Source: an uncultured Phycisphaerales bacterium
GTDB lineage: Bacteria > Planctomycetota > Phycisphaerae > Tepidisphaerales > Tepidisphaeraceae
DNA: 64,000 bases
Direction of reading: 5' to 3'
NCBI GenBank assembly: GCA_963844715.1
Contig: CAWJPJ010000006.1
Coordinates: forward strand, 1,088,001 to 1,152,000
Shown here: positions 1-64,000 of the stretch, in pieces
How positions within the stretch are numbered: position 1 is the stretch's first letter
Layout: every line of letters starts with the position of its first letter
Made by a program: the position numbers and the translations under genes
Notes under the pieces: model-generated
Told to the model about the DNA's origin: nothing
The model's database searches: none
The model's input: the letters and a program-made list of their open reading frames with translations, nothing else

Positions 1-735
1 CAGATCGACCTGGGCGTCGCCCGTGACGATGCTGGCCTTTGCGATTCCCTGGGCGAGGATGCGCTTCACTTCCGGGAATTTCACGAAAGCATCGGAGACG
101 ACCTTGGCGGCAGATTCATCGCGGACGGCGCAGACGAGATCGAGATCGCCCACGGTTTCGCGGCGCCGCCGGAGACTTCCGGCGGCCTCGGCGGCCAGCA
201 CGCCTGGTAAACTCCGCAGGCGCTCGACGAAATTCTGGGCGATCGCCATCGCGGCGACGAGCCCGATTCGCTTCCCCGCCTCGGCGCGCAGAGCCAGGCC
301 CTGTCGTATGAGATCGATTTTCTTCTCCCCCATTTTCGGCAGACCCGCCAATCGCCCGGCCTCGATCGCCTTGGCGAGGTCGTCGCATGACGTGACCTTC
401 AATTCTTTCCACAGCAGCGCGATAGTCTTGGGCCCCAGATTCGGAATCGAGAGCATCGGAATCAGCCCCTCGGGAACCCCGGCGGCGACTTCCTCAAAAT
501 CCTTGCTGCGGCCGGTGCGGATAAAATCCTCGATGATGCGCTGGCTCGAGGGGCCGATCCCATCGATGTCTTTGAGGGTCCCATCTTCGACGGCCTTGCG
601 AAGATCGATGGTGCTGTCCTTGATGATGCGGGAGACTTTGGAGAAGGCGATCGCCTTGAAGACGTTTTCCCCTTTGATGTCCATCAGAGCCGCGAACGTG
701 CGGAAGAGTTCGGAGAGATCGCCGTTGAGGGACAT
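1..735 (-). CDS. polX: DNA polymerase X family protein (N-terminal 245 aa; runs off the window edge)
   Basis: Not in the ORF track. Manual translation from ATG at 735: MSLNGDLSELFRTFAALMDIKGENVFKAIAF...IDGIGPSS (HhH)...IPNLGPKT...AAGSLRRRRETVGDLDLV, the PolX nucleotidyltransferase motif. Confidence 0.9.
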   Translation of the reverse strand, partial: MSLNGDLSELFRTFAALMDIKGENVFKAIAFSKVSRIIKDSTIDLRKAVEDGTLKDIDGIGPSSQRIIEDFIRTGRSKDFEEVAAGVPEGLIPMLSIPNLGPKTIALLWKELKVTSCDDLAKAIEAGRLAGLPKMGEKKIDLIRQGLALRAEAGKRIGLVAAMAIAQNFVERLRSLPGVLAAEAAGSLRRRRETVGDLDLVCAVRDESAAKVVSDAFVKFPEVKRILAQGIAKASIVTGDAQVDL

Positions 736-780
736 GGCGGACAACTTAACTGCCGACGCGGAAATCGGAAAGAAAAATGA

Positions 781-818
781 ACCCCTCCCTGCTTCCGTTT
801 GACGGGAGAGGGAGGGGT
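781..818. terminator. GC-rich hairpin between the PEP-CTERM gene 3' end and the polX start
   Basis: Arms ACCCCTCCCT / AGGGAGGGGT with inner pairing CCGT/ACGG; on the minus strand a U-rich run follows a few bases later. Confidence 0.45.
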
Positions 819-859
819 CACCTTACCACTTTCGGACGATCGTGTAGAGTTATTATCGA

Positions 860-1837
860 TTACAATTGCGCATCGGCGCCGCGTCGGCGCGGGCGGCGCA
901 GGCCGCACATCGTCGCCAGTCCCATGACCGCCACGCTTACCGAGGCCGGCTCGGGGACGTCCTCGAGCGTCCAGTTCAAGCTGAGCGATTCGGAGGAGCC
1001 GGATTGCCCGCAAGGCGCCAGAGTCGTGTCCCATTCGAATGCGTAGGTGACGTTGCCCTGCGTCGACGGATTGGGCTGGAAGTCGCTCAGATGCCCGAAT
1101 GACGGGCTCGTTATTTCGTTGAGAATCGTCGAATTGCTCAATTCTCCCTCGTAAGACGACGGATTCGGAGTCGAGGGTTGATTCTGAAACGTGACGCCGG
1201 TGCCGCCGTCGGTCTGTGTCGCCGTGTTGATCGGCGAGCCGGAGAAGGCAATCGTATCGTTGTTCGGCGTGTTGTTCAGATCGAAATCGCAGTATTCAAC
1301 CAGGGTCAGCGGAATCGACGTCGACGACTTGTTCGCCGCCGTGACCGTGAAGCTCATTCCGGCCCCGTTGGTCTGGCTGTTCAGGTCGTACACATTTTCG
1401 ATAGTGAACTGATTTGTGGACAAATACTCGCCCGTATAGGTGACATCCAGGGTGCTTGTCGAACTGGTGAGGCTCGTTTGCGAAAGCGTCGAGACCGACG
1501 CCGTGGCGCCCGAGGTCGCGCTCGTGCGGAAATAAACCTGCTGCTGGTTGACCTGTTGCGTGCCGTTAATGATCAGGCTGTCCAAACCCACGCTCGATCC
1601 GGTATTGATCTGCGCTGTGACGGTAGGACTCGAAGCGGACAGGTTGACGACATCCCCCTGCGCCGGGAGGGAAGTAAGAGTGAACGCCGCGGCGGCGGCC
1701 GTGGCCGATGCCACGGCGGCCGCACGCCGCAAGGCGTCTCTTCGCTCTCCTACCAACCCTAAGTAGCTCGGTAAGCAAATCAGCTTTCGCGTGGCATCCA
1801 CGAAGCCGTTATCTGACTTTTTAATGACGACGGGCAT
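860..1837 (-). CDS. PEP-CTERM sorting-signal surface protein (paralog A)
   Basis: Ala-rich signal-like N-terminus, Ser/Thr/Asn-rich body, C-terminal VPEPASVSVAVMGLATMCGLRRPRRR (PEP, transmembrane helix, basic tail); GAGGAG RBS before the ATG. Confidence 0.85.
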   Translation of the reverse strand: MPVVIKKSDNGFVDATRKLICLPSYLGLVGERRDALRRAAAVASATAAAAAFTLTSLPAQGDVVNLSASSPTVTAQINTGSSVGLDSLIINGTQQVNQQQVYFRTSATSGATASVSTLSQTSLTSSTSTLDVTYTGEYLSTNQFTIENVYDLNSQTNGAGMSFTVTAANKSSTSIPLTLVEYCDFDLNNTPNNDTIAFSGSPINTATQTDGGTGVTFQNQPSTPNPSSYEGELSNSTILNEITSPSFGHLSDFQPNPSTQGNVTYAFEWDTTLAPCGQSGSSESLSLNWTLEDVPEPASVSVAVMGLATMCGLRRPRRRGADAQL

Positions 1838-2239
1838 GATCTCTCCTCAATACACCGACTCCAGAATCATCCTGCGCCGGCCTGATACTCAGACGAGCGC
1901 GCCTTTCCGATCGGCGCGGACATTCCCTGCGCCTTTACCGGCGCCTTTCGAAGCCACGCTTACTTCGGAATTTCTTTCCGTCGGCTGGCTCGTCGCGCCC
2001 ACACGAACGCCTACGCCCTTGCCGCACGCCCGGCCTCTTCGTTCCCGCGCCTTCTTGATCCAGGCGCGTTCGGCCGAGATTCACTTTTATGCCTCCCCGA
2101 CAGCTTTCGCCGCCGCGGAAGTCTTTATCTTCCATGTCGAATTGCGCACTCCTGCGCCATCCGTTACAAATCGCCATCCATGGCTACTCTCGTTTACACC
2201 CGCCGAAGTGCTACGCTTCGGCAATGTTGATATTCATTC

Positions 2240-3201
2240 TTATGCTTCGGCGACCTGGGCCGTGCGCGGATCAGGGTCTTCGTCGCGGCGACGCGGCCGA
2301 GAGAAGAATATTCCGCCCAAGCCAAGGAGCGCCATCGCGCTGGTCGGTTCGGGAACCGACCGGACCTGCTTATCGACGGTGACCAGATAAGACTGACCCG
2401 GCACAAGTTCACGTCCCATTGGAACGCCCACTCGGCGTCGACATCGCTTAGACTGGTCGGACCGCTCAAATTCAGATTTGATGTTCCTTCGAGGGCGCTC
2501 AGCAGGCTCGTGGCGTTGCCTGCGGCATATTCGGATGCCTTCCCACTGACCACCGTCTGGCTCAATTCGCCTGGCGCGGAAACCGTCGCGGTATTGTTAC
2601 CGGTGAGACTCACTGACTCACCCAACGCTTTCCCGCCAAGGGTCAAATTCGCATAATCGAACAAGTGATAGTTCAGGCTATTTGTCGTTGACGTATTGAT
2701 CACTTTCATGGTTTCGCTGATGTCCGAAACGCCGGAGCCGGTTTGACCGCCGGTGACCATATAGGTGATGCTCAGTTGGAAGGCCTGGGCGACATCCGTA
2801 TAGGTTGCGTTCAGCCAGTTATCGCTCCCGCCGTTGGTGGACATTTCTGTCACCGAGGAGAGGGGGACGTTGTTGATTTCAGACTGCGCGCCGGTGCCGA
2901 CGCGATACCACCACGACTGTTGTTGCAACTGGTTCGTGCCATCGACGGTCCAGTTGTACATGCCGTCGGAATTGGTGGGATCGATCGAGACTGACGTGTT
3001 TCCGTTGGTGAGTGTGTACCCTGTTGGGACAGCGATGGCCGGTACGGCCGCGGCTCCAAGGAGCGAGGCAACTGCGGTAGCGGCCGCCAACATGATCTGT
3101 TTGCTCTTCGTCATGATTGCTCCCCGTCGCTCTGGAACAGTGAGCGCGCTGGACCCAAGCCCGTTGCACCCTAAATCACATTTAGAATTGAAGGTCTTCA
3201 C
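2240..3201 (-). CDS. PEP-CTERM sorting-signal surface protein (paralog B), frameshifted near 2405
   Basis: ORF 2194..3201 (signal peptide, ...WAFQWDVNL) joins ORF 2240..2431 (VPGQSY...VPEPTSAMALLGLGGIFFSRPRRR). An alternative start exists at ATG 3114. Confidence 0.8.
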
Positions 3202-3295
3202 AGCACTTCTCCCTAAAAGCTTCGGCTTGGGCCCAGCGGCCCCTGACTCTCGCTACAACCGATCTCAACCATTCACACAAACCAACCAATTCGGA

Positions 3296-3739
3296 TTACA
3301 TGCCTGCCGTTCGGTTACGCCCGAACTGCGGCTGCTCGGCGCCGTCGAACTTGCCATTCAGGACGTTGGCGATGGCATGTTCGCGCAAACGAGCGGTCAG
3401 ATTCAGCAATTCGCCGGTCGTGGGCGTGGTGTCGAAGAGCGTTGTCGCTCCGAACATCCGCGCCGTGACTTCCTGCTGTTCCGAAACCGGTCCGCCGACA
3501 AGCGCCCACTTCTGATGGGGCCATGCCGTCTTCAGGTGACGCAGGAAATCCCACGCCGCCATATCCGGCAGCTTCAGTCCGACCATCAGGAAGTCGAAGC
3601 TGAGCATGCGAAGCATGTCGATGGCGCGGTGCCCACTGTGCACCGACTGGAAGTTGAGCAACGCGGAACGACCCACTTTCGCGGGCGGATCCACGCAGAT
3701 GCCCAACACGGCAACTTGATCCTCTTGACTCTTGAACAT
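3296..3739 (-). CDS. Atypical receiver (REC)-like single-domain protein A
   Basis: VHSGHRAIDMLRMLSFDFLMVGLKLPDMAAWDFLRHLK matches the receiver alpha2-beta3-alpha3 pattern, with Gly at the phospho-Asp position. Confidence 0.7.
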   Translation of the reverse strand: MFKSQEDQVAVLGICVDPPAKVGRSALLNFQSVHSGHRAIDMLRMLSFDFLMVGLKLPDMAAWDFLRHLKTAWPHQKWALVGGPVSEQQEVTARMFGATTLFDTTPTTGELLNLTARLREHAIANVLNGKFDGAEQPQFGRNRTAGM

Positions 3740-3817
3740 GACGAACCTCTTTGGTTGGCAGTGAGACGGCATCGATCGCTAACACAGCGCTCTTACCCGT
3801 CCCGTGATTCCGCCATG

Positions 3818-3840
3818 CCCTAAAGCGAGCCGCGTGCCGA
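3818..3840 (-). promoter_or_regulatory. Sigma-54-type -24/-12 promoter of receiver-like gene A
   Basis: Minus strand TCGGCACGCGGCTCGCTTTAGGG = GG-N10-GC; 20/23 identical to 4572-4594 at nearly the same distance from the ATG. Confidence 0.65.
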
Positions 3841-3948
3841 GTTGCCTTTTCGGAAAAAAGATTTTCACAACTCGTTGCGCGACACATGGATGGAACCTCG
3901 CCAGGCCAAGTCATGTTCAGAGACCACAAAAGTGGAAAAATGTTTATT

Positions 3949-4494
3949 TTAAACTGCGGCAAACGGGGCTTTTTTGCCGTAACTCGATTGCGCGCCGTGA
4001 GCAGGGCGCGATCGGGTTATTTCGAACTGGGGTGCTCGTTTTAACCGGTCGAAATTCGTGCCGGCGGCGGGCTCGGGGATATCGATTTCCGTCGAGACCG
4101 TTTCCGGCGCTGGCGTTTTTTGCGCACTGGCTTTGACGTCCGATAAAGTCTCCCAGCCGCAGACCTCCTGGATCGAGGGAGCAACATCAAAGAATGTGCA
4201 TGGGTTGAACATTCGCGCGGTGATCTCCTGATCCGTCGAAAGCGGGCTGCCGACGAGCGCCCACTTTTGCTGCGGCCAATTCGTCTTGATGTGACGGAGG
4301 AAATTCCAGATGGATATGTCAGGCAGGTTCAGGTTCACGAGCAGGAGGTCGCAGCGAACCAGGCGGAGCATGTCGATAGCCCGGCGGCCACTATCCACGG
4401 CGCGATAATCGAGGGCGCCGGATTGTCCCGTGAACGAAGCGGGCGTCACGCAAACACCTAAAACCGTGCCTCGCTCCTGTTGCTTCTTAAACAT
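3949..4494 (-). CDS. Atypical receiver (REC)-like protein B with low-complexity C-terminal tail
   Basis: Clear paralog of A (MFK..., SGRRAIDMLRL, LPDISIWNFLRHIKTNWPQQKWALVG, QEITARMF); Asn at the phospho-Asp position; GAGG RBS. Confidence 0.7.
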   Translation of the reverse strand: MFKKQQERGTVLGVCVTPASFTGQSGALDYRAVDSGRRAIDMLRLVRCDLLLVNLNLPDISIWNFLRHIKTNWPQQKWALVGSPLSTDQEITARMFNPCTFFDVAPSIQEVCGWETLSDVKASAQKTPAPETVSTEIDIPEPAAGTNFDRLKRAPQFEITRSRPAHGAQSSYGKKAPFAAV

Positions 4495-4571
4495 GTGAAC
4501 CTCGCGTCGAAATTTCCCCGAGTTAACCTCATTGCCGCGTGGCATTCGGCGTCACTCGTCGTTACGGGATA

Positions 4572-4594
4572 CCCTAAAGCGACGCGCATGCCGA
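4572..4594 (-). promoter_or_regulatory. Sigma-54-type -24/-12 promoter of receiver-like gene B
   Basis: Minus strand TCGGCATGCGCGTCGCTTTAGGG = GG-N10-GC. Confidence 0.65.
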
Positions 4595-4621
4595 CGCTTT
4601 CAGCGCCGAAAATATTTCAAC

Positions 4622-4634
4622 TAACTATCTGATT
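4622..4634 (-). promoter_or_regulatory. IHF-consensus site upstream of the sigma-54 promoter
   Basis: Minus strand AATCAGATAGTTA matches WATCARNNNNTTR. A partial match (CAA-N4-TTG) lies at the same 28-bp offset in the paralogous promoter (3868-3877). Confidence 0.5.
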
Positions 4635-4958
4635 TAAATAGAGTTAAGAATTTAAGGCGGGAGGCTCGCCGCGCTCCGAAATGGGCTCGATCAGGTTATT
4701 TTAACCGCCCGATAATGGTCGATGCATTACGTAACCATATGTCCACATTGATCTTACACTGAATAGTTTATTTTGACCTGTGGGGTTTGTTTTGATCCGC
4801 AAAGATCGGACCAAAGGATTCGCTCGGAAAAATGGGGCGAAACGGCGCACGGTTGAGATCGTGTTTGATGAATATCGAACTAACCCGAAACCTGGCAATT
4901 GACGAAATCCGTATGGCATCGTATACCCTAACTTATACCGAACATATGAGGTTTGCCC

Positions 4959-5682
4959 ATGCAGTTTGTATCGACTGCCGACGGCGCGCTGCGCATACAA
5001 AAAATGAGTTTGACGATTCCCGCTCGCCCGCCGGTGTGGAAGGAAAATTTATCGGCGCTGGCGGATCTTTTGCCGTGCGACGGGCTGCGCTGCGGGGCGG
5101 TGCATGAAATTCTGGGCGCGGCAGGAGCGTCGCCGTGGTCGTTTGCGCTCCTGCTGGCGCACGCCGCCGCGAACACCTCGGCGCGGCGGCGCGCGGTGGT
5201 GTGGTGCGATGCGCGCGGGGAATTGTTCCCCCCCGCCGTCGCGACGGCGCTGCCGCCGAGCCAGCTTTTTCTTTTGCGCGCTGCGCGATCCGCGGGATGA
5301 ATTATGGGCGATCGTGCAATCGCTACGCTGCCCCGCCGTCGCGGCGGCGGTCGCGTCGCCGATGCGCCTGGCGGACATCGAAGCGCGGCGGCTTCAGCTG
5401 GCCGCCGAGCAGGGAGGGGGTGTCGGCATCCTCCTGCGCCGCGACGATGATTCCTCCCGCGCACACTACGCCGCCGCCACGCGCTGGCTCGTCCGCCCGG
5501 CTCCCGGGGACGAATTTGTCCAGCGTTGGAGCGTCCAACTCATCCATGGTCACGGAGGACAAGTCGGAAAGACTATTTTTCTGGAGATTCCCCGTGACCT
5601 CTTCCGCCCAGATCATGTGCGCGCGGTTGGTTCATTGGCCGATCGATCGAGTGCTGCGTCGACGGCCCGAGCTTCAGCATGA
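4959..5682 (+). CDS. imuA: ImuA (RecA/SulA-like mutagenesis protein), frameshifted near 5285
   Basis: GAVHEILG...VVWCD...ELFPPA (ORF 4953..5300) joins DELWAIVQSLRC...ARRLQLAAEQGG...AATRWLVRPAP (ORF 5104..5682); lies upstream of imuB and dnaE2. Confidence 0.85.
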
Positions 5683-7201
5683 GCCGCTGGCTCTGATCCA
5701 AACCGTCGCGTCGCGGCAGACCATCGCCGATCTTTGCCCACTGGCCGCATCGTCCGGTGTGGGCGTGGGCATGACCCTTGCCGAGGCTCGCGCCCTTTGC
5801 CCTCCCTTGCAAATTCTTCCCCGTGATCCGCAGCGAGATCATCATCAGCTCCTGGCGCTGGGGCGATGGCTGATCCGCTATGCGCCGGTTGTTTCGCCCT
5901 CGCCACCCGATGCGATTTTTATCGATTGCACAGGCTGCCGGCGGCTTTATGGGGATTGGAATGTCCTGCTGTCGCGCGTGGCCGGCGCGATGCGGCATCT
6001 GAATCTCCGCGCTCGCCTGGCGATGGCGCCTACTCCGGGCGCGGCGTGGGCGATCGCTTCTTACGGAAAATCCGGCAGTATCGTCCCATCGGAAAACCTG
6101 CGAGAAACTCTCTCGCCCCTCCCCCCCGCCGCTTTGCGAATCGATGCCGATTGCGCGGCGCTGCTGTCCGATTTGGGTGTCCAATCCATCGGACAATTGC
6201 GGAATCTTCCCCGGCAATCTCTCCCCGCGCGATTCGGAAGGGACTTGCTTCTCAAGCTCGACGCTGCCCTGGGCGAAATTCCCGAGCCGCTGAACGCTTT
6301 GCCTCACGACGGGCCCATCGCGGCGCATATCCGGTTCCCCGCGCCGATCGAAAATCTGGAAATCCTGGAACAGGCGCTGCGATTGCTCGTCAGCGGATTG
6401 ATCAAACAACTGGCGCATCGCGGCCTGGGGGCGCGGTCGCTCCGCGCCGATTTCCGGCCGGCGCACGCCCCGGCGATCGTCAAAACCATTCGCCTCTCCG
6501 CCCCCTCTCGCAACGCGCGGACCATGATGAATCTTCTCCGCTGCGTTTTGGAAACGGTTAAAAGCGAGGAGGGATTTATCGCGCTGGTCCTGGGGGCGCC
6601 GGTTTTCGAGCGGCTGTCCGATCCGCAGCTAACGCTGATGGATCACGAAGCACAGATCGCCGGAGACGAACTCGGGCGGTTGATCGAAATGCTCTGTGCG
6701 CGGCTTGGGCCGCAGGCAATCGTGCAGCCGGAGTTGATCGAATCGCATCTTCCCGAGCGGAGTTTCCGCCGCGTGGAAGCCAGGATCGAGACCAGCGCCG
6801 GTTCGGCGATCGCCGTGCGGGCCGCGCCGCTACGGCCGTTGCGTTTGTTTACACGTCCGTCGCCGATCGCGACGGTGGTGCGGCCGTGCGACGACGGCGC
6901 GGGGACGCCGGTGGCTTTCACGCATCAGGGTCAGGTGCATCGCCTGCGATATGCGGACGGGCCGGAGCACATCTGCGGGCTCTGGTGGGAGGGTAGCGAA
7001 AAGATGCGAGATTATTTCGACGTGGAAGACGAAAGCGGGCGAAGGTTTTGGATGTTCAGAATCTTCCCAGGCGGCCAGTGGTTTTTGCATGGGATTTTTT
7101 CAGTCGGCACACCCCCGCGCAGCTTTTTATTTAGCGGGCGTGCGCAGCACGCCGTGCGAATGACAATCGGCGTTCCCCCGCGTGCTACGCACACCCGCTA
7201 A
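5615..7201 (+). CDS. imuB: ImuB, catalytically inactive Y-family polymerase (true stop may be nearer 7100-7135)
   Basis: WPIDRVLRR, GVGVGMTLAEARALCP, DAIFIDCTGC, APTPGAAWAIA, GPEHICGLWW...RDYFDVEDESGRRFWMFR...WFLHGIF; start overlaps the imuA end. Confidence 0.9.
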   Translation: MCARLVHWPIDRVLRRRPELQHEPLALIQTVASRQTIADLCPLAASSGVGVGMTLAEARALCPPLQILPRDPQRDHHQLLALGRWLIRYAPVVSPSPPDAIFIDCTGCRRLYGDWNVLLSRVAGAMRHLNLRARLAMAPTPGAAWAIASYGKSGSIVPSENLRETLSPLPPAALRIDADCAALLSDLGVQSIGQLRNLPRQSLPARFGRDLLLKLDAALGEIPEPLNALPHDGPIAAHIRFPAPIENLEILEQALRLLVSGLIKQLAHRGLGARSLRADFRPAHAPAIVKTIRLSAPSRNARTMMNLLRCVLETVKSEEGFIALVLGAPVFERLSDPQLTLMDHEAQIAGDELGRLIEMLCARLGPQAIVQPELIESHLPERSFRRVEARIETSAGSAIAVRAAPLRPLRLFTRPSPIATVVRPCDDGAGTPVAFTHQGQVHRLRYADGPEHICGLWWEGSEKMRDYFDVEDESGRRFWMFRIFPGGQWFLHGIFSVGTPPRSFLFSGRAQHAVRMTIGVPPRATHTR

Positions 7202-7204
7202 ATA
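7128..7204. repeat. Inverted repeat (25-bp arms, 2 mismatches), REP/REPIN-like
   Basis: TATTTAGCGGGCGTGCGCAGCACGC (7128-7152) versus GCGTGCTACGCACACCCGCTAAATA (7180-7204). Confidence 0.8.
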
Positions 7205-7220
7205 GATGTAAGGAACAAAA

Positions 7221-10200
7221 ATGCCTGAAACAGCGAATCCCAAACTTCGGTTGATCCCGCCTCCGGGAGTTCCGCGCATCGCGTCGTTTCCGGGCTACGC
7301 GGAACTGGCCGTCACGACGAATTTCTCATTTTTGCGCGGGGCGTCCCATGCGGATGAGCTGGTTTATCGAGCCGCGGAATTGGGATATCGGGCGATTGCC
7401 GTGACCGATCGGGATACTCTTGCCGGAGCCGTGCGGATGCATCAGGCGGCCAAGCAAACGGGATTGAAGTTGCTCATTGGGTCGCGGCTGACTTTCACGG
7501 ACGGACCGGATGTTCTTGTCTGGGTCACGGATCGCGCCGCGTACGGGCGGCTTTGCCGGCTGCTCACACTCGGGCGACGCCGCGCGGAAAAGGGGGAATG
7601 CAAACTTTCCCTCGCCGATTTGCTGGAGCATCAGGAGGGGATGTTTCTGGCTATTGTTCCGCCGGATGACATGCAGAAAATCCGCCCCTTCTCCCCCTCC
7701 CCCGGTACTCCGGGGGAGGGTTGGGGTGGGGGTCAGCAGCCAACGTTCACACAGAACCCCCTCCCGTCGTGCCGAAACTAGCGGAAGGGGACAGGGAGTG
7801 CTCCCCTGGAGTACCGGGGGAGGGGAGAAAAAGAGCGCGTCGTCGGGCAACGCATGCCGGATGAAGAGAAAGACGCGTGGACGACTTCTCTACGGCTGCT
7901 TCGTCATGTCGTCGGGAAACGCCTCTCGCTGGCAATTCATTGTCTGCACGGCCCGCGCGATCGGCGGCGGCTGGCGGAGCTGGCGGGCATCGCCGCGGAT
8001 GCGAATGTTCCGCTTTTGGCGATCAATGATGTGCATTATCACGATCCTTCCCGCCGGCGCTTCAGGATGTGCTGACGTGCATCCGCCATGGTTGCGCGAT
8101 CCACGATGCCGGTTGGCGCCTGCTCGCCAATGCCGAGCGATATCTCAAACCGCCGGAGCAGATGCATCGTCTGCTGGCGGATTATCCGCAGGCCGTCGGC
8201 CGAACGCTGCACATTGCCGAGCAATGCACGTTTTCGCTTGATGAGCTTCGCTACGAATATCCCGACGAATTGATGGAGAAAAACCAGACCCCGCTGACTA
8301 CATTGAGGGACCTGACCTGCCGCGGCGCGGAAAAGCGTTATCCGCAGGGCGTCCCCGAAGCCGTCGGGCGGCAGATCGAACACGAACTCCAGCTCATCTC
8401 CCAGCTTCGCTACGAAGCCTATTTCCTGACGGTTTATGACTTGGTGATCTTCGCCCGCTCGCGCGGGATTTTGTGCCAGGGCGCGGGTCGGCGGCGAACT
8501 CCGCCGTCTGCTATTGCCTGGGCGTCACCAGCATCGATCCCGTCCAGGGCGACCTGCTTTTCGAACGGTTTCTCAGCGCCGCGCGGAACGAGCCGCCTGA
8601 CATCGACATCGACTTTGAGCACGAGCGGCGCGAGGAGGTGATCCAGTACGTCTACGAAAAATACGGCCGCGAGCGCGCCGGAATGACGGCGACGGTCATC
8701 ACCTACCGCCCGCGCAGCGCCATCCGCGACGTCGGCAAAGCGATGGGGCTCAGCCTCGACCTGGTCGACGCGATGGCAAAAAAAATAGACTGGTGGGACC
8801 AGGGCCCCATCGCCAACGAACGCCTCCGCCAAATCGGAATCGACCCGGATGATCCGACGATCAAACTGATCATGGGATTAACAGCTCAGTTGCTCGGGTT
8901 CCCGAGGCATCTCAGTCAGCATGTGGGGGGAATCGTGATGACGCGCGGGCCGCTAAGTGAAATGGTCCCCATCGAAAATGCATCGATGGAAGATCGAACG
9001 GTCATTCAATGGGATAAAGACGATATTGATGCCTTGGGAATTCTGAAAGTCGATGTGCTCGCGCTCGGAATGCTCACCTGCATCAGCAAATGTTTTAAGC
9101 TCCTTAACCCCCTCTCCCCATGTCCTCCGCTAGTTTCCCCAGGACGGGTGAGGGGCGAGCCTTCGGCAACCGAAAAATTGCCCCTCACCATAACCCTCTC
9201 CCCGGAGTACCAGGGAGAGGGGAAAATGGAGCACCAGGGAGAGGGGAAAAAAATCGAACTTCATACGGTCCCCCCCGACGACCCCGTCGTTTACGACATG
9301 ATCTGCAACGCTGACACCATCGGCGTCTTTCAGATCGAAAGCCGGGCGCAGATGACCATGTTGCCCCGCCTCAAACCGCGGAACTTTTACGATCTGGTGA
9401 TCGAAGTGGCGATCGTGCGGCCGGGGCCGATTCAGGGGGATATGGTGCACCCCTATCTCCGGCGCCGCCGTGGGGAGGAAAAGGTGGAATATCCGAGCGA
9501 AGCGCTGCGGGGGATTTTGCAGAAGACGCTGGGAGTGCCGCTGTTTCAGGAGCAGGCGATGAAGATCGCGATGGTGGCGGCGGGATTCAGCGCGGAGGAA
9601 GCCGACCAGCTCCGCCGCGCCATGGCGGCGTGGCGATATACCGGGCATATCGAAAAATTCCACCGCAAAATCGTCGATGGAATGGTCGCCAACGGCTACA
9701 CGCCGGAATTTGCCCAGCGATGTTTCGATCAGATCAAGGGCTTCGGCGAATACGGATTTCCGGAGAGTCACGCGGCGAGCTTTGCGCTGCTGGCGTACGC
9801 CAGCGCGTGGTTGAAATGCCATTACCCGGCGGCGTTCGCCTGCGCTGCTCAACAGCCAGCCGATGGGATTTTACGCCCCCGCGCAGATCGTCCGCGACGC
9901 GCGCGAGCATGGCGTGGAGGTCCGCCACATGGATGTGAACCAAAGTTTGTGGGATTGCACGCTGGAAGACGCGGGAGATTGGCCGGCGCTGCGATTGGGA
10001 TTCCGGCAGATCAAGGGTTTGTCCCAGGCCGACGGCGAGCGCATCGCCGCGGCGCGGCAAGCCCACGGTCTTTTCCGCTCGGTCGCGGAATTTCAGCAGA
10101 TCACGCAGCTCTCCCGCCAGGCGATCCGCCGGCTGGCGCACGCGGACGCGTTTGGATCGATAAACTTGTCGCGCCGGCCGGCGCTGTGGCAATCGCTGGC

Positions 10201-10710
10201 TCTCAGCGATGCGCCGGCCCCGCTGTTTGATTGTTGCCCGGATGAACGCGCCTCCGCCGGGCGATCTGCCGAAGATGCCGATCCGGCGCGAGGTTTTGGC
10301 CGACTATGCGACGGCCGGATTATCCCTGAAGCGGCATCCCGTCTCGCTTGTCCGCCCGCAACTGATCGAGCGCCGAATCGTCCCCGCAAAAGAATTGAAG
10401 CAAATCGATAATGGCCGATGGATTAAAGTCGCCGGATTGGTTCTCTGCCGCCAGCACCCGGGCACCGCTAACGGAATCGTCTTCGTCACGCTCGAAGACG
10501 AAACCGGCGTCGCCAATCTGATCATCCGACCGCAAATTTACGATCACTATCGCCTGGCCGCACGTCACGCGACGCTCCTGCAAGCCGACGGATATTTGCA
10601 GCGTGAAGGGAAAGTGATCCATCTCCTGGCCCTGCGACTGCACGATCTGACGGATTTATTGCTGTGGCGAAGAACCCGCGGAGATGCCGAAGTCGCGGGA
10701 TTTTCATTGA
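7221..10710 (+). CDS. dnaE2: Error-prone DNA polymerase DnaE2 (several frameshifts, two palindromic insertions, one in-frame TAG as read)
   Basis: PHP domain [18 protein letters not shown]...[52 protein letters not shown]; and the C-terminal DnaE2 signature SRDFH* ending at TGA 10708-10710, in a different frame from the last tracked ORF. Confidence 0.92.
7689..7829. repeat. Palindromic element inserted in the dnaE2 PHP domain (family copy 1)
   Basis: Terminal arms TTCTCCCCCTCCCCCGGTACTCC / GGAGTACCGGGGGAGGGGAGAA; the internal segment is shared with 9103-9250 and 17106-17184. Confidence 0.8.
9103..9250. repeat. Palindromic element inserted in-frame in the dnaE2 polymerase domain (copy 2)
   Basis: CCCCTCTCCCC...GGTGAGGGG...CCCCTCACC...CCCTCTCCCCGGAGTACCAGGGAGAGGGG plus a 24-bp tandem duplication; encodes LNPLSPCPP...[17 protein letters not shown]. 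Confidence 0.8.
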
Positions 10711-10724
10711 AAAATGAAAGGCAA

Positions 10725-10815
10725 AATTAGCCACAGATAAAAATCAGATGGACACAGATGTTAATGCAAATTCATTTCTTATCTGTGTTCATCTGATTTT
10801 CATCTGTGGCTAATT
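10725..10815. repeat. Long inverted repeat built from CAGAT units between convergent dnaE2 and queD
   Basis: AATTAGCCACAGATAAAAATCAGATGGACACAGAT versus ATCTGTGTTCATCTGATTTTCATCTGTGGCTAATT. Confidence 0.85.
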
Positions 10816-11178
10816 CTCTTCTCCCCGATATTCGCAGCCTGACGTGCAAGTTTCCCTGACGACGATTGCCGAGAGGATCGGCAGTCTTGGCTTGATGCGG
10901 CGCCAGAGCCAGCCGGCAAGCATTTCCGCCGTCGGATTTTCCAGCCCTTCGATTTCGTTCAGATAATAATGATCGAGCAGCTTCACCACGGGCTCGACGA
11001 TTTTTGCGATTTCGCCGTAGTCGATCAGGTATCCCCTGGCCGGCTCGACTTCACCCTCGACGACGACGTCGAAATGAAACGAATGGCCGTGCAGGCGGCG
11101 GCATTTGTGGCCGTCCGGAAAAGTCGGGAGGCTATGCGCGGCCTCGAAACCGAAGGATTTGGTCAATTTGCTTCGCAT
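10810..11178 (-). CDS. queD: 6-carboxytetrahydropterin synthase
   Basis: FEAAHSLP...HKCRRLHGHS...LIDYG...LDHYYLNEIEGLENPTAE...VRET motifs. Confidence 0.95.
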   Translation of the reverse strand: MRSKLTKSFGFEAAHSLPTFPDGHKCRRLHGHSFHFDVVVEGEVEPARGYLIDYGEIAKIVEPVVKLLDHYYLNEIEGLENPTAEMLAGWLWRRIKPRLPILSAIVVRETCTSGCEYRGEEN

Positions 11179-11235
11179 CGGGAAGATTGGATCGTAACAA
11201 CCGAGGAAATGAAATCCAGCGGCGGGAGCAGGCGC

Positions 11236-14200
11236 CTAGTGGAGCAGCGTGGATGTGGGAACTGTCAGCGAAATAGAGGGACTCGAGGCACCCGAATCCG
11301 CAACACGATCGGCGGCCGCGGCGACGTCGACAGTTTGCGCCTGCGCGGACTGCGTGGGCGTGGATGCCGATATTTCGGGCGAAGAAAGCGTCGACGATGC
11401 CGGCGTTGAAATTGCCAGCGCAATATACGTTGAAACTGGGGCGGAATCCTGCGGCGATGTATCCGCGGCCACGGGCGTTGAAACCGCCGGGGCAGTTTGG
11501 GTCAGCACGATGCTCGGTGCGGCCGAAGTTGCGGTCGAGCCGGCCGGCGCGAGATTGGTTTGCGTCGGAGCGGCCAGGGCGGCCTGCAAAAGAACGGTGG
11601 ACGATACCGGCGTCGAAACCACGGGGATCGTCTGCGTCACGAGGCTCGGCGCCGACTGGGTGATCAACGTCGGCGCTCCCTGCCCCGCGATAATCGGGGT
11701 CTGGGTGAGCGTGAAGACCTCCATGGTGCCGGAAGTCGCCGGGTTGGCGTCGATAACGAGGTGGCCGCCCAGCGGGGGCTGGCCGAGGAGGGTGGTCCCG
11801 AGATAGAGGAGTTCGCCGCCGTCGTACGTCGCGTTGCTGGAGGTAACGGTCTGCGTAGTGAAGACGGTGTCGGCGGCGGTTCCGAGATTAAACGACTGGC
11901 CGCTGAAGACCGCCCCGCCGCCGTTGCCCGGCGTGACCTGGTCGATGGTTTTGGAAACCCCCGTGAAAGTCGATTGGGTGACGTTCGTGAGCGACTCGCT
12001 CACGATCGAGATAATCGAACTGGCATTATAGCTTTCCTGCGTGAAGGTGACGACCGACGGACTCGTGGACGTATAGACGGACGATTCGCTGACTGCCAGG
12101 CCCGCCCCGTTATCGCGCGACATCATATCCGACGGGGCGAACGTGATCAGCCAGCCGTCCATCGTCAGCGTGCGGGTGTTGGCGGCCGTGACGTTGACGG
12201 TAATCGTCGCGTTGTTGCTGGTCATTCCCAGGCTATCTTTGACATTGAAGGTGATCGCATCGGCGCCGGTATAGCCGGTCGCGGGGGTGTAGAGAATCGA
12301 CCCGGTCTGGGCGTTGACGCTGGCCGAGCCGTTAGTTGGGCCGGTGACGATGGCGACTGTCGCCGGCTCGAGTTCGCGCCGGAATTTGGATCAGTGACGT
12401 CCGCCAGTTCGTCGATGGTGACCGCCGTGTTGACCGGAGTGGCGATCTGCTCGCCCGTTGCCACAGGCGGCTGCGGCGTCGTGGTTTGCGTTGTGATGTT
12501 GAACGATGCGGAAGTCGCGGAAGCCAGCTTGCCGTCGGTGGCAATGAGCGTGTAGCCGCCGGCCGTCGAGAGCGCGAAGTTGTTGAACGTGGCGACGCCG
12601 CTGGAGGCACCGGTGCTGGTCGTTCCGCTCAAGGTCCCTGGCCCGGTATTGACGGCAAGGGAGATGGTCGACGTATCGTCGGAGACGACGTTTCCGAATT
12701 GGTCTTCAACGGTCACCGCGGCGGCGGGCAACGTCTCGCCGGCCACACCGCCGGTGGGCTCGGTCGTGAAGGCAAGCTGCGAAGCCGCCGCCGGGCTGAT
12801 GTTGATTGTCTGCGTCGTGGCGGAGGCGAGTGTCCCATCCGTGGCTTTGAGGGTGTACGCGCCGGATTTATCCAGAGTGAGATCGGCGAACGTCGCCGTG
12901 CCGGCCGAGGCGGCCTGCGTGGCGGTTCCGGACAGAGTCGCCCCCGCCGGTCCGCTGAAAATCGCGAAGCTGACGTTGGAGAAATCCCCGGCGATGATGT
13001 CGCCGAAGGCGTCCTCCACGTCCACCTCGAAACTCGGCGAAAGCGCCGTGCCGGCGGCGCCGCTGGTCGGCTGCTGGACGATGACGAGCTTCGAGGCCGC
13101 CGCCGCGGCAATCGAGAAGGACGTTGAAACGGCGCTCAGATCGCCGTCGGTTGCCTTGAGCGTGAACGACCCCGCCGGAGAGATCGAGACGTTATTAAAT
13201 GTCGCCACGCCGTTGCTGGCGGCTATGCTGGCCGTTCCGGCGAGGCTCCCGGTTCCGGAGTTGATCGATAGCGTGACGGTTGAAGTGTCGCCCGAGAGCA
13301 CGTCGCCGGAGGAATCCTCAACGGAGACTGCGAACGCCGGCAAAGTTGTGCCGGCGGTCCCACCGCTCGGCTCGGTCGTAAACACGAGCTTCGCCGCGGC
13401 GGAGGCGTTGATGGAGATGTTTTGCGTAGTCGCGGCGGTGAGCTTTCCATCGGTGGCTTGAAGGGTGTAGGTGCCGGCCTTGTCGAGGGAAAGCCCGGAC
13501 AACGTCGCCACGCCCGCCGAGGCCGCCTGGGTCGCTGTTCCCCCCAGCGTCGCCCCGGTCGGGCCGCTGAGGATCGACAGCGAGACGCCGGAAAAGTCTC
13601 CCGCGACGATGTCGCCAAAGCCGTCTTCGACATCAACGACAAAATTCGGCGAAAGAGCCGTCCCCACGGTGCCGCCGGTCGGCTGCCGGACGATGACCAG
13701 CTGTGACGCGGGCCCGGCGGCGATGTTGATGTCCTGCGTTATCGCCGAGCTCAGTTTCCCGTCCGTCGCTTGAAGCGTGTACGTTCCCGATCTGTTCAAA
13801 GAGAGCCCGGCGAACATTGCCACGCCGCTCGACGCCGCCTGCGTCGTAGTCCCCGAAAGTCCGGCCCCCGCCGGACCGGTCAAAATGGTGAATGACACAT
13901 TTGACGAATCGCCCGCAACCACATCGCCCTGGGCATCTTCCACGTCCACGGCAAAATTCGGCGCGAGCGCCACACCCGCTGTTCCGCCGGTCGGCTGCTG
14001 GACGATGACGAGCTTTGTCGCCGCCGCGGCGGAGATGTTGAAGGAAGTCGAAACCGCGGACGTCAAACCCCCATCGGTCGCACTGAGGCTGTAGGTTCCG
14101 CCCTGCGAAAAGATGAGATTGGTAAACTTCGCGACGCCGCTCGACACCGTGGCGGAAGTCGTTCCGCTTAACGAACCGGGGCCGCTGTTCAGGGAGATCG

Positions 14201-16915
14201 TCACCTGCGACGTATCGCCGGTCACCAGGTTGTTGAATTGATCCTCGACCGAGACATCGACGGCCGAAATCGCCGCCCCGGCGACACCGCCGCTCGGTTC
14301 GCCGATGAAGACGAGCTGACTTGCCGCCGCCGCGACAACCGAGAAGCTGTTCGACTTCGCACCAGTCAGCGCCCCGTCGGCGGCGTTGAAAGAATATTGT
14401 CCCGCCGTAGTCAGAATGAGATTGTCGAACGTGGCAATTCCGCCGCTGGCTTGTTCGGAAACTGTCCCGCCGAGAGTCCCCGGACCGGACGCGAGCGTTA
14501 GCGTGACGGTCGAATCGTCGGCGGTGACAACTTGCCCACTGGCATCTTCGACTTCAACCGTCACGCTCGGATTGATGGCAAGGCCGGCTGTTGTCTGCGT
14601 CGGCTGCTGATCGAAAACCAGATGCGTTGCGGATTGCGCGGGCGCCGTCAGGATTTCGAACACCGTTCCAGAATTCGACAGCCCGCCAACCGACGCGGTT
14701 CCCCAGAGATTGCCGTGCGAGTCCAGAACAATTCCCGAAACAGGCACGTTTCCATTCGGGCCGGTGAAGGTGACGAGACTCATCTCGCTCCCGCCGCCTT
14801 TGGGGATTTCGAAAACCAACCCGCCCAATTTACCGTTGACGTCCTCCGCCGTTCCATAAACGTTGCCGGAAGAATCGACGGCCAGATTGCCGTTCTCGTA
14901 TGGCATCGCGCCATCGATGTCGTCGGTAAAGTCGTAGAGCGTGTCAATCGTGGTCGTGCCCGCCGGAATTTCGAACACCGTTCCCGACCCGGAAACGTAG
15001 GCGCCGTCGAAGCCGGTTCCCCCGTAGTGGGTGGCTCCGTAAAGATTCCCCTGGGCGTCGGCGATCAAACCTGTCGAGGGGGCCGTACCGTCGGTTCCGT
15101 CGAAGGAAATGAGCGGCGTGACCGTGGATGAGCCCTTTGCCAGTTCGAAGATCGTGCCGAAACTGCTGGCGCCGCCCGAGGCCGCCCCTCCGATCAGATC
15201 GCCGCTGCCGTCGAGATAAAGGGCGTGAGGCGAGCCGTATCCCGACGCAGTGGTAAATGCCGCCAGCGGCGTGATCGCGCTGCTCCCCTTCGCTACCTCG
15301 AAGATGCCGCCGAGATTGTTGCTAAATCCAAAAGTCGTGGCTCCGAACAGATTGCCGTTCCCGTCCATGATCAATTGCCCCGGATCGGAGCCGTTCATGC
15401 CGTCGAACGAGGCGAGCGTTGTTATCGTGGTCGAACCGCTGACGACTTCGAACACCGTTCCAAATCCGCTTGCCCCGCCCGCCGTAGTCGTTCCGAAAAG
15501 ATCGCCCGCGCTGTCGAGGACAAGTTGGCTTTGGGGCTTGGACCCATTTGCGCCGGTGAACGATGCGATCGTGGTTGGAAGGCTGCCGCCGGCGGTAATT
15601 TCGTAAACCGTGCCAAGATCGGCCGATCCACCGCCGTTGGTGACCCCGAAAGCGTCGCCGTTCCCTTCGACGACGACATCGCTCAATGGATCCGCGCCGC
15701 CGTCCTGGTTGAACGAGGCCAGCGTCGTGGCGGTGCTCGCCCCGCTGACCAACTCGAACGCGGTGCCGAGATTTTCCGTGCCGCCGAGACTTGTCGTTCC
15801 AAACAGGTCTCCGCTGCCGTCGCGGATGACCCCGCCAAGAGGATCGGCGCCGTTGGCACCCGTAAATTGGGTCAGCGTGTTGAGCGAACTGGTGGATTGA
15901 TTGTATTCGAATATGGTCCCGGTGTTCGAAGAGCCGTTAAATTCTGCGCTCGTTCCGTAAACGTTCCCGGCCCCGTCGATGGCGACGGGTCCGACCGGAT
16001 CGCCGGGCCCGCTGGTGGAGAACGAAGCCAGCACGTTCACCGCAGTTCCACCGGCGGGCAGTTCGTAGAGTGCGCCTGCGCTGCTCGATCCACCATTGCC
16101 GCTGACGCCATAGATATCCCCACTCGCGTCCATGGTGAGATTGCTGTACTGATTTCCGGGCAGTGCGCTCGACCAGGTGAGGCGCTCGCTCCGGCGGTCA
16201 GTTCCCAGAGCCCGCCGTTCTCGCTCGTCGTGCCGAAAAGATCCCCGTTTTTATCGATAACCACGCCGGTAGTTGGAAATGTGCCGGTGGTGACGCCATC
16301 GAAACTCGGGAGGGTAAGAATCGTGGTGCTCCCGGCGGGGAGTTCGAAAATCGATCCAAAGTCACCGACGCCGGATGGCTGGTTCGTCGTACCAAAGAGA
16401 TTTCCGTGGGAGTCCATGACGACGCCGCCCATCGGAGTCTGTCCGGTTGTGGCGGTGTTGAACGAAGCCAACGTGGTGATCGTGCTGCTTCCGGCGGCCA
16501 CCTCAAAAATCGTTCCGTTGTTGTGCGCCCCACCCGCTTCGGTCGTTCCGAAAAGATTTCCGTGGCTGTCGATGAAGAGGCCGCCCTGCGGATTCTGGCC
16601 GTTGGCATTATCGAAGATCGCGCGGACGCTGACGGTGCTCGATCCAGCGGCAATCTCAAACAGCTCGCCGTCGCCGGTCGTCCCGCCGCTGCTCGATTCG
16701 CCGAACAAATTCCCGGCCCCATCCATCACCAGCGGCGAACTCGGATTGACCCCCCCGATGGACGGAATGAACGACGCCACCGTCTGGAATGTGCTGAGAA
16801 GCAGCCGCTGTTCCAGGGGATCGACGCTATAGATCGCGGAACGGATCCGTTGCGCTCGCTCTTTGGAAAAACGTGTTTTGACTCTTGATCTCTGGCGCTG
16901 AGCACCGACGTACAT
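11236..16915 (-). CDS. Very large secreted protein: LEPR-XLL-type N-terminal motif, 14 propeller-blade repeats, 7 Ig-like repeats, cadherin/Big_9-like module, low-complexity tail (frameshifts near 16170 and 12370)
   Basis: VDPLEQRLLLS; repeats of P...D..GNLFGTT..GG...GT.FE; ~104-aa repeats starting A(S/T)xLV(F/I)xx(Q/E)PxGGxAG; G.ILYTPATGYTGADAITFNV in the junction frame; GGAGGAG RBS. Confidence 0.8.
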
Positions 16916-17105
16916 ACGGACTCCTCCCACACCCGACCGATCCTGCGCGAAGCTTCAGACGCTAGCGCAGCGACCCACCCACAATGCGGCATTTAGTGTA
17001 GCAAGGCGGCGCACCGCCACAACAGATAAATTAGAGGGGTATTGACACAGTAAATCTGGGTAAAATCGGACCTTAGAGGGATTCTATATTGACGTCGGCA
17101 CACCG

Positions 17106-17184
17106 CCTTAACCCCTCCCCCGGCATTACTGGGGAGCACTCCCCGTCCCCTTCCGCTGGTTTCGCCACGACAGGGGCAGGCGGG
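17106..17184. repeat. Intergenic copy (copy 3) of the element found in dnaE2
   Basis: CCCCTCCCCCGG...GGGGAGCACTCCCCGTCCCCTTCCGCTGGTTTCGCCACGAC closely matches the reverse complement of 7760-7825. Confidence 0.8.
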
Positions 17185-17294
17185 CATGCGATTCAACTAT
17201 GTTTCGTATTATTAATTGGCGGCGGAAAGCTGGCGAAGATCGGTCTACATCCGGTTTTAAGCGTTGAGTTTGGGGAGAAATTCTCCTCGCAAGG

Positions 17295-18212
17295 TCAATC
17301 AATTTTCGCCAGGGGCGCCAATCGCGATTCGATCTCCGACAAATCGGTGGCGCGCCGCTTCGCCAAATCGCGGTTGAGCCGATAGACAGCGCGATCCACG
17401 GGCTTACGCTGATTCCATTGACGGAGGATCTGCCAATATCCCATCGCCAGCCCCCGCACCATTCTCACCGGGCGGCGGACGCGCACGCCGTGGACCAGAC
17501 CCAAGACCGTCGTCGCCAGCAGATGTCCCGGAAAATAGGGCATGGGAACATTGCACCAAGCAAATAAGACATTGTTGCGCCGGCCGTACAAATCCCAGCG
17601 GCGGAAATCGCGGCGCGGGGATTCAAAATGGTGGATCGGATCGGAGCGCCCCAGACGGACAACGTAACCAGCCGCGAGCATGCGGATGCAATAGTCCTCC
17701 TCTTCCCCCTGGTGGAAAAGGAATTCGCGATACCCTCCGAGCTCCAGAAAAATGTCGCGCCGCAGCGCATGGGCCGTACCGATATAGGTGGCGTGAATTT
17801 CCACTCCGGTTTCTTTTTGGTGGCGCTGCCGGATCGTCTGATCCTGATTGACGTTGATGAAAGGGATCGCCACCGCCCCAACGCGCGGATGATCCAGCTC
17901 GGCAAGCGTTTGCGAGATCACCCGGGGGGAGGAAAAAATCGCGTCGTCATCCATTGAGAAAATGTATCGCGTGCAGCACAGGCGCGCTCTGCGATTGCGC
18001 TGCACAATATAACCCAGCGATTGTTCGACGCGATCCAACTGAACCTGGGGAAACTCGCCGCGGACCATTTCGCTGGTGCCGTCGGTGGAACCGTCGTCTA
18101 TCACGAGCACGCGCGGCGCTGCGTCTTGATCCAGCGCGGATGCGATCGCCTTGCGCAATTCATCCTTGCGATTTTTACTCGTGATGAGGACGGTCGCTTC
18201 GGCGGATTCCAA
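17295..18212 (-). CDS. Glycosyltransferase family 2
   Basis: VLITSKNR...VIDDGSTDGT...FSMDDDA (DxD)...GGYREFLFHQGEEEDYCIR. Confidence 0.9.
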   Translation of the reverse strand: MESAEATVLITSKNRKDELRKAIASALDQDAAPRVLVIDDGSTDGTSEMVRGEFPQVQLDRVEQSLGYIVQRNRRARLCCTRYIFSMDDDAIFSSPRVISQTLAELDHPRVGAVAIPFINVNQDQTIRQRHQKETGVEIHATYIGTAHALRRDIFLELGGYREFLFHQGEEEDYCIRMLAAGYVVRLGRSDPIHHFESPRRDFRRWDLYGRRNNVLFAWCNVPMPYFPGHLLATTVLGLVHGVRVRRPVRMVRGLAMGYWQILRQWNQRKPVDRAVYRLNRDLAKRRATDLSEIESRLAPLAKID

Positions 18213-18288
18213 TAAGGCTCCAAGTCGGTTCGCAATGACGCGCGGGAATTATAGATAAAGCCGGCCCCAAGGCGATGTCCGAACCAAA

Positions 18289-18375
18289 CGGAGGAGGTGA
18301 GATTCGAACTCACGAGACCCTTGCGGGCCTACCGGTTTTCAAGACCGGCGCATTCGACCACTCTGCCACTCCTCC
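18289..18375 (-). tRNA. tRNA-Ser(TGA), CCA not encoded
   Basis: GGAGGAG acceptor stem, D-arm TGGCAGAGTGGTCGAATGC, anticodon arm CCGGT-CTTGAAA-ACCGG, long variable arm, GTTCGAATC T-loop. Confidence 0.97.
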
Positions 18376-18604
18376 CGTGCATCGCAAAACCCTATCTCGG
18401 GGCCGAAAATGGGTCAAATGCGCATTCCTGACGAACGCACAACCAATCACGATGCAACGATTGCGCGACCGGCCTTATGGATTATTTCGGAATGCCCGAT
18501 ATCTGTAGACGGCAATCGGAAGAAATGTGTTTTCAGCCGGGCGGTCACAAAGCTCGGCGACACAATGCAGGTATTTTCCGACCCCGCCTCATCGTCAAAA
18601 TGAT

Positions 18605-18655
18605 TCACAAAAAAAGGGCTCCGGCATCACCCACGATCCGCCGGAACCCTTGTGA
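18605..18655 (-). terminator. Rho-independent terminator
   Basis: Minus strand GGGTTCCGGC-loop-GCCGGAGCCC followed by T7. Confidence 0.65.
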
Positions 18656-19019
18656 TTTACGTCCTGTTTTGGTCTCAGGACTCTTCTGTTTTTTGCGAGC
18701 CGGCGCCTTCCCTCGCGTGCCTGCCCGCGGTCGAACCGAACCTTCGCACCCCGTACTATTTCCGCCGGCAATTCGATCGCCCGGACGGGCGATGCCTAAC
18801 TCGTGTGGGGAGTATCACAATCAGCGCCGACTCACACAATGGTAAAATAGCACCAGAGGCTCAATTATTGGCCCTTAAAACAAGCCCCCCGGCAAGAATT
18901 GCTTTGCTATGCGGGAATCGCGATAAACTGGGGAAACTTTGCGCCGTAATTCGCGATTCCGCAAATCCCTTTACTCTTCCCCAACTTCACAATCCCCCGT
19001 TTGCCGCAACCAAAGTCTG

Positions 19020-19406
19020 TTACGCCCGTTGCGCGATTCCCGACGCCACTTCGAACGTGACGCCGGGGAAAATCGTCGCATTCACGAGCAACCCCACGGT
19101 GATCGGCCCGTCTCCCAAATCAATTGCATCATCGTTTTGCGGAATCCCGACGATGATCGGCAAACCCGCTCGGATCACTATCGTCGTATCATTCGCAAAC
19201 AGCGCCCGCCCCTGCACAATTCGAGGCGGTCCAAAAATCGGCGCAACAAATCCCCCGCCGCTCGGCACCGTGTACACCTTGCGGGCTTGGCCCCGTACAA
19301 ACGCGTGAATCATCTGCCCGACTGGCCCATCGTATGGGACGGCGGTTTGAAGCAGCAATTCGTAATTCGTATTCGCCGGAGCGAACACGACTGAATTGGA
19401 ATTCAC
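19020..19406 (-). CDS. Hypothetical beta-rich protein (128 aa)
   Basis: Protein-like composition, co-oriented with the upstream genes; no family recognised. Confidence 0.65.
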   Translation of the reverse strand: MNSNSVVFAPANTNYELLLQTAVPYDGPVGQMIHAFVRGQARKVYTVPSGGGFVAPIFGPPRIVQGRALFANDTTIVIRAGLPIIVGIPQNDDAIDLGDGPITVGLLVNATIFPGVTFEVASGIAQRA

Positions 19407-19502
19407 ACTTGTGACTTTGCCCCGTGCCGGAAAATCATTTGCGCCTTGGCATGCTGCTCCTGAAATAACGTGCTGGAAATGTAACCGCGAGCCGGCCTCG
19501 TC

Positions 19503-21059
19503 TCAACCACTCGGCTCCGCGGAGCGAATCCACTGGGCCCACATCCGGCGATAGGCCGACTCGACGTTCCGCGCGAACCGTGGGCCGTCCATCAGGGGCG
19601 ATTTCTCGATGCGCCGCCGTAAGCCCGACCGCAGCTCGGCGAGTTTTGACAAATTCCCGGCCAGGCTCACCGCAATATCGATGAACTCCCGATCCGACCT
19701 TGCCGCCAATTCGGCCAGACCCAGATTGTTCAACTGGCTCCAACCCGCGCGTCCCACCACGGTTTCGCCCACGCGAGTCACAACCGGAACGCCCATCCAA
19801 AAGGCGTCCAGGCTGGTTGTGTGCCCGTTATAGGGAAGCGTATCAAGCCCGATGTCGATTCGATGATAAGTTTGGCGATATTGGAGAGCTTCCTGAAACG
19901 GGACAAACTCCACGCGCTCAGCGGACACGCCAAGCCGGCTTAAAATTCGCTTTCGAGTTTCGCCCGGCGGATAAAGCATGACCAGACGTGATCCGCTGAC
20001 GGCTGCAAGAACCGGCGCCCAAAGCTCCAGCGTGCGATCGGTGATTTTCCGCGATATGTTCAAACATCCGAACGTCACAAACCCGCTCTTCAGCGCCGGC
20101 AGCTCATTCACCGGCGGCTCAAATCGAAGGGGATGGTAGCACCAGAAGGTTTCGGGAAGGCGAACCGATCTTTCAGAGTAATAGTCGTCCCCTTCCCCGG
20201 GCGGATCAAGAAAAGGATCGGTGAGCCGGTAGTCGATCGCGCTCTAAGCCGGTGGTTCCCGGGTAAGCCAACCAGGAGACTTGCACCGGGGCCGGACGGT
20301 GCGCAAACAGAAAGGGCCGCGCTGCGGCCATGTGCATTGTCAAATCCACCAGGATGTCGATTCCGTCATCGCGAATTATCCTTGCGACTTCCGCGTCGCT
20401 TTTACCGAGGCAATCGCGCCAAACATCGGCGAGCCGGCGAAATTGCAGCGTGTTGTGGTCCGGATTCAACACGCTCGCATAACAATGAATCTCAAATGAC
20501 TCGCGAGAGTGATTCGATAGGAGCGGAGAGGTGAAATAGGCCTGGCAGTGCCGCCGAAAATCGGGCGAAACGTAACCCACGCGCAAACGGCGATCCTCCG
20601 AGCGATCGTTGGAATAAGGCGGCGATGATTGCGTCAGCGGCGCGGCGAAGCGCTCGTTCCAGCGAGCGTGCTCGCGCGGATCGAGGCCATGTCCTGTTTC
20701 GGATCGAAATAGAGATGGAAAAGCCGGTTCGATTGAACGATTTGATTGTTCGGGGCCGATTCCAACAGCGGGCGCTCGAAGCGCTCCGCCTCGTCGAATC
20801 GTGCCAAGTCCCGCAGGCAAACGGTCAGACCGATGGGCGCCTCGACGGAATTCGAATCGAATTTAAGCGCCTGTTGAAAGCAGGCAATGGCTTCCTCGGG
20901 CCGGCCTTTGCCGCGCATCGCCAGGCCCAGGCCGACATTCGCCGAAGGCAAATCGGGGCGCAACTTCAACGCCTGCCGCAAATGGGGAATCGCCTCATCC
21001 CATTTTTGCGACTTGAGCAAGGCCTCGGCGGATGCCAATTCGTCGTTGACCATATTCAT
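19503..21059 (-). CDS. TPR plus GT41 (SPINDLY/O-GlcNAc transferase-like) protein, copy 3 (frameshifted)
   Basis: Short TPR region; LRVGYVSPDFRRHCQ; DILVDLTMHM; PAPVQVSWLAYPGTTG; VTFGCLN..RKI; DTLPYNGHTTSLDAFWMGVPVVT. Confidence 0.88.
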
Positions 21060-23107
21060 GGCTTGCCGGTCCGGCACCAGTCCACCCACATCCGCCGATA
21101 GGCGGCTTCCATGTTCCGCGCGAACCGTGGGCCGTCCATCAGGGGCGACTTTTCCATCCGCCCGCGCATAGTCGCCCGTAGATGCGCCGGTCGCGGGATA
21201 TCACCGGCCAAATTTGCCGCAATATGGACGAACTCTTCATCCGTCCTGCCCGCCAATTCGGTCAGGCCCAAATTGTTTAGTTGACTCCACCCCGCGCGCC
21301 CCACCACGGTGTCGCCCACGCGCGTCACCACGGGTACGCCCATCCAGAACGAATCGAGACTCGTGGTGTGTCCGTTATAGGGAAGGGTATCCAATCCCAC
21401 GTCGATTCGGTGATACATATCCCGGTAATCCTGCCGCGTCTGGAACGGGACGAAGTCGACGCGATCGGCGGGCACGCCGAGCTTTTCCAAAACCCGTCCC
21501 CTGCCTTCGCCCGGCGCATACATCATGATTAGCCGAGAATTGCCGACCGCTGCCAGAACCTTCGACCATAATTTCAACGTCCGATCGTTGATCTTGCGCG
21601 TCGCGTTCAAGCACCCGAATGTTACAAACCCATTTTGCGACGCTGGCGACGCCTTCACCGCGGGGTTTCGCTCCAACGGGTCATAGCACCAGAACGTATC
21701 CGGGAGCCGAATAGACTTCTCGCTATAGAATTCATCCCCCACCCCCGGCGGATCCAGATAAGGATCGGTGATTCGATAATCGATCGCCGTCAGCCCCGTC
21801 GTCCCGGGATACGCCAGCCAGGTGACCTGAACCGGCGCCGGCTTGCGCACAAAAAGCAGCGGACGCCCGAACGCCATGTGCATCGTTAAATCAACCAGCA
21901 CGTCGATGCCATCGGCTCGCACCATCTCCGCGATTTCCTCATCCGATTTGGTGACGCAATCGCGCCAAACATCGGCATAGGTCCTAAAATTCGCGGTATT
22001 CTGATCCGGATCCAGCACGCTCGCGTAGCAAAAAATCTCAAACGCCTTGTGGTCGTGGTTCGATAGGAGCGGAACCGTGAAATAAGTCTGACAATGCCGC
22101 CGAAAATCGGGTGAAACATATCCGATCCTCAGGCGGCGGGTGGGCGTTGGATCGTTGGCGTGAGGTTTGGCCGCTCGTGTTAGCTCCGCCGCGAATCGCT
22201 CGTTCCAACGCGCGTGCTCTTGGTAAATGGATCGCGCAGTCCTGACCAGGATCGAAATAAAGATGAAACAGACGATTCCCGTAAAGCGTCTGATTTTCGG
22301 GCTCGACGTTTAGGACGAATTGCTCGATCTCCGCCGCCTCTTCGGGTCTGCCGACATCCCGAAGGCAAACAACCAGACTGATGGCCGCGCTGGCCAATTG
22401 CGGATTGATTCGCATCGCTTCTTTATACGAAGCGATCGCCTCGTCCGGCCGCCCTCCCCGCGGAAGGCGCCGCCTAAATTCATATGCGCATTGGCCAGAT
22501 CAGGCTTCAACTCGATGGCTCGCCGGGCGTGGGGAATCGCCTTGTCCCAGCGCCTCAGTTCGATGAGCGCGTTGGCAAGATTGTTTTGGCAATCGGCGCG
22601 ATCCGGGGCGATCTCGACAGCTCGGGTCAGATAACGGATCGCCTCTTGCACCCGCTTCTGTAACGCCAGCGTGACCCCCAGTTCGTTATATGCGTCGCAA
22701 TAATCCGCCTGGAGGTCGATCGCTTTTTTGAGCGAGTCGGTGGCGCCGATGGGGTCGCCGCTGATCCTCAGGGTCAGCCCAAGCAAATACCACGACGGCG
22801 CGAAATCCGGTCGAACCGCCAGGGACTCCCGCAGCGCCCTGGCGGCATCGCCCCACCGGCCCAGCCCATTGAACGCGACACCCAGATTGTAAAGCGCATC
22901 GTGCGCGTTGGGATCGGCCTTGGCCGCTCGCTCCAACCACCCAACCGCCTCTTGCGGTCGCCCGGCCTGAAAAGCCGCGACCCCCGCGAAAAGGAGCCGG
23001 CGCAATCTCGCCGTGCTCTGCCACGACGCGCCGCGCAACCGCCTCCCCCTCGCCCAGCGCCCGGCGGTCAGATGCGTCCTGGCCAGTTCCAAATCATCTT
23101 GAATCAT
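21056..23107 (-). CDS. TPR plus GT41 (SPINDLY/O-GlcNAc transferase-like) protein, copy 2 (frameshifted)
   Basis: Longest TPR array (ALYNLGVAF, AYNELGVTL, CQNNLANAL, AHMNLGGAF) and the same GT41 motifs; its stop overlaps the start of copy 3. Confidence 0.88.
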
Positions 23108-23109
23108 GT

Positions 23110-24955
23110 TCAGGCCCGCCCCGAGCGGCACCAGTTCGCCCACATCTGCCGATACGCAGCCTCGACATTTTTCGCGAATCGCGCCGCATCCATCAGTGGC
23201 GATTTTTCCATCCGGTTCCTCAGCGTCGCCCGAAGCTCCGACAATCGCGGCAGGTCCCGCGCCAAATCTGCCGCGATCTTCGCAAACTCCGCGTCGGTCT
23301 TGGCGGCCAGCTCGGTCAATTTCAGATTATTCAACTGGCTCCAACCCGCCCCCGACAATCGTCTCCCCCATCCTCGTCACCACCGGCACGCCCATCCAAA
23401 ACGAATCCAAACTTGTCGTATGTCCGTTGTAAGGCAGCGTATCCAACCCGATATCGATGCGCCGGTAAGTCAGGAAGTACAGATTGCGCAGTTGATACGC
23501 CACGAATTCCACTCTCTGCGGCTCGACTCCCAACCGCTCGACGATCCGATCGCGCCCGTCCCAGGCGGAAAGAGCATTAATAAATGCGAATCCGGAACCG
23601 CCGCCAGCACCGATTTCCAAAGGTCCAGCGTTCGTTCGGTGATCTTTCGCGAAGCGTTCAGACATCCAAACGTGACATAGCCGCGCAATAGCGCCGGCAA
23701 CGGATCGACGGCCGGCTCGCGCCGAGCGGATCGTAACACCAAAACGTATCGGCGAGCCGAACCGATTTCTCGCTATAGTTTTCATCCCCCTGCCCCGGCG
23801 GATCGAGATAGGGATCGGTCAGCCGATAGTCAATCGCGGTCTGCCCGGTCGTTCCGGGGTAGGCCAGCCAGGCTACTTGAATGGGGGCGGGTTTACGGGC
23901 AAAAAGAAGGGGACGCCCGTTGGCCATGTGCTGGGTCAAATCGACCAAAATATCGATCCCGTCGGCGCGGACCATCGCGGCCACCTCCGCGTCGGATTTG
24001 CCGAGGCAATCCCGCCACACGTCCGCATGCTGCTGAATCCGCCGCGTGTTTTCATCCCGCTCGATTACGCTCGAATAGCAGTAAATCTCAAACGCCGCGC
24101 GATCGTGATTCGACAGAAGCGGAATCGTGAAAAAGGCCTGGCAGTGCCTGTGAAAATCGGGCGAGACGTACCCGATCTTCAGCCGCCGCGTCCCCGATCG
24201 ATCGTTCCCCGGCGGCGGCATCGAGCCATGTAATGGCGCGGCGAATTTCTTGTTCCACTGCGCATGTTCCCGATAGATCGACCTGCCGTCCTGATTCGGC
24301 TCGAAATAAAGATTGAAGAGGCGATTGGCATTGGCAATCGACGGATTCCACCCCTGCGCGATGAGTTGATCTTCGATTTCCTTCGCCTCCTCGCGCTGCC
24401 CAACCTCGCGAAGCGAGACGATCATATTCATGGCCGAATCCATTAATCCCGGATTCAGTTTCAGCGCCATTCGATAATGCTCGGCCGCCTTTTCCGGTTC
24501 ACCCTTGCCTTGATAGGCATTGCCCAAATTCCCGTGCACTGGGCAAGATCGGATCGCAGTTCCAGCGCCCGCCGCAGGTACGGAATCGCTTCGTCCCACC
24601 TCCGCAACTCAACCAGGGCATTGGCAAGATTATTGTGCGCCTCGGCCCGGCCTGGATGGAGTTCCACGACGCGCCGCAACGTCTCAACCGCCTCGGCCAG
24701 ACGCCGCTGCATCGCCAGCGTCACGCCCAAATCGTTCAGCGGCTCAAAGGAATCGGCGTTCTGCTCAACCGCGCGCCTCGGCGCTTCGACCGCCCCAGCA
24801 AGGTCTCCCAACGAGCGCAATGCGATCCCGAACAAATACCACGCCACCGGATTCTGCGGCTTGGCCAGCACGATCTCGCGGAGCTTGACCGCCGCCTCCC
24901 GCGTTCGGCCCGCGGCCCAATATTCCTGCGCGACCTGTAATTCCCGGTCCACCAT
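23110..24955 (-). CDS. TPR plus GT41 (SPINDLY/O-GlcNAc transferase-like) protein, copy 1 (frameshifted)
   Basis: TPRs (AHNNLANAL, HGNLGNAY); LKIGYVSPDFHRHCQ; PAPIQVAWLAYPGTTG; DTLPYNGHTTSLDSFWMGVPVVT. Confidence 0.88.
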
Positions 24956-25085
24956 GGCGACAAGCTCATCTTAGCATTCGTCCCGCATCGGGTCGAAAGC
25001 GCAAGATCGGCGCGGAAGCCTCCGCGCCATCTTTGGATTGTTGATGGAATACCCGGAAATGACCGACAGGCCCGCGGACGATAGC

Positions 25086-25874
25086 TCACACCGGCGCGGC
25101 CTGCTGAAATTCCTTGCGGCGATCGGCCATCTGCGCCTTCAGCCGCGCCAGGATCGAGCTGTGCATCTGGCTCACGCGCGATTCGCTCAAATCCAGCGTC
25201 GCGCCGATCTCCTTCATGGTCATCTCCTCGAAGTAATAGAGGATGATGATCAATCGCTCCGCGCGCGACAATCCCTTGGTGATCAGCTCCTTGAGATCCT
25301 TCCGCTGAATCTCGCGCACCGGGTCGGCCCCGCGCTTGTCTTCCAAGACATCGATCTCACGCACGTCCTTGTTACTGTCCGTTTCGAACCACTTGCGCGA
25401 CAGCGAGACCAATCCCACCGCGCTGGCGTCCTTGGCCATTTTTTCGAACTCGGCCAGGGAAACCTGTAGCCGACCGGCGATCTCGACATTCGTTGGAATC
25501 CGCCCCAGCTCGGTCTCCAGCGCCTTGGTCGCCGTATCCAGGCGATGCGCTCTCGACCTGACCAGGCGCGGGACCCAGTCCATCGAGCGCAATTCGTCCA
25601 GTATCGCCCCACGAATGCGCGGCGCGCAATACGTCTCGAATTTCACGCCGCGGTTCAGATCGAACGCGTTGATGGCGTCCATCAGCCCGAAGATGCCGGC
25701 CGACATCAGGTCGTCCAGCTCGACTTCATCGGGAAGCTTGATGTGAATCCGCTCGGCGTTGTAGCGCACGAGATGGAGGTAATGCTCCATCAGCGTGTTT
25801 CGCAACGCCTCGGTTTTGTGCTTCTTGTAATCGGTCCATACCTGTTTGATGTCCTTGACCGTCGACTTGGCCAT
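25086..25874 (-). CDS. fliA: RNA polymerase sigma-28 factor (FliA/WhiG)
   Basis: DDLMSAGIFGLMDAI..FD..RGVKFETYC..RIRGAILDELRSMDWVPR; TMKEIGATLDLSESRVSQMH. Confidence 0.96.
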   Translation of the reverse strand: MAKSTVKDIKQVWTDYKKHKTEALRNTLMEHYLHLVRYNAERIHIKLPDEVELDDLMSAGIFGLMDAINAFDLNRGVKFETYCAPRIRGAILDELRSMDWVPRLVRSRAHRLDTATKALETELGRIPTNVEIAGRLQVSLAEFEKMAKDASAVGLVSLSRKWFETDSNKDVREIDVLEDKRGADPVREIQRKDLKELITKGLSRAERLIIILYYFEEMTMKEIGATLDLSESRVSQMHSSILARLKAQMADRRKEFQQAAPV

Positions 25875-25967
25875 GAGACCTCCCGTTCCATGGGTCCTGA
25901 ACGTGGTTGGCATTTTCGTCGCGCGCTCCTATGTAAAAATGCGGTCTAGGGATTGAGCCAATTTTCT

Positions 25968-26213
25968 TTATCGGTCACCCGGCGTCGGGTGGGATGAGCT
26001 TTTCTTTAGTTTTTCCGCCTCCTGACGAAGATTTTCATCGAGCATTTTGCGGGCCATGCTGCCGACGACAAGTCCGATAACCAGGGTCGCCAGCATTGCC
26101 ACTACCGCCCGCCCAACCGTCGTGGCAAACGAGTTCCCGGCCTCGAGGCCTCCGACCACCAGGCAAACGGCAAAGGCAAGGAACGCCATCGAGCAGGCAA
26201 TTCTTTGTGTCAT
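25968..26213 (-). CDS. Small two-transmembrane hypothetical protein
   Basis: Two hydrophobic helices and a charged tail; tightly packed between flhG and fliA, with a GGAG RBS. Confidence 0.7.
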   Translation of the reverse strand: MTQRIACSMAFLAFAVCLVVGGLEAGNSFATTVGRAVVAMLATLVIGLVVGSMARKMLDENLRQEAEKLKKSSSHPTPGDR

Positions 26214-26223
26214 GGGTCTCCTG

Positions 26224-27075
26224 TCACTTTCTGAACCATCGGCTCATCCGATTAAAGAACCCGCCGGGCACCGCCGGACCGATCCCGCGCTGCAAGCGCA
26301 TCGCCAATTGACCGATCCCCTGGCTCGCCGGGCACCTGGGGCTGGCGAGCAAAAACGGCGTCCGCCGCCGCACCGCGGCCGGAACCTCGGGGTCGGTCGG
26401 CACATATCCAGCATCCTGCACGGCAACGCCGAGGAATTGCTTGGCAACCTTGGCGATTCGCTCGTAAACCAGCCGGCCCTCGTCCGGTCTCTGCACTTGA
26501 TTCACCAGCAGACTCAGCGGCCGATCCGGCGCATCCCGGCTGATAACCTTGATTACTGCATAGGCGTCCGTGATGGCCGTCGGCTCGGGGGTCGTCACGA
26601 CCAAAATCTCATCGGCGCAGCGCGTAAAACTCAGCACATTGGGACTGATCCCCGCGCCGGTATCGATGAGAATCACATCCGTGCGCGATTCCAATTCCGC
26701 CAGCGAATCGACCAGCTTCTGGCGGTCCTGATCCGTCAGATCCGCCATCCGCGCCAGCCCCGATGCGCCGCCGATCAACCGGAATCCGCCGGGCGCTTCG
26801 ACCATGACTTCCGCCAGCTCCTTGCGTCGCGCGATAACGTGCGAAAGATTCGATGGCAAGTCGATGTTGCACAGCACGTCCGCGTTCGCCAACCCCAGAT
26901 CGGCATCCATCAGCACGACTTCCTTGCCGGCCGACGCTAATTTGATCGCCAGATTCACGGCGATGTTGCTCTTTCCGACGCCCCCTTTGCCGCTGGTGAC
27001 GGCGATCACGGTAGCGCCCGTGTTCTGCCGCGCCAGCCGCCGAAGCTGCGTTGCTTGATCCACGGCCATAGTCAT
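26224..27075 (-). CDS. flhG: Flagellar number regulator, MinD-like ATPase (FlhG/FleN)
   Basis: DQATQLR N-terminal motif, SGKGGVGKS, DADLGLAN, DTGAGIS, TTPEPTAITDAYA. Confidence 0.93.
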   Translation of the reverse strand: MTMAVDQATQLRRLARQNTGATVIAVTSGKGGVGKSNIAVNLAIKLASAGKEVVLMDADLGLANADVLCNIDLPSNLSHVIARRKELAEVMVEAPGGFRLIGGASGLARMADLTDQDRQKLVDSLAELESRTDVILIDTGAGISPNVLSFTRCADEILVVTTPEPTAITDAYAVIKVISRDAPDRPLSLLVNQVQRPDEGRLVYERIAKVAKQFLGVAVQDAGYVPTDPEVPAAVRRRTPFLLASPRCPASQGIGQLAMRLQRGIGPAVPGGFFNRMSRWFRK

Positions 27076-28231
27076 CGTCCGGCCATCCTTTCCAATCCCA
27101 GGATCAACTCCGCCAGCTTGCGGCCCCGCCCCACTTCGATGTCGTCAGGCACGTCTTGGCCGGTCGTGACATACGAAATGCTCTTGTTCACCTTTCGCAC
27201 AACGTTGAGCACCGTCCCGACGTGGGCCGCCTCATCGAGCTTGGTGAAAATGATCTTGTCGGCGCGAACGTCTGAAAAACGGTTGATCGCCAGTTCCACG
27301 CACGGCTGGCTTGCCGTCGTCGACAGCACCAGATGCACTTCATCGGGCCGGGCGGCGGCGAGGAAGCCTTTTAGTTCGCTCAGCTTGAGCGCATCGTTCG
27401 GGCTGCGCCCGGCGGTGTCGATCAAGATGAAATCGCAATCCCGCATCGACGCCACGGCTTTGCGCAATTCCTCGGGCGAATTGGTCACGCTCAATGGCGA
27501 ATCGATGATGTCCGCATATTTCCGAAGCTGGTCGATCGCGGCGATGCGATAAGTATCAATTGTGATCAGCCCGACGCGCCGATGATCGCGCAATTTCAAA
27601 TTCGCGGCCAGCTTCGCAATCGTCGTCGTCTTTCCCACCCCGGTTGGCCCGATGAGCGCGACCACGTGCGGCCCGGCGGCTTTGTTTCGCACGATCGGCC
27701 CCGCCGAGGGAAGCAGCCGCTCGATGTGCTCCGCCATGCGGCTGAGAACGAGTTCCTTCTGCCGCGCCTGGTCCGGCCTGATCTGCCGCCCGACTTGCTT
27801 GACGATCTCAGATGCCAGTTCCGCGCTGACCTGATTATCCACCAGATGGGTGTAATATTCCGCGAATTCCTCGGGAATCTGCGGGCAACGCTGGGCCCGG
27901 GTCTGATCGACCAGGCCCTTCACCATCGCCTTGAGGCTGCTCATCTCCTGGCTTAAGCCGACCATGGCCGCCCCCTGAACCGCAGGCGATTCCAAAAGCT
28001 TGCGCCCGGCATTTCAGATCGCATGGGAGCGGGTTGCGGTCGCCGCGCCGCTCGGGAACCTGAAGCCCGCGGCCGGCCGTCACCTCGACGACATCCCGGC
28101 GCCGCAAGCCCATCCAGTGCCGCCGCTGATAGGTGCCGCGTGTGCAGGATCACCGCGCCGGAGCCCATCGACGACTTCACCTGCTCCAGCGCCTCTTTCA
28201 TTGACGCAGCCTGAAACGTTTTCAAATCCAT
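27072..28231 (-). CDS. flhF: Flagellar SRP-type GTPase FlhF (frameshifted near 28135 and 28000)
   Basis: MDLKTFQAASMKEALEQVK; GPTGVGKTTTIAKLAA; DTYRIAA; DTAGRS; TKLDE; TTGQDVPDDI. Confidence 0.93.
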
Positions 28232-28247
28232 GGCATCTTCACCCGAT

Positions 28248-30353
28248 CTATCCGTTGACACCAACCATGGCGACGGCTTCCACCGTCACCTCGGTAACAA
28301 TTTCGTTGAATCCCAAAACCGCCATCTGCGGAATCGTATTTTCGATCATCCTTCGCATCGCCGCCCGAATCTGCGGACCGCACAAAATCACCGCCGATCG
28401 CCCCGCCTGCGTGAGTTCCGCTGCCTTGGCGGCGACCTGTTGGACGATCTTCTGCACCGTCACCGGCGGCATCGTGTTGTTCGTCCCGCGATCGGATCGC
28501 TCAAGATGACCGTTGATTAATTCCTCCAGCGCCGGGTCGAGCGTCAGGCACCAGAGCCGGTCCTTCTCGTCCACATATTGCTTGCAGATCGTTCGCGCCA
28601 AGGCGTGCCGGACGTATTCGGTCAGAACTTCCAAATCCTTGGTGCGCGTTGCGTAGTCGCCGATGGTTTCGAGAATCGTTTCCAAATCGCGCACCGGGAC
28701 GCGCTCGCGCAGGAGATTCTGCATCACCTTCTGCAATTCGCCGGGCTTGACCTGCGTGGGAATCAATTCCTCGATCAGCGCCGGCACGCGCACCTTGAGA
28801 TGATCCAGCAGGTTCTTCACATCCTGCCGGGAGAGCAATTCATTGGCATGGCTCTTGATGACTTCGGTCAGGTGCGTCGCGATGACTGCCGTGGCCTCGA
28901 CGACTGTATAGTTGAGTAGTTCCGCCTGCTGCCTCTGCGGCTCGGTGATCCAATACGCCGGCAAGCCAAACGCCGGCTCAATCGTCTGCACCGCGCCGGG
29001 GATTTTTCCGGATGTCGCCCCATTATCCATCGCCAAAAATTGCTCCGGATAGGCGACGCCCTTGCCCACTCCTTGACCCTTCAATCGCACGACATAGTCA
29101 TTGGCTCCAAGCTGCATGTTGTCGCGAATGCGCACCGGCGGGACAACGATCCCCAGATCGATGGCGATCTGCCTGCGGATTAGCCCGATCCGATCCAGCA
29201 AATCCCCGCCCTTGCTGGCATCGACGAGCCTGACCAGCCCGTACCCCACTTCCAATTCCATGGCGTCCAGATCAAGCAGTTTTTCGACCTTTTCCGGCTC
29301 CTTCTTGGCGGCTTTTTCTTTTTCCTTCGCCACGGCAACTTTCGTCGCGCGATTTTGCCCGCGCGACATCGTCAGCGCCAGCCCGGCGCAGCCCCCTCCC
29401 AACGCCAGCAGCGGAATCTTCGGCAGGCCCGTGAAAAGCAGCAGACCGAGAAACGCCGCGGAGATCACCAGCGCTTTGGGCTTTGAGAAGAGCTGTGCGA
29501 GAATCTCGTCGCCAAGGTTCGATTTGCTGCTCGTCCGGGTGACCACCAAACCCGCCGCCAGGGAGATGATGAACGCGGGAATCTGGCTGACCAGGCCGTC
29601 GCCGATGGTCAATTTTGTGTAGAGGGAAAGGCAATCCGTCAATGCCCAGCCGTGCTCGAACATGCCGACGTACAAACCGCCCAGGACGTTTACAAAAACG
29701 ATGATGATTCCCGCGATGGCGTCGCCGCGCACGAATTTGCTGGCACCGTCCATGGCCCCGTAAAAGTCGGCTTCTTGCGAGATGTCCGCCCGGCGCTTTC
29801 TGGCCTCAGCCTCGTTGATGTTCCCGGCGTTCAGATCGGCGTCGATCGCCATCTGCTTGCCGGGCATGGCGTCCAATGTGAATCGCGCGGCCACTTCCGA
29901 AATACGCGTCGCGCCTTTGGTGATCACCACGAACTGAATCACCACGATGATAATGAAGATGATGATCCCGACGGCCAGCGACCCCTTGGTGACGAAATCG
30001 GCGAACGCGAAAATCACCTGCCCAGCGCTGGAGAGAGCCGATTGGGCATCGGCCGCGCGATCCCCGGCCGTGAGAACGAGACGCACCGTCGCGACGTTCA
30101 ATACCAGCCTGAACAGCGTCGCCGAGAGGAGTAACGAAGGAAACACCGAAAATTCGAGCGGGCTGGTCACATAAATCGTCGTCACCAGCACAATGACGGA
30201 AAGCGTCAGGTTGAACGTAAGCAGCACATCCATGACGCCCGGCGGCAGCGGAATCAGGATCACCAGCAGCAAACTCACAAACGCCAGCGGGAAAATCATC
30301 CCGCGGTTTTGGTGCAGCTTGACGAGCAGAGGATTGGACGGGATCGCGGCCAT
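28248..30353 (-). CDS. flhA: Flagellar export gate protein FlhA
   Basis: FPSLLL..TLFRL.LNVA; EVAARFTLDAMPGKQMAIDADL; FYGAMDGASKFVRGDAIAG. Confidence 0.98.
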   Translation of the reverse strand: MAAIPSNPLLVKLHQNRGMIFPLAFVSLLLVILIPLPPGVMDVLLTFNLTLSVIVLVTTIYVTSPLEFSVFPSLLLSATLFRLVLNVATVRLVLTAGDRAADAQSALSSAGQVIFAFADFVTKGSLAVGIIIFIIIVVIQFVVITKGATRISEVAARFTLDAMPGKQMAIDADLNAGNINEAEARKRRADISQEADFYGAMDGASKFVRGDAIAGIIIVFVNVLGGLYVGMFEHGWALTDCLSLYTKLTIGDGLVSQIPAFIISLAAGLVVTRTSSKSNLGDEILAQLFSKPKALVISAAFLGLLLFTGLPKIPLLALGGGCAGLALTMSRGQNRATKVAVAKEKEKAAKKEPEKVEKLLDLDAMELEVGYGLVRLVDASKGGDLLDRIGLIRRQIAIDLGIVVPPVRIRDNMQLGANDYVVRLKGQGVGKGVAYPEQFLAMDNGATSGKIPGAVQTIEPAFGLPAYWITEPQRQQAELLNYTVVEATAVIATHLTEVIKSHANELLSRQDVKNLLDHLKVRVPALIEELIPTQVKPGELQKVMQNLLRERVPVRDLETILETIGDYATRTKDLEVLTEYVRHALARTICKQYVDEKDRLWCLTLDPALEELINGHLERSDRGTNNTMPPVTVQKIVQQVAAKAAELTQAGRSAVILCGPQIRAAMRRMIENTIPQMAVLGFNEIVTEVTVEAVAMVGVNG

Positions 30354-30371
30354 GATTCGTTACTGATCGCC

Positions 30372-31460
30372 TTAAACGGCGACCGCGCCCCTCCTGATCT
30401 TGCCGGTTAGTTCGTAGACATACGCCAGAATTTCGGCCACCGCCGCGTAGAACTGCTCCGGAATCTCCTCGCCGACATCGACCATGCGGTAAATGGCGCG
30501 AGCCAACGGCGCTCTTTCGACGATCGGCACGCCCGCCTCGGCGGCCAATTCGCGAATCCGCTGCGCCATGTAATCCGCCCCCTTGGCGATCACCCTGGGG
30601 GCGCGCATGGCGTTCTGCTCGTACTTCAGCGCCACCGCCACGTGCGTCGGATTGGTCACCACCACGTCCGCCTTCGGGACGTCTTTCTTCAGTTTCTGCA
30701 TCGCCCGCTGGATCGCGATCTGTCGGCGCCGGCGTTTCACCAGCGGATCGCCTTCCATGCTCCGCATTTCATCTTTCACTTCCTGCTTGGTCATTTTGAG
30801 CTGCTGTTCGTTGCGATAGCGCTGTTGCGCGTAGTCGAGGATCGCCAGAACGAGCAGCAGCACCCCGATGCGGATGCCGATTTGATAAACCAGATCGCAC
30901 CCGATCCCGAAAATCTGGGTAAAAGTAAATTGCTGCACGGAAACGATCTGCGCCAGCCGGTTTCCAATCGCCGAATAGGCGACCATCCCCACCAAAACAA
31001 CCTTGAGCAGATTCATGAGCAGATGCATGCCGCCCTGGCCCATGCTGAAGATTCGTCCCAGCCCGCGCGTGGGGTTGAGAGCCGCGAAATTCGGCGTCAA
31101 TCTCGCCGTGTTAAAGTAAATTCCGGTTTGCGCCAGATTCGTCGCAATGACGAGAAGGCAAATCCCGCCCAGAATCGGAACCAGCGAAATCCCCACCACG
31201 CCGAAGCAATAAACCGCCTGCTCCGCCAATCGCGCCGGCGACTGATCCGCCATCGAGGGGCCGGACAACATTTCCGTCACCACCGTGTCCATGGCCATGA
31301 TGACTTTTTCGCCGAACCATTTCAGAAGCAGCAAGCCGCCAATGAGAAGCACCGCGGCGGTCAGATCGGGGCTGCGCGCGACGTTCCCCTGGTCGCGCGC
31401 TTCCTGGCGGCGGCGGGCCGTCGGGGCTTCTGTTTTATCTCCACCTGCATCTTCTGCCAT
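30372..31460 (-). CDS. flhB: Flagellar export switch protein FlhB
   Basis: KTEAPTARR; KMTKQEVKDE..EGDP; TNPTH autocleavage motif. Confidence 0.98.
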   Translation of the reverse strand: MAEDAGGDKTEAPTARRRQEARDQGNVARSPDLTAAVLLIGGLLLLKWFGEKVIMAMDTVVTEMLSGPSMADQSPARLAEQAVYCFGVVGISLVPILGGICLLVIATNLAQTGIYFNTARLTPNFAALNPTRGLGRIFSMGQGGMHLLMNLLKVVLVGMVAYSAIGNRLAQIVSVQQFTFTQIFGIGCDLVYQIGIRIGVLLLVLAILDYAQQRYRNEQQLKMTKQEVKDEMRSMEGDPLVKRRRRQIAIQRAMQKLKKDVPKADVVVTNPTHVAVALKYEQNAMRAPRVIAKGADYMAQRIRELAAEAGVPIVERAPLARAIYRMVDVGEEIPEQFYAAVAEILAYVYELTGKIRRGAVAV

Positions 31461-31530
31461 AAACTGCTTCTCTTTTTCCCGTGCTCATGCCTTCTACTAC
31501 GGCACATGAGTCAGGGGACTATCTCGGCCC

Positions 31531-32298
31531 TCACCGCGTCGTATACCCGGCGTACATGGACTTCATCGCCTCGAACATCGCATCGCGAATCACCGAACTC
31601 GTCAGGCTCAACCCGACGATGATCACAACCGTTCCGATCAATCCGCGCAGAGCGATTCCCGCGGTCATGATGTTCAACTGCGGCACGGTCTTTCCGACAA
31701 ATCCAAGAATGAGATCGACCACCAGCATCGTCACCAGCACCGGCGCGGCCAGTTGCATCGCCAGCTTCGTGGCCCCGCCGAACAGCCCGATCATCGTCGC
31801 GAAAACCGGCCGATTGATTCCAACTGAAAGCAGCGGCAGGGACGTAAAGCTGTCGTGCACGCCGCGCAGCATGGCGCGGTCTCCGTCGATCGCGATGAAG
31901 ATCATCAAAGTCAGGAAGTAATAGACGTCGCCGATCATCGACCCGTGCGCCCCGAATTGCGGATCGAACGTCTCGCCGAGATTCAGCCCCATTTGCTGTC
32001 CGATGATTTCCCCCGCCCATTGCGCCGCGACGAAAATCATGCTGAGGATGGTCCCCATCGCCAGTCCGAACATGATTTCCCCGCCGATCGCGATCGACAA
32101 TCCCCAGATCGTGCTCGGCATGTCGATGGGAGGCGGGATGCTCGGCGTCAGCGATGCCGCCAGAACAATCGCCAATAATCCTTTGACCCGCTTTGGCACA
32201 CGCGCGCTTCCCAAAAGCGGCGCGAACACCATCATCCCCGCCACGCGGAACAGAACCAGCAGGTAAACCCCGGCGAAGTTGATCAGTGCGTCGAGCAT
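31531..32298 (-). CDS. fliR: Flagellar export protein FliR
   Basis: Hydrophobic; AGEIIGQQMGL..FDP; GFVGKTVPQLNI. Confidence 0.95.
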   Translation of the reverse strand: MLDALINFAGVYLLVLFRVAGMMVFAPLLGSARVPKRVKGLLAIVLAASLTPSIPPPIDMPSTIWGLSIAIGGEIMFGLAMGTILSMIFVAAQWAGEIIGQQMGLNLGETFDPQFGAHGSMIGDVYYFLTLMIFIAIDGDRAMLRGVHDSFTSLPLLSVGINRPVFATMIGLFGGATKLAMQLAAPVLVTMLVVDLILGFVGKTVPQLNIMTAGIALRGLIGTVVIIVGLSLTSSVIRDAMFEAMKSMYAGYTTR

Positions 32299-32313
32299 GA
32301 CGATGCAAGCCGA

Positions 32314-32577
32314 TCATCTTGCCTGGCCCGTGACGAACATGGTCGCCGCGTAAATCATCAGCCGGTGGCTCATCCACGGCATCAGCGCGATCGCCGCTAC
32401 CACCATCGCCAGAATCTTGGGAATGAACGACAGCGTCTGCTCCTGAATCTGCGTCACCGCCTGAAGCAGCGAAACGAAGATGCCGACGCACAGGCCGATC
32501 AGCAGCATCGGCGCTGAGATCGTCAGCGCCAAAAGCAGCGTGTTACGAATAAGTTCTGTTGCCTGATCCAGAGACAT
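32314..32577 (-). CDS. fliQ: Flagellar export protein FliQ
   Basis: VSLLQAVTQIQEQTLSFIPK. Confidence 0.97.
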   Translation of the reverse strand: MSLDQATELIRNTLLLALTISAPMLLIGLCVGIFVSLLQAVTQIQEQTLSFIPKILAMVVAAIALMPWMSHRLMIYAATMFVTGQAR

Positions 32578-32652
32578 GCGAAACACCCTTCCTTGAGTGT
32601 TGTCGATCGCCGCGGCGTTCCATCCATGGTCCGCCCAGGTACTGAACGGCGA

Positions 32653-33483
32653 TCAAGTCACGAAGCTACCCATCAAACTCCCGGCAATCAAGCGCCACCC
32701 GTCCACCAACACGAACAAAAGCAGTTTGAACGGCAGCGAAATAAGCACCGGCGGCAGCATCATCATCCCCATGCTGACCAGAACCGTCGAGATCACCATG
32801 TCAATAATCACAAAAGGGAGATAGACCTTGAACCCCAGCAAAAACGCCGTCTTCAGCTCGCTGATCATGAACGCCGGAATCAGCGTCGTGGTCGTCACCT
32901 GGTCCCAGCGGGTGGCCCGCGGCTCATGGTTGAACTCCATGAACAGATCGACGTCCGTCTCGTTGTGGCTCTGCGTGATCTGCTTCTCCATGAATTGCCG
33001 CACCGGACCCTCGGCGCGGACCAGCGCCTCCTGCTGCGATATTTGCCCGTTTAGATACGGCTGCAGCGCCTGGGAATTCACGCGCCCCCACGTCGGACCC
33101 ATCACCAGAAACGTCATGAACAGCGCCAGGCCGATCATTATCTGATTCGGCGGCAATTGCTGCGTGCCCAGCGCCTGGCGCATCAGCGACAACACGATGA
33201 TGATGCGCGTGAAGCTCGTCATCATCAGCAATATCGCCGGCGCCAGCGACAGCACCGTCAGCAAAATGATGATCTGCATCGCGGCGGAAAAATTGTCTTT
33301 TTGAGTTAGATCGGGCAACTGCCGCAGCGGCGACAGCGCGGTCTCGACCGCGGGCACTGGCGCGCCCGCCTGTGATGAAACGGCATCATCCGCGCGGACA
33401 AAACTCGGCGCACGAAAGAACACCGACAGAAGTAAGAGATAATATCCCCAACGGCGTGGACTCAGGTGAGCATCCTTTCTCAT
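32653..33483 (-). CDS. fliP: Flagellar export protein FliP
   Basis: TSFTRIIIVLSLMRQALGTQQLPPNQ; PAFMISELKTAF; SLPFKLLLFVLVDGW. Confidence 0.97.
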   Translation of the reverse strand: MRKDAHLSPRRWGYYLLLLSVFFRAPSFVRADDAVSSQAGAPVPAVETALSPLRQLPDLTQKDNFSAAMQIIILLTVLSLAPAILLMMTSFTRIIIVLSLMRQALGTQQLPPNQIMIGLALFMTFLVMGPTWGRVNSQALQPYLNGQISQQEALVRAEGPVRQFMEKQITQSHNETDVDLFMEFNHEPRATRWDQVTTTTLIPAFMISELKTAFLLGFKVYLPFVIIDMVISTVLVSMGMMMLPPVLISLPFKLLLFVLVDGWRLIAGSLMGSFVT

Positions 33484-33592
33484 CGAGCGTCCCAATAAAA
33501 CCGAGCGCGTTTATAACGCGCCAAACAGCGCAATGGTAGCGCCTCGTAAATATTTCTTTGAATTTTTGCCGGAAATTTACAAACGCCGTCGG

Positions 33593-34331
33593 TCAGGATC
33601 GCCCGAGTTGCTTGGCGAGATCGCGCACTTTCTGCGACAGCCCGGACAACTCGTCGCGCGTTTGCGCGATCGCCGGATCGACTATCTCGTGCGTTGGATC
33701 GAACGGCACATCCGCCCCCTCTGTCGATTCCGTTCGTCCCGCCGGGTCGGCCGTTTGCTCGGCCGTCCGCTCGATCTCCTCCTGGGCCGGCTCCTCGGCG
33801 TAAGGCTTGCGCGCCTTCCCGAAGAACATTTCAAATCGTTTCAACGATGTAGCTGATTCCTCGCGCACCTGGGCGACGATCGCCTCGACTTCATCTTGCG
33901 AAGTGATCTCACACAATGGATTGAGTTGCGCCCCGCCGTCTCCCACCACAATTAGCCGTTTCCCGACCTGGACGAGGAGAAGATGTTGCCGCGGCGAGAT
34001 CGTGAATCGGCACAAAACCTGCATCGCCCGGGTCGATCTCTGCGGGACCGCCCCGGGAAACACCCGCCGCAGCCCGAATCGAAGCACAAAGATCAACCCG
34101 ATCACCACTGTCAACGCAATTGCCACCCGAGCCGAATCAAATCCACCCGACGGAGCACGCGCCGTTGGTCTTGGCACTCGCCGCCGGTGAATTTGCAGGA
34201 TTTGCCGCGGAATCGCGATGAATCGACTGATTATCCAGCGTAGCTTCCGGTGTATCGGCGTCAGTCGGCGGCGCAGCGAATGCCCGGCCCATTCCGCCAA
34301 GGATAAAACCGGCAAAAATTGCCGCTGCCAT
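33593..34331 (-). CDS. fliO: FliO-like protein (frameshifted near 34158)
   Basis: Signal-like N-terminus (ORF 34137..34331), TM VAIALTVVIGLIFVL, then ISPRQHLLLVQVGKRLIVVG; lies between fliN and fliP. Confidence 0.8.
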
Positions 34332-34349
34332 CTATGCGCAGGACCGCGA

Positions 34350-34972
34350 TCACAACCCCTCCTCTTTGACCCCCGACACGATCTCATTCACGCGCACGCA
34401 GAAATTATCGTTGAGTACCAGCACTTCCCCTCGCGCGACGAGCCGCTCGTTGACAAACACATCCACCGGGTCGCCCGCCAATTTGTCCAGCTCGACGACG
34501 CTTCCCTCGCTGAGCTTCAGGACGTCCTCGACCATCATCCGGCTGCGTCCCAGCTCGATCTTCACGTTCAATTCGACGTCGCGCAGAAGATCGATGCTCG
34601 AGACCTGGGCATCGGTAATCACCTGCTGGAAACTCGGGAGCTTGAAGACCTCCGCATCGGGAGCCGCCCCGCCCGGCACGACGGCGGCCGCGTCCTCAAA
34701 ACTCGCCTGCGACAAGACATCCTCGCTCCCGGCGTCGGCTCCCGCCGGACCCGGCTCGCCGGATGGGACCGCCGCGGACATTCCCGCATCGGCGGAAGAT
34801 GCGACCGCAGCCGCGACCTCCCCCGGCGCGACTTCCGCCGCGACATCCGCCGCCGCTTCCGCGGCCGGCGCGGCGCAGCGGCAGGCGACGCCGCTTCAGC
34901 CGGCGCGGCGGCTTCTGGCTTAATCGTGGGTTCGGGCGTGGGACTTGCGGGAGGGGGCGCTTCTTCGGCCAT
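34350..34972 (-). CDS. fliN: Flagellar motor switch protein FliN with Ala/Pro/Glu-rich N-terminus (frameshifted)
   Basis: [20 protein letters not shown]...[30 protein letters not shown]. Confidence 0.93.
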
Positions 34973-35024
34973 ATGTCACCATCCTTGGCGATCAAACCGC
35001 GCCTTCATGCGCGGCCGGCGGCGG

Positions 35025-35658
35025 TTAGTAATCCGTTCGGAACGATAGGCACTTCGGCACCAGCACCTCGTCGATCATCCCGTCGCCGAGGATTTCGTCC
35101 AACTGGTACTTCACCTGCCGTCGCAACGTTTCGAGCCCCGGTTCCGAGCCGCCGCCCAGTTTTTCCGGGTCTAACTCGGCGATTATCGTACGCACCCGGT
35201 CCCTGATCAAGGCGTCGTGCTCCGAAATTCCTTTTTTCACCTTGTCAGCGAATTCCGTCTTTACGGACAGGGATATCGCCACGTCATACAAATAGGTCCG
35301 CCCGCTCAACCGGTTGGGAAATTTGTCGTCGAGAAGCTGAATTTCGACCGTCTGATCCGCCGTCGCGCCCGACGCGTCGGTGGAAGCGGTGTCCTGTTTC
35401 AATTCGTTGGTTAGATCCGCGTTGGCGCTCTTCGCTCCGGCGCCAAGGAACTTGAACCCAGCGAACAGAACCACCGCCTCGATGAGCATGACCGCGCCCA
35501 GGATCACCGGGGTCTTGGCCAGCAAGCCGCCAATTCCACCCCCGCCGCCCTTTGGCTCGGCTGCTTCCGCCGGCGCCGCGGCGCGCGGCGCCCTTGCCGG
35601 CGTCCTTCTCCTTCTTTTCACCACCCGCTTCCGCTTTTTTTTCCGCTTTCTCGGCCAT
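35025..35658 (-). CDS. fliL: FliL-like basal-body protein (frameshifted near 35585)
   Basis: Charged N-terminus MAEKAEKK, single TM, then FPNRLSG...IRDRVRTII...LETLRRQVK..LDEILG...IDEVL; position upstream of fliN. Confidence 0.75.
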
Positions 35659-35722
35659 GACGGACTACCAACCCTTTCTTACGTCCGATAACGGTCAACA
35701 CCGGCTACCCCGGTCATAAACT

Positions 35723-35750
35723 GTATCGGCTCAAGAAAGGGCATGCTCGA
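35723..35750 (-). promoter_or_regulatory. Candidate sigma-28 promoter upstream of fliL
   Basis: Minus strand TCGA-N16-GCCGATAC versus consensus TAAA-N15/16-GCCGATAA. Confidence 0.4.
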
Positions 35751-35782
35751 CGCTTTACCGCCCAGAACATGCTATTTTCACC

Positions 35783-35977
35783 TTATTCGGTCACCGGCTT
35801 TCGGATCACCCGGGCGTAATCAATGGCCCTTCGCATCACTTCCGCCAGAGTTTCCTTGACCATCAGCTTCTCGCCGCTCTCGCAGCAGACCACCGTATCC
35901 GGCGTCGATTCGACGTAACGGATTTTTTCGGCGTTGACCACGAACTGCTGCCCATTCAAACGCGTCAATGCGATCAT
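35783..35977 (-). CDS. flbD: Flagellar FlbD family protein
   Basis: MIALTRLNGQQFVVNAEKIRYVESTPDTVV...GEKLMVKE. Confidence 0.93.
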   Translation of the reverse strand: MIALTRLNGQQFVVNAEKIRYVESTPDTVVCCESGEKLMVKETLAEVMRRAIDYARVIRKPVTE

Positions 35978-36008
35978 GACAGGTCCCTTCCTGGGAAAAA
36001 AAGTGCTC

Positions 36009-36058
36009 AAAAAAAAATTGGCCCCCGCGACAGCAGAATAAACACCTGTCGCGAGGGC
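36009..36058 (-). terminator. Terminator-like hairpin between flgE and flbD
   Basis: Minus strand GCCCTCGCGACAG-loop-CTGTCGCGGGGGC, then CAA and a T run. Confidence 0.5.
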
Positions 36059-36112
36059 TCGAATTATCTTCGCGATCCGCCACAGCTCCGCCGGGTTGGA
36101 TCGGTTCCGTTT

Positions 36113-37841
36113 TCATCCGTTTGCCGAGTTTAGCAGGTTCGTTAACAACTCATTGCTCGTGCTGATCACATGGCTCGATCGCGCTGAATCCCGTCGAGGC
36201 AATGATCATGTTGATGAACTCCTTGGAAATGTCCACGTTGCTCTCTTCCAGCGATCCCGAAAGAACGGTGCCCGTGCTGTCGCTTCCCGGCGTGGTGATC
36301 TGGGCCGCGCCGCTGTCGGCGCCGGCTTGGAAAAGATTTCCGCCTTCGTTGTTCAATCCGTCCGGATTATTGAAGTTCGCCAGCGCGACCTGTCCGAGCG
36401 TGCGGGTCAGGCCGTTGCTGAACGCGCCGGTGATGGTCCCGTCCGTTCCGATCGAATAGCTGGTCAACGTCCCGATCGGCGAACCATCCTGGTCGCTCAT
36501 CACCAGCGACGAACTGGTGCTCGCCAGCGAAGACGTGCCGCTGAAATCCAGATTCATCACCACGGGAGTTCCCGCCCCCGTGCCCGTCCGGTCCACCGTG
36601 ATCGTCGTCCCGGTGGTGCTCGCCAATTGACCTTCGCTATTAAACGTCAACGTTCCCGTCCCGACGACGGGGCCGTTTCCGCCCGTGTTGTCCGGACTCG
36701 TTGCGTAAAAACGCCAGGTATTGCCCGTATCCGCCGTGCTCTCCAGTACCGCGGTGACATCAACCGTGACCGGTGTTCCCAGCGAATCGTACGCGGTGAT
36801 CGCGGTTGTCGTGCTTTCGCCGACCGGATCGTCCTGATAGACCGTGCCCGACACCGGATCGGTATAAGTTCCGCTGGTAAACGCCAGAGGCGTGCCGCCC
36901 TGCGTGGTATCGTCAAGACCGGTCGTGCCCAGCGTCAGAGCGTTGGCGGTGCCGCTGTTGCCGATGATCGTGAGCTGCGCGTCGGCGCCATTGGTGACCA
37001 GCGCGGCGCCGGGCGGCGGATTGCCGGGCTCCGAGACCGTCGTGTTGATCCCCAGCGACTCGTTGATGAAATTCTGAAGATCGCCGACCGTCGTCGTGGA
37101 CGTCACGGTGAGCGAACTGCTGGGCAGCGTCGCCGACCCGCGCGTCCCCGCCATGGTCAGGACATCGCCGGCGTTGTAGACGGCGGCGGGAGGAGTGTCC
37201 GTCGTGGTCAGATCCACCAGGTCCGTCGCCGCCGTCGGGTCGCCGGCTGCCGTCGTGAACGCGGTGCTGGTAAGAATGGACGCCCCCGCGGCGACGTTCC
37301 CGGCCGCGTTGAGGTTCCCCTGCATATCGACGTTCTGAGTCGCCTTGGCCTGGGTCGACTGGCCCAGCGGAATCGTCAGGTTCGTCAACGCGCCGGTCAG
37401 AATATTTCCGTTCTGATCGGCGTTGTATCCCTGCACGAACGCGCCCTGGCTGTTCACCAGCGCATTGCTCGAATTCAGACTGAAGTCGCCGTCCCGCGTG
37501 AATTGCTGCCCGGCGGGGGAGTTCAGGACGAAAAAACCCGACCCGTCGATCGCAAGATTGCTGTTGACTCCCGTCGAATCAATCGCCCCAGGCGTGAAGT
37601 CCGTGCTGATCGAACCGATCTGCGTTCCCAAACCGATCTGGCTGGGATTGGTCCCGCCAAAATTCGAATCCGGCGCTGTTCCCGCCAATTGTGTCACATA
37701 AAACTGCGGCGTGAATTCGACCGAACTCGACTTGAAAGCGACCGTATTGACGTTCGCGATGTTGTTTCCAATGACATTCAGCCACTGCTGATTGGCGTCG
37801 AGACCCGACAGTCCGGTGAATAGCGTACTGGTCAGTGCCAT
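36113..37841 (-). CDS. flgE: Flagellar hook protein FlgE (frameshift near 36180)
   Basis: LNVIGNNIANVNTVAFK; GSGFF; TRDGDF; SGSLEESNVDISKEFINMI; corrected end SSHVISTSNELLTNLLNSANG*. Confidence 0.95.
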
Positions 37842-37930
37842 AACAAACGCTCGATGCTGTTGCGAAGACTTCCTGTAATGGAAAAGATCGGCGGCGGCTC
37901 AGCCGCGGCCGTGGGCGATCCTTCGCCGCA

Positions 37931-38419
37931 TCAAGACCCGGTGCCTGTTCCTGTGGTGGTGGTCGTGGTTCCCGTCGTGGGATTGGTGATGCTGGTCACG
38001 TTGCCCAGCCCGACTGTCGAGCCGTTACTGAGTGAAAGGTTCACGCCGTTGGTCGTCACCTGAACCGCGGTGACGGTTCCCTGCTGCTGATTGTTGAACT
38101 GATCCGTCCCGGTAATGTCCTTCCCGATCATGTTCGCCGCCGACGAAACGGAGTTCTGCTGAACCATGCCGCTCAGGCTGGTTTGCAGATCGCTCGACGA
38201 TTCCAACTGTCCGATTTGGCTCAGCTGTGACAGCATTTGATCGCTGCTGGTCGGATTGAGCGGATCCTGGTTTTGCAATTCGGTGATGAGAAACTGCACG
38301 AAATCGCCGCCGTTGAGCGACGACAGTGGATCGCCCGCCGACGAGCCCGTCGAGGAGTTCGTCGCCGACGCCGGAATCTGATCGGTCAGCCCGGGAAGCG
38401 ATGAGTTGATCGCGGACAT
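37931..38419 (-). CDS. flgD: Hook capping protein FlgD
   Basis: FVQFLITELQNQDPLNP...QLSQIGQLE. Confidence 0.92.
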   Translation of the reverse strand: MSAINSSLPGLTDQIPASATNSSTGSSAGDPLSSLNGGDFVQFLITELQNQDPLNPTSSDQMLSQLSQIGQLESSSDLQTSLSGMVQQNSVSSAANMIGKDITGTDQFNNQQQGTVTAVQVTTNGVNLSLSNGSTVGLGNVTSITNPTTGTTTTTTGTGTGS

Positions 38420-38426
38420 GTATCCC

Positions 38427-38454
38427 CTTTCGGCTCTCCCTGCAATGCGGTTTA
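38427..38454 (-). promoter_or_regulatory. Candidate sigma-28 promoter directly upstream of flgD
   Basis: Minus strand TAAA-N16-GCCGAAAG, ending 7 nt before the ATG. Confidence 0.4.
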
Positions 38455-38632
38455 AAAATCCGACTGGGTAATTTCCCCCCGCGCCGTTCCTGCGCCGACT
38501 TTGCGCCAATCTTCGCGGCCCCCTCATTTCCGCTCGCGCGCTATTCGAACCGGCGGACAGAAAAAGATCGCCCACAAAACGCCCGGATCAACTCAATGAT
38601 TGAAATGATTGAAAAGCCCAAACGAAATGAAT

Positions 38633-40082
38633 CTACGCGACCAGATCGAGCGGATCGCGCCCACCCGAAGCCCGCCGCCACATCCGACGCAGCACTTCCC
38701 TTCGCTGCTCCTCGCGTTGGCTGCTCTGCTGATCCCCCGCATCCTGTTTCCCGTCCCCATCCCGCTGATCCGACTTGCGCCCGAATTCTCCGACCGCGAA
38801 GACTGCTGCACGTGCAGCCGATCCACACCGATCCCCTGCGCTTCCAGCGATTGCTTCAATTGGCTCAGGCTATGGCTGAGCAGCTTCGTCGCGTCATCCG
38901 TTGACGTTTCAAACGTCGCCGAGATCACGCCATTCTGAACCTTCACGCTCACCTGCAACGGCCCCAATTCGGGCGGATCGAGCCGAATCTGCATTGTCCC
39001 GCCGTTGGGAAGCAATTGCCCCCCAATGACCGTGACGATTTTCGCAACATTGGCGCCGGCCGTCGTATCCGCGGGCGGCTCGGGCGTCGCAACCGCCGCC
39101 CCCGCGGACGAAACCGCCGGCGCTTTGGTCGGGCTCGCGTCTCCGGTGAGCAATCCGCTCACCTGCGTCGTCAATGGCGTAACCGGGGTCACCACCGCCT
39201 TGGAATTTGTTCCAACCGTGGATTGAACGGAATCACTTGTCGCAACGGGATTTTGCGCCGTCGCAGCCGCATTTCCCTGCGAATTGTCGGACTGATCCGA
39301 CTCTACGTCGGCCCCAGCGGAACCATGCCCCGCCCCCTTTCCGACTGCAACGCCCGAACATCGCGCATTCGTCCCCGCGGGCGAATCGCCGCCATCCAGC
39401 GCAATCCCCCCGGCAATCGCCGCCGTCGGCGCCGCTGTCGGCGCAGTCGTCGGCGTAACCGCCGGCGCTGCCGCCACCTCCACCACCGGATTCGTCGAAT
39501 CGTCCTTCGAGTCGGAATTCTGATTCTTCTGCTGGCGCTGCTTCGACCCGTTCCATTTGGACTGCTCATCCACCGGTGGGACGGCCGGCTGCTGCGCCGA
39601 GGTATTCGGTTTTGTCGGAGCCGCATGCTGGGGCGCACTCGACTCCGCCTGATTCGACTCCTCGACCGGACCATCCGCTTTGACCGGAGTTTCGCCTTGG
39701 CCTGTGCTTCCTCCTCCGCCACCGTCTCCTGGGCATTTTCCGGCTGATTTTCCTGATTTTCCTCCTGCGGATTCTCGTTTTCCGCGTCGGTCGGCTGCGC
39801 CGGCGCCTTCGCCTGCGTGGCCGGCTTGGACGACGTCGCCGCTTGCGAAGCTGTCTGCCGGGCCGAACTCGACCCCGCTGCCTTTCCGGATTTCGACGAC
39901 TTACCCGTCTGTGCCGCCACCGGAGCCGACTTAGCCGCCGCCTGGCTGGACTTGGCGTGCGCCCTCTTCAAATGCGTGGGAAACTGGCTCTGGTTATCCG
40001 TCTGGGATGGGGCCGAAGACGCAGAACTCTTGGGCGCCGCCGGCGGATTCAAGGGCAATAAGTTGGCTATCGTCGTGTTCAT
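38633..40082 (-). CDS. fliK: Hook-length control protein FliK (several frameshifts)
   Basis: Long low-complexity N-terminus, then MQIRLDPPELGPLQVSV...LSQLKQSLEAQGI; corrected end DPLDLVA*. Confidence 0.88.
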
Positions 40083-40084
40083 GG

Positions 40085-40747
40085 CTATTTACCATCGGCC
40101 GAAGCGAGTCGCATTCTTTCCAAAACCTGTTGAATGAACGCCGTCTCGTCCGGCGTTTTGAATTCCTTGATGATCTTCGCGGCGTCCCGGGGATCCATCG
40201 CGTCGAGGTAATGCTCCACTGTCACTTCGTCCAGCGTCATGAAAATTGTCTTCACCTGTTTGCTGGGCATCGCGGTGTACAAAGCGAGGCTGTCCTGGAA
40301 ACCCTTGTCGGCGGCCAATTTCGCGGATTCGTCCTCCCGGCTATTGAGGGCGGCCTGATCTTTTTCGAACGCCGCGCGGTCCGCCGCGAGTTTTTGTTTC
40401 GCCAGATCGACCTGCTTCTCTAAATCCATCAGTTCGCGTTGCCGCCGATCGAGGATGAGCATCTGCGCATCGAAAGTTTGCTGGATCAATTCCACCTGCT
40501 CGCCCGCCGGCCGGCCCGACATTTTCGCCAACAGCTCATCCAGACGCACCGTCGGCCGCGTGGCCGCTTCGTCGGCGAGCGATTCCTTCTGCTCCGCGGG
40601 AGCCGGCGGCGGGAAGACGATCTCGCGAATCTGCTTGAATTTCGCTTTGTCCACATGCCCGGACCTGACCAGCCACCCCACCCCCCCCGCCAGGGCCAGA
40701 AAATTCATGGCCAGGGTCAGCATGATTACGGTGAATATCTTTTTCAT
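40085..40747 (-). CDS. MotE/FlbB-like flagellar protein (TM, coiled coil, MgtE-N-like end)
   Basis: N-terminal TM, coiled coil, YTAMPSKQVKTIF...LDAMDPRDAAKII; located between fliJ and fliK. Confidence 0.75.
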   Translation of the reverse strand: MKKIFTVIMLTLAMNFLALAGGVGWLVRSGHVDKAKFKQIREIVFPPPAPAEQKESLADEAATRPTVRLDELLAKMSGRPAGEQVELIQQTFDAQMLILDRRQRELMDLEKQVDLAKQKLAADRAAFEKDQAALNSREDESAKLAADKGFQDSLALYTAMPSKQVKTIFMTLDEVTVEHYLDAMDPRDAAKIIKEFKTPDETAFIQQVLERMRLASADGK

Positions 40748-41214
40748 GACGAACGAGCCTCCTGCTCAGTCCGCTCCAGGCGTCCCATCTGCATCGCCAC
40801 TTCGTCCATCTCATGCAACTCGTATCGCGCCAGGTCCTCGCGCCATCTTTCGAACTGTTTTTCCCGCAATTTTTCGATCGCTTTACGCCGTTTCATCGCC
40901 TCGGTCAGCTTCTTTTGCGCTTCATCCACCTTGACCTGCACCTGGGCCATTTGTTCCGCCAGCGCCAGGGCCTTTCGCTGCATCGAGAACGCGAACCGCC
41001 GATGCGCCGCCAGAAACCGCAAATCCAGTTTCCCGATCAGGCGATTTTCGCGCAAATCCTTGTCCGCGTCGCGCACGGTCTGATCGAGCGCCCGGAGTTG
41101 TTCCTTGAGCGCCGTCATATCTTTTTGAATGACGCCCAGCTCCAGCAGCCGCTGCCGCTCGGCGTTTTTGCGCTCCTTCAGGACGCCCTCGAGTTTGAAA
41201 ACAAACTTGGCCAT
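40744..41214 (-). CDS. fliJ: Flagellar export protein FliJ
   Basis: MAKFVFKLEGVLKER...KAIEKLREK...EMDEVA coiled coil, immediately after fliI. Confidence 0.88.
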   Translation of the reverse strand: MAKFVFKLEGVLKERKNAERQRLLELGVIQKDMTALKEQLRALDQTVRDADKDLRENRLIGKLDLRFLAAHRRFAFSMQRKALALAEQMAQVQVKVDEAQKKLTEAMKRRKAIEKLREKQFERWREDLARYELHEMDEVAMQMGRLERTEQEARSS

Positions 41215-41234
41215 GAGGTCCGACTCTTATTTCC

Positions 41235-42629
41235 TTATTTCGCGGCCGCAGCCGGAGCCGGGGCAGGCGCCCCGCCCCCGCGCGGTTTCGCCGGCGCTTT
41301 CAGCGCCTTCTCCAACTGATCGATCCAGGTGTTCAACTCGCTCAGCATTTTTTGCGATTGCTCCAAGGTCTGAGGGGAATCCGACGATTGGCGCAAAAAT
41401 TGCACGATCCTCGGCCGAGTTTGCACCGCCAAATCAACTTCCAGATTCGCGCCCGGCACGTAGGCACCGATATTGTAGATATCCTCGATATCCTGATACG
41501 CCGCCGTCAGGGACAGCAAACGCCGCGCCCGGCGCGTCTGATCCTCGGGGACAACGTCCTTGCTCACGCGGCTGATGCTTTGCAAAACATCGATGGCGGG
41601 AAAGTGCCCGCGATTGGCCAGCGACCGGCTCAGCCAGATATGTCCGTCGCCGATCCCCTTGATCGCGTCCGGAATCGGCTCGTTGAAATCGTCCCCCTCG
41701 ACGAGCACCGTATAAAACCCCGTGATCGATCCGGTCTGCGTCTTTCCCGCACGTTCCAAAATCTCCGGGAGCAGCGCAAACACGCTGGGCGGATAACCCT
41801 TCGTGGCCGGCGGCTCCTTGGCCGACAATCCAATCTGCCGCTGCGCCTGGCAAAGGCGCGTCAGTGAATCCATCAGCAGCAGCACGTTCTTCCCCTGATC
41901 GCGGAAAAATTCCGCCACCGTACAGGCGGTCTTCGCCGCACGCACCCGCAGCAGCGGCGCGTCGTCGCTGGTGCTGACCACGACCACGCAGCGCTTCATC
42001 CCCTCCTCCCCCAAATTTCGTTGCAGAAATTCCTGCACTTCGCGGCCGCGCTCGCCGATCAGCGCGACCACCGACACTTCCCGCGCTGGTATGTTTGGCG
42101 ATCTGCGCCATCAGCGTGCTCTTCCCGACGCCGGGCCCGGAGAAAATCCCCATGCGCTGCCCCAGCCCGCACGTGTGAATCGCGTCGATGGCCCGCACGC
42201 TGGTCGCGATCGGCTCGTTGATATTCCGCCTCTGCAACGGCATGGCCGCGCGAGTCAATCCGCCGAAACTGCCCCATCGGAAGCGCCTGCTTCCCGTCGA
42301 TCGGCCTTCCAAATCCGTCCAGAACCCGCCCCAGCATGCCGCTCGGTGCAGTTAATCGTCGGCGCAGCCGTGATGTTTTCCACGCGATCCCCCCGGCTGA
42401 TCCCCGCCGTCGCTCCCAGCGACATCAGCAGAGTCCGGTCCTGCTGAAACCCGATCACTTCCGCGATCGTTTTGCGCCCCCCGAAACTTTCGATCCGGCA
42501 AAGCGACCCGACCGGCAGCGCCAAATCCGTCGCTTCGATCGTCAGCCCGCCAATCGCCTGAATCTGCCCGATCACACGGTAAGGCATCGCCCCCTCGGCG
42601 GCCTCAAGCTGCCCCGACAGATGCCTCAT
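41235..42629 (-). CDS. fliI: Flagellar export ATPase FliI (frameshifted near 42340, 42245, 42078)
   Basis: GQRMGIFSGPGVGKSTL; LIGERGREV; LMDSLTR; ERAG...GSITGFYTVLVEGDD; DGHIWLSR. Confidence 0.95.
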
Positions 42630-43329
42630 ACGTTCTCCACGACATTCTGCGGCATCAGTTCGGCGGCAATTCGATCAAGCTGCGTCTCCAGTTCCCCGTC
42701 CACTTGTCCATGCAATGTCTTGATCCGCACGCCCCCGGGCGAAATACCCGCCTCGCGCGCAACTCCACATGCTTCAATTGCGGCCAGGTCAGCCTCAAGC
42801 GCGGCAGTTCCGCCTCCAGCGTCTTCACCTGCGAGGGATGCAATTCGATCCTCACATCGGCCGCGTGCACCGCCAGCGACATCGCCTCCTTGAGATTCTC
42901 CGTCAGCACCGCCGGATCGATTATCCCCTGCCGCTTCGTCACCCGCTTGGCGATCGCGCACGCCAGAGCCGTCACCTCGATCAGTCCCTGCGTCAATAGC
43001 TCGTCGCGCCTGTGCTCCAGTTCCGTCGCGGCTTTGTTCATCGCCTCGATCAGTTGCTTCATCGTCGGGCCGTGCTCCGCCAGCGCGGCGGCATGGCCCG
43101 TCTTCTTCCCCTCGGCAAAACCTTCCAATTGCCCCTGCTTCCGCCCCTCCACGAGCCCCTGCATATGCGCCGCCCGGCGCATCGACAGCGACTCCCCTTG
43201 CGCGTCGACAATAATCGCCGACGCCTTCTCCTTCGCCCGCTGCAAAATCGCCGCCGCCTGCGCCTCGATGTCTTTCAACGAAAACACCGTGGTAGCGAGC
43301 GGAACATGGGAAGCTTTAACCAATGGCAT
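42626..43329 (-). CDS. fliH: Flagellar assembly protein FliH (frameshift near 42757)
   Basis: AxxxGxxxG repeats (AHMQGLVEGRKQGQLEGFAEGKKTG); IELHP; GISPGGVRIKTLHGQVDG. Confidence 0.88.
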
Positions 43330-43332
43330 AAT

Positions 43333-43418
43333 AGTTGCCAGCTGCCAGTTGCCAGTTGCCAGTTGCCAGTCGTCAGTTGCCGCTTTGAACCGGCAACTGG
43401 CAATTAACAACCGGCAAC
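43333..43418. repeat. (AGTTGCC)n heptamer tract with an inverted (GGCAACT) arm, filling the fliG-fliH spacer
   Basis: About 7 degenerate direct heptamers followed by about 4 inverted ones; the same heptamer occurs at 54579-54612. Confidence 0.85.
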
Positions 43419-43423
43419 GATTC

Positions 43424-44435
43424 CTAAACCACCATTTCCTTTTCGCCGCCGCGGCCGGCGATGATGATCTCGCCCGCATCTTCCAGCCGCCGCACCACGT
43501 CCACGATCTTCTGTTGCGCCGATTCCACGTCGCTGACGCGCACCGGCCCCATGTACTGCATGTCTTCCTGAATGAGTTGCGCCGCCCGCTCCGACATGTT
43601 CTTGAAAATCTTCTGCTTCAGTTCGTCGCTGGCGGTCTTCAGGGCCAGAGACAGCTCGTCGTTGTCCACTTCCTTGAGAACCGACTGAATGCCCTTGTCG
43701 TTGACCAGCAGGATGTCTTCGAACACGAACATGAGCCGCCGAATCTGCTCGACCAGGTCCGGATCCTCGGCCTCGAGGCCTTCCATGATCCCTTTTTCCG
43801 TCGAACGATCCGCCAGGTTCAGAATTTCCGCCACGGTGTCCACGCCGCCGGCTTTTTCGAACGTCTGGCTCACGATGTCCGACAAACGATGCTCCAGGCC
43901 TGCGCTCCACTTCATGAATCACTTCCGGATTGGTCTGCTCCATGTTGGCGATGCGCTTCACCACCTCGATCTGCTTCTGGCTGGCCAAACCCACGAGAAT
44001 TTCGCTCGCCTTTTGCGGCGGGAGATGCGCCAGGATCAGCGCGATCGTCTGCGGATGCTCGTCCTGAATGAATGTCAGCAGGTTTTCGCTCTCCGCCTTC
44101 TGCAAAAACGAAAACGGCGTGGTCTGCACCTGCTGCGTCACCTGCTTGATCACGCGCGAGGCGTCCGACTCGCTCAAAGACTTCCGCAATAGGGCCTTGG
44201 CATGCTCCAGGCCGCCCTCGCTCAGGTACGAATTCGCCAGGGCCAGGTTGTAGAACTCCCCGAAAACTTCCTTCCGGATATTCATCGAAATATCGCCGAG
44301 GCTGGCGATTTCGCGGCTGACTTCCTCCATCGACTCCGGAGACAGGCGCTTCAGAATCTCCGCCGCCTGGTCCTGCTCCATCGACAGCAGCAGGATCGCC
44401 GCCTTTTTCACTCCGTTTGCATCAGCACCTGGCAT
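43424..44435 (-). CDS. fliG: Flagellar motor switch protein FliG (frameshift near 43905)
   Basis: KKAAILLLSM; EHPQTIALILAHL; MFVFEDI; NMSERAA...GPVRVSDVESAQ. Confidence 0.96.
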
Positions 44436-44459
44436 GGTTCACCGTCGCCTTCCAAAACA

Positions 44460-46112
44460 TTATCGTTGGCTCATCCATCGCTTGACGAGATTCGCCGCTC
44501 CGTCGGGATTCGCTTTGACCAGTTCCTGTACCTGCTCGATCATCTGTTGAGCCTTGACCGACTCCTCATCCAATTCGATTCCATCGAGCGTGGCTCCTCC
44601 TTCACCAACCTCGCCGGCCACGCCGTCCCCCGCCACCAGTTTCCGAGACTCCGTCTCCTCGACCGCCTCTCCAACCCCCGTCGCCACCACGGGCGCGGGG
44701 GCGGTTTTCTTCACCATCGTCGAAACCATGAACATGCTCACCAAAGCCAGGGCCCCAACGCCGATCTCTTTCACGTGCCCAGTTAGCATCATCGACATCG
44801 GCGAGCCGGCGCTTGCGGACGCCGTCATCGGCGGCGGCGGCGCGTCGTTGTAAGCCAGGACAACGACCGCGTCATCGGTGGTTAAATTCGTGCACGCCTT
44901 GACGCTTTGCCGAATTCCCGCGATCTGCTCGTCCTCATAAGCGGAAAGCGCCGCATCATCCGGATCCTTGCCCCCGTTGTTATTCTTGTAGGAGTCCACA
45001 AAATAGCTCCGCGGCACCCGCACCGACGCCGCCACCACCGTCGCCTCGCCCGGCGACTGCTTGATGAACGTATCCTCATGCGAATTGTCGGTCTGGAATT
45101 CGCTCTTGGAATCCGTGCTGCTGCTGGTGTTGGCGCCCCCGGGTGCGCTGCTGACCGACCCCCCGATGTTGGCCACCGCGCCCGCTTCCTGCGCGCTGCT
45201 GGCGTCCGCCGAGGTCGTCTGGTCGTCTTGCTCCTCCGTTTTGCTCGGGATCGACACCACGCTCTTCGGGTCGATCTTGTGGCTGCGCGTCTCGGTATAC
45301 GCGGTATTCAGCTTCACCGTCACCGCGACCAGGAGCCCGTTCACGTCGCCAAATAGATCGCGAATCTTGCTGCGATAAAAATCCTCGTTCTGCCGCATCG
45401 CGTCGACCATGGTGTCGTCGTTGCCCATCGAGTCGTCGCCGGGATCGGGCACGTAGCACGGCATCCCGTCCACCACGATGTTGATCCGGCTTCGCACCAG
45501 CCCCGCCTCCGCGCCGCTGACGACGCTGGCCGCCGCTTCGGCAAGCTGCTTCGATCCGCTGCGCGTCGAGCGATTGGTGGTGATCTCCACCATCGCCGAC
45601 GGCTGGACCGCGTTTCCGTCAAAGCTGCGCTCGTTGGTCGGATCGATCACCACCACCGCGTTCGACACGCCGGGGAACTGCGCGATCACCATCGAAAGCG
45701 TCCGCTGCTTCGCCTCCAGGTACATCCGGTCGGATTTTTCCGGGCTATCCAGCCAGTTGATGTTCTTGATGATGTCGTCGAAGCCTGTCGTGAAATTCCG
45801 CGGCAAGACCTGCGAATAACCTAGCTCCGCCAGCACTTCCAGCTTCTGATCCGCCGGCACCAGCACCTTGTCCCCGACGACCTTGTGCGCGATTCCCTTC
45901 CCGTCGAGGTTCGCCACGATCGTCGTGATGTCGTCCTGGCTCAGCGACTGATTCAGCACCGGCTCCATGTCCGGCTCGGCGGCCCAGTACGACCACCAGA
46001 CGATCGTCATCACCATGATCGCGACCAGACACATCGACAGCATCTTCTGGCTCGCGGACAGGGCGCCGATTTGTTCTTGGATGCGCGCGAATTGCGCTTT
46101 GAGGAATTCCAT
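44460..46112 (-). CDS. fliF: MS-ring protein FliF
   Basis: Two TM segments flanking a periplasmic region; PSAMVEI; C-terminal NPDGAANLVKRWM; located between fliE and fliG. Confidence 0.88.
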   Translation of the reverse strand: MEFLKAQFARIQEQIGALSASQKMLSMCLVAIMVMTIVWWSYWAAEPDMEPVLNQSLSQDDITTIVANLDGKGIAHKVVGDKVLVPADQKLEVLAELGYSQVLPRNFTTGFDDIIKNINWLDSPEKSDRMYLEAKQRTLSMVIAQFPGVSNAVVVIDPTNERSFDGNAVQPSAMVEITTNRSTRSGSKQLAEAAASVVSGAEAGLVRSRINIVVDGMPCYVPDPGDDSMGNDDTMVDAMRQNEDFYRSKIRDLFGDVNGLLVAVTVKLNTAYTETRSHKIDPKSVVSIPSKTEEQDDQTTSADASSAQEAGAVANIGGSVSSAPGGANTSSSTDSKSEFQTDNSHEDTFIKQSPGEATVVAASVRVPRSYFVDSYKNNNGGKDPDDAALSAYEDEQIAGIRQSVKACTNLTTDDAVVVLAYNDAPPPPMTASASAGSPMSMMLTGHVKEIGVGALALVSMFMVSTMVKKTAPAPVVATGVGEAVEETESRKLVAGDGVAGEVGEGGATLDGIELDEESVKAQQMIEQVQELVKANPDGAANLVKRWMSQR

Positions 46113-46236
46113 CGCTCAGCCCTCCCTGGCCGAGGAGAAATCTTTCTCGGACATGACAATTGTCGATCCGTCCCGGCCTTCCTTGCCGGGAAACTTAATC
46201 ACATCTTAAAAACGCGCCGAGAGATTGCAATCGTTT

Positions 46237-46553
46237 TTAAACCGAAATTCCTTTGATTTCGTCGTACGCGTCCATCAGTTTGGTCCGGATCGCCAAAAGC
46301 GTTTTGAAGGCCAGGTCGGCTTTCTCGACCGCCGTCATCACCCCCGTCACGTTCTGCGTCTGCCCCGTGGCCACGTCGTCCACGGCCTGGGTCGCGTCCT
46401 GCTGTAGCTTGGAGACTTCGTCGATGCTCTTCTGCAAGACGTCGGAAAAACTGGTCTCCCCGGCGCCCCGGCCGGCGCCGCCGGCGCGCCCGTACCGGCG
46501 GAAGTTGCGCTACGGATACCCGATGCGAGATTGGCGGCGGCTGGGTCAATCAC
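46237..46553 (-). CDS. fliE: Hook-basal body protein FliE (frameshift near 46455)
   Basis: VMTAVEKADLAFKTLLAIRTKLMDAYDEI. Confidence 0.93.
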
Positions 46554-46566
46554 TTTTCAATCCCAC

Positions 46567-46971
46567 TTAGGCCAGCAAACGCAGGCTCGAATTGAACATC
46601 GCCTTGGCGGTATCCATCATGGTGATGTTCGCCTCATATGCCCGCGATGCCTCGAGCGCGTTCACGTACTCGATCGACAAATCGATGTTCGGATAAAGGA
46701 CGTACCCGTCCTTGTCAGCGTCGGGATTTCCCGGCTCATATCGCCGGGCCAGCGGCGATTGATCGATCCCCACCGTCTGCACATGCACGCCCGGCTTCGA
46801 CGGATCATCGGCCTGACCCGGCGCCAAAACCACGAACCGACGCCGATACGGATTGAGCTTGCCCGCCGGATCGCGCGTCGTATTGATATTGGCTATATTT
46901 CCGGCGATCGTGTCCAGCCGTGCGCGCTGCGCCATCAAACCGCTGGCGCCTGTATCCAGAACATCAAACAT
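46567..46971 (-). CDS. flgC: Proximal rod protein FlgC
   Basis: ASGLMAQRARLDTIAGNIAN; PYRRR; PDADKDGYVLYPN; ASRAYEAN. Confidence 0.97.
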   Translation of the reverse strand: MFDVLDTGASGLMAQRARLDTIAGNIANINTTRDPAGKLNPYRRRFVVLAPGQADDPSKPGVHVQTVGIDQSPLARRYEPGNPDADKDGYVLYPNIDLSIEYVNALEASRAYEANITMMDTAKAMFNSSLRLLA

Positions 46972-47017
46972 AAGCCTGACTCCTCAGGGTAAACCGCCTC
47001 TGCCAAACCGGCAGCGA

Positions 47018-47416
47018 TTAGCTCACTCTCTCACGCAGCGCCATCTCCATGACGCTGTACTGCTGCCGCAGCAACTCCACTGCAAGCTGATGCATCAGGG
47101 CATTTTTCGCCTGATCCGTCATCAATTGTTCCATCGACCGGTTATTCCCGTCATGAAAAAGCAGGGACCGAGGCTGCTGAACGTCCATCGAAATATCGTC
47201 AAAGCTCACCGTTCCCGGCGCACTGCTGTCCCGCTCCTGCAGCCGGTCCTTCAGCACGCTTTGAAACCGCGCCAGCGACAAATCCTTTTGTCGATACCCC
47301 GGCGTCGAGGCGTTCGCCACATTATCTGCAAGCAATCGCTCGCGCGCTTCGGTGAATTGCAGCCACTGTTCCAGCAGCGGCGAACTGTCTTGATTGAGCA
47401 TCCGGTCTAGAAACAT
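47018..47416 (-). CDS. flgB: Proximal rod protein FlgB
   Basis: LADNVANASTPGYRQKDL; DGNNRSME. Confidence 0.93.
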   Translation of the reverse strand: MFLDRMLNQDSSPLLEQWLQFTEARERLLADNVANASTPGYRQKDLSLARFQSVLKDRLQERDSSAPGTVSFDDISMDVQQPRSLLFHDGNNRSMEQLMTDQAKNALMHQLAVELLRQQYSVMEMALRERVS

Positions 47417-47430
47417 TCAGGCCTCCGATA

Positions 47431-47446
47431 TCAAACCGCGTGCCAA
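47431..47446 (-). promoter_or_regulatory. Candidate sigma-54 promoter upstream of flgB
   Basis: Minus strand TTGGCACGCGGTTTGA (TGGCAC-N5-TTGA); the adjacent gene encodes a sigma-54 activator. Confidence 0.55.
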
Positions 47447-47532
47447 TAAAACTCCCCTCTCCAGATAGTCTCAAAGAGGTTCCGGATGACGGCCGAGCGC
47501 AATACTCGCCGCACCCGCGCAAGACCTGCGCT

Positions 47533-48912
47533 TCAGGTTCCCGTCGCCACCGGCTCGACCAATTCGCCTTCATCGCGCCAGCGTTTGAGCTTCATGCCCA
47601 GCGTTCGCACGCCGATTCCCAGCGCCGTCGCCGTCCGAACACGATGTCCCTTGAACTGCTGAAGCGTGCTTAGGATCACTTGCTTCTCGATATCCGCCAG
47701 CGGACGCCCCGCCAATCCTTCGGCGATCGGCGCCGCCGCCGTGTGCTTCAGCCACGGCTCGATCGTTCCCGCCGTGATCACGCCCGGCTGCGTCTCCAGC
47801 ACCACCGCCCGCTCGAGAATATTCTGCAATTCGCGCACGTTCCCTGGCCAATCGTATTTCTGCAGCAGCCGCAGCGCCTCCGGCTCGATATGCCGGAACG
47901 CCGCCTTCTCGCGCTGGCTCGCCTGATGCAGAAAATGCCGGCACAGCTCCGGCATATCCTCCATGCCGGTTCCGCAGCGGCGGAATTTCAATCGGCACCA
48001 CGTTCAAGCCGATAAAACAGATCGCGCCGAAAATCCCCCTCTTCGACGCATCGCTCCAGATTCCGATTCGTCGTCGCGATCACCCGCACGTCCACCTGCT
48101 GCGTCAGGCTGCTTCCCACTCGCTCAAAACAGTTCTCCTGCAATACGCGCAGCAGCTTCGCCTGTAGCGCCGGCGCGATTTCGCTGATTTCATCCAGCAG
48201 CAGCGTCCCGCCATCGGCCAATTCAAATCGCCCGCGACGAAGCTTGATCGGCCCCGGTAAACGCCCCCTTTTCATGCCCGAACAATTCCGATTCCAGCAG
48301 ATTTTCGGAAAGCGCCGCGCAATTCACCGCCAGCATCGGCCTCTCCCGCCGCGCCGACGTCACATGAATCTGCCGCGCAACCACTTCCTTGCCCGTGCCG
48401 CTTTCACCGCGGATCAGCACCGTCGCGTTGCTGCGCGACACCATTTCGATCTTCTGCCTCACCTGCTCCATCGCCGCGCTCGTTCCGATCAGCGGCCGCG
48501 GCGATCCGATCTCCGTCATGCTGCGAAACGCCTGGTTTTCCAGCTTCAGCCGGCTATGCTCCAGCGTCCGATCCACCAGCAGCTTGATCTCCTCCCCGTC
48601 AAACGGCTTTTGAATGTAGTCATACGCCCCCAGCTTCATCGCCTCGACGGCCGTGCTCACCGTCGCGAACGCCGTCATCAACACCACCGGCATCTCGGGC
48701 CGCACGCCTCTTCGCCTCGGCGAGCAATTCCAGCCCGGTCATCTTCGGCATCTTCAAATCGGTGATGAGCAGATCGAATCGCGCCGACGCCAGCCGCGCC
48801 ACCGCGGCCGGCCCGTCGTTGGCGGCGATCACTTCGTGCCCCTCGCGCCAGCGTCGCCGGCAAGCGAGTCTCGCATCATGTCCTGATCATCGACGATCAA
48901 TATTCGAGCCAT
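47533..48912 (-). CDS. Sigma-54-dependent response regulator (NtrC family; FlrC/FleR/FlgR-like), frameshifted
   Basis: [10 protein letters not shown]...[11 protein letters not shown] receiver; [41 protein letters not shown]-terminal HTH. Confidence 0.92.
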
Positions 48913-48925
48913 GGGTTCTCCGAGT

Positions 48926-49790
48926 TTAAATCCTGATTTCGAACACGGCCCCGCCTTCGGGATGATTACCCGCGGTAATCGCCCCATCGTGCGCCTCCAC
49001 GATGCGGTGCACGATCGCCAAACCCAGCCCCGTCCCCGTCTCCTTGGTGCTGAAAAATGGATGGAAAATCCTTTCCAGCGCCGAAGCCGATATTCCCGGC
49101 CCGCTGTCGCGGATTCTCAGCAGCCAGTGCCCGCCGTCGATTTCGCCCCACTCGATCCGCACTTCTCCGCCGCCCGCCGAGCGCTTCCACCGCGTTAATG
49201 AGCAAATTCAAAACCGCCTGCCCCATCATCAGCGGATCGACGCGCACCACCATCGGCCGCGGCCCCTCGGCCAGGCACTCGGTCCCGCGCGGCCCGATGC
49301 GCTCCCCCGCCAGCTCAATCGCCTGCTCGATGATCTGCGCCAAATCACTTTCGACGGGATGCGCCTGCATTTCCCGCGTGAATTGCAATACCTGCCCCAC
49401 CAGCGATTCCAGCCTCTTCACGCCCGCCGTGATCTTTTGCGCCAATTCCAGCGCTTCGGGCATGTCCTGCAAATCGTCGGCCAGCATCGACGCGTACAAC
49501 TGAATCCCCCCCAGCGGATTGCGGATTTCGTGCGCCATCCCCGCCGCCATTTCCCCCAAGGCGGCCATTCTTTCCCGCCGGGACAGCTCGCGATTTTTCG
49601 CCGACAGTTCCTCGCGGAGCGTCTGCACGGTCTGCTCGAGCTGCACGTGCGATTTCTGGAGCTTGTCCGTGACGTCGCTGTAAGCCAGGATGATCCGCCC
49701 GAGATCCTCGATACGCTTGGCGTGCGCGGCCGACGGAGCTTGCGTGTCGTGATGTCCGGCGGGCGAGGGTTTTTCGGCAACGGTTTCCAT
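48926..49790 (-). CDS. Cytoplasmic histidine kinase (FlrB/FleS/FlgS-like), frameshift near 49175
   Basis: N-terminal coiled coil; GMAHEIRNPL; NLLINAVEA; DSGPGI; FFSTKETGTGLGL; no TM segment. Confidence 0.92.
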
Positions 49791-49800
49791 CGGTCTCGCT

Positions 49801-50246
49801 TTAGCTTTGCAAATCCAGGGCCGCCGGGCGATTCCCATATGCCGCCGCGGCGTACGCGCGCATTCACGCGCCGCGCCGTCGTGGCATTTTCGATCTGCCG
49901 GCCCAGATTCAGTTTCCTTTGCTGCAAAACCATCGTGTCGTTGCGATCCGCGGTCGTGATGTCGGCCAGCAACTGCCTGGCCTGCCCCATCATCGCTTCC
50001 GCTCTCGTCCGCTGCGCCGCCGGAAGCTTGGAGAGATACTGCCCCCACGCCTTTTTCGCCGGCGCGATGCACTGTTCCAGGTCGGCCGCCTGGTCGAGCA
50101 ATTCCTGCCGCTTGCGTCAGAACCATCAGCAATTCTTCCGTGCGATTGTTCTTCACGTGCTCGTGCTGCACCGCCGCCAGCTTGGACAGGCGCCGGTAGC
50201 ACTCCACCTGCCGCGTCAGCGCCTCAAGGATCGGATCATCTGCCAT
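49801..50246 (-). CDS. FlgN-like helical chaperone (frameshifts near 50112 and 49858)
   Basis: MADDPILEALTRQVECYRRLSKLA...EELL + DQAADLEQ...ITTADRNDTMVLQQRK...AYAAAAY; FlgN-like size and pattern in a flagellar context. Confidence 0.6.
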
Positions 50247-50274
50247 GTTTAAAACTCGACTTTCTTTCTGCAAA

Positions 50275-52684
50275 TCACCACATTCCCGCATTGCTCGTCC
50301 ATTGAAGCCACTGATCCCAATACTTCTTCGGCATCGAAAAGCTGTCGTCCTGAAACGCCTCGGACGGCATGTGCTGGAGCATCCACTTGGCCCGGTTGTT
50401 TGCTGCCTTGGCCTCCTCCGGCTTCCCCAGGGCGATGTAGGCGTTGACGATCTGCACATACGCCGCGACCGACGACGGATCGTTCTGATAGCTGAACGCC
50501 GCCGAATCGTAGAGTTTGATCGCCTCTTCGTAATTCCCCAGGTCGTACATGCAATCGGCGCGATAAAAGTACGCCAGCTTCAGATCGAGCTTGTCGAGAT
50601 CGGTCTGTGTCCCCGTCGCTCGGTAAAGATCGATCGCCTGGTCGTAGAGCGCCCGTGCCTTGGCGAGCCGATCGCGCTTCGCCGCCACGACTTCCGCCAC
50701 ATCGATGGCGCCGCCCGGCGTTTCGCTCGCCGCGGCGGTCACCGCCGCGCCCGGCGTCGCGCTCGCGCCCGCCGATTGCGCCGATGCCAGCTTGATATCC
50801 AAAAGTCCCGCGCTCTTTCGATAGCTGTCCGCCATCAGGAAGACCATCTGCGGCTTCTGTTCGTCCTGCGGATATCGATCCGTCAATTCCTGAGCCCGGG
50901 CGACGGCCTCCTCGTACCGCCCGGTCCGGTAGTAAAGCAACGCCAGATCGTGCAGGGATTCCTTGAATTCCTCGGCCGACGGGTCGATGCGCGGATTATT
51001 CTCGACCACGCTCAGCAGAGTCTTTTCGGCTTTGCCGTAAAAGTTCGGGCCCTTGGCGATATACGCCTGCGCCAGCGGCACCGACGATTTATCCGCCGCC
51101 AGGCTGTTGGGGTAAAAGAGGGCATTACGCTGATAAGCGTCGATCGCCTTGTCGAACAGCCCCGCCGCCTGGCACGCCTGGCCCAGCGCGCAGCAGCGCA
51201 TCGGGCGCCAGCCGATCCTCCGGCCTTTCCGCGACGAACAAATCCAGCGTTGAGATCACCGCCGGCAGATTGCCGGCCCGGTCGTACAGATCCACTCCGT
51301 GCCACAGCGCCTCGGCGTATCCAGCATCGTCCTGAATCGTCAGCTGGCGCGAATAAATGAGGTACGCGTCTCCCGACTTGTTCCGAAGATCGCGAACCTG
51401 CTGGGTCCGGCGGATTTGATCGGCCGGGTTCGCGTCGGGAATCGTCGCCTCGACCTGATCCGCGCGCTTCTCGTAAACCCTGCCCAGCCGGGCATAAAAT
51501 CCCGCGTGCGGGTTCGGATCGAGCGTCTGCTCCAGCGCCAGGATTTCTATCGCCGATTGGTAATCCTCCCGATCGACGATCAGGTCCTCCGCCTGATGCA
51601 ATCCATCCAGCGCCTCTGCCTTCACGCGCGGCTCCGTCTCGTGTCTTTGCATCTCGACCGTCAGCTCGTGCAAATCCTCCATGCCCGCGTCGGTATCGTT
51701 ATTCGACAGGCGGCAGATTCCCCTCCCCAATTTCGCCAGCGGCGCCATCGACGATTCCGGGTGGCTCTCCAGCACCGAATTGTAAAAGGAGAGCGCGGTC
51801 GCGGCGTCCCCCCGATCCTGATAGATGCGGCCCAGATAGTACGCCGCATCCGCATCCAGCGGATGACGCACGCGCAGCTCGTCGCGCGCCAGGCGCAAAT
51901 ACCTCTCGGCGTCGTTGGGCTCACCCTCTCGATACGCGCAATACCCCAGCTGAAAATTGAAGACCCCCTGATTCTCCGGGTCGGAATCCAGCCGCAGCGC
52001 GTCATTCAAAAGTTTGCGCGCCTCGGCGAATTTTCGTTGATCGATCAAAATCCCCGCCCGCTGACCCAGGGCCCAGGCCCGCTCCGCGTCCGACAGTTCC
52101 GGGCGGCGCAGATATTCGTCCAATGTCACGTCGGCATTGGCCAGGTCGTTTTCGCTGATCTGTAATTCGATCAGCTTGCGGTAGAGGCTCAGGGCATGGT
52201 CGCTGTCCATCGCGATCGCTTGGCGGTAATGCTCGATCGCCTCATCGTTGCGCCCCAGGGCGGCGTCGCTGTCGGCCAGACGCCGATGCACGTTCGCGTC
52301 GGGAACCGCCCCCAAATCCATCGCCAATTCCGTCTGCTCGATGATGCGCTCGTGATTGGCGGGAATGCTGATCTTTTCCTGGTTTTGCAAATCCTCCAGA
52401 GACTCTGCGAGCATCAGGTGTATTTGCGCTTCCTTATCCTTGGGCGGTTTTTCCGATTCCAGAATGCGGACAAGCTGCTGCCACGCCGCGTCGGGGCGCT
52501 GCAAATCCAGATAGTGCCGTGCCACCGCGATCTTTTGATCGATGGATGCACCGGGGCCCGGATTGATGAACAGATACCCCGCAAAAATAAACAGGGCGAT
52601 GGAAACGATCAGAAGGGGAAGTTGCCAGAGTTGGGAAAGACGACCGACGGTCTCGCGAAAGGAAGGCGCGCGCGATTGAGCCAT
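50275..52684 (-). CDS. ~800-aa membrane-anchored TPR protein (frameshift near 51190)
   Basis: Single N-terminal TM (LWQLPLLIVSIALFIFAGYLFI) followed by many TPR-like helices (FQLGYCAY, YYLGRIY, FYRADCMYDLGNYEEAI). Confidence 0.85.
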
Positions 52685-52800
52685 GGCATCCCTGCCTTTT
52701 TACACAACCGGTCCTCGGTCATCCTGACCGACGGTTCGCGAGTATATCCGGTGCATCGGCAAAAACAACAGCCATTAGTCCCTATCCGAGGCAAAAAATG

Positions 52801-52917
52801 CAACCGCGGAGACACAGAGACGCGGAGACAGACGCGGAGAAAACAAAATGCAATTCTTTCAAAAGAAGCATTTCAATTCTCTGCGTCTGTCTCCGCGTCT
52901 CTGTGTCTCCGCGGTTG
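52801..52917. repeat. Long inverted repeat (41-bp arms, 1 mismatch) built from CGCGGAGA/CACAGAGA units
   Basis: CAACCGCGGAGACACAGAGACGCGGAGACAGACGCGGAGAA versus TTCTCTGCGTCTGTCTCCGCGTCTCTGTGTCTCCGCGGTTG. Confidence 0.9.
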
Positions 52918-52927
52918 AATTTAGGAC

Positions 52928-52963
52928 AAAAAAATCGCTCCGCCCGGCTGAAGGGCGGAGCGA
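52928..52963 (-). terminator. Rho-independent terminator after the OmpA/MotB gene
   Basis: Minus strand CGCTCCGCCC-loop-GGGCGGAGCG followed by ATTTTTTT. Confidence 0.7.
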
Positions 52964-53033
52964 GGAGGGAAAGAGTCAACGACCGTGAAGGCCTGCCCCG
53001 GCTAATGGGTTTAGCCGGGACAGACCGGGATAA

Positions 53034-53952
53034 TTACTTGTTTAGCAACGAGCGATCGTCGGCGCTGGAGGTGGTGTCCTTATCCAGCCGGGACCGTGCC
53101 GAGGCGTGCCGCGGATCGGTGCTCATGTCCGAGCTGTCGCCGGCCAATGAGGAACGGGACGACGTCGGGAGAATCAGAATCTCGACGCGTCGATTCTGCG
53201 CCCGGCCTGCCTCGGTATTGTTGCTGGCGATGGGGCGCTGATCGGCATAACCCGCCACGCCCAGGCGCCGCTTGCTGACGCCGTCGCGGACGAGTTCCGC
53301 CGCAACCGCTATGGCGCGATGCGCCGAGAGATACCAGTTATCGAAATGGCCCTGCTCGATGGTCGATTGCCGCGACACGCGGGTGTTGTCGGTGTGGCCG
53401 GCGACCATGAGTTCATATCCGCTGGCGCCGGTAGAATTGAGAATCTCGGCGAAGCGCTGGATCGCCGCCTTCGCCTTGTCGCTGACATCCGCGCTTCCCA
53501 GCGCGAAGGTCACGTCGCTCTTGAACTTCACCACGCCCCGCGCCGCGTCGAAATCGACGACGTCGGGATTCGCGGCCGCGAAGTCGTTCAGCGCGTTGGT
53601 CAGCAGGCGCCGGAAGCGCCGAGCCGGTCGCTAGAACCTGCGGCGGACGCGAGAGTTCGTCCTCATACTTCGCCTGAATCGACGCGAGCTGCGCTCTCAT
53701 GTCGGAGATCTGCTGCTGATCGTTCAGCAGCATCGCGTCCTTGGTGTTGCCGGAATTGGCGATCGCGTCCAGTTGCGACTTGTAGGCGTCGGCCTGGGCG
53801 CGCTTGCGCTGTGAGTCAGCGTCGGACTGGCTGGCCTGCTCGGCAAGCGAGTCCGCACGCAACTTCATCGCATTGTATTTTTCCTGGGAAACGCAGCCTG
53901 TGAGCATCAGGCCGATTGCGGCTAGACCTAGCCACTTGTGCATCCGTGCCAT
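53034..53952 (-). CDS. OmpA/MotB-domain lipoprotein with coiled coil (frameshift near 53607)
   Basis: Lipobox LMLTG-C; coiled coil; VAGHTDN...NWYLSAHRA...GYADQRPIASN...GRAQNRRVEI. Confidence 0.88.
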
Positions 53953-54166
53953 ACGTGGGCCTCCGTGCAGGTTGAATTGTCTTGCGGAAGGCGGCAGATG
54001 TTCTCAACCCATCTCGCCCGCATGCCGCACAAAACTGAATCTTTCAGTTTTCAATTACCCGACGATCGGAGCCGACCCCATTGCAGTCAAGGCGGCTCCG
54101 CCGCCGAAACTTCGCGCGCATATTGACACAAAATTAAATATTTGCAAGTGGGGTGGGGAGAAAAAA

Positions 54167-54477
54167 GTAGAAACTTGAGACTAGAAACTTGAGGCTAGAG
54201 GCTAGGCACGAAGGCACGAAGGGTGGAAAATTCAGATGCAAGAAAAAGGGTGGAGGGAGGTCGCCGCGGCGACCTGGAGGAGTAGAGGAGTGGAGCAGTT
54301 GAGCAGTGGAGCGGCGCGCCCTTCGACTTGGCTCAGGGCGGGGGAAAAATAAATCATTTTCGAAAAAAGAGTGGGGTTAGGTCGCGGGACGACCTGGAGG
54401 GTAGAAGGTTGAGAGTAGAAGGGAGAGCTAGAGGGAGAAAAATAAATCGAATTCGGAAAAATAGGTGGGTAGAGGCT
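54167..54477. repeat. Composite array of short tandem repeats, palindromes and A-tract units
   Basis: TAGAAACTTGAG x2, GGCACGAA x2, perfect palindrome AGGTCGCCGCGGCGACCT (54258-54275) and variant AGGTCGCGGGACGACCT (54379-54395), GAGCAGT x2, GAAAAATAAATC x2. Confidence 0.7.
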
Positions 54478-54578
54478 GCACAGCGGATTTTCGGTTCGAA
54501 CGGTGATTGGCGGATTTTTTGGGGGAAGTCTTTTGGGGGGCTGGGGTTGGGGTGTTTGATTAATGTTAAAAAGACATG

Positions 54579-54612
54579 AGTTGCCAGTTGCGAGTTGCCA
54601 GTTGCCAGTTGG
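54579..54612. repeat. (AGTTGCC)n heptamer tract
   Basis: AGTTGCC AGTTGCG AGTTGCC AGTTGCC AGTTGG. Confidence 0.85.
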
Positions 54613-55582
54613 TCAGGGGAGAAGAGGGGCCACTTGGGGGCTGAAAAGGGCGGTGGGAGAAAGAATAAAAGAAAATGCATATGTTGATAGCAAGAAGATT
54701 TAATTTCTTGGGTGGGCGCAAAAGATGGCAGAATAAAGAGATAAGAATGCGATGATAAATATCAAAAAATCGATATTTGAATTTTCGGGGAATTATTTTG
54801 GTGGGTTGTTCTGTTGGGAGAATTCGCGCGGCGCCAGGTGTTGGCCGCGGGGAATACCTGGGGGGTCGCAGCGCTGCGGCGGTGGGGAACCGACTGATGA
54901 GCCTCGTCGCCTCAATCGTAGTCCTTATCGATGCTTTTTTTTCGTACTTGTCGGTGACGACATTCGTGTCGATCGGGTCGATCGGCTCGTATATCAAAGT
55001 CCCTCTCCGATGTGAGAACTGTTGGCTGGCCGGTTTTGAATTCGGGTGACCCGTTTGCGAATTGGGGAATCATGGGAGTCGTCGCCTGCGGCGGCGGGTG
55101 CTGAGGCGTTTCGCCTTCACGGCGACCTCGGTTCGACAGCGCTCGCCGGAGCCAAACGCGTCCTTCATAGCCCCGGCTTGAATGGTGTGCGATGGATCAT
55201 GAGACTTGCGGTCAAGGGGATTAGCGGTTTGCGCTTTTGGGAGATTTTTTGGCGGGGGTTTTGCGGTTCTTGGCGGGGGATTTAGATTTGGGTGGGTACG
55301 AATCTTTTTTGGCGGAAGACTTTTGCGCGGCAGCGCCGGAGTAGTTGAGGGCGGCGCTGCGGGAGGCGTGCGCGTGCGGAAGCGGGGGTACCAATACCCC
55401 AACGGATGGCTATCCGCTGGCTTTGGCAGAGGGAGGGAGGGATGATCCGGGGCAACAAGTTACCCCGGCTTCGGGGGGAATTTTGCGTGGTGGCGCGGTT
55501 CGAGCGCGCTGATCGCGGTCCGTGGGCGTTTGGGGGGGGACGCGCGGTGCTTTGCACGCGCGGCTAAATATGGGGGTGGTGG

Positions 55583-56655
55583 TTAGCTTTTTCCGGTGGC
55601 TTTTCCCAGGACGAAACCGACGAGGAAGAAGACTACTGAGACGGCTACGCCTGCGCCGGCGAGGACGAGGAAGCCGTAGGTGGCGACCTGTTGCATGATT
55701 GTGGGGGCCGTATCCAAGACTCCGGTGATTAGGGCGAAGGCGCCGAAGATTACGAAGATCGTCGCGCCGAGGGCCGCGGCGCCGAAGGCGGCGGACATGG
55801 GGTCGGGCTTTTCGACGTAAGTCAGGATCACGGGCGGCGCCGCCTTGCGCTTGGCGGCCGACGCCTGCGACTCCTGCGACGCTTCTCGTTCCGCTCATTC
55901 CTGCCAGGCTGCCGCTCATACTTCCGCCGAGGCTTCCGGCCATGCTGCCGGCCATGCTCCCACCGACGGATGCCGTTCCGCTTCGGCTCTTTTGGATATT
56001 GGTGCCGCTGGCGCTGGGGGCAATTTCATCGAGCAGTTCCGCGCCGAGGCTGGTGTCGTCGCTTTCCTTGGTGAGATCGAGAAGGCCGGAACCTGAGCCG
56101 ACGGCTTCGATATTCATCTGATCCGCATGGCTTGGGGAGACGGATGTCTGCGCGGCCGGATCGACTCGATCCACTTCATCGTTCTGGAAAACGTCGATGC
56201 CGGCCTTGCTTCCCTGCGCCATTCCGGCGCCGGTTGCGCTGGGTCCGCTGGGCATGCCGGAGGCCGATTTTGCGGGGGAGGGCATTCCGCCGACCGATCC
56301 GCTCAAGCCTAAATCCTGCCGCCAGGGCCGTGTCTTCCTTCAGGGTCATTCCCGCGCCGGGGCTGCGGCCGCTTTCATCGACGAGGGTCAGGCCGGTTCC
56401 GCTCATTCCCTTGCTGCTGTCCGCCAAGCCGATTGCCATGGCGCTTCCGCTGTCCGATGGGCCCAAATCCTTCGCGTCGACATTTCCTTCGGCAATTTCC
56501 GCGCGCAGGGACTCGACCTGGTCCGCCTTGAACATCAATCGCTGTCCGTCGCGGAATTCCCGCAGCCGCCCTTCCCTGGCGAACTGCTTAATCTCTTCGT
56601 CATTTTTCCCGAGCGCGGCTTTCGCCTCGTCGAGCGTGTAAAACATCTTGGCCAT
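55583..56655 (-). CDS. Excisionase/MerR-like HTH protein with acidic linker and two C-terminal TM helices (frameshifts near 56315 and 55845)
   Basis: MFYTLDEAKAALG...EGRLREFRDGQRLMFKADQVE; Gly/Ser/Asp-rich linker; C-terminal hydrophobic helices in ORF 55583..55831. Confidence 0.75.
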
Positions 56656-56723
56656 GCTAGATCCTAGAAGTTTGAGGCTAGAGACTAGAGTGTCACCGAT
56701 ACCATTTTAGCAAATCTGCCGCG

Positions 56724-57152
56724 TTACTTTCCATCGGGAGGGGACGAATCCTCGCCGGTCTGGGTTTGTTTGCCGTTGTTTTGATCTTCCACCAGTTTTT
56801 TCACGTCATAAGCCGGGGGAAACGTGTCGTAGTTCTTCAGTTGCAGGTCATACTGGTAGTCCCGCGCTGCGGTGAGCACGAGGGCTTTGTCTCCCGAGCG
56901 ATATTCATATACGCACATGGTTCCATGCTCGACGTCCACCAGAAAGCACCCCCACACGTTGGGATGCAACTGGCAGGGCATGACGAACACGCCATTCCCG
57001 CCGGTGATCGGCAGCTGCGGCGGCATGTCGGCCAGGGCCGGCGCGTCCATCCCTCGACCCTTGCCCAGAAGCACGATCAGAATTCCCAACAACAACGCCG
57101 CATTGGCATACAATGCCACGGCTACGACGCTGGGAGTGCGGGGATGGCTCAT
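56724..57152 (-). CDS. Hypothetical exported or membrane-anchored protein
   Basis: N-terminal hydrophobic helix and a beta-rich domain (FLVDVEHGTMCVYEY...LTAARDYQYDL). Confidence 0.75.
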   Translation of the reverse strand: MSHPRTPSVVAVALYANAALLLGILIVLLGKGRGMDAPALADMPPQLPITGGNGVFVMPCQLHPNVWGCFLVDVEHGTMCVYEYRSGDKALVLTAARDYQYDLQLKNYDTFPPAYDVKKLVEDQNNGKQTQTGEDSSPPDGK

Positions 57153-57282
57153 CAAACGAACGTCGACCCTAAATATCTGACCAGGAATTCGGGGGCTGGG
57201 CAGTCGCCCAATTCTGCCGTATCTTAGCCGACTGCACGTTCGCCGAGCAAGGAATTCTTAAGCTATAGAGACCCGATAAATA

Positions 57283-58157
57283 GTGCTCAATGCCGCCGAT
57301 ACATCCGCCCCACGCCATTCCGCCCCCGCGGCCCGGCGGGGCCATGCCCTACCGCCAGATGTCCAACCCCAAATCCGCGTCGAAAAACCCGGCCCCTGGC
57401 TGCAATTGGGCTCGTCGGCGGGCTTTGAATGGACGGTTCTGGACCTCCCCATCCCCAATCTCCCGGAAGACCTCGTTGGCCTGCGGCTCCTGCACCTCAG
57501 CGATTTCCACGCTCGGAACCTCTGGGACCCGGCGTATGACCACCTCATCGAGCGGGTCACGCAGAATCGCCCCGACTTGATCGTCTTTACCGGCGATTTC
57601 GTCGACAACAAGCGCGACCATCGCCCGGGGCTGCCGACGGCGAGAAAGCTAATCAATTCGCTCCACGGCCGCCTGGGGACGGTTGCGATTCTCGGCAATC
57701 ATGATGGCGCCGTCGCGCCGGCCATGCACACGAACTGGATGTCAATCTCATCGACCATCGCCGCGTGCTCGTGCCCGTGGGCAATTCCAATATCGAACTG
57801 ATCGGACTTGGCGGGCTTGACCGGCTGGATCTTGATCTCGCATTCATCGGGTCCATCGAGGAAAAGTCGCCTGGCAATCTGCGCATCATCCTTTCGCATT
57901 TCCCTGATTTGATCCGCCGGTGCCTACCTTTGAGCCCCGATATTTATCTGTGCGGCCATAGTCACGGCGGACAAGTCTGTTTTCCGAATCGTCGGCCGAT
58001 CCTCCGGCACGATTCGCTCCCCCACCATCTTTGCACGGGCATCCACCGGGCCTATGGCACGTGGATGATCGCCAACCGGGGGCTGGGGTTTTCGTCGTTT
58101 CGAATTCGCGTTTTCTGCCCGGCCGAGGTAATTGAAATCCGGTTGGCTAAACTGTAA
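57283..58157 (+). CDS. Calcineurin-like metallophosphoesterase (YkuE-like), frameshift near 57715
   Basis: LHLSDFH, FTGDFVD, LGNHD, LSHFPD, CGHSHGGQ motifs. Confidence 0.9.
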
Positions 58158-58168
58158 TGGGAAGGTGA

Positions 58169-58582
58169 ATGCCAAAAACCGAATCGCGCAGCAAACCCGA
58201 AGCCCCACCCGCCACCCCCACTGAGCAGGAAGCCGCGCGCATCGCCGCCAGCCGCGAGTTTGCGATCGAGATCGCGCGGCTCGCGCAGAACACGCGCTGC
58301 CATAACATTCTGATCCTCGAGATGGCATCCGTCTGCCCGGTGACCGATTATTTCGTCATCGCCACAGGGACCAGCGCCCGGCAGATGCGCACGGTGTGCG
58401 ATCAGATCGACGAGATGGCGGAAAAGATGAATTTCAAATGCTTCCGCCGCAGCGGGTACGAAGCGTCAACATGGATCGCGGCGGATTATGTGGATGTGGT
58501 GGTGCATATTTTCGATGGGGAGGCCAGGGCGTATTACGATCTGGAAAATCTTTGGGGGGACGCGAAGAGGATTGGGTTTTAA
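58169..58582 (+). CDS. rsfS: Ribosome silencing factor (Iojap)
   Basis: TDYFVIATGTSARQM...WIAADYVDVVVHIF..EARAYYDLENLWGDA. Confidence 0.95.
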   Translation: MPKTESRSKPEAPPATPTEQEAARIAASREFAIEIARLAQNTRCHNILILEMASVCPVTDYFVIATGTSARQMRTVCDQIDEMAEKMNFKCFRRSGYEASTWIAADYVDVVVHIFDGEARAYYDLENLWGDAKRIGF

Positions 58583-58732
58583 GGCGCTGCGGGTTGATTT
58601 GGCTGCCTCGATGTCTTTCGTGATTGGATCACAGCAGTCACCAGCCCGAGCAATACCAAATCCCTCACCAATCCGAATCGGTTGCTCGCCGCGGCGTCCG
58701 CCGTTCGTTTCATGTTTCCGAAACATTCATAC

Positions 58733-61700
58733 TCACGCCGCGTTGGCGCCGCAGCATTTCTTGTACTTCTTCCCGCTTCCGCAGGGGCATAGATCGTTGC
58801 GTCCGACCTTGGGGGCATCGCGCACGATCGGCTTCACGGCGCCGGCTCCCTGGGTGCGATCGGAGGCTTCCTGCATTTCTCCTTTGGCTCCCACCGCGCC
58901 GACCGGTCCGACGGCCGCGGCGGTGGCGGCGACATTTTCCTTGACGCCGTAACCTCCGGTTGATTCGTGCACGGCGGCGGTTTCCTTGTAGGCGCTGCGG
59001 GTTTCGGCAGCCCCGACCACGCGGGCGCGGAAGATCAGGTCGGTCACTTTGTCGCGCACGGAGGCCATCATTTCCTGGAAGAATCGATACCCTTCTTTTT
59101 TGTACTGAACGCGCGGGTCCTCTTCGGCGAACGCCATCAGGCCGATGCCGGCCTTGAGCATGTCCATCGCGTAGAGATGGTCTTTCCAGGTCTGGTCGAA
59201 GATCTGGATGAGGACGAACTGTTCCAGATCCGTGAGTTCGCCGCGGATGAACTGGCGGCCGCGATTCAGGACGATTTCCCGAACCTGCTCGGGCGTGCCC
59301 GGGACGGCGAGCACCGGGCCGTCGTTGTCGTCGGGATTGAGGCGGATCAGAAAATCCTTATCGGTGAGTTTCAGCCCGAACCGTTCGTTGACGGCGCGGC
59401 GCAGCGATTCCTTTTCCGGATTTTGCGCGATCAGGTCGTCGACCGTCTTTTCGAGTTTCCCGCCGGTGAGGAATTCTCGCTGGGACGCGATGAGTTCCTC
59501 GCGCGAGCTTGGGAATTCCGACAGTTCGCACGTGGTCGAGGGACATCTGCACGCCGAATTTCTTCATGGCCCAGTCACGGATGTACTCGGCGATGTAGGG
59601 ATTATCCGCCGACGCCTCGACCCCGCCGAAGGCGAGCGTCAGGGCGTGATCCACGGGGTACTCGATTTCGCGCTGCGAATAGGCGGCCCGCGCCTTGGTC
59701 TCGATGAACGCCGCGATATCCTCGGAATTCTTGGGCGTGCGGCTTTTCACGTCGAGCATGAAGTCCTCGGCCGAAATCTTCAGCCCGAATTTCTCGTTGG
59801 CCCAGTTCGCCAGTTCGCGTTCGGCGTAGAGCGGCTCGAGGTATTTGAGCAAACCCGCGCAGCTGCGCTGCTCGATCTGCTCGACCGCAGCGAGCCGAAG
59901 CTTCTCCTCCAGTTCCCGCACATTGAGCTGCCGAACCTGGTTCTGAGATAGATGGACGTGAAAACGGCTCATCGCCCAGCTTTGCAGGCCCTTGGTATCC
60001 CACTGCTTGGTGTCCTCGGCGTCCTCTCCGGTGAACTCCGCGAGGGTCGCGGTCAGATTGGTTTCGGCCTCGGAGCGGGCCTGCGATTTGATGTACGACT
60101 CGAGTTCGTCGATCGACCTGCGGCCGATGAAGTCGGACGAATCGAGCGAGGTGGTGTCGAAATTCACGCGCGACCACTCGGCGATCGTCGCCGCCACGAA
60201 ATCCTTGGTGATATATTTCTCGACGGCGTCGTCGATCGACTCGCCGATCATGTCCCAGATGACCTGGTCCACGGCGGTCCCGACCAGCACGCGCTGCCGC
60301 ATTCCGTAGAACGTGTTCCGCTGATGATTGATCACCTCGTCGTATTCCAGGAGATTCTTGCGCGCCAGGTAGTTTCGCTCCTCGACCTTTTTCTGGGCGC
60401 GCAGGATTCCCTTTGAGATTCGCTTGTCCTCGATGGCCATCCCCTCTCCCATGCCAAGCCAGCCGAGGACCTTGATCGTCCACTCGCCGGCGAACATCTT
60501 CATCAGGTCGTCCTGAAGGCTGACGTAGAACCGCGACGACCCCGGGTCTCCCTGGCGTCCGCCGCGGCCGCGAAGCTGGTTGTCGATTCGCCGCGCCGTA
60601 TGCCGTTCCGTGCCGATGACGTGGAGGCCACCGGCCTTTTTCGTCTCGTCGATGAGTTTGATGTCCGTGCCGCGGCCGGCCATGTTCGTCGCGATCGTCA
60701 CGTTTCCGACGATCTGCCCGTGGGCGTTCTTATGACTGCTGTCCCGCCACGCCCACGATCTGCGCCTCGCGCTCGTGGTGCTTGGCGTTGAGGACCTCGT
60801 GCTCGATCCCGTACTTCCGCTTCAGCATGGTCGAGAGCATTTCGCTGTTTTCGACGCTGGTCGTGCCCACCAGGATCGGGCGGCCCTTCTCGTGCTCGGC
60901 CTTGATCTCCTCGATGATGGCTTCCCATTTCTCCTTTGCGGTTCGGTAAACGCGATCCTCGTGATCCGCGCGGGCGACCGGGCGGTTGGTCGGGATGGTC
61001 ACCACGTCCAGACTGTAAATCTTGCCGAATTCCTCGGCCTCGGTCTGCGCCGTTCCGGTCATCCCGGAAAGGGACTTGTACATCTTGAAGAAATTCTGGA
61101 GCGTGACGGTCGCCAGGGTTTGCGTTTCTTCCTTGATCGGCACGTGCTTCCTTGGCCTCGGTCGCCTGGTGCAGGCCGTCCGACCATTGCCGGCCGACCA
61201 TTTTCCGCCCCGTATATTCGTCGACGATGACGACTTCCATCTCCCCCTTCTGGCCGCGCTCGACGACGTAATCCTTGTCCCGCTCGTAAACCACATGGGC
61301 TTGCATGGACTGTTCCATCAGATGCGGCCATTCCATGTTGTTCCCGACGATAGAAGCTGCCGACACCGGCCGCTTCCTGCGCCGCGGCGATTCCTTCGTG
61401 AGTGAGATGCACGCTTTTGCGGTCCAACTCAACTTCGTAGTATTGGGTCAATCCGTCCTGGCGCTTCTGGGCATCCTCGAGCTGGCGTTCCGCCTCGGCG
61501 TGGCGTTTCCGGGCCGCGGCGGCATCGGCGCTGTTCTTCGCGTTCGATTCATCCCCTTCCGCCGCCTTGATCGAGCGCACTGCGCCGCCTGGACGATTTC
61601 CTCCGCCGCGTTCCAGGGCTTGTTCAGCTCAATCACCTTCCGCGCCACGGCGTCGGCGGCTCGATATTTCCCCGCATCGTCGTGCGCGGCACCGCTGATG

Positions 61701-62579
61701 ATCAGCGGCGTGCGCGCCTCGTCGATCAGGATCGAGTCCACTTCGTCCACGACGACGAATTCCAGCGGCCCCTGCACCTGAAGCGCGGCCCGTTCCTTCA
61801 TGTTGTCGCGCAGATAATCGAAGCCGAATTCCGCGTTGGTTCCGTAGGTCACATCCGAACCATACGCCGCTCGGCGCGCATCGCCGCCCGGGGCCATTTC
61901 GGTCTGGATGAATCCGACGGTTAGTCCCAGATTCTCAAAGGCCGGCCGAACCCACATCGCGTCGCGCCGGACCAGGTAATCGTTCACCGTGACCACGTGG
62001 CAATGATTCCCCTCCAGCACGCGCATGAAACATGCCAGCGGAGCGACGAAGGTTTTGCCCTCGCCCGTGGCCATTTCGGCGATCTTGCCTTCGTATAGAA
62101 CCAGACCCCCGATGAACTGCACGTCAAAGCAGCGGCACCGGAACGGCGGGCGGCTTTCGGGATAAATCTTGCGAACCGCATCGTAAATCTTCAGCGGAAT
62201 CGGCACCGTGCCGCCAGGATTGCCCCGTCCCGATCAGGGTCTGCTGCACCTGGTCGTAAACCTCCAGCATCTTGTCGTCGAACTGATCGGGATCGAAATG
62301 ATTCTCCGGATCGAAGATGGCCCGGATGCCGATGTTGCGGTCCATCGACTCGCGAATGATCCCGAACACCTCCGGCAGGACTTCGCTGCGCCGGATTTTT
62401 CCGCTGGTGAGCTGCTGGCGAATCTCCGCGGTGCGCTCGCGCAACTGCTGATCCGTCTTGACGCGAACTTGCGGTTCGATCGCGTTGATCTGATCCACGA
62501 CGCGGTGATACCGCTTCAAAAGCCGTTCATTGCGGCTGCCGAAAACTTTGGTCAGCGTCTTGCTAAAATTAATTGCCAT
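58733..62579 (-). CDS. secA: Preprotein translocase SecA (~1,280 aa, several frameshifts)
   Basis: [75 protein letters not shown]-terminal [18 protein letters not shown]. Confidence 0.97.
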
Positions 62580-62653
62580 GACACCCCTCCCTATCGGGGG
62601 ATTAAGAAAAGGGACGAATCGATTAAACTAGAAACTGAAAAGCGCCGGCCGAA

Positions 62654-62946
62654 TCAGCACAGCGGGGGAGGGAGGCGGAAATCAAAGGGGGAGAGATGAA
62701 TCGCCGAGGCGATTCGAACCGTCCTGGCGACGGAGACGGGGATGGCGGCGGGCTTGAGGTTGGTCACTCGCGGCTGGTACATCCGCAGGGGCGGCATGGC
62801 CCGCCGGAGCGACACTTCCAGGCGCTGAAAATCCGCCCCGCGACTTCCATTGCCGGCCGCTCGACGGGGGCGGCCATGCTAACGCGATCGGCGCATAAGG
62901 CCGTCGCCAAAAGAGTTACCGCGATGAAGTGCCTGGAACGTCGCAT
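62654..62946 (-). CDS. Putative secA leader (secretion-monitor-like) peptide, ~97 aa after correcting one indel near 62823
   Basis: MRRSRHFIAVTLLATALCADRVSMA signal-like N-terminus; the shifted frame reads RLEVSLRRAMPPLRMYQPR...HLSPFDFRLPPPLC*, ending 74 nt before the secA ATG. Confidence 0.65.
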
Positions 62947-63074
62947 AGCTTCAGTGCCGCTAGCAATATCCCCCCATCCGCCGGAAGCGTCAAGTCCGGC
63001 CATTGCGTTAGAATTTTAGGCCTATTATCCTGCGGTTTCCGCCGCTTTTGGGCGCGTTGCGTCTGGAGGTTGTT

Positions 63075-63946
63075 ATGTTTCATCGTCCATCAAAGCTGGG
63101 CTGGATGAGATTCGCCGCCTTCTCGATGGCCTGCCTGGCCGCCGCGGCCGTCGTAAAAGCCGACGATTGGCAACCCTGGTCCGGCGCCGGAGCGCCGGTA
63201 GCGGGATCCTCAACGCCCGATAACCGAGGCACCTCGCAGCCCCTCGTTTACGATGTCGCTCCGGCTTTTGCCCGAGCCGCGACTGCCCAGGCCCAGTTCG
63301 ACCTTGCCTGGACGAACATGACCGCCGCCCAGATTCGCGCTCGCGCTCAGTTTGAGCATTCGCCCGAATACGTCGCCGCCCAGCGCGAATTGGCTGATGC
63401 GCAATCCGCGTACGACGGCGCCTGCGAGGCCGTCATCGCGGACCTCCTCAAAGACCCGGCGTATCACAAGCTCATCGAAAAGCGCACGCAGGTTCAAATC
63501 GCTTTGGATCAGCACCCGGCTGACAGCGCCGACGTGCAGGCCATCGCGCATTTGAAAATGGAATACAGCGCCGCCGCCAGCCGCATGGAAGCGGATGCGC
63601 TGGCCGGCGATTCACAAGTTCAAAACGCGAAAACCCGGCTCCTTGCCGGTCAGCAAGTCGTCGATAGCATGATCCAGCGATTCGAGGACGCCTTCGCCAA
63701 CCAGCCGGCCGTGGCATTCGCTTGGAGGAATTATCAGAACGCGATCGTCAACCAGGCCGGGCGCAAGGATATCTCCAGGGCGCACTGATCACGCGCGACG
63801 ACGTGAATAACGTGAACTATCTGCGTTACTCCCCCGCGCCTAACAACGTTTACTGCGGCGCGCCGTACTACCCGACCTGGTCGTATGGGTGCGGAATCAA
63901 TCCTTACTTTTTTGGGTACTATGGGATTGTGGTGAGACGATTCTAA
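63075..63946 (+). CDS. Secreted coiled-coil hypothetical protein with Tyr/Gly-rich tail (frameshift near 63762)
   Basis: GGAGG RBS; signal peptide ending VVKA-DD; Ala/Gln-rich helices; joins ORF 63722..63946. Confidence 0.75.
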
Positions 63947-64000
63947 GGCGATCCATGGCTTTGGTCTCCGGGGATTATAGCTAAATTAGCGAGTTTATCG

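Follow-up and report, generated by a model that had tools for sequence, protein, structure and literature searches.

An LPPP-type leader peptide upstream of secA in a Tepidisphaeraceae genome: a probable secretion monitor from an already catalogued family

Does the short, disrupted reading frame in front of secA in an uncultured Phycisphaerales bacterium encode a peptide that monitors protein secretion, and how might such a peptide act on secA? The window analyzed here is a stretch of 64,000 nucleotides (assembly GCA_963844715.1, contig CAWJPJ010000006.1, positions 1,088,001 to 1,152,000), to which all coordinates refer. Genomes are labelled G; the assembly under study is G000, and G001 and G002 are congeners. 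A reading of the window from its sequence alone (the sequence-only reading) had proposed an arrest peptide feeding back on secA. Our main reading, to which we assign a probability of about 0.65, is that this ORF upstream of secA (uORF) is a secretion-monitor leader of the group uA_LPPP, that it is intact in the cell, that export relieves its stall, and that a stall left unrelieved frees the Shine-Dalgarno (SD) region of secA. The features are as follows.

58733..62579, minus strand: secA, split by six extra-base sites; all four pieces scanned match SecA models
62584..62592, minus strand: SD region of secA, AGGGAGGGG; -12.8 kcal/mol with the genome's own 16S 3' end
62633..62664, minus strand: terminator-like hairpin that spans the end of the uORF including its stop, with a U-rich run behind it; -10.3 kcal/mol
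62654..62827, minus strand: 3' half of the uORF, codons 41-97 and TGA; 32 of 56 residues identical to G001 residues 41-96; profile positions 41-98, E = 2.2e-10
62663..62692, minus strand: putative arrest motif S-P-F-x-F-R-L92-P-P-P95; predicted P-site Pro94 (62668-62666), placed by analogy with published toeprinting
62666..62675, minus strand: candidate anti-SD strand, Leu-Pro-Pro codons; 7-8 bp with the secA SD in either of two registers
62798..62850, minus strand: conserved middle helix, about residues 33-50, with a nearly invariant R-L (alignment A2; AlphaFold model of the G001 homologue)
62828..62831, minus strand: one-base deletion site (codon 40), the sole 1-nt gap in a DNA alignment with two congeners
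62830..62946, minus strand: 5' half of the uORF, codons 1-39; 27 of 39 residues identical to G001 residues 1-39; profile positions 1-40, E = 4.1e-10
62872..62946, minus strand: Sec-type signal-peptide-like segment, residues 1-25; basic n-region, hydrophobic stretch 7-19, family A-x-A site near 23-25
62965..62993, minus strand: sigma-70-type promoter-like element, TTGACG-17 nt-GATATT, 18 nt before the uORF start

The uORF runs on the minus strand from an ATG at 62946 to a TGA at 62656-62654 (62946-62654) and comprises 97 codons, including one two-base codon (codon 40). Its second frame (57 codons) ends in S-P-F-D-F-R-L-P-P-P-L-C, followed by the TGA. The gap between the uORF stop and the secA ATG (62579) is 74 nt, and both genes are on the minus strand, so that the orientation, the distance and the ATG, TGA and SD coordinates given in the sequence-only reading are all correct. 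Its view that the ORF track splits one 97-aa gene is also borne out, as the two halves (39 and 57 residues) match an intact 97-aa ORF of G001. A single base is indeed missing, but not near 62823, where it had been placed: the alignment with the congeners maps it to 62828-62831. The three closest intact homologues among the matches listed have Ile at the broken codon. A homopolymer need not be invoked as the cause of the deletion, given this Ile and the position of most errors outside long runs.

The quality of the assembly matters for how the break is to be read. We took 205 ORFs from 21 stretches of G001, of which 116 aligned well enough for an indel census. It gave about 0.83 frameshift events per kb, with 62 of the 116 compared genes apparently frameshifted. 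Of the 131 events, 57 are single-base insertions, 39 single-base deletions and 35 complex; the control was small (no frameshift in 3,857 columns, G001 versus G002), and some of the events may be alignment noise. Compared with G001, secA has six break sites with seven single-base indels, every one an extra base, and five of the six sites are absent from single short-read contigs. The missing base had been called the error type found throughout the window, which does not hold, as single extra bases are the commoner type (57 versus 39) and account for all seven single-base secA indels. Many of the extra bases in the assembly are outside homopolymers. The SecA relatives closest among named sequences (83% and 72%) are labelled Tepidisphaeraceae. 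The gene convergent with secA, at 58169-58582 on the plus strand, is rsfS (ribosome silencing factor), and this arrangement is syntenic in both congeners.

Because the assembly is rich in errors, secA itself is broken and both uORF halves are well conserved, the break in the uORF is most likely an assembly error. The opposite reading, a genuine frameshift that makes the leader a pseudogene in this strain, could draw on the short-read data, since none of the contigs listed spans 62828-62831 and a pattern search for the break junction in metagenome contigs gave no match. Four soil-metagenome DNA runs from one study hold 23-33% of the words of this sequence and may include the source sample; no RNA run holding these words was listed. 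We nevertheless regard a pseudogene as extremely unlikely: the essential secA has six such breaks, five of them absent from short-read contigs, 62 of 116 compared genes look broken, a 294-nt gene has a chance of about 0.22 of being frameshifted at the rate of this assembly, and both halves have stayed well conserved. For other split-gene findings in this genome, an artefact is to be presumed first. Over 62323-62660 (uORF stop, spacer and SD), a short-read contig has one differing letter and no gap.

With the halves joined, the peptide has the layout of an exported leader. The hydropathy of its N-terminal signal-like segment peaks at about 2.4 (2.4-3.2 in full-length relatives), as judged from hydropathy and alignment. 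Inspection of the alignment speaks against a lipoprotein signal (Leu at -1 of a conserved Cys) and against a Tat signal (twin Arg not conserved). The spacer from the signal to the motif is about 69 residues (residue 25 to Pro94), and the conserved middle helix is about 45-60 residues from the predicted stall site. An AlphaFold model of the G001 homologue (pTM 0.30) has helices at 2-25 and 33-50, the latter with a pLDDT of about 70-75, and an extended tail; the model suggests two helices and a linker, with no folded domain. The LPPP (L92-P95 of 97) is inside the last 15 residues. Genome-wide, LPPP is found within the last 15 residues in 35 of 41,732 stop-to-stop frames of at least 60 aa, and FxFRLPPP in a single one, the uORF described here.

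Both ends of the peptide are conserved upstream of secA, as the sequence-only reading had proposed to check. Loci from related genomes were retrieved through the similarity of their SecA, and the best 29 of 40 genomes were used. In each of the 24 same-family loci, secA is preceded by an ORF that ends in LPPP; among the five loci from other families, two have LPPP, one MPPP, one SPPI and one no such ORF. A profile of 21 members matches 37 of 43 same-family genomes and two of 257 other genomes of the class; these two matches (E = 5.7e-4 and 9.2e-4) have neither LPPP nor a nearby secA and were treated as false. Conversely, all 27 same-family profile matches that were cut out adjoin secA directly upstream. 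At E = 0.001 or better, 376 homologous proteins were obtained, and the best three intact 97-aa homologues among the matches listed share 81, 77 and 73 of 97 residues with the X-joined window peptide. LPPP is invariant in alignment A2 (21/21) and in the 120 homologues listed of these 376 (120/120); FxFRLPPP is present in 109 of the 120, with 1-3 residues between the motif and the stop. One locus (L004) comes from an unpublished genome (G004) and is included in the 24/24 count, in the 47-, 49-, 50- and 74-locus sets and in the class tally, but is absent from A2. Two contigs of genome G211 (C135 and C149) each carry a different uORF copy before a secA start (L110 and L111), which may reflect duplication or mixed strains. 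A Pfam and NCBIfam search with 21 homologues gave no family below E = 0.01 (scattered weak matches at E = 0.017-0.093), an Rfam scan of 61500-64000 gave no match, and a look-up of the uORF by sequence found nothing.

The family is, however, already catalogued. It is uA_LPPP, described by Fujiwara, Tsuji, Yoshida, Takada and Chiba (2024, Nat Commun 15:2711, PMC10987492) as 50 signal-bearing secA uORFs of Phycisphaerales, UBA1161 and WQYP01; this was the only work found in a search for literature on LPPP arrest peptides with secA in Phycisphaerae. By label count, 48 of the 50 members are from Phycisphaerales, and the group is described there as too diverse to cluster. It is delimited there as unannotated ORFs of less than 300 aa before a co-oriented secA, with LPPP (or XPPP) in the last 15 residues, an N-terminal signal or TM segment, a spacer of more than 30 aa, and an origin in Phycisphaerales, UBA1161 or WQYP01 (GTDB r202). 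The uORF agrees with this in size and position, LPPP, signal, spacer and C-terminal conservation, and we consider its membership nearly certain. The only UBA1161 member in the published set is 98 aa long, has its LPPP at 92 and is separated from secA by 92 nt. Aligned by eye, it agrees with locus L122 in 43 of the 57 C-terminal positions, and L122 in turn matches the same profile as the window halves (E = 2.0e-18). When the L022-L024 subgroup is left out of the profile, its three loci are still recognized (E = 2e-11 to 1e-4, four-sequence search), as is the window peptide, which ties the window to the published UBA1161 member. From the likeness of that member to L122, L024 and L022, we infer that Tepidisphaeraceae corresponds to UBA1161 of GTDB r202.

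The discovery value is thus small, as group, taxon range and stalling activity have been published (PMC10987492). The uORF shares with uA_LPPP the small size, the position before secA in Phycisphaerae, the N-terminal signal and the LPPP within the last 15 residues, but differs from the tested construct in length (97 versus 115 residues) and in the position of the Leu (92 versus 110). The clade studied here, represented by one sequence in that survey, is tight: its members, mostly 95-105 aa long, align over their full length and have an ALCADR-like signal end and SPFxFRLPPP. What this thin sampling leaves to add is a clean alignable set with the extended SPFxFRLPPP motif, a near-fixed length and spacer, and a conserved putative promoter of its own; the supplementary figures of PMC10987492, among them the motif logo in Fig. 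S7, may already show the extended motif or RNA structures.

Published assays on one family member bear directly on function. According to PMC10987492, its arrest fraction is 1 in B. subtilis PURE and is lowered by L110A and P111A; the in vivo index is 22.4 in B. subtilis and 1.59 (barely stalling) in E. coli; and one homologue arrests with the third motif codon in the P-site. According to its main-text passages on this point, downstream regulation was assayed only for uDF_RQH_Enterobacterales. Both our conservation data and this stalling fit the earlier proposal of an LPPP-type arrest peptide encoded before secA in a planctomycete. Its lack of visible similarity to SecM is also confirmed: SecM has 170 aa and FxxxxWIxxxxGIRAGP, the uORF has no RAGP, and no SecM model matched among 21 family members (Pfam and NCBIfam, E = 0.1). 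E. coli SecM is comparable in having a signal peptide, a C-terminal arrest and a stem-loop over the secA SD (PMC10987492), the last being a prediction for the uORF. The RAPP-like RQH family, ApdA/ApdP and ApcA are similar in having a short C-terminal Pro-Pro motif after Arg upstream of a sec gene. In the LPPP peptides, however, Leu replaces Ala/Gly, a third Pro follows and the Arg is not invariant; the uORF motif is RLPPP rather than any of RAPP, RGPP, RAGP, RAPG, HAPP or QAPP, and LPPP is treated as separate from the RAPP-like motifs in the published catalogue (PMC10987492).

A promoter-like element precedes the uORF, not secA. Elements with at least 9/12 matches within 45 nt of the uORF start were found in 31 of 47 loci and, in a second set of 23, in 12; control counts were 0 of 147 positions inside the uORF, a GC-rich and lenient control, and 2 of 74 before secA. 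The family form is TTGACG, 16-18 nt, [GCA]ATA[CGT]T, mostly 9-25 nt from the uORF start, which implies a short putative leader without an SD, of about 11-12 nt in the window. The conserved position of the element suggests that uORF and secA are cotranscribed from the uORF's promoter. A divergent ORF of about 240 aa (63048-63788, plus strand) has a signal-like segment, and DNA similarity to G001 extends across it; NCBIfam gave no match for it, and it may share the intergenic promoter region.

These data can be assembled into a model. The uORF would be transcribed together with secA from its own promoter, as its conservation suggests, and the ribosome would pause when the second Pro of LPPP occupies the P-site, a position taken from the one family member studied on B. 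subtilis ribosomes. By analogy with SecM, MifM and VemP, the N-terminal signal would engage SecA/SecYEG and the pull would release the stall. When export is slow, the stall would persist and the ribosome would cover the Leu-Pro-Pro codons that are otherwise predicted to pair with the secA SD; according to the folding predictions for this genome and G001, the SD would then be freed and SecA synthesis would rise. Stalling by the uORF peptide is highly probable and secretion-responsive control of secA is likely, while SD unmasking as the route in this genome is only slightly favored.

The SD itself is strong, being the second strongest among 74 loci, and the 16S 3' end of the genome carries the canonical anti-SD. 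The predicted MFE fold pairs the Leu-Pro-Pro codons with the SD over 8 bp. The complementarity of the R-L-P-P codons to the SD reported from the sequence alone is present, but the folded 141-nt region is not more stable than shuffles (z = -0.13); moreover, the 15-mer quoted for R-L-P-P really covers 62677-62663 and codes for R-L-P-P-P. In the G001 register, all ten pairs form in G001, while the window has seven contiguous pairs and one G-C to U-A exchange (a single event). For unmasking, a 30-nt footprint was placed at the published stall position and the costs of opening the secA initiation region were compared. The predicted gain upon stalling is 3.0 kcal/mol in the window (2.6-3.0 under other window choices) and 7.1 in G001, compared to 1.7 for the E. 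coli secM-secA control, which has the same sign and a gap of 61 nt versus 74 nt. The congener G002 has no such helix (gain -1.9 or 0.1 kcal/mol), and in the window the opening cost is still high when stalled (16.4 kcal/mol). Synonymous recodings reach the native gain in 9 of 60 cases for the window and in 0 of 60 for G001, and of 50 footprints paired with the window's SD, its own comes 16th. Since Pro and Leu codons pair with any G-rich SD, the pairing in the window is unexceptional.

Across the family the signal is weaker. The mean gain over 74 loci is 1.16 kcal/mol, compared to 0.21 for footprints moved 45 nt upstream and 0.07 for footprints moved 90 nt upstream. The Wilcoxon p values (0.009 and 0.001) overstate this difference, as related loci are not independent and the upstream controls, besides being more distant from the SD, contain less C. 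A gain of at least 1.5 kcal/mol is seen in about 23-24 of the 74 loci and a loss of at least 1 in 7-10. In an initial set of 49 loci, own partners paired better than crossed ones (z = -4.3, or -2.2 once the four strongest loci are removed; one unrelated control reached -2.9). This excess was not replicated in 25 new loci (z = -1.2), and family-wide SD/anti-SD covariation is rejected as unproven. Left out of the pairing sets were L027, L029, L092 (wrong frame), L079 (upstream DNA too short), 12 duplicates and 16 loci regarded as distant. The SD unmasking proposed from the sequence alone is thus predicted for the window and G001 but does not extend to the family, being predicted in about one-third of the 74 loci. 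Masking of the SD is credible here and in a minority of the relatives; it is no demonstrated family trait.

These numbers lend some weight to a variant in which the uORF is an arrest peptide but its coupling to secA bypasses an SD switch, the pairing being a by-product of C-rich Pro codons that face a G-rich SD. The stall might tether the bicistronic mRNA at the translocon, protect the mRNA or hand ribosomes over to secA. About two-thirds of the 74 loci are without predicted unmasking, the gap between uORF and secA varies from 55 to 287 nt, the median SD strength is about -6 kcal/mol, and the gain correlates with SD strength (Spearman -0.32). SecM arrest localizes secA mRNA to the membrane, which would fit such a route as well. 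We consider this variant fairly unlikely, as G001 has a perfect 10-bp helix whose gain is unmatched by 60 synonymous recodings and which differs from the window by one compensatory pair; in addition, single-structure thermodynamic folding can miss long-range switches. A further alternative takes the PPP as an ordinary EF-P-sensitive pause, so that the leader would report EF-P status or elongation stress instead of secretion. The genome encodes EF-P. In PURE lacking EF-P, the tested uA_LPPP member arrests E. coli ribosomes, while in vivo it hardly does so, for which its authors raised this very explanation (PMC10987492). The same member, however, arrests strongly in B. subtilis cells in a manner that depends on Leu110 (PMC10987492), and the signal peptide, the spacing and the F-x-F-R before the motif are conserved. 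RAPP-type arrest is refractory to EF-P according to PMC12992588, in the main text of which LPPP does not appear. Taken together, this makes a mere EF-P sensor highly unlikely.

The hairpin over the uORF stop raises the question of whether transcription is also controlled. It is common to the window and G001 (-13.1 kcal/mol), and its 5' arm is inside the ribosome footprint in both; with its U-run, it might act as an intrinsic terminator that a stalled ribosome prevents, so that RNA polymerase reads into secA. We rate such stall-coupled attenuation as very improbable, because the U-tracts are short and interrupted, the terminator scan found no such hairpin in the congener G002, and terminator-like hairpins occur in 7 of 49 loci, compared to 2-7 in six shuffles. 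On this count, a family-wide terminator or attenuator was rejected as well. In a combined version restricted to the genus, one footprint would free the secA SD and at the same time block a terminator hairpin stacking on the anti-SD helix. We consider this unlikely. If it were true, secretion stress would set both read-through into secA and its translation, while most of the family, having neither structure, would reach secA by a route that does not involve SD masking; both would be new compared to the Sec-monitoring peptides in the published work we could consult. Under our main reading of a secretion-monitor leader that unmasks the SD, the window and G001 form a test case for how a stall might induce secA and for the relation of LPPP arrest to EF-P.

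Several other loci have predicted structures or sequence features around the secA start. In L133 (G229:C31:21450-22850), the post-PPP codons and the stop are predicted to form a long helix with the secA SD over a spacer of 156 nt that is itself highly structured; the predicted gain of 13.6 kcal/mol is the largest of the 74. L061, L064 and L085 likewise have predicted helices that connect the stall region with the SD over a long distance. In 49 loci, a pyrimidine run immediately precedes the secA AUG, with C at -1 in 39 of them, and T and then C or T are frequent after the uORF stop.
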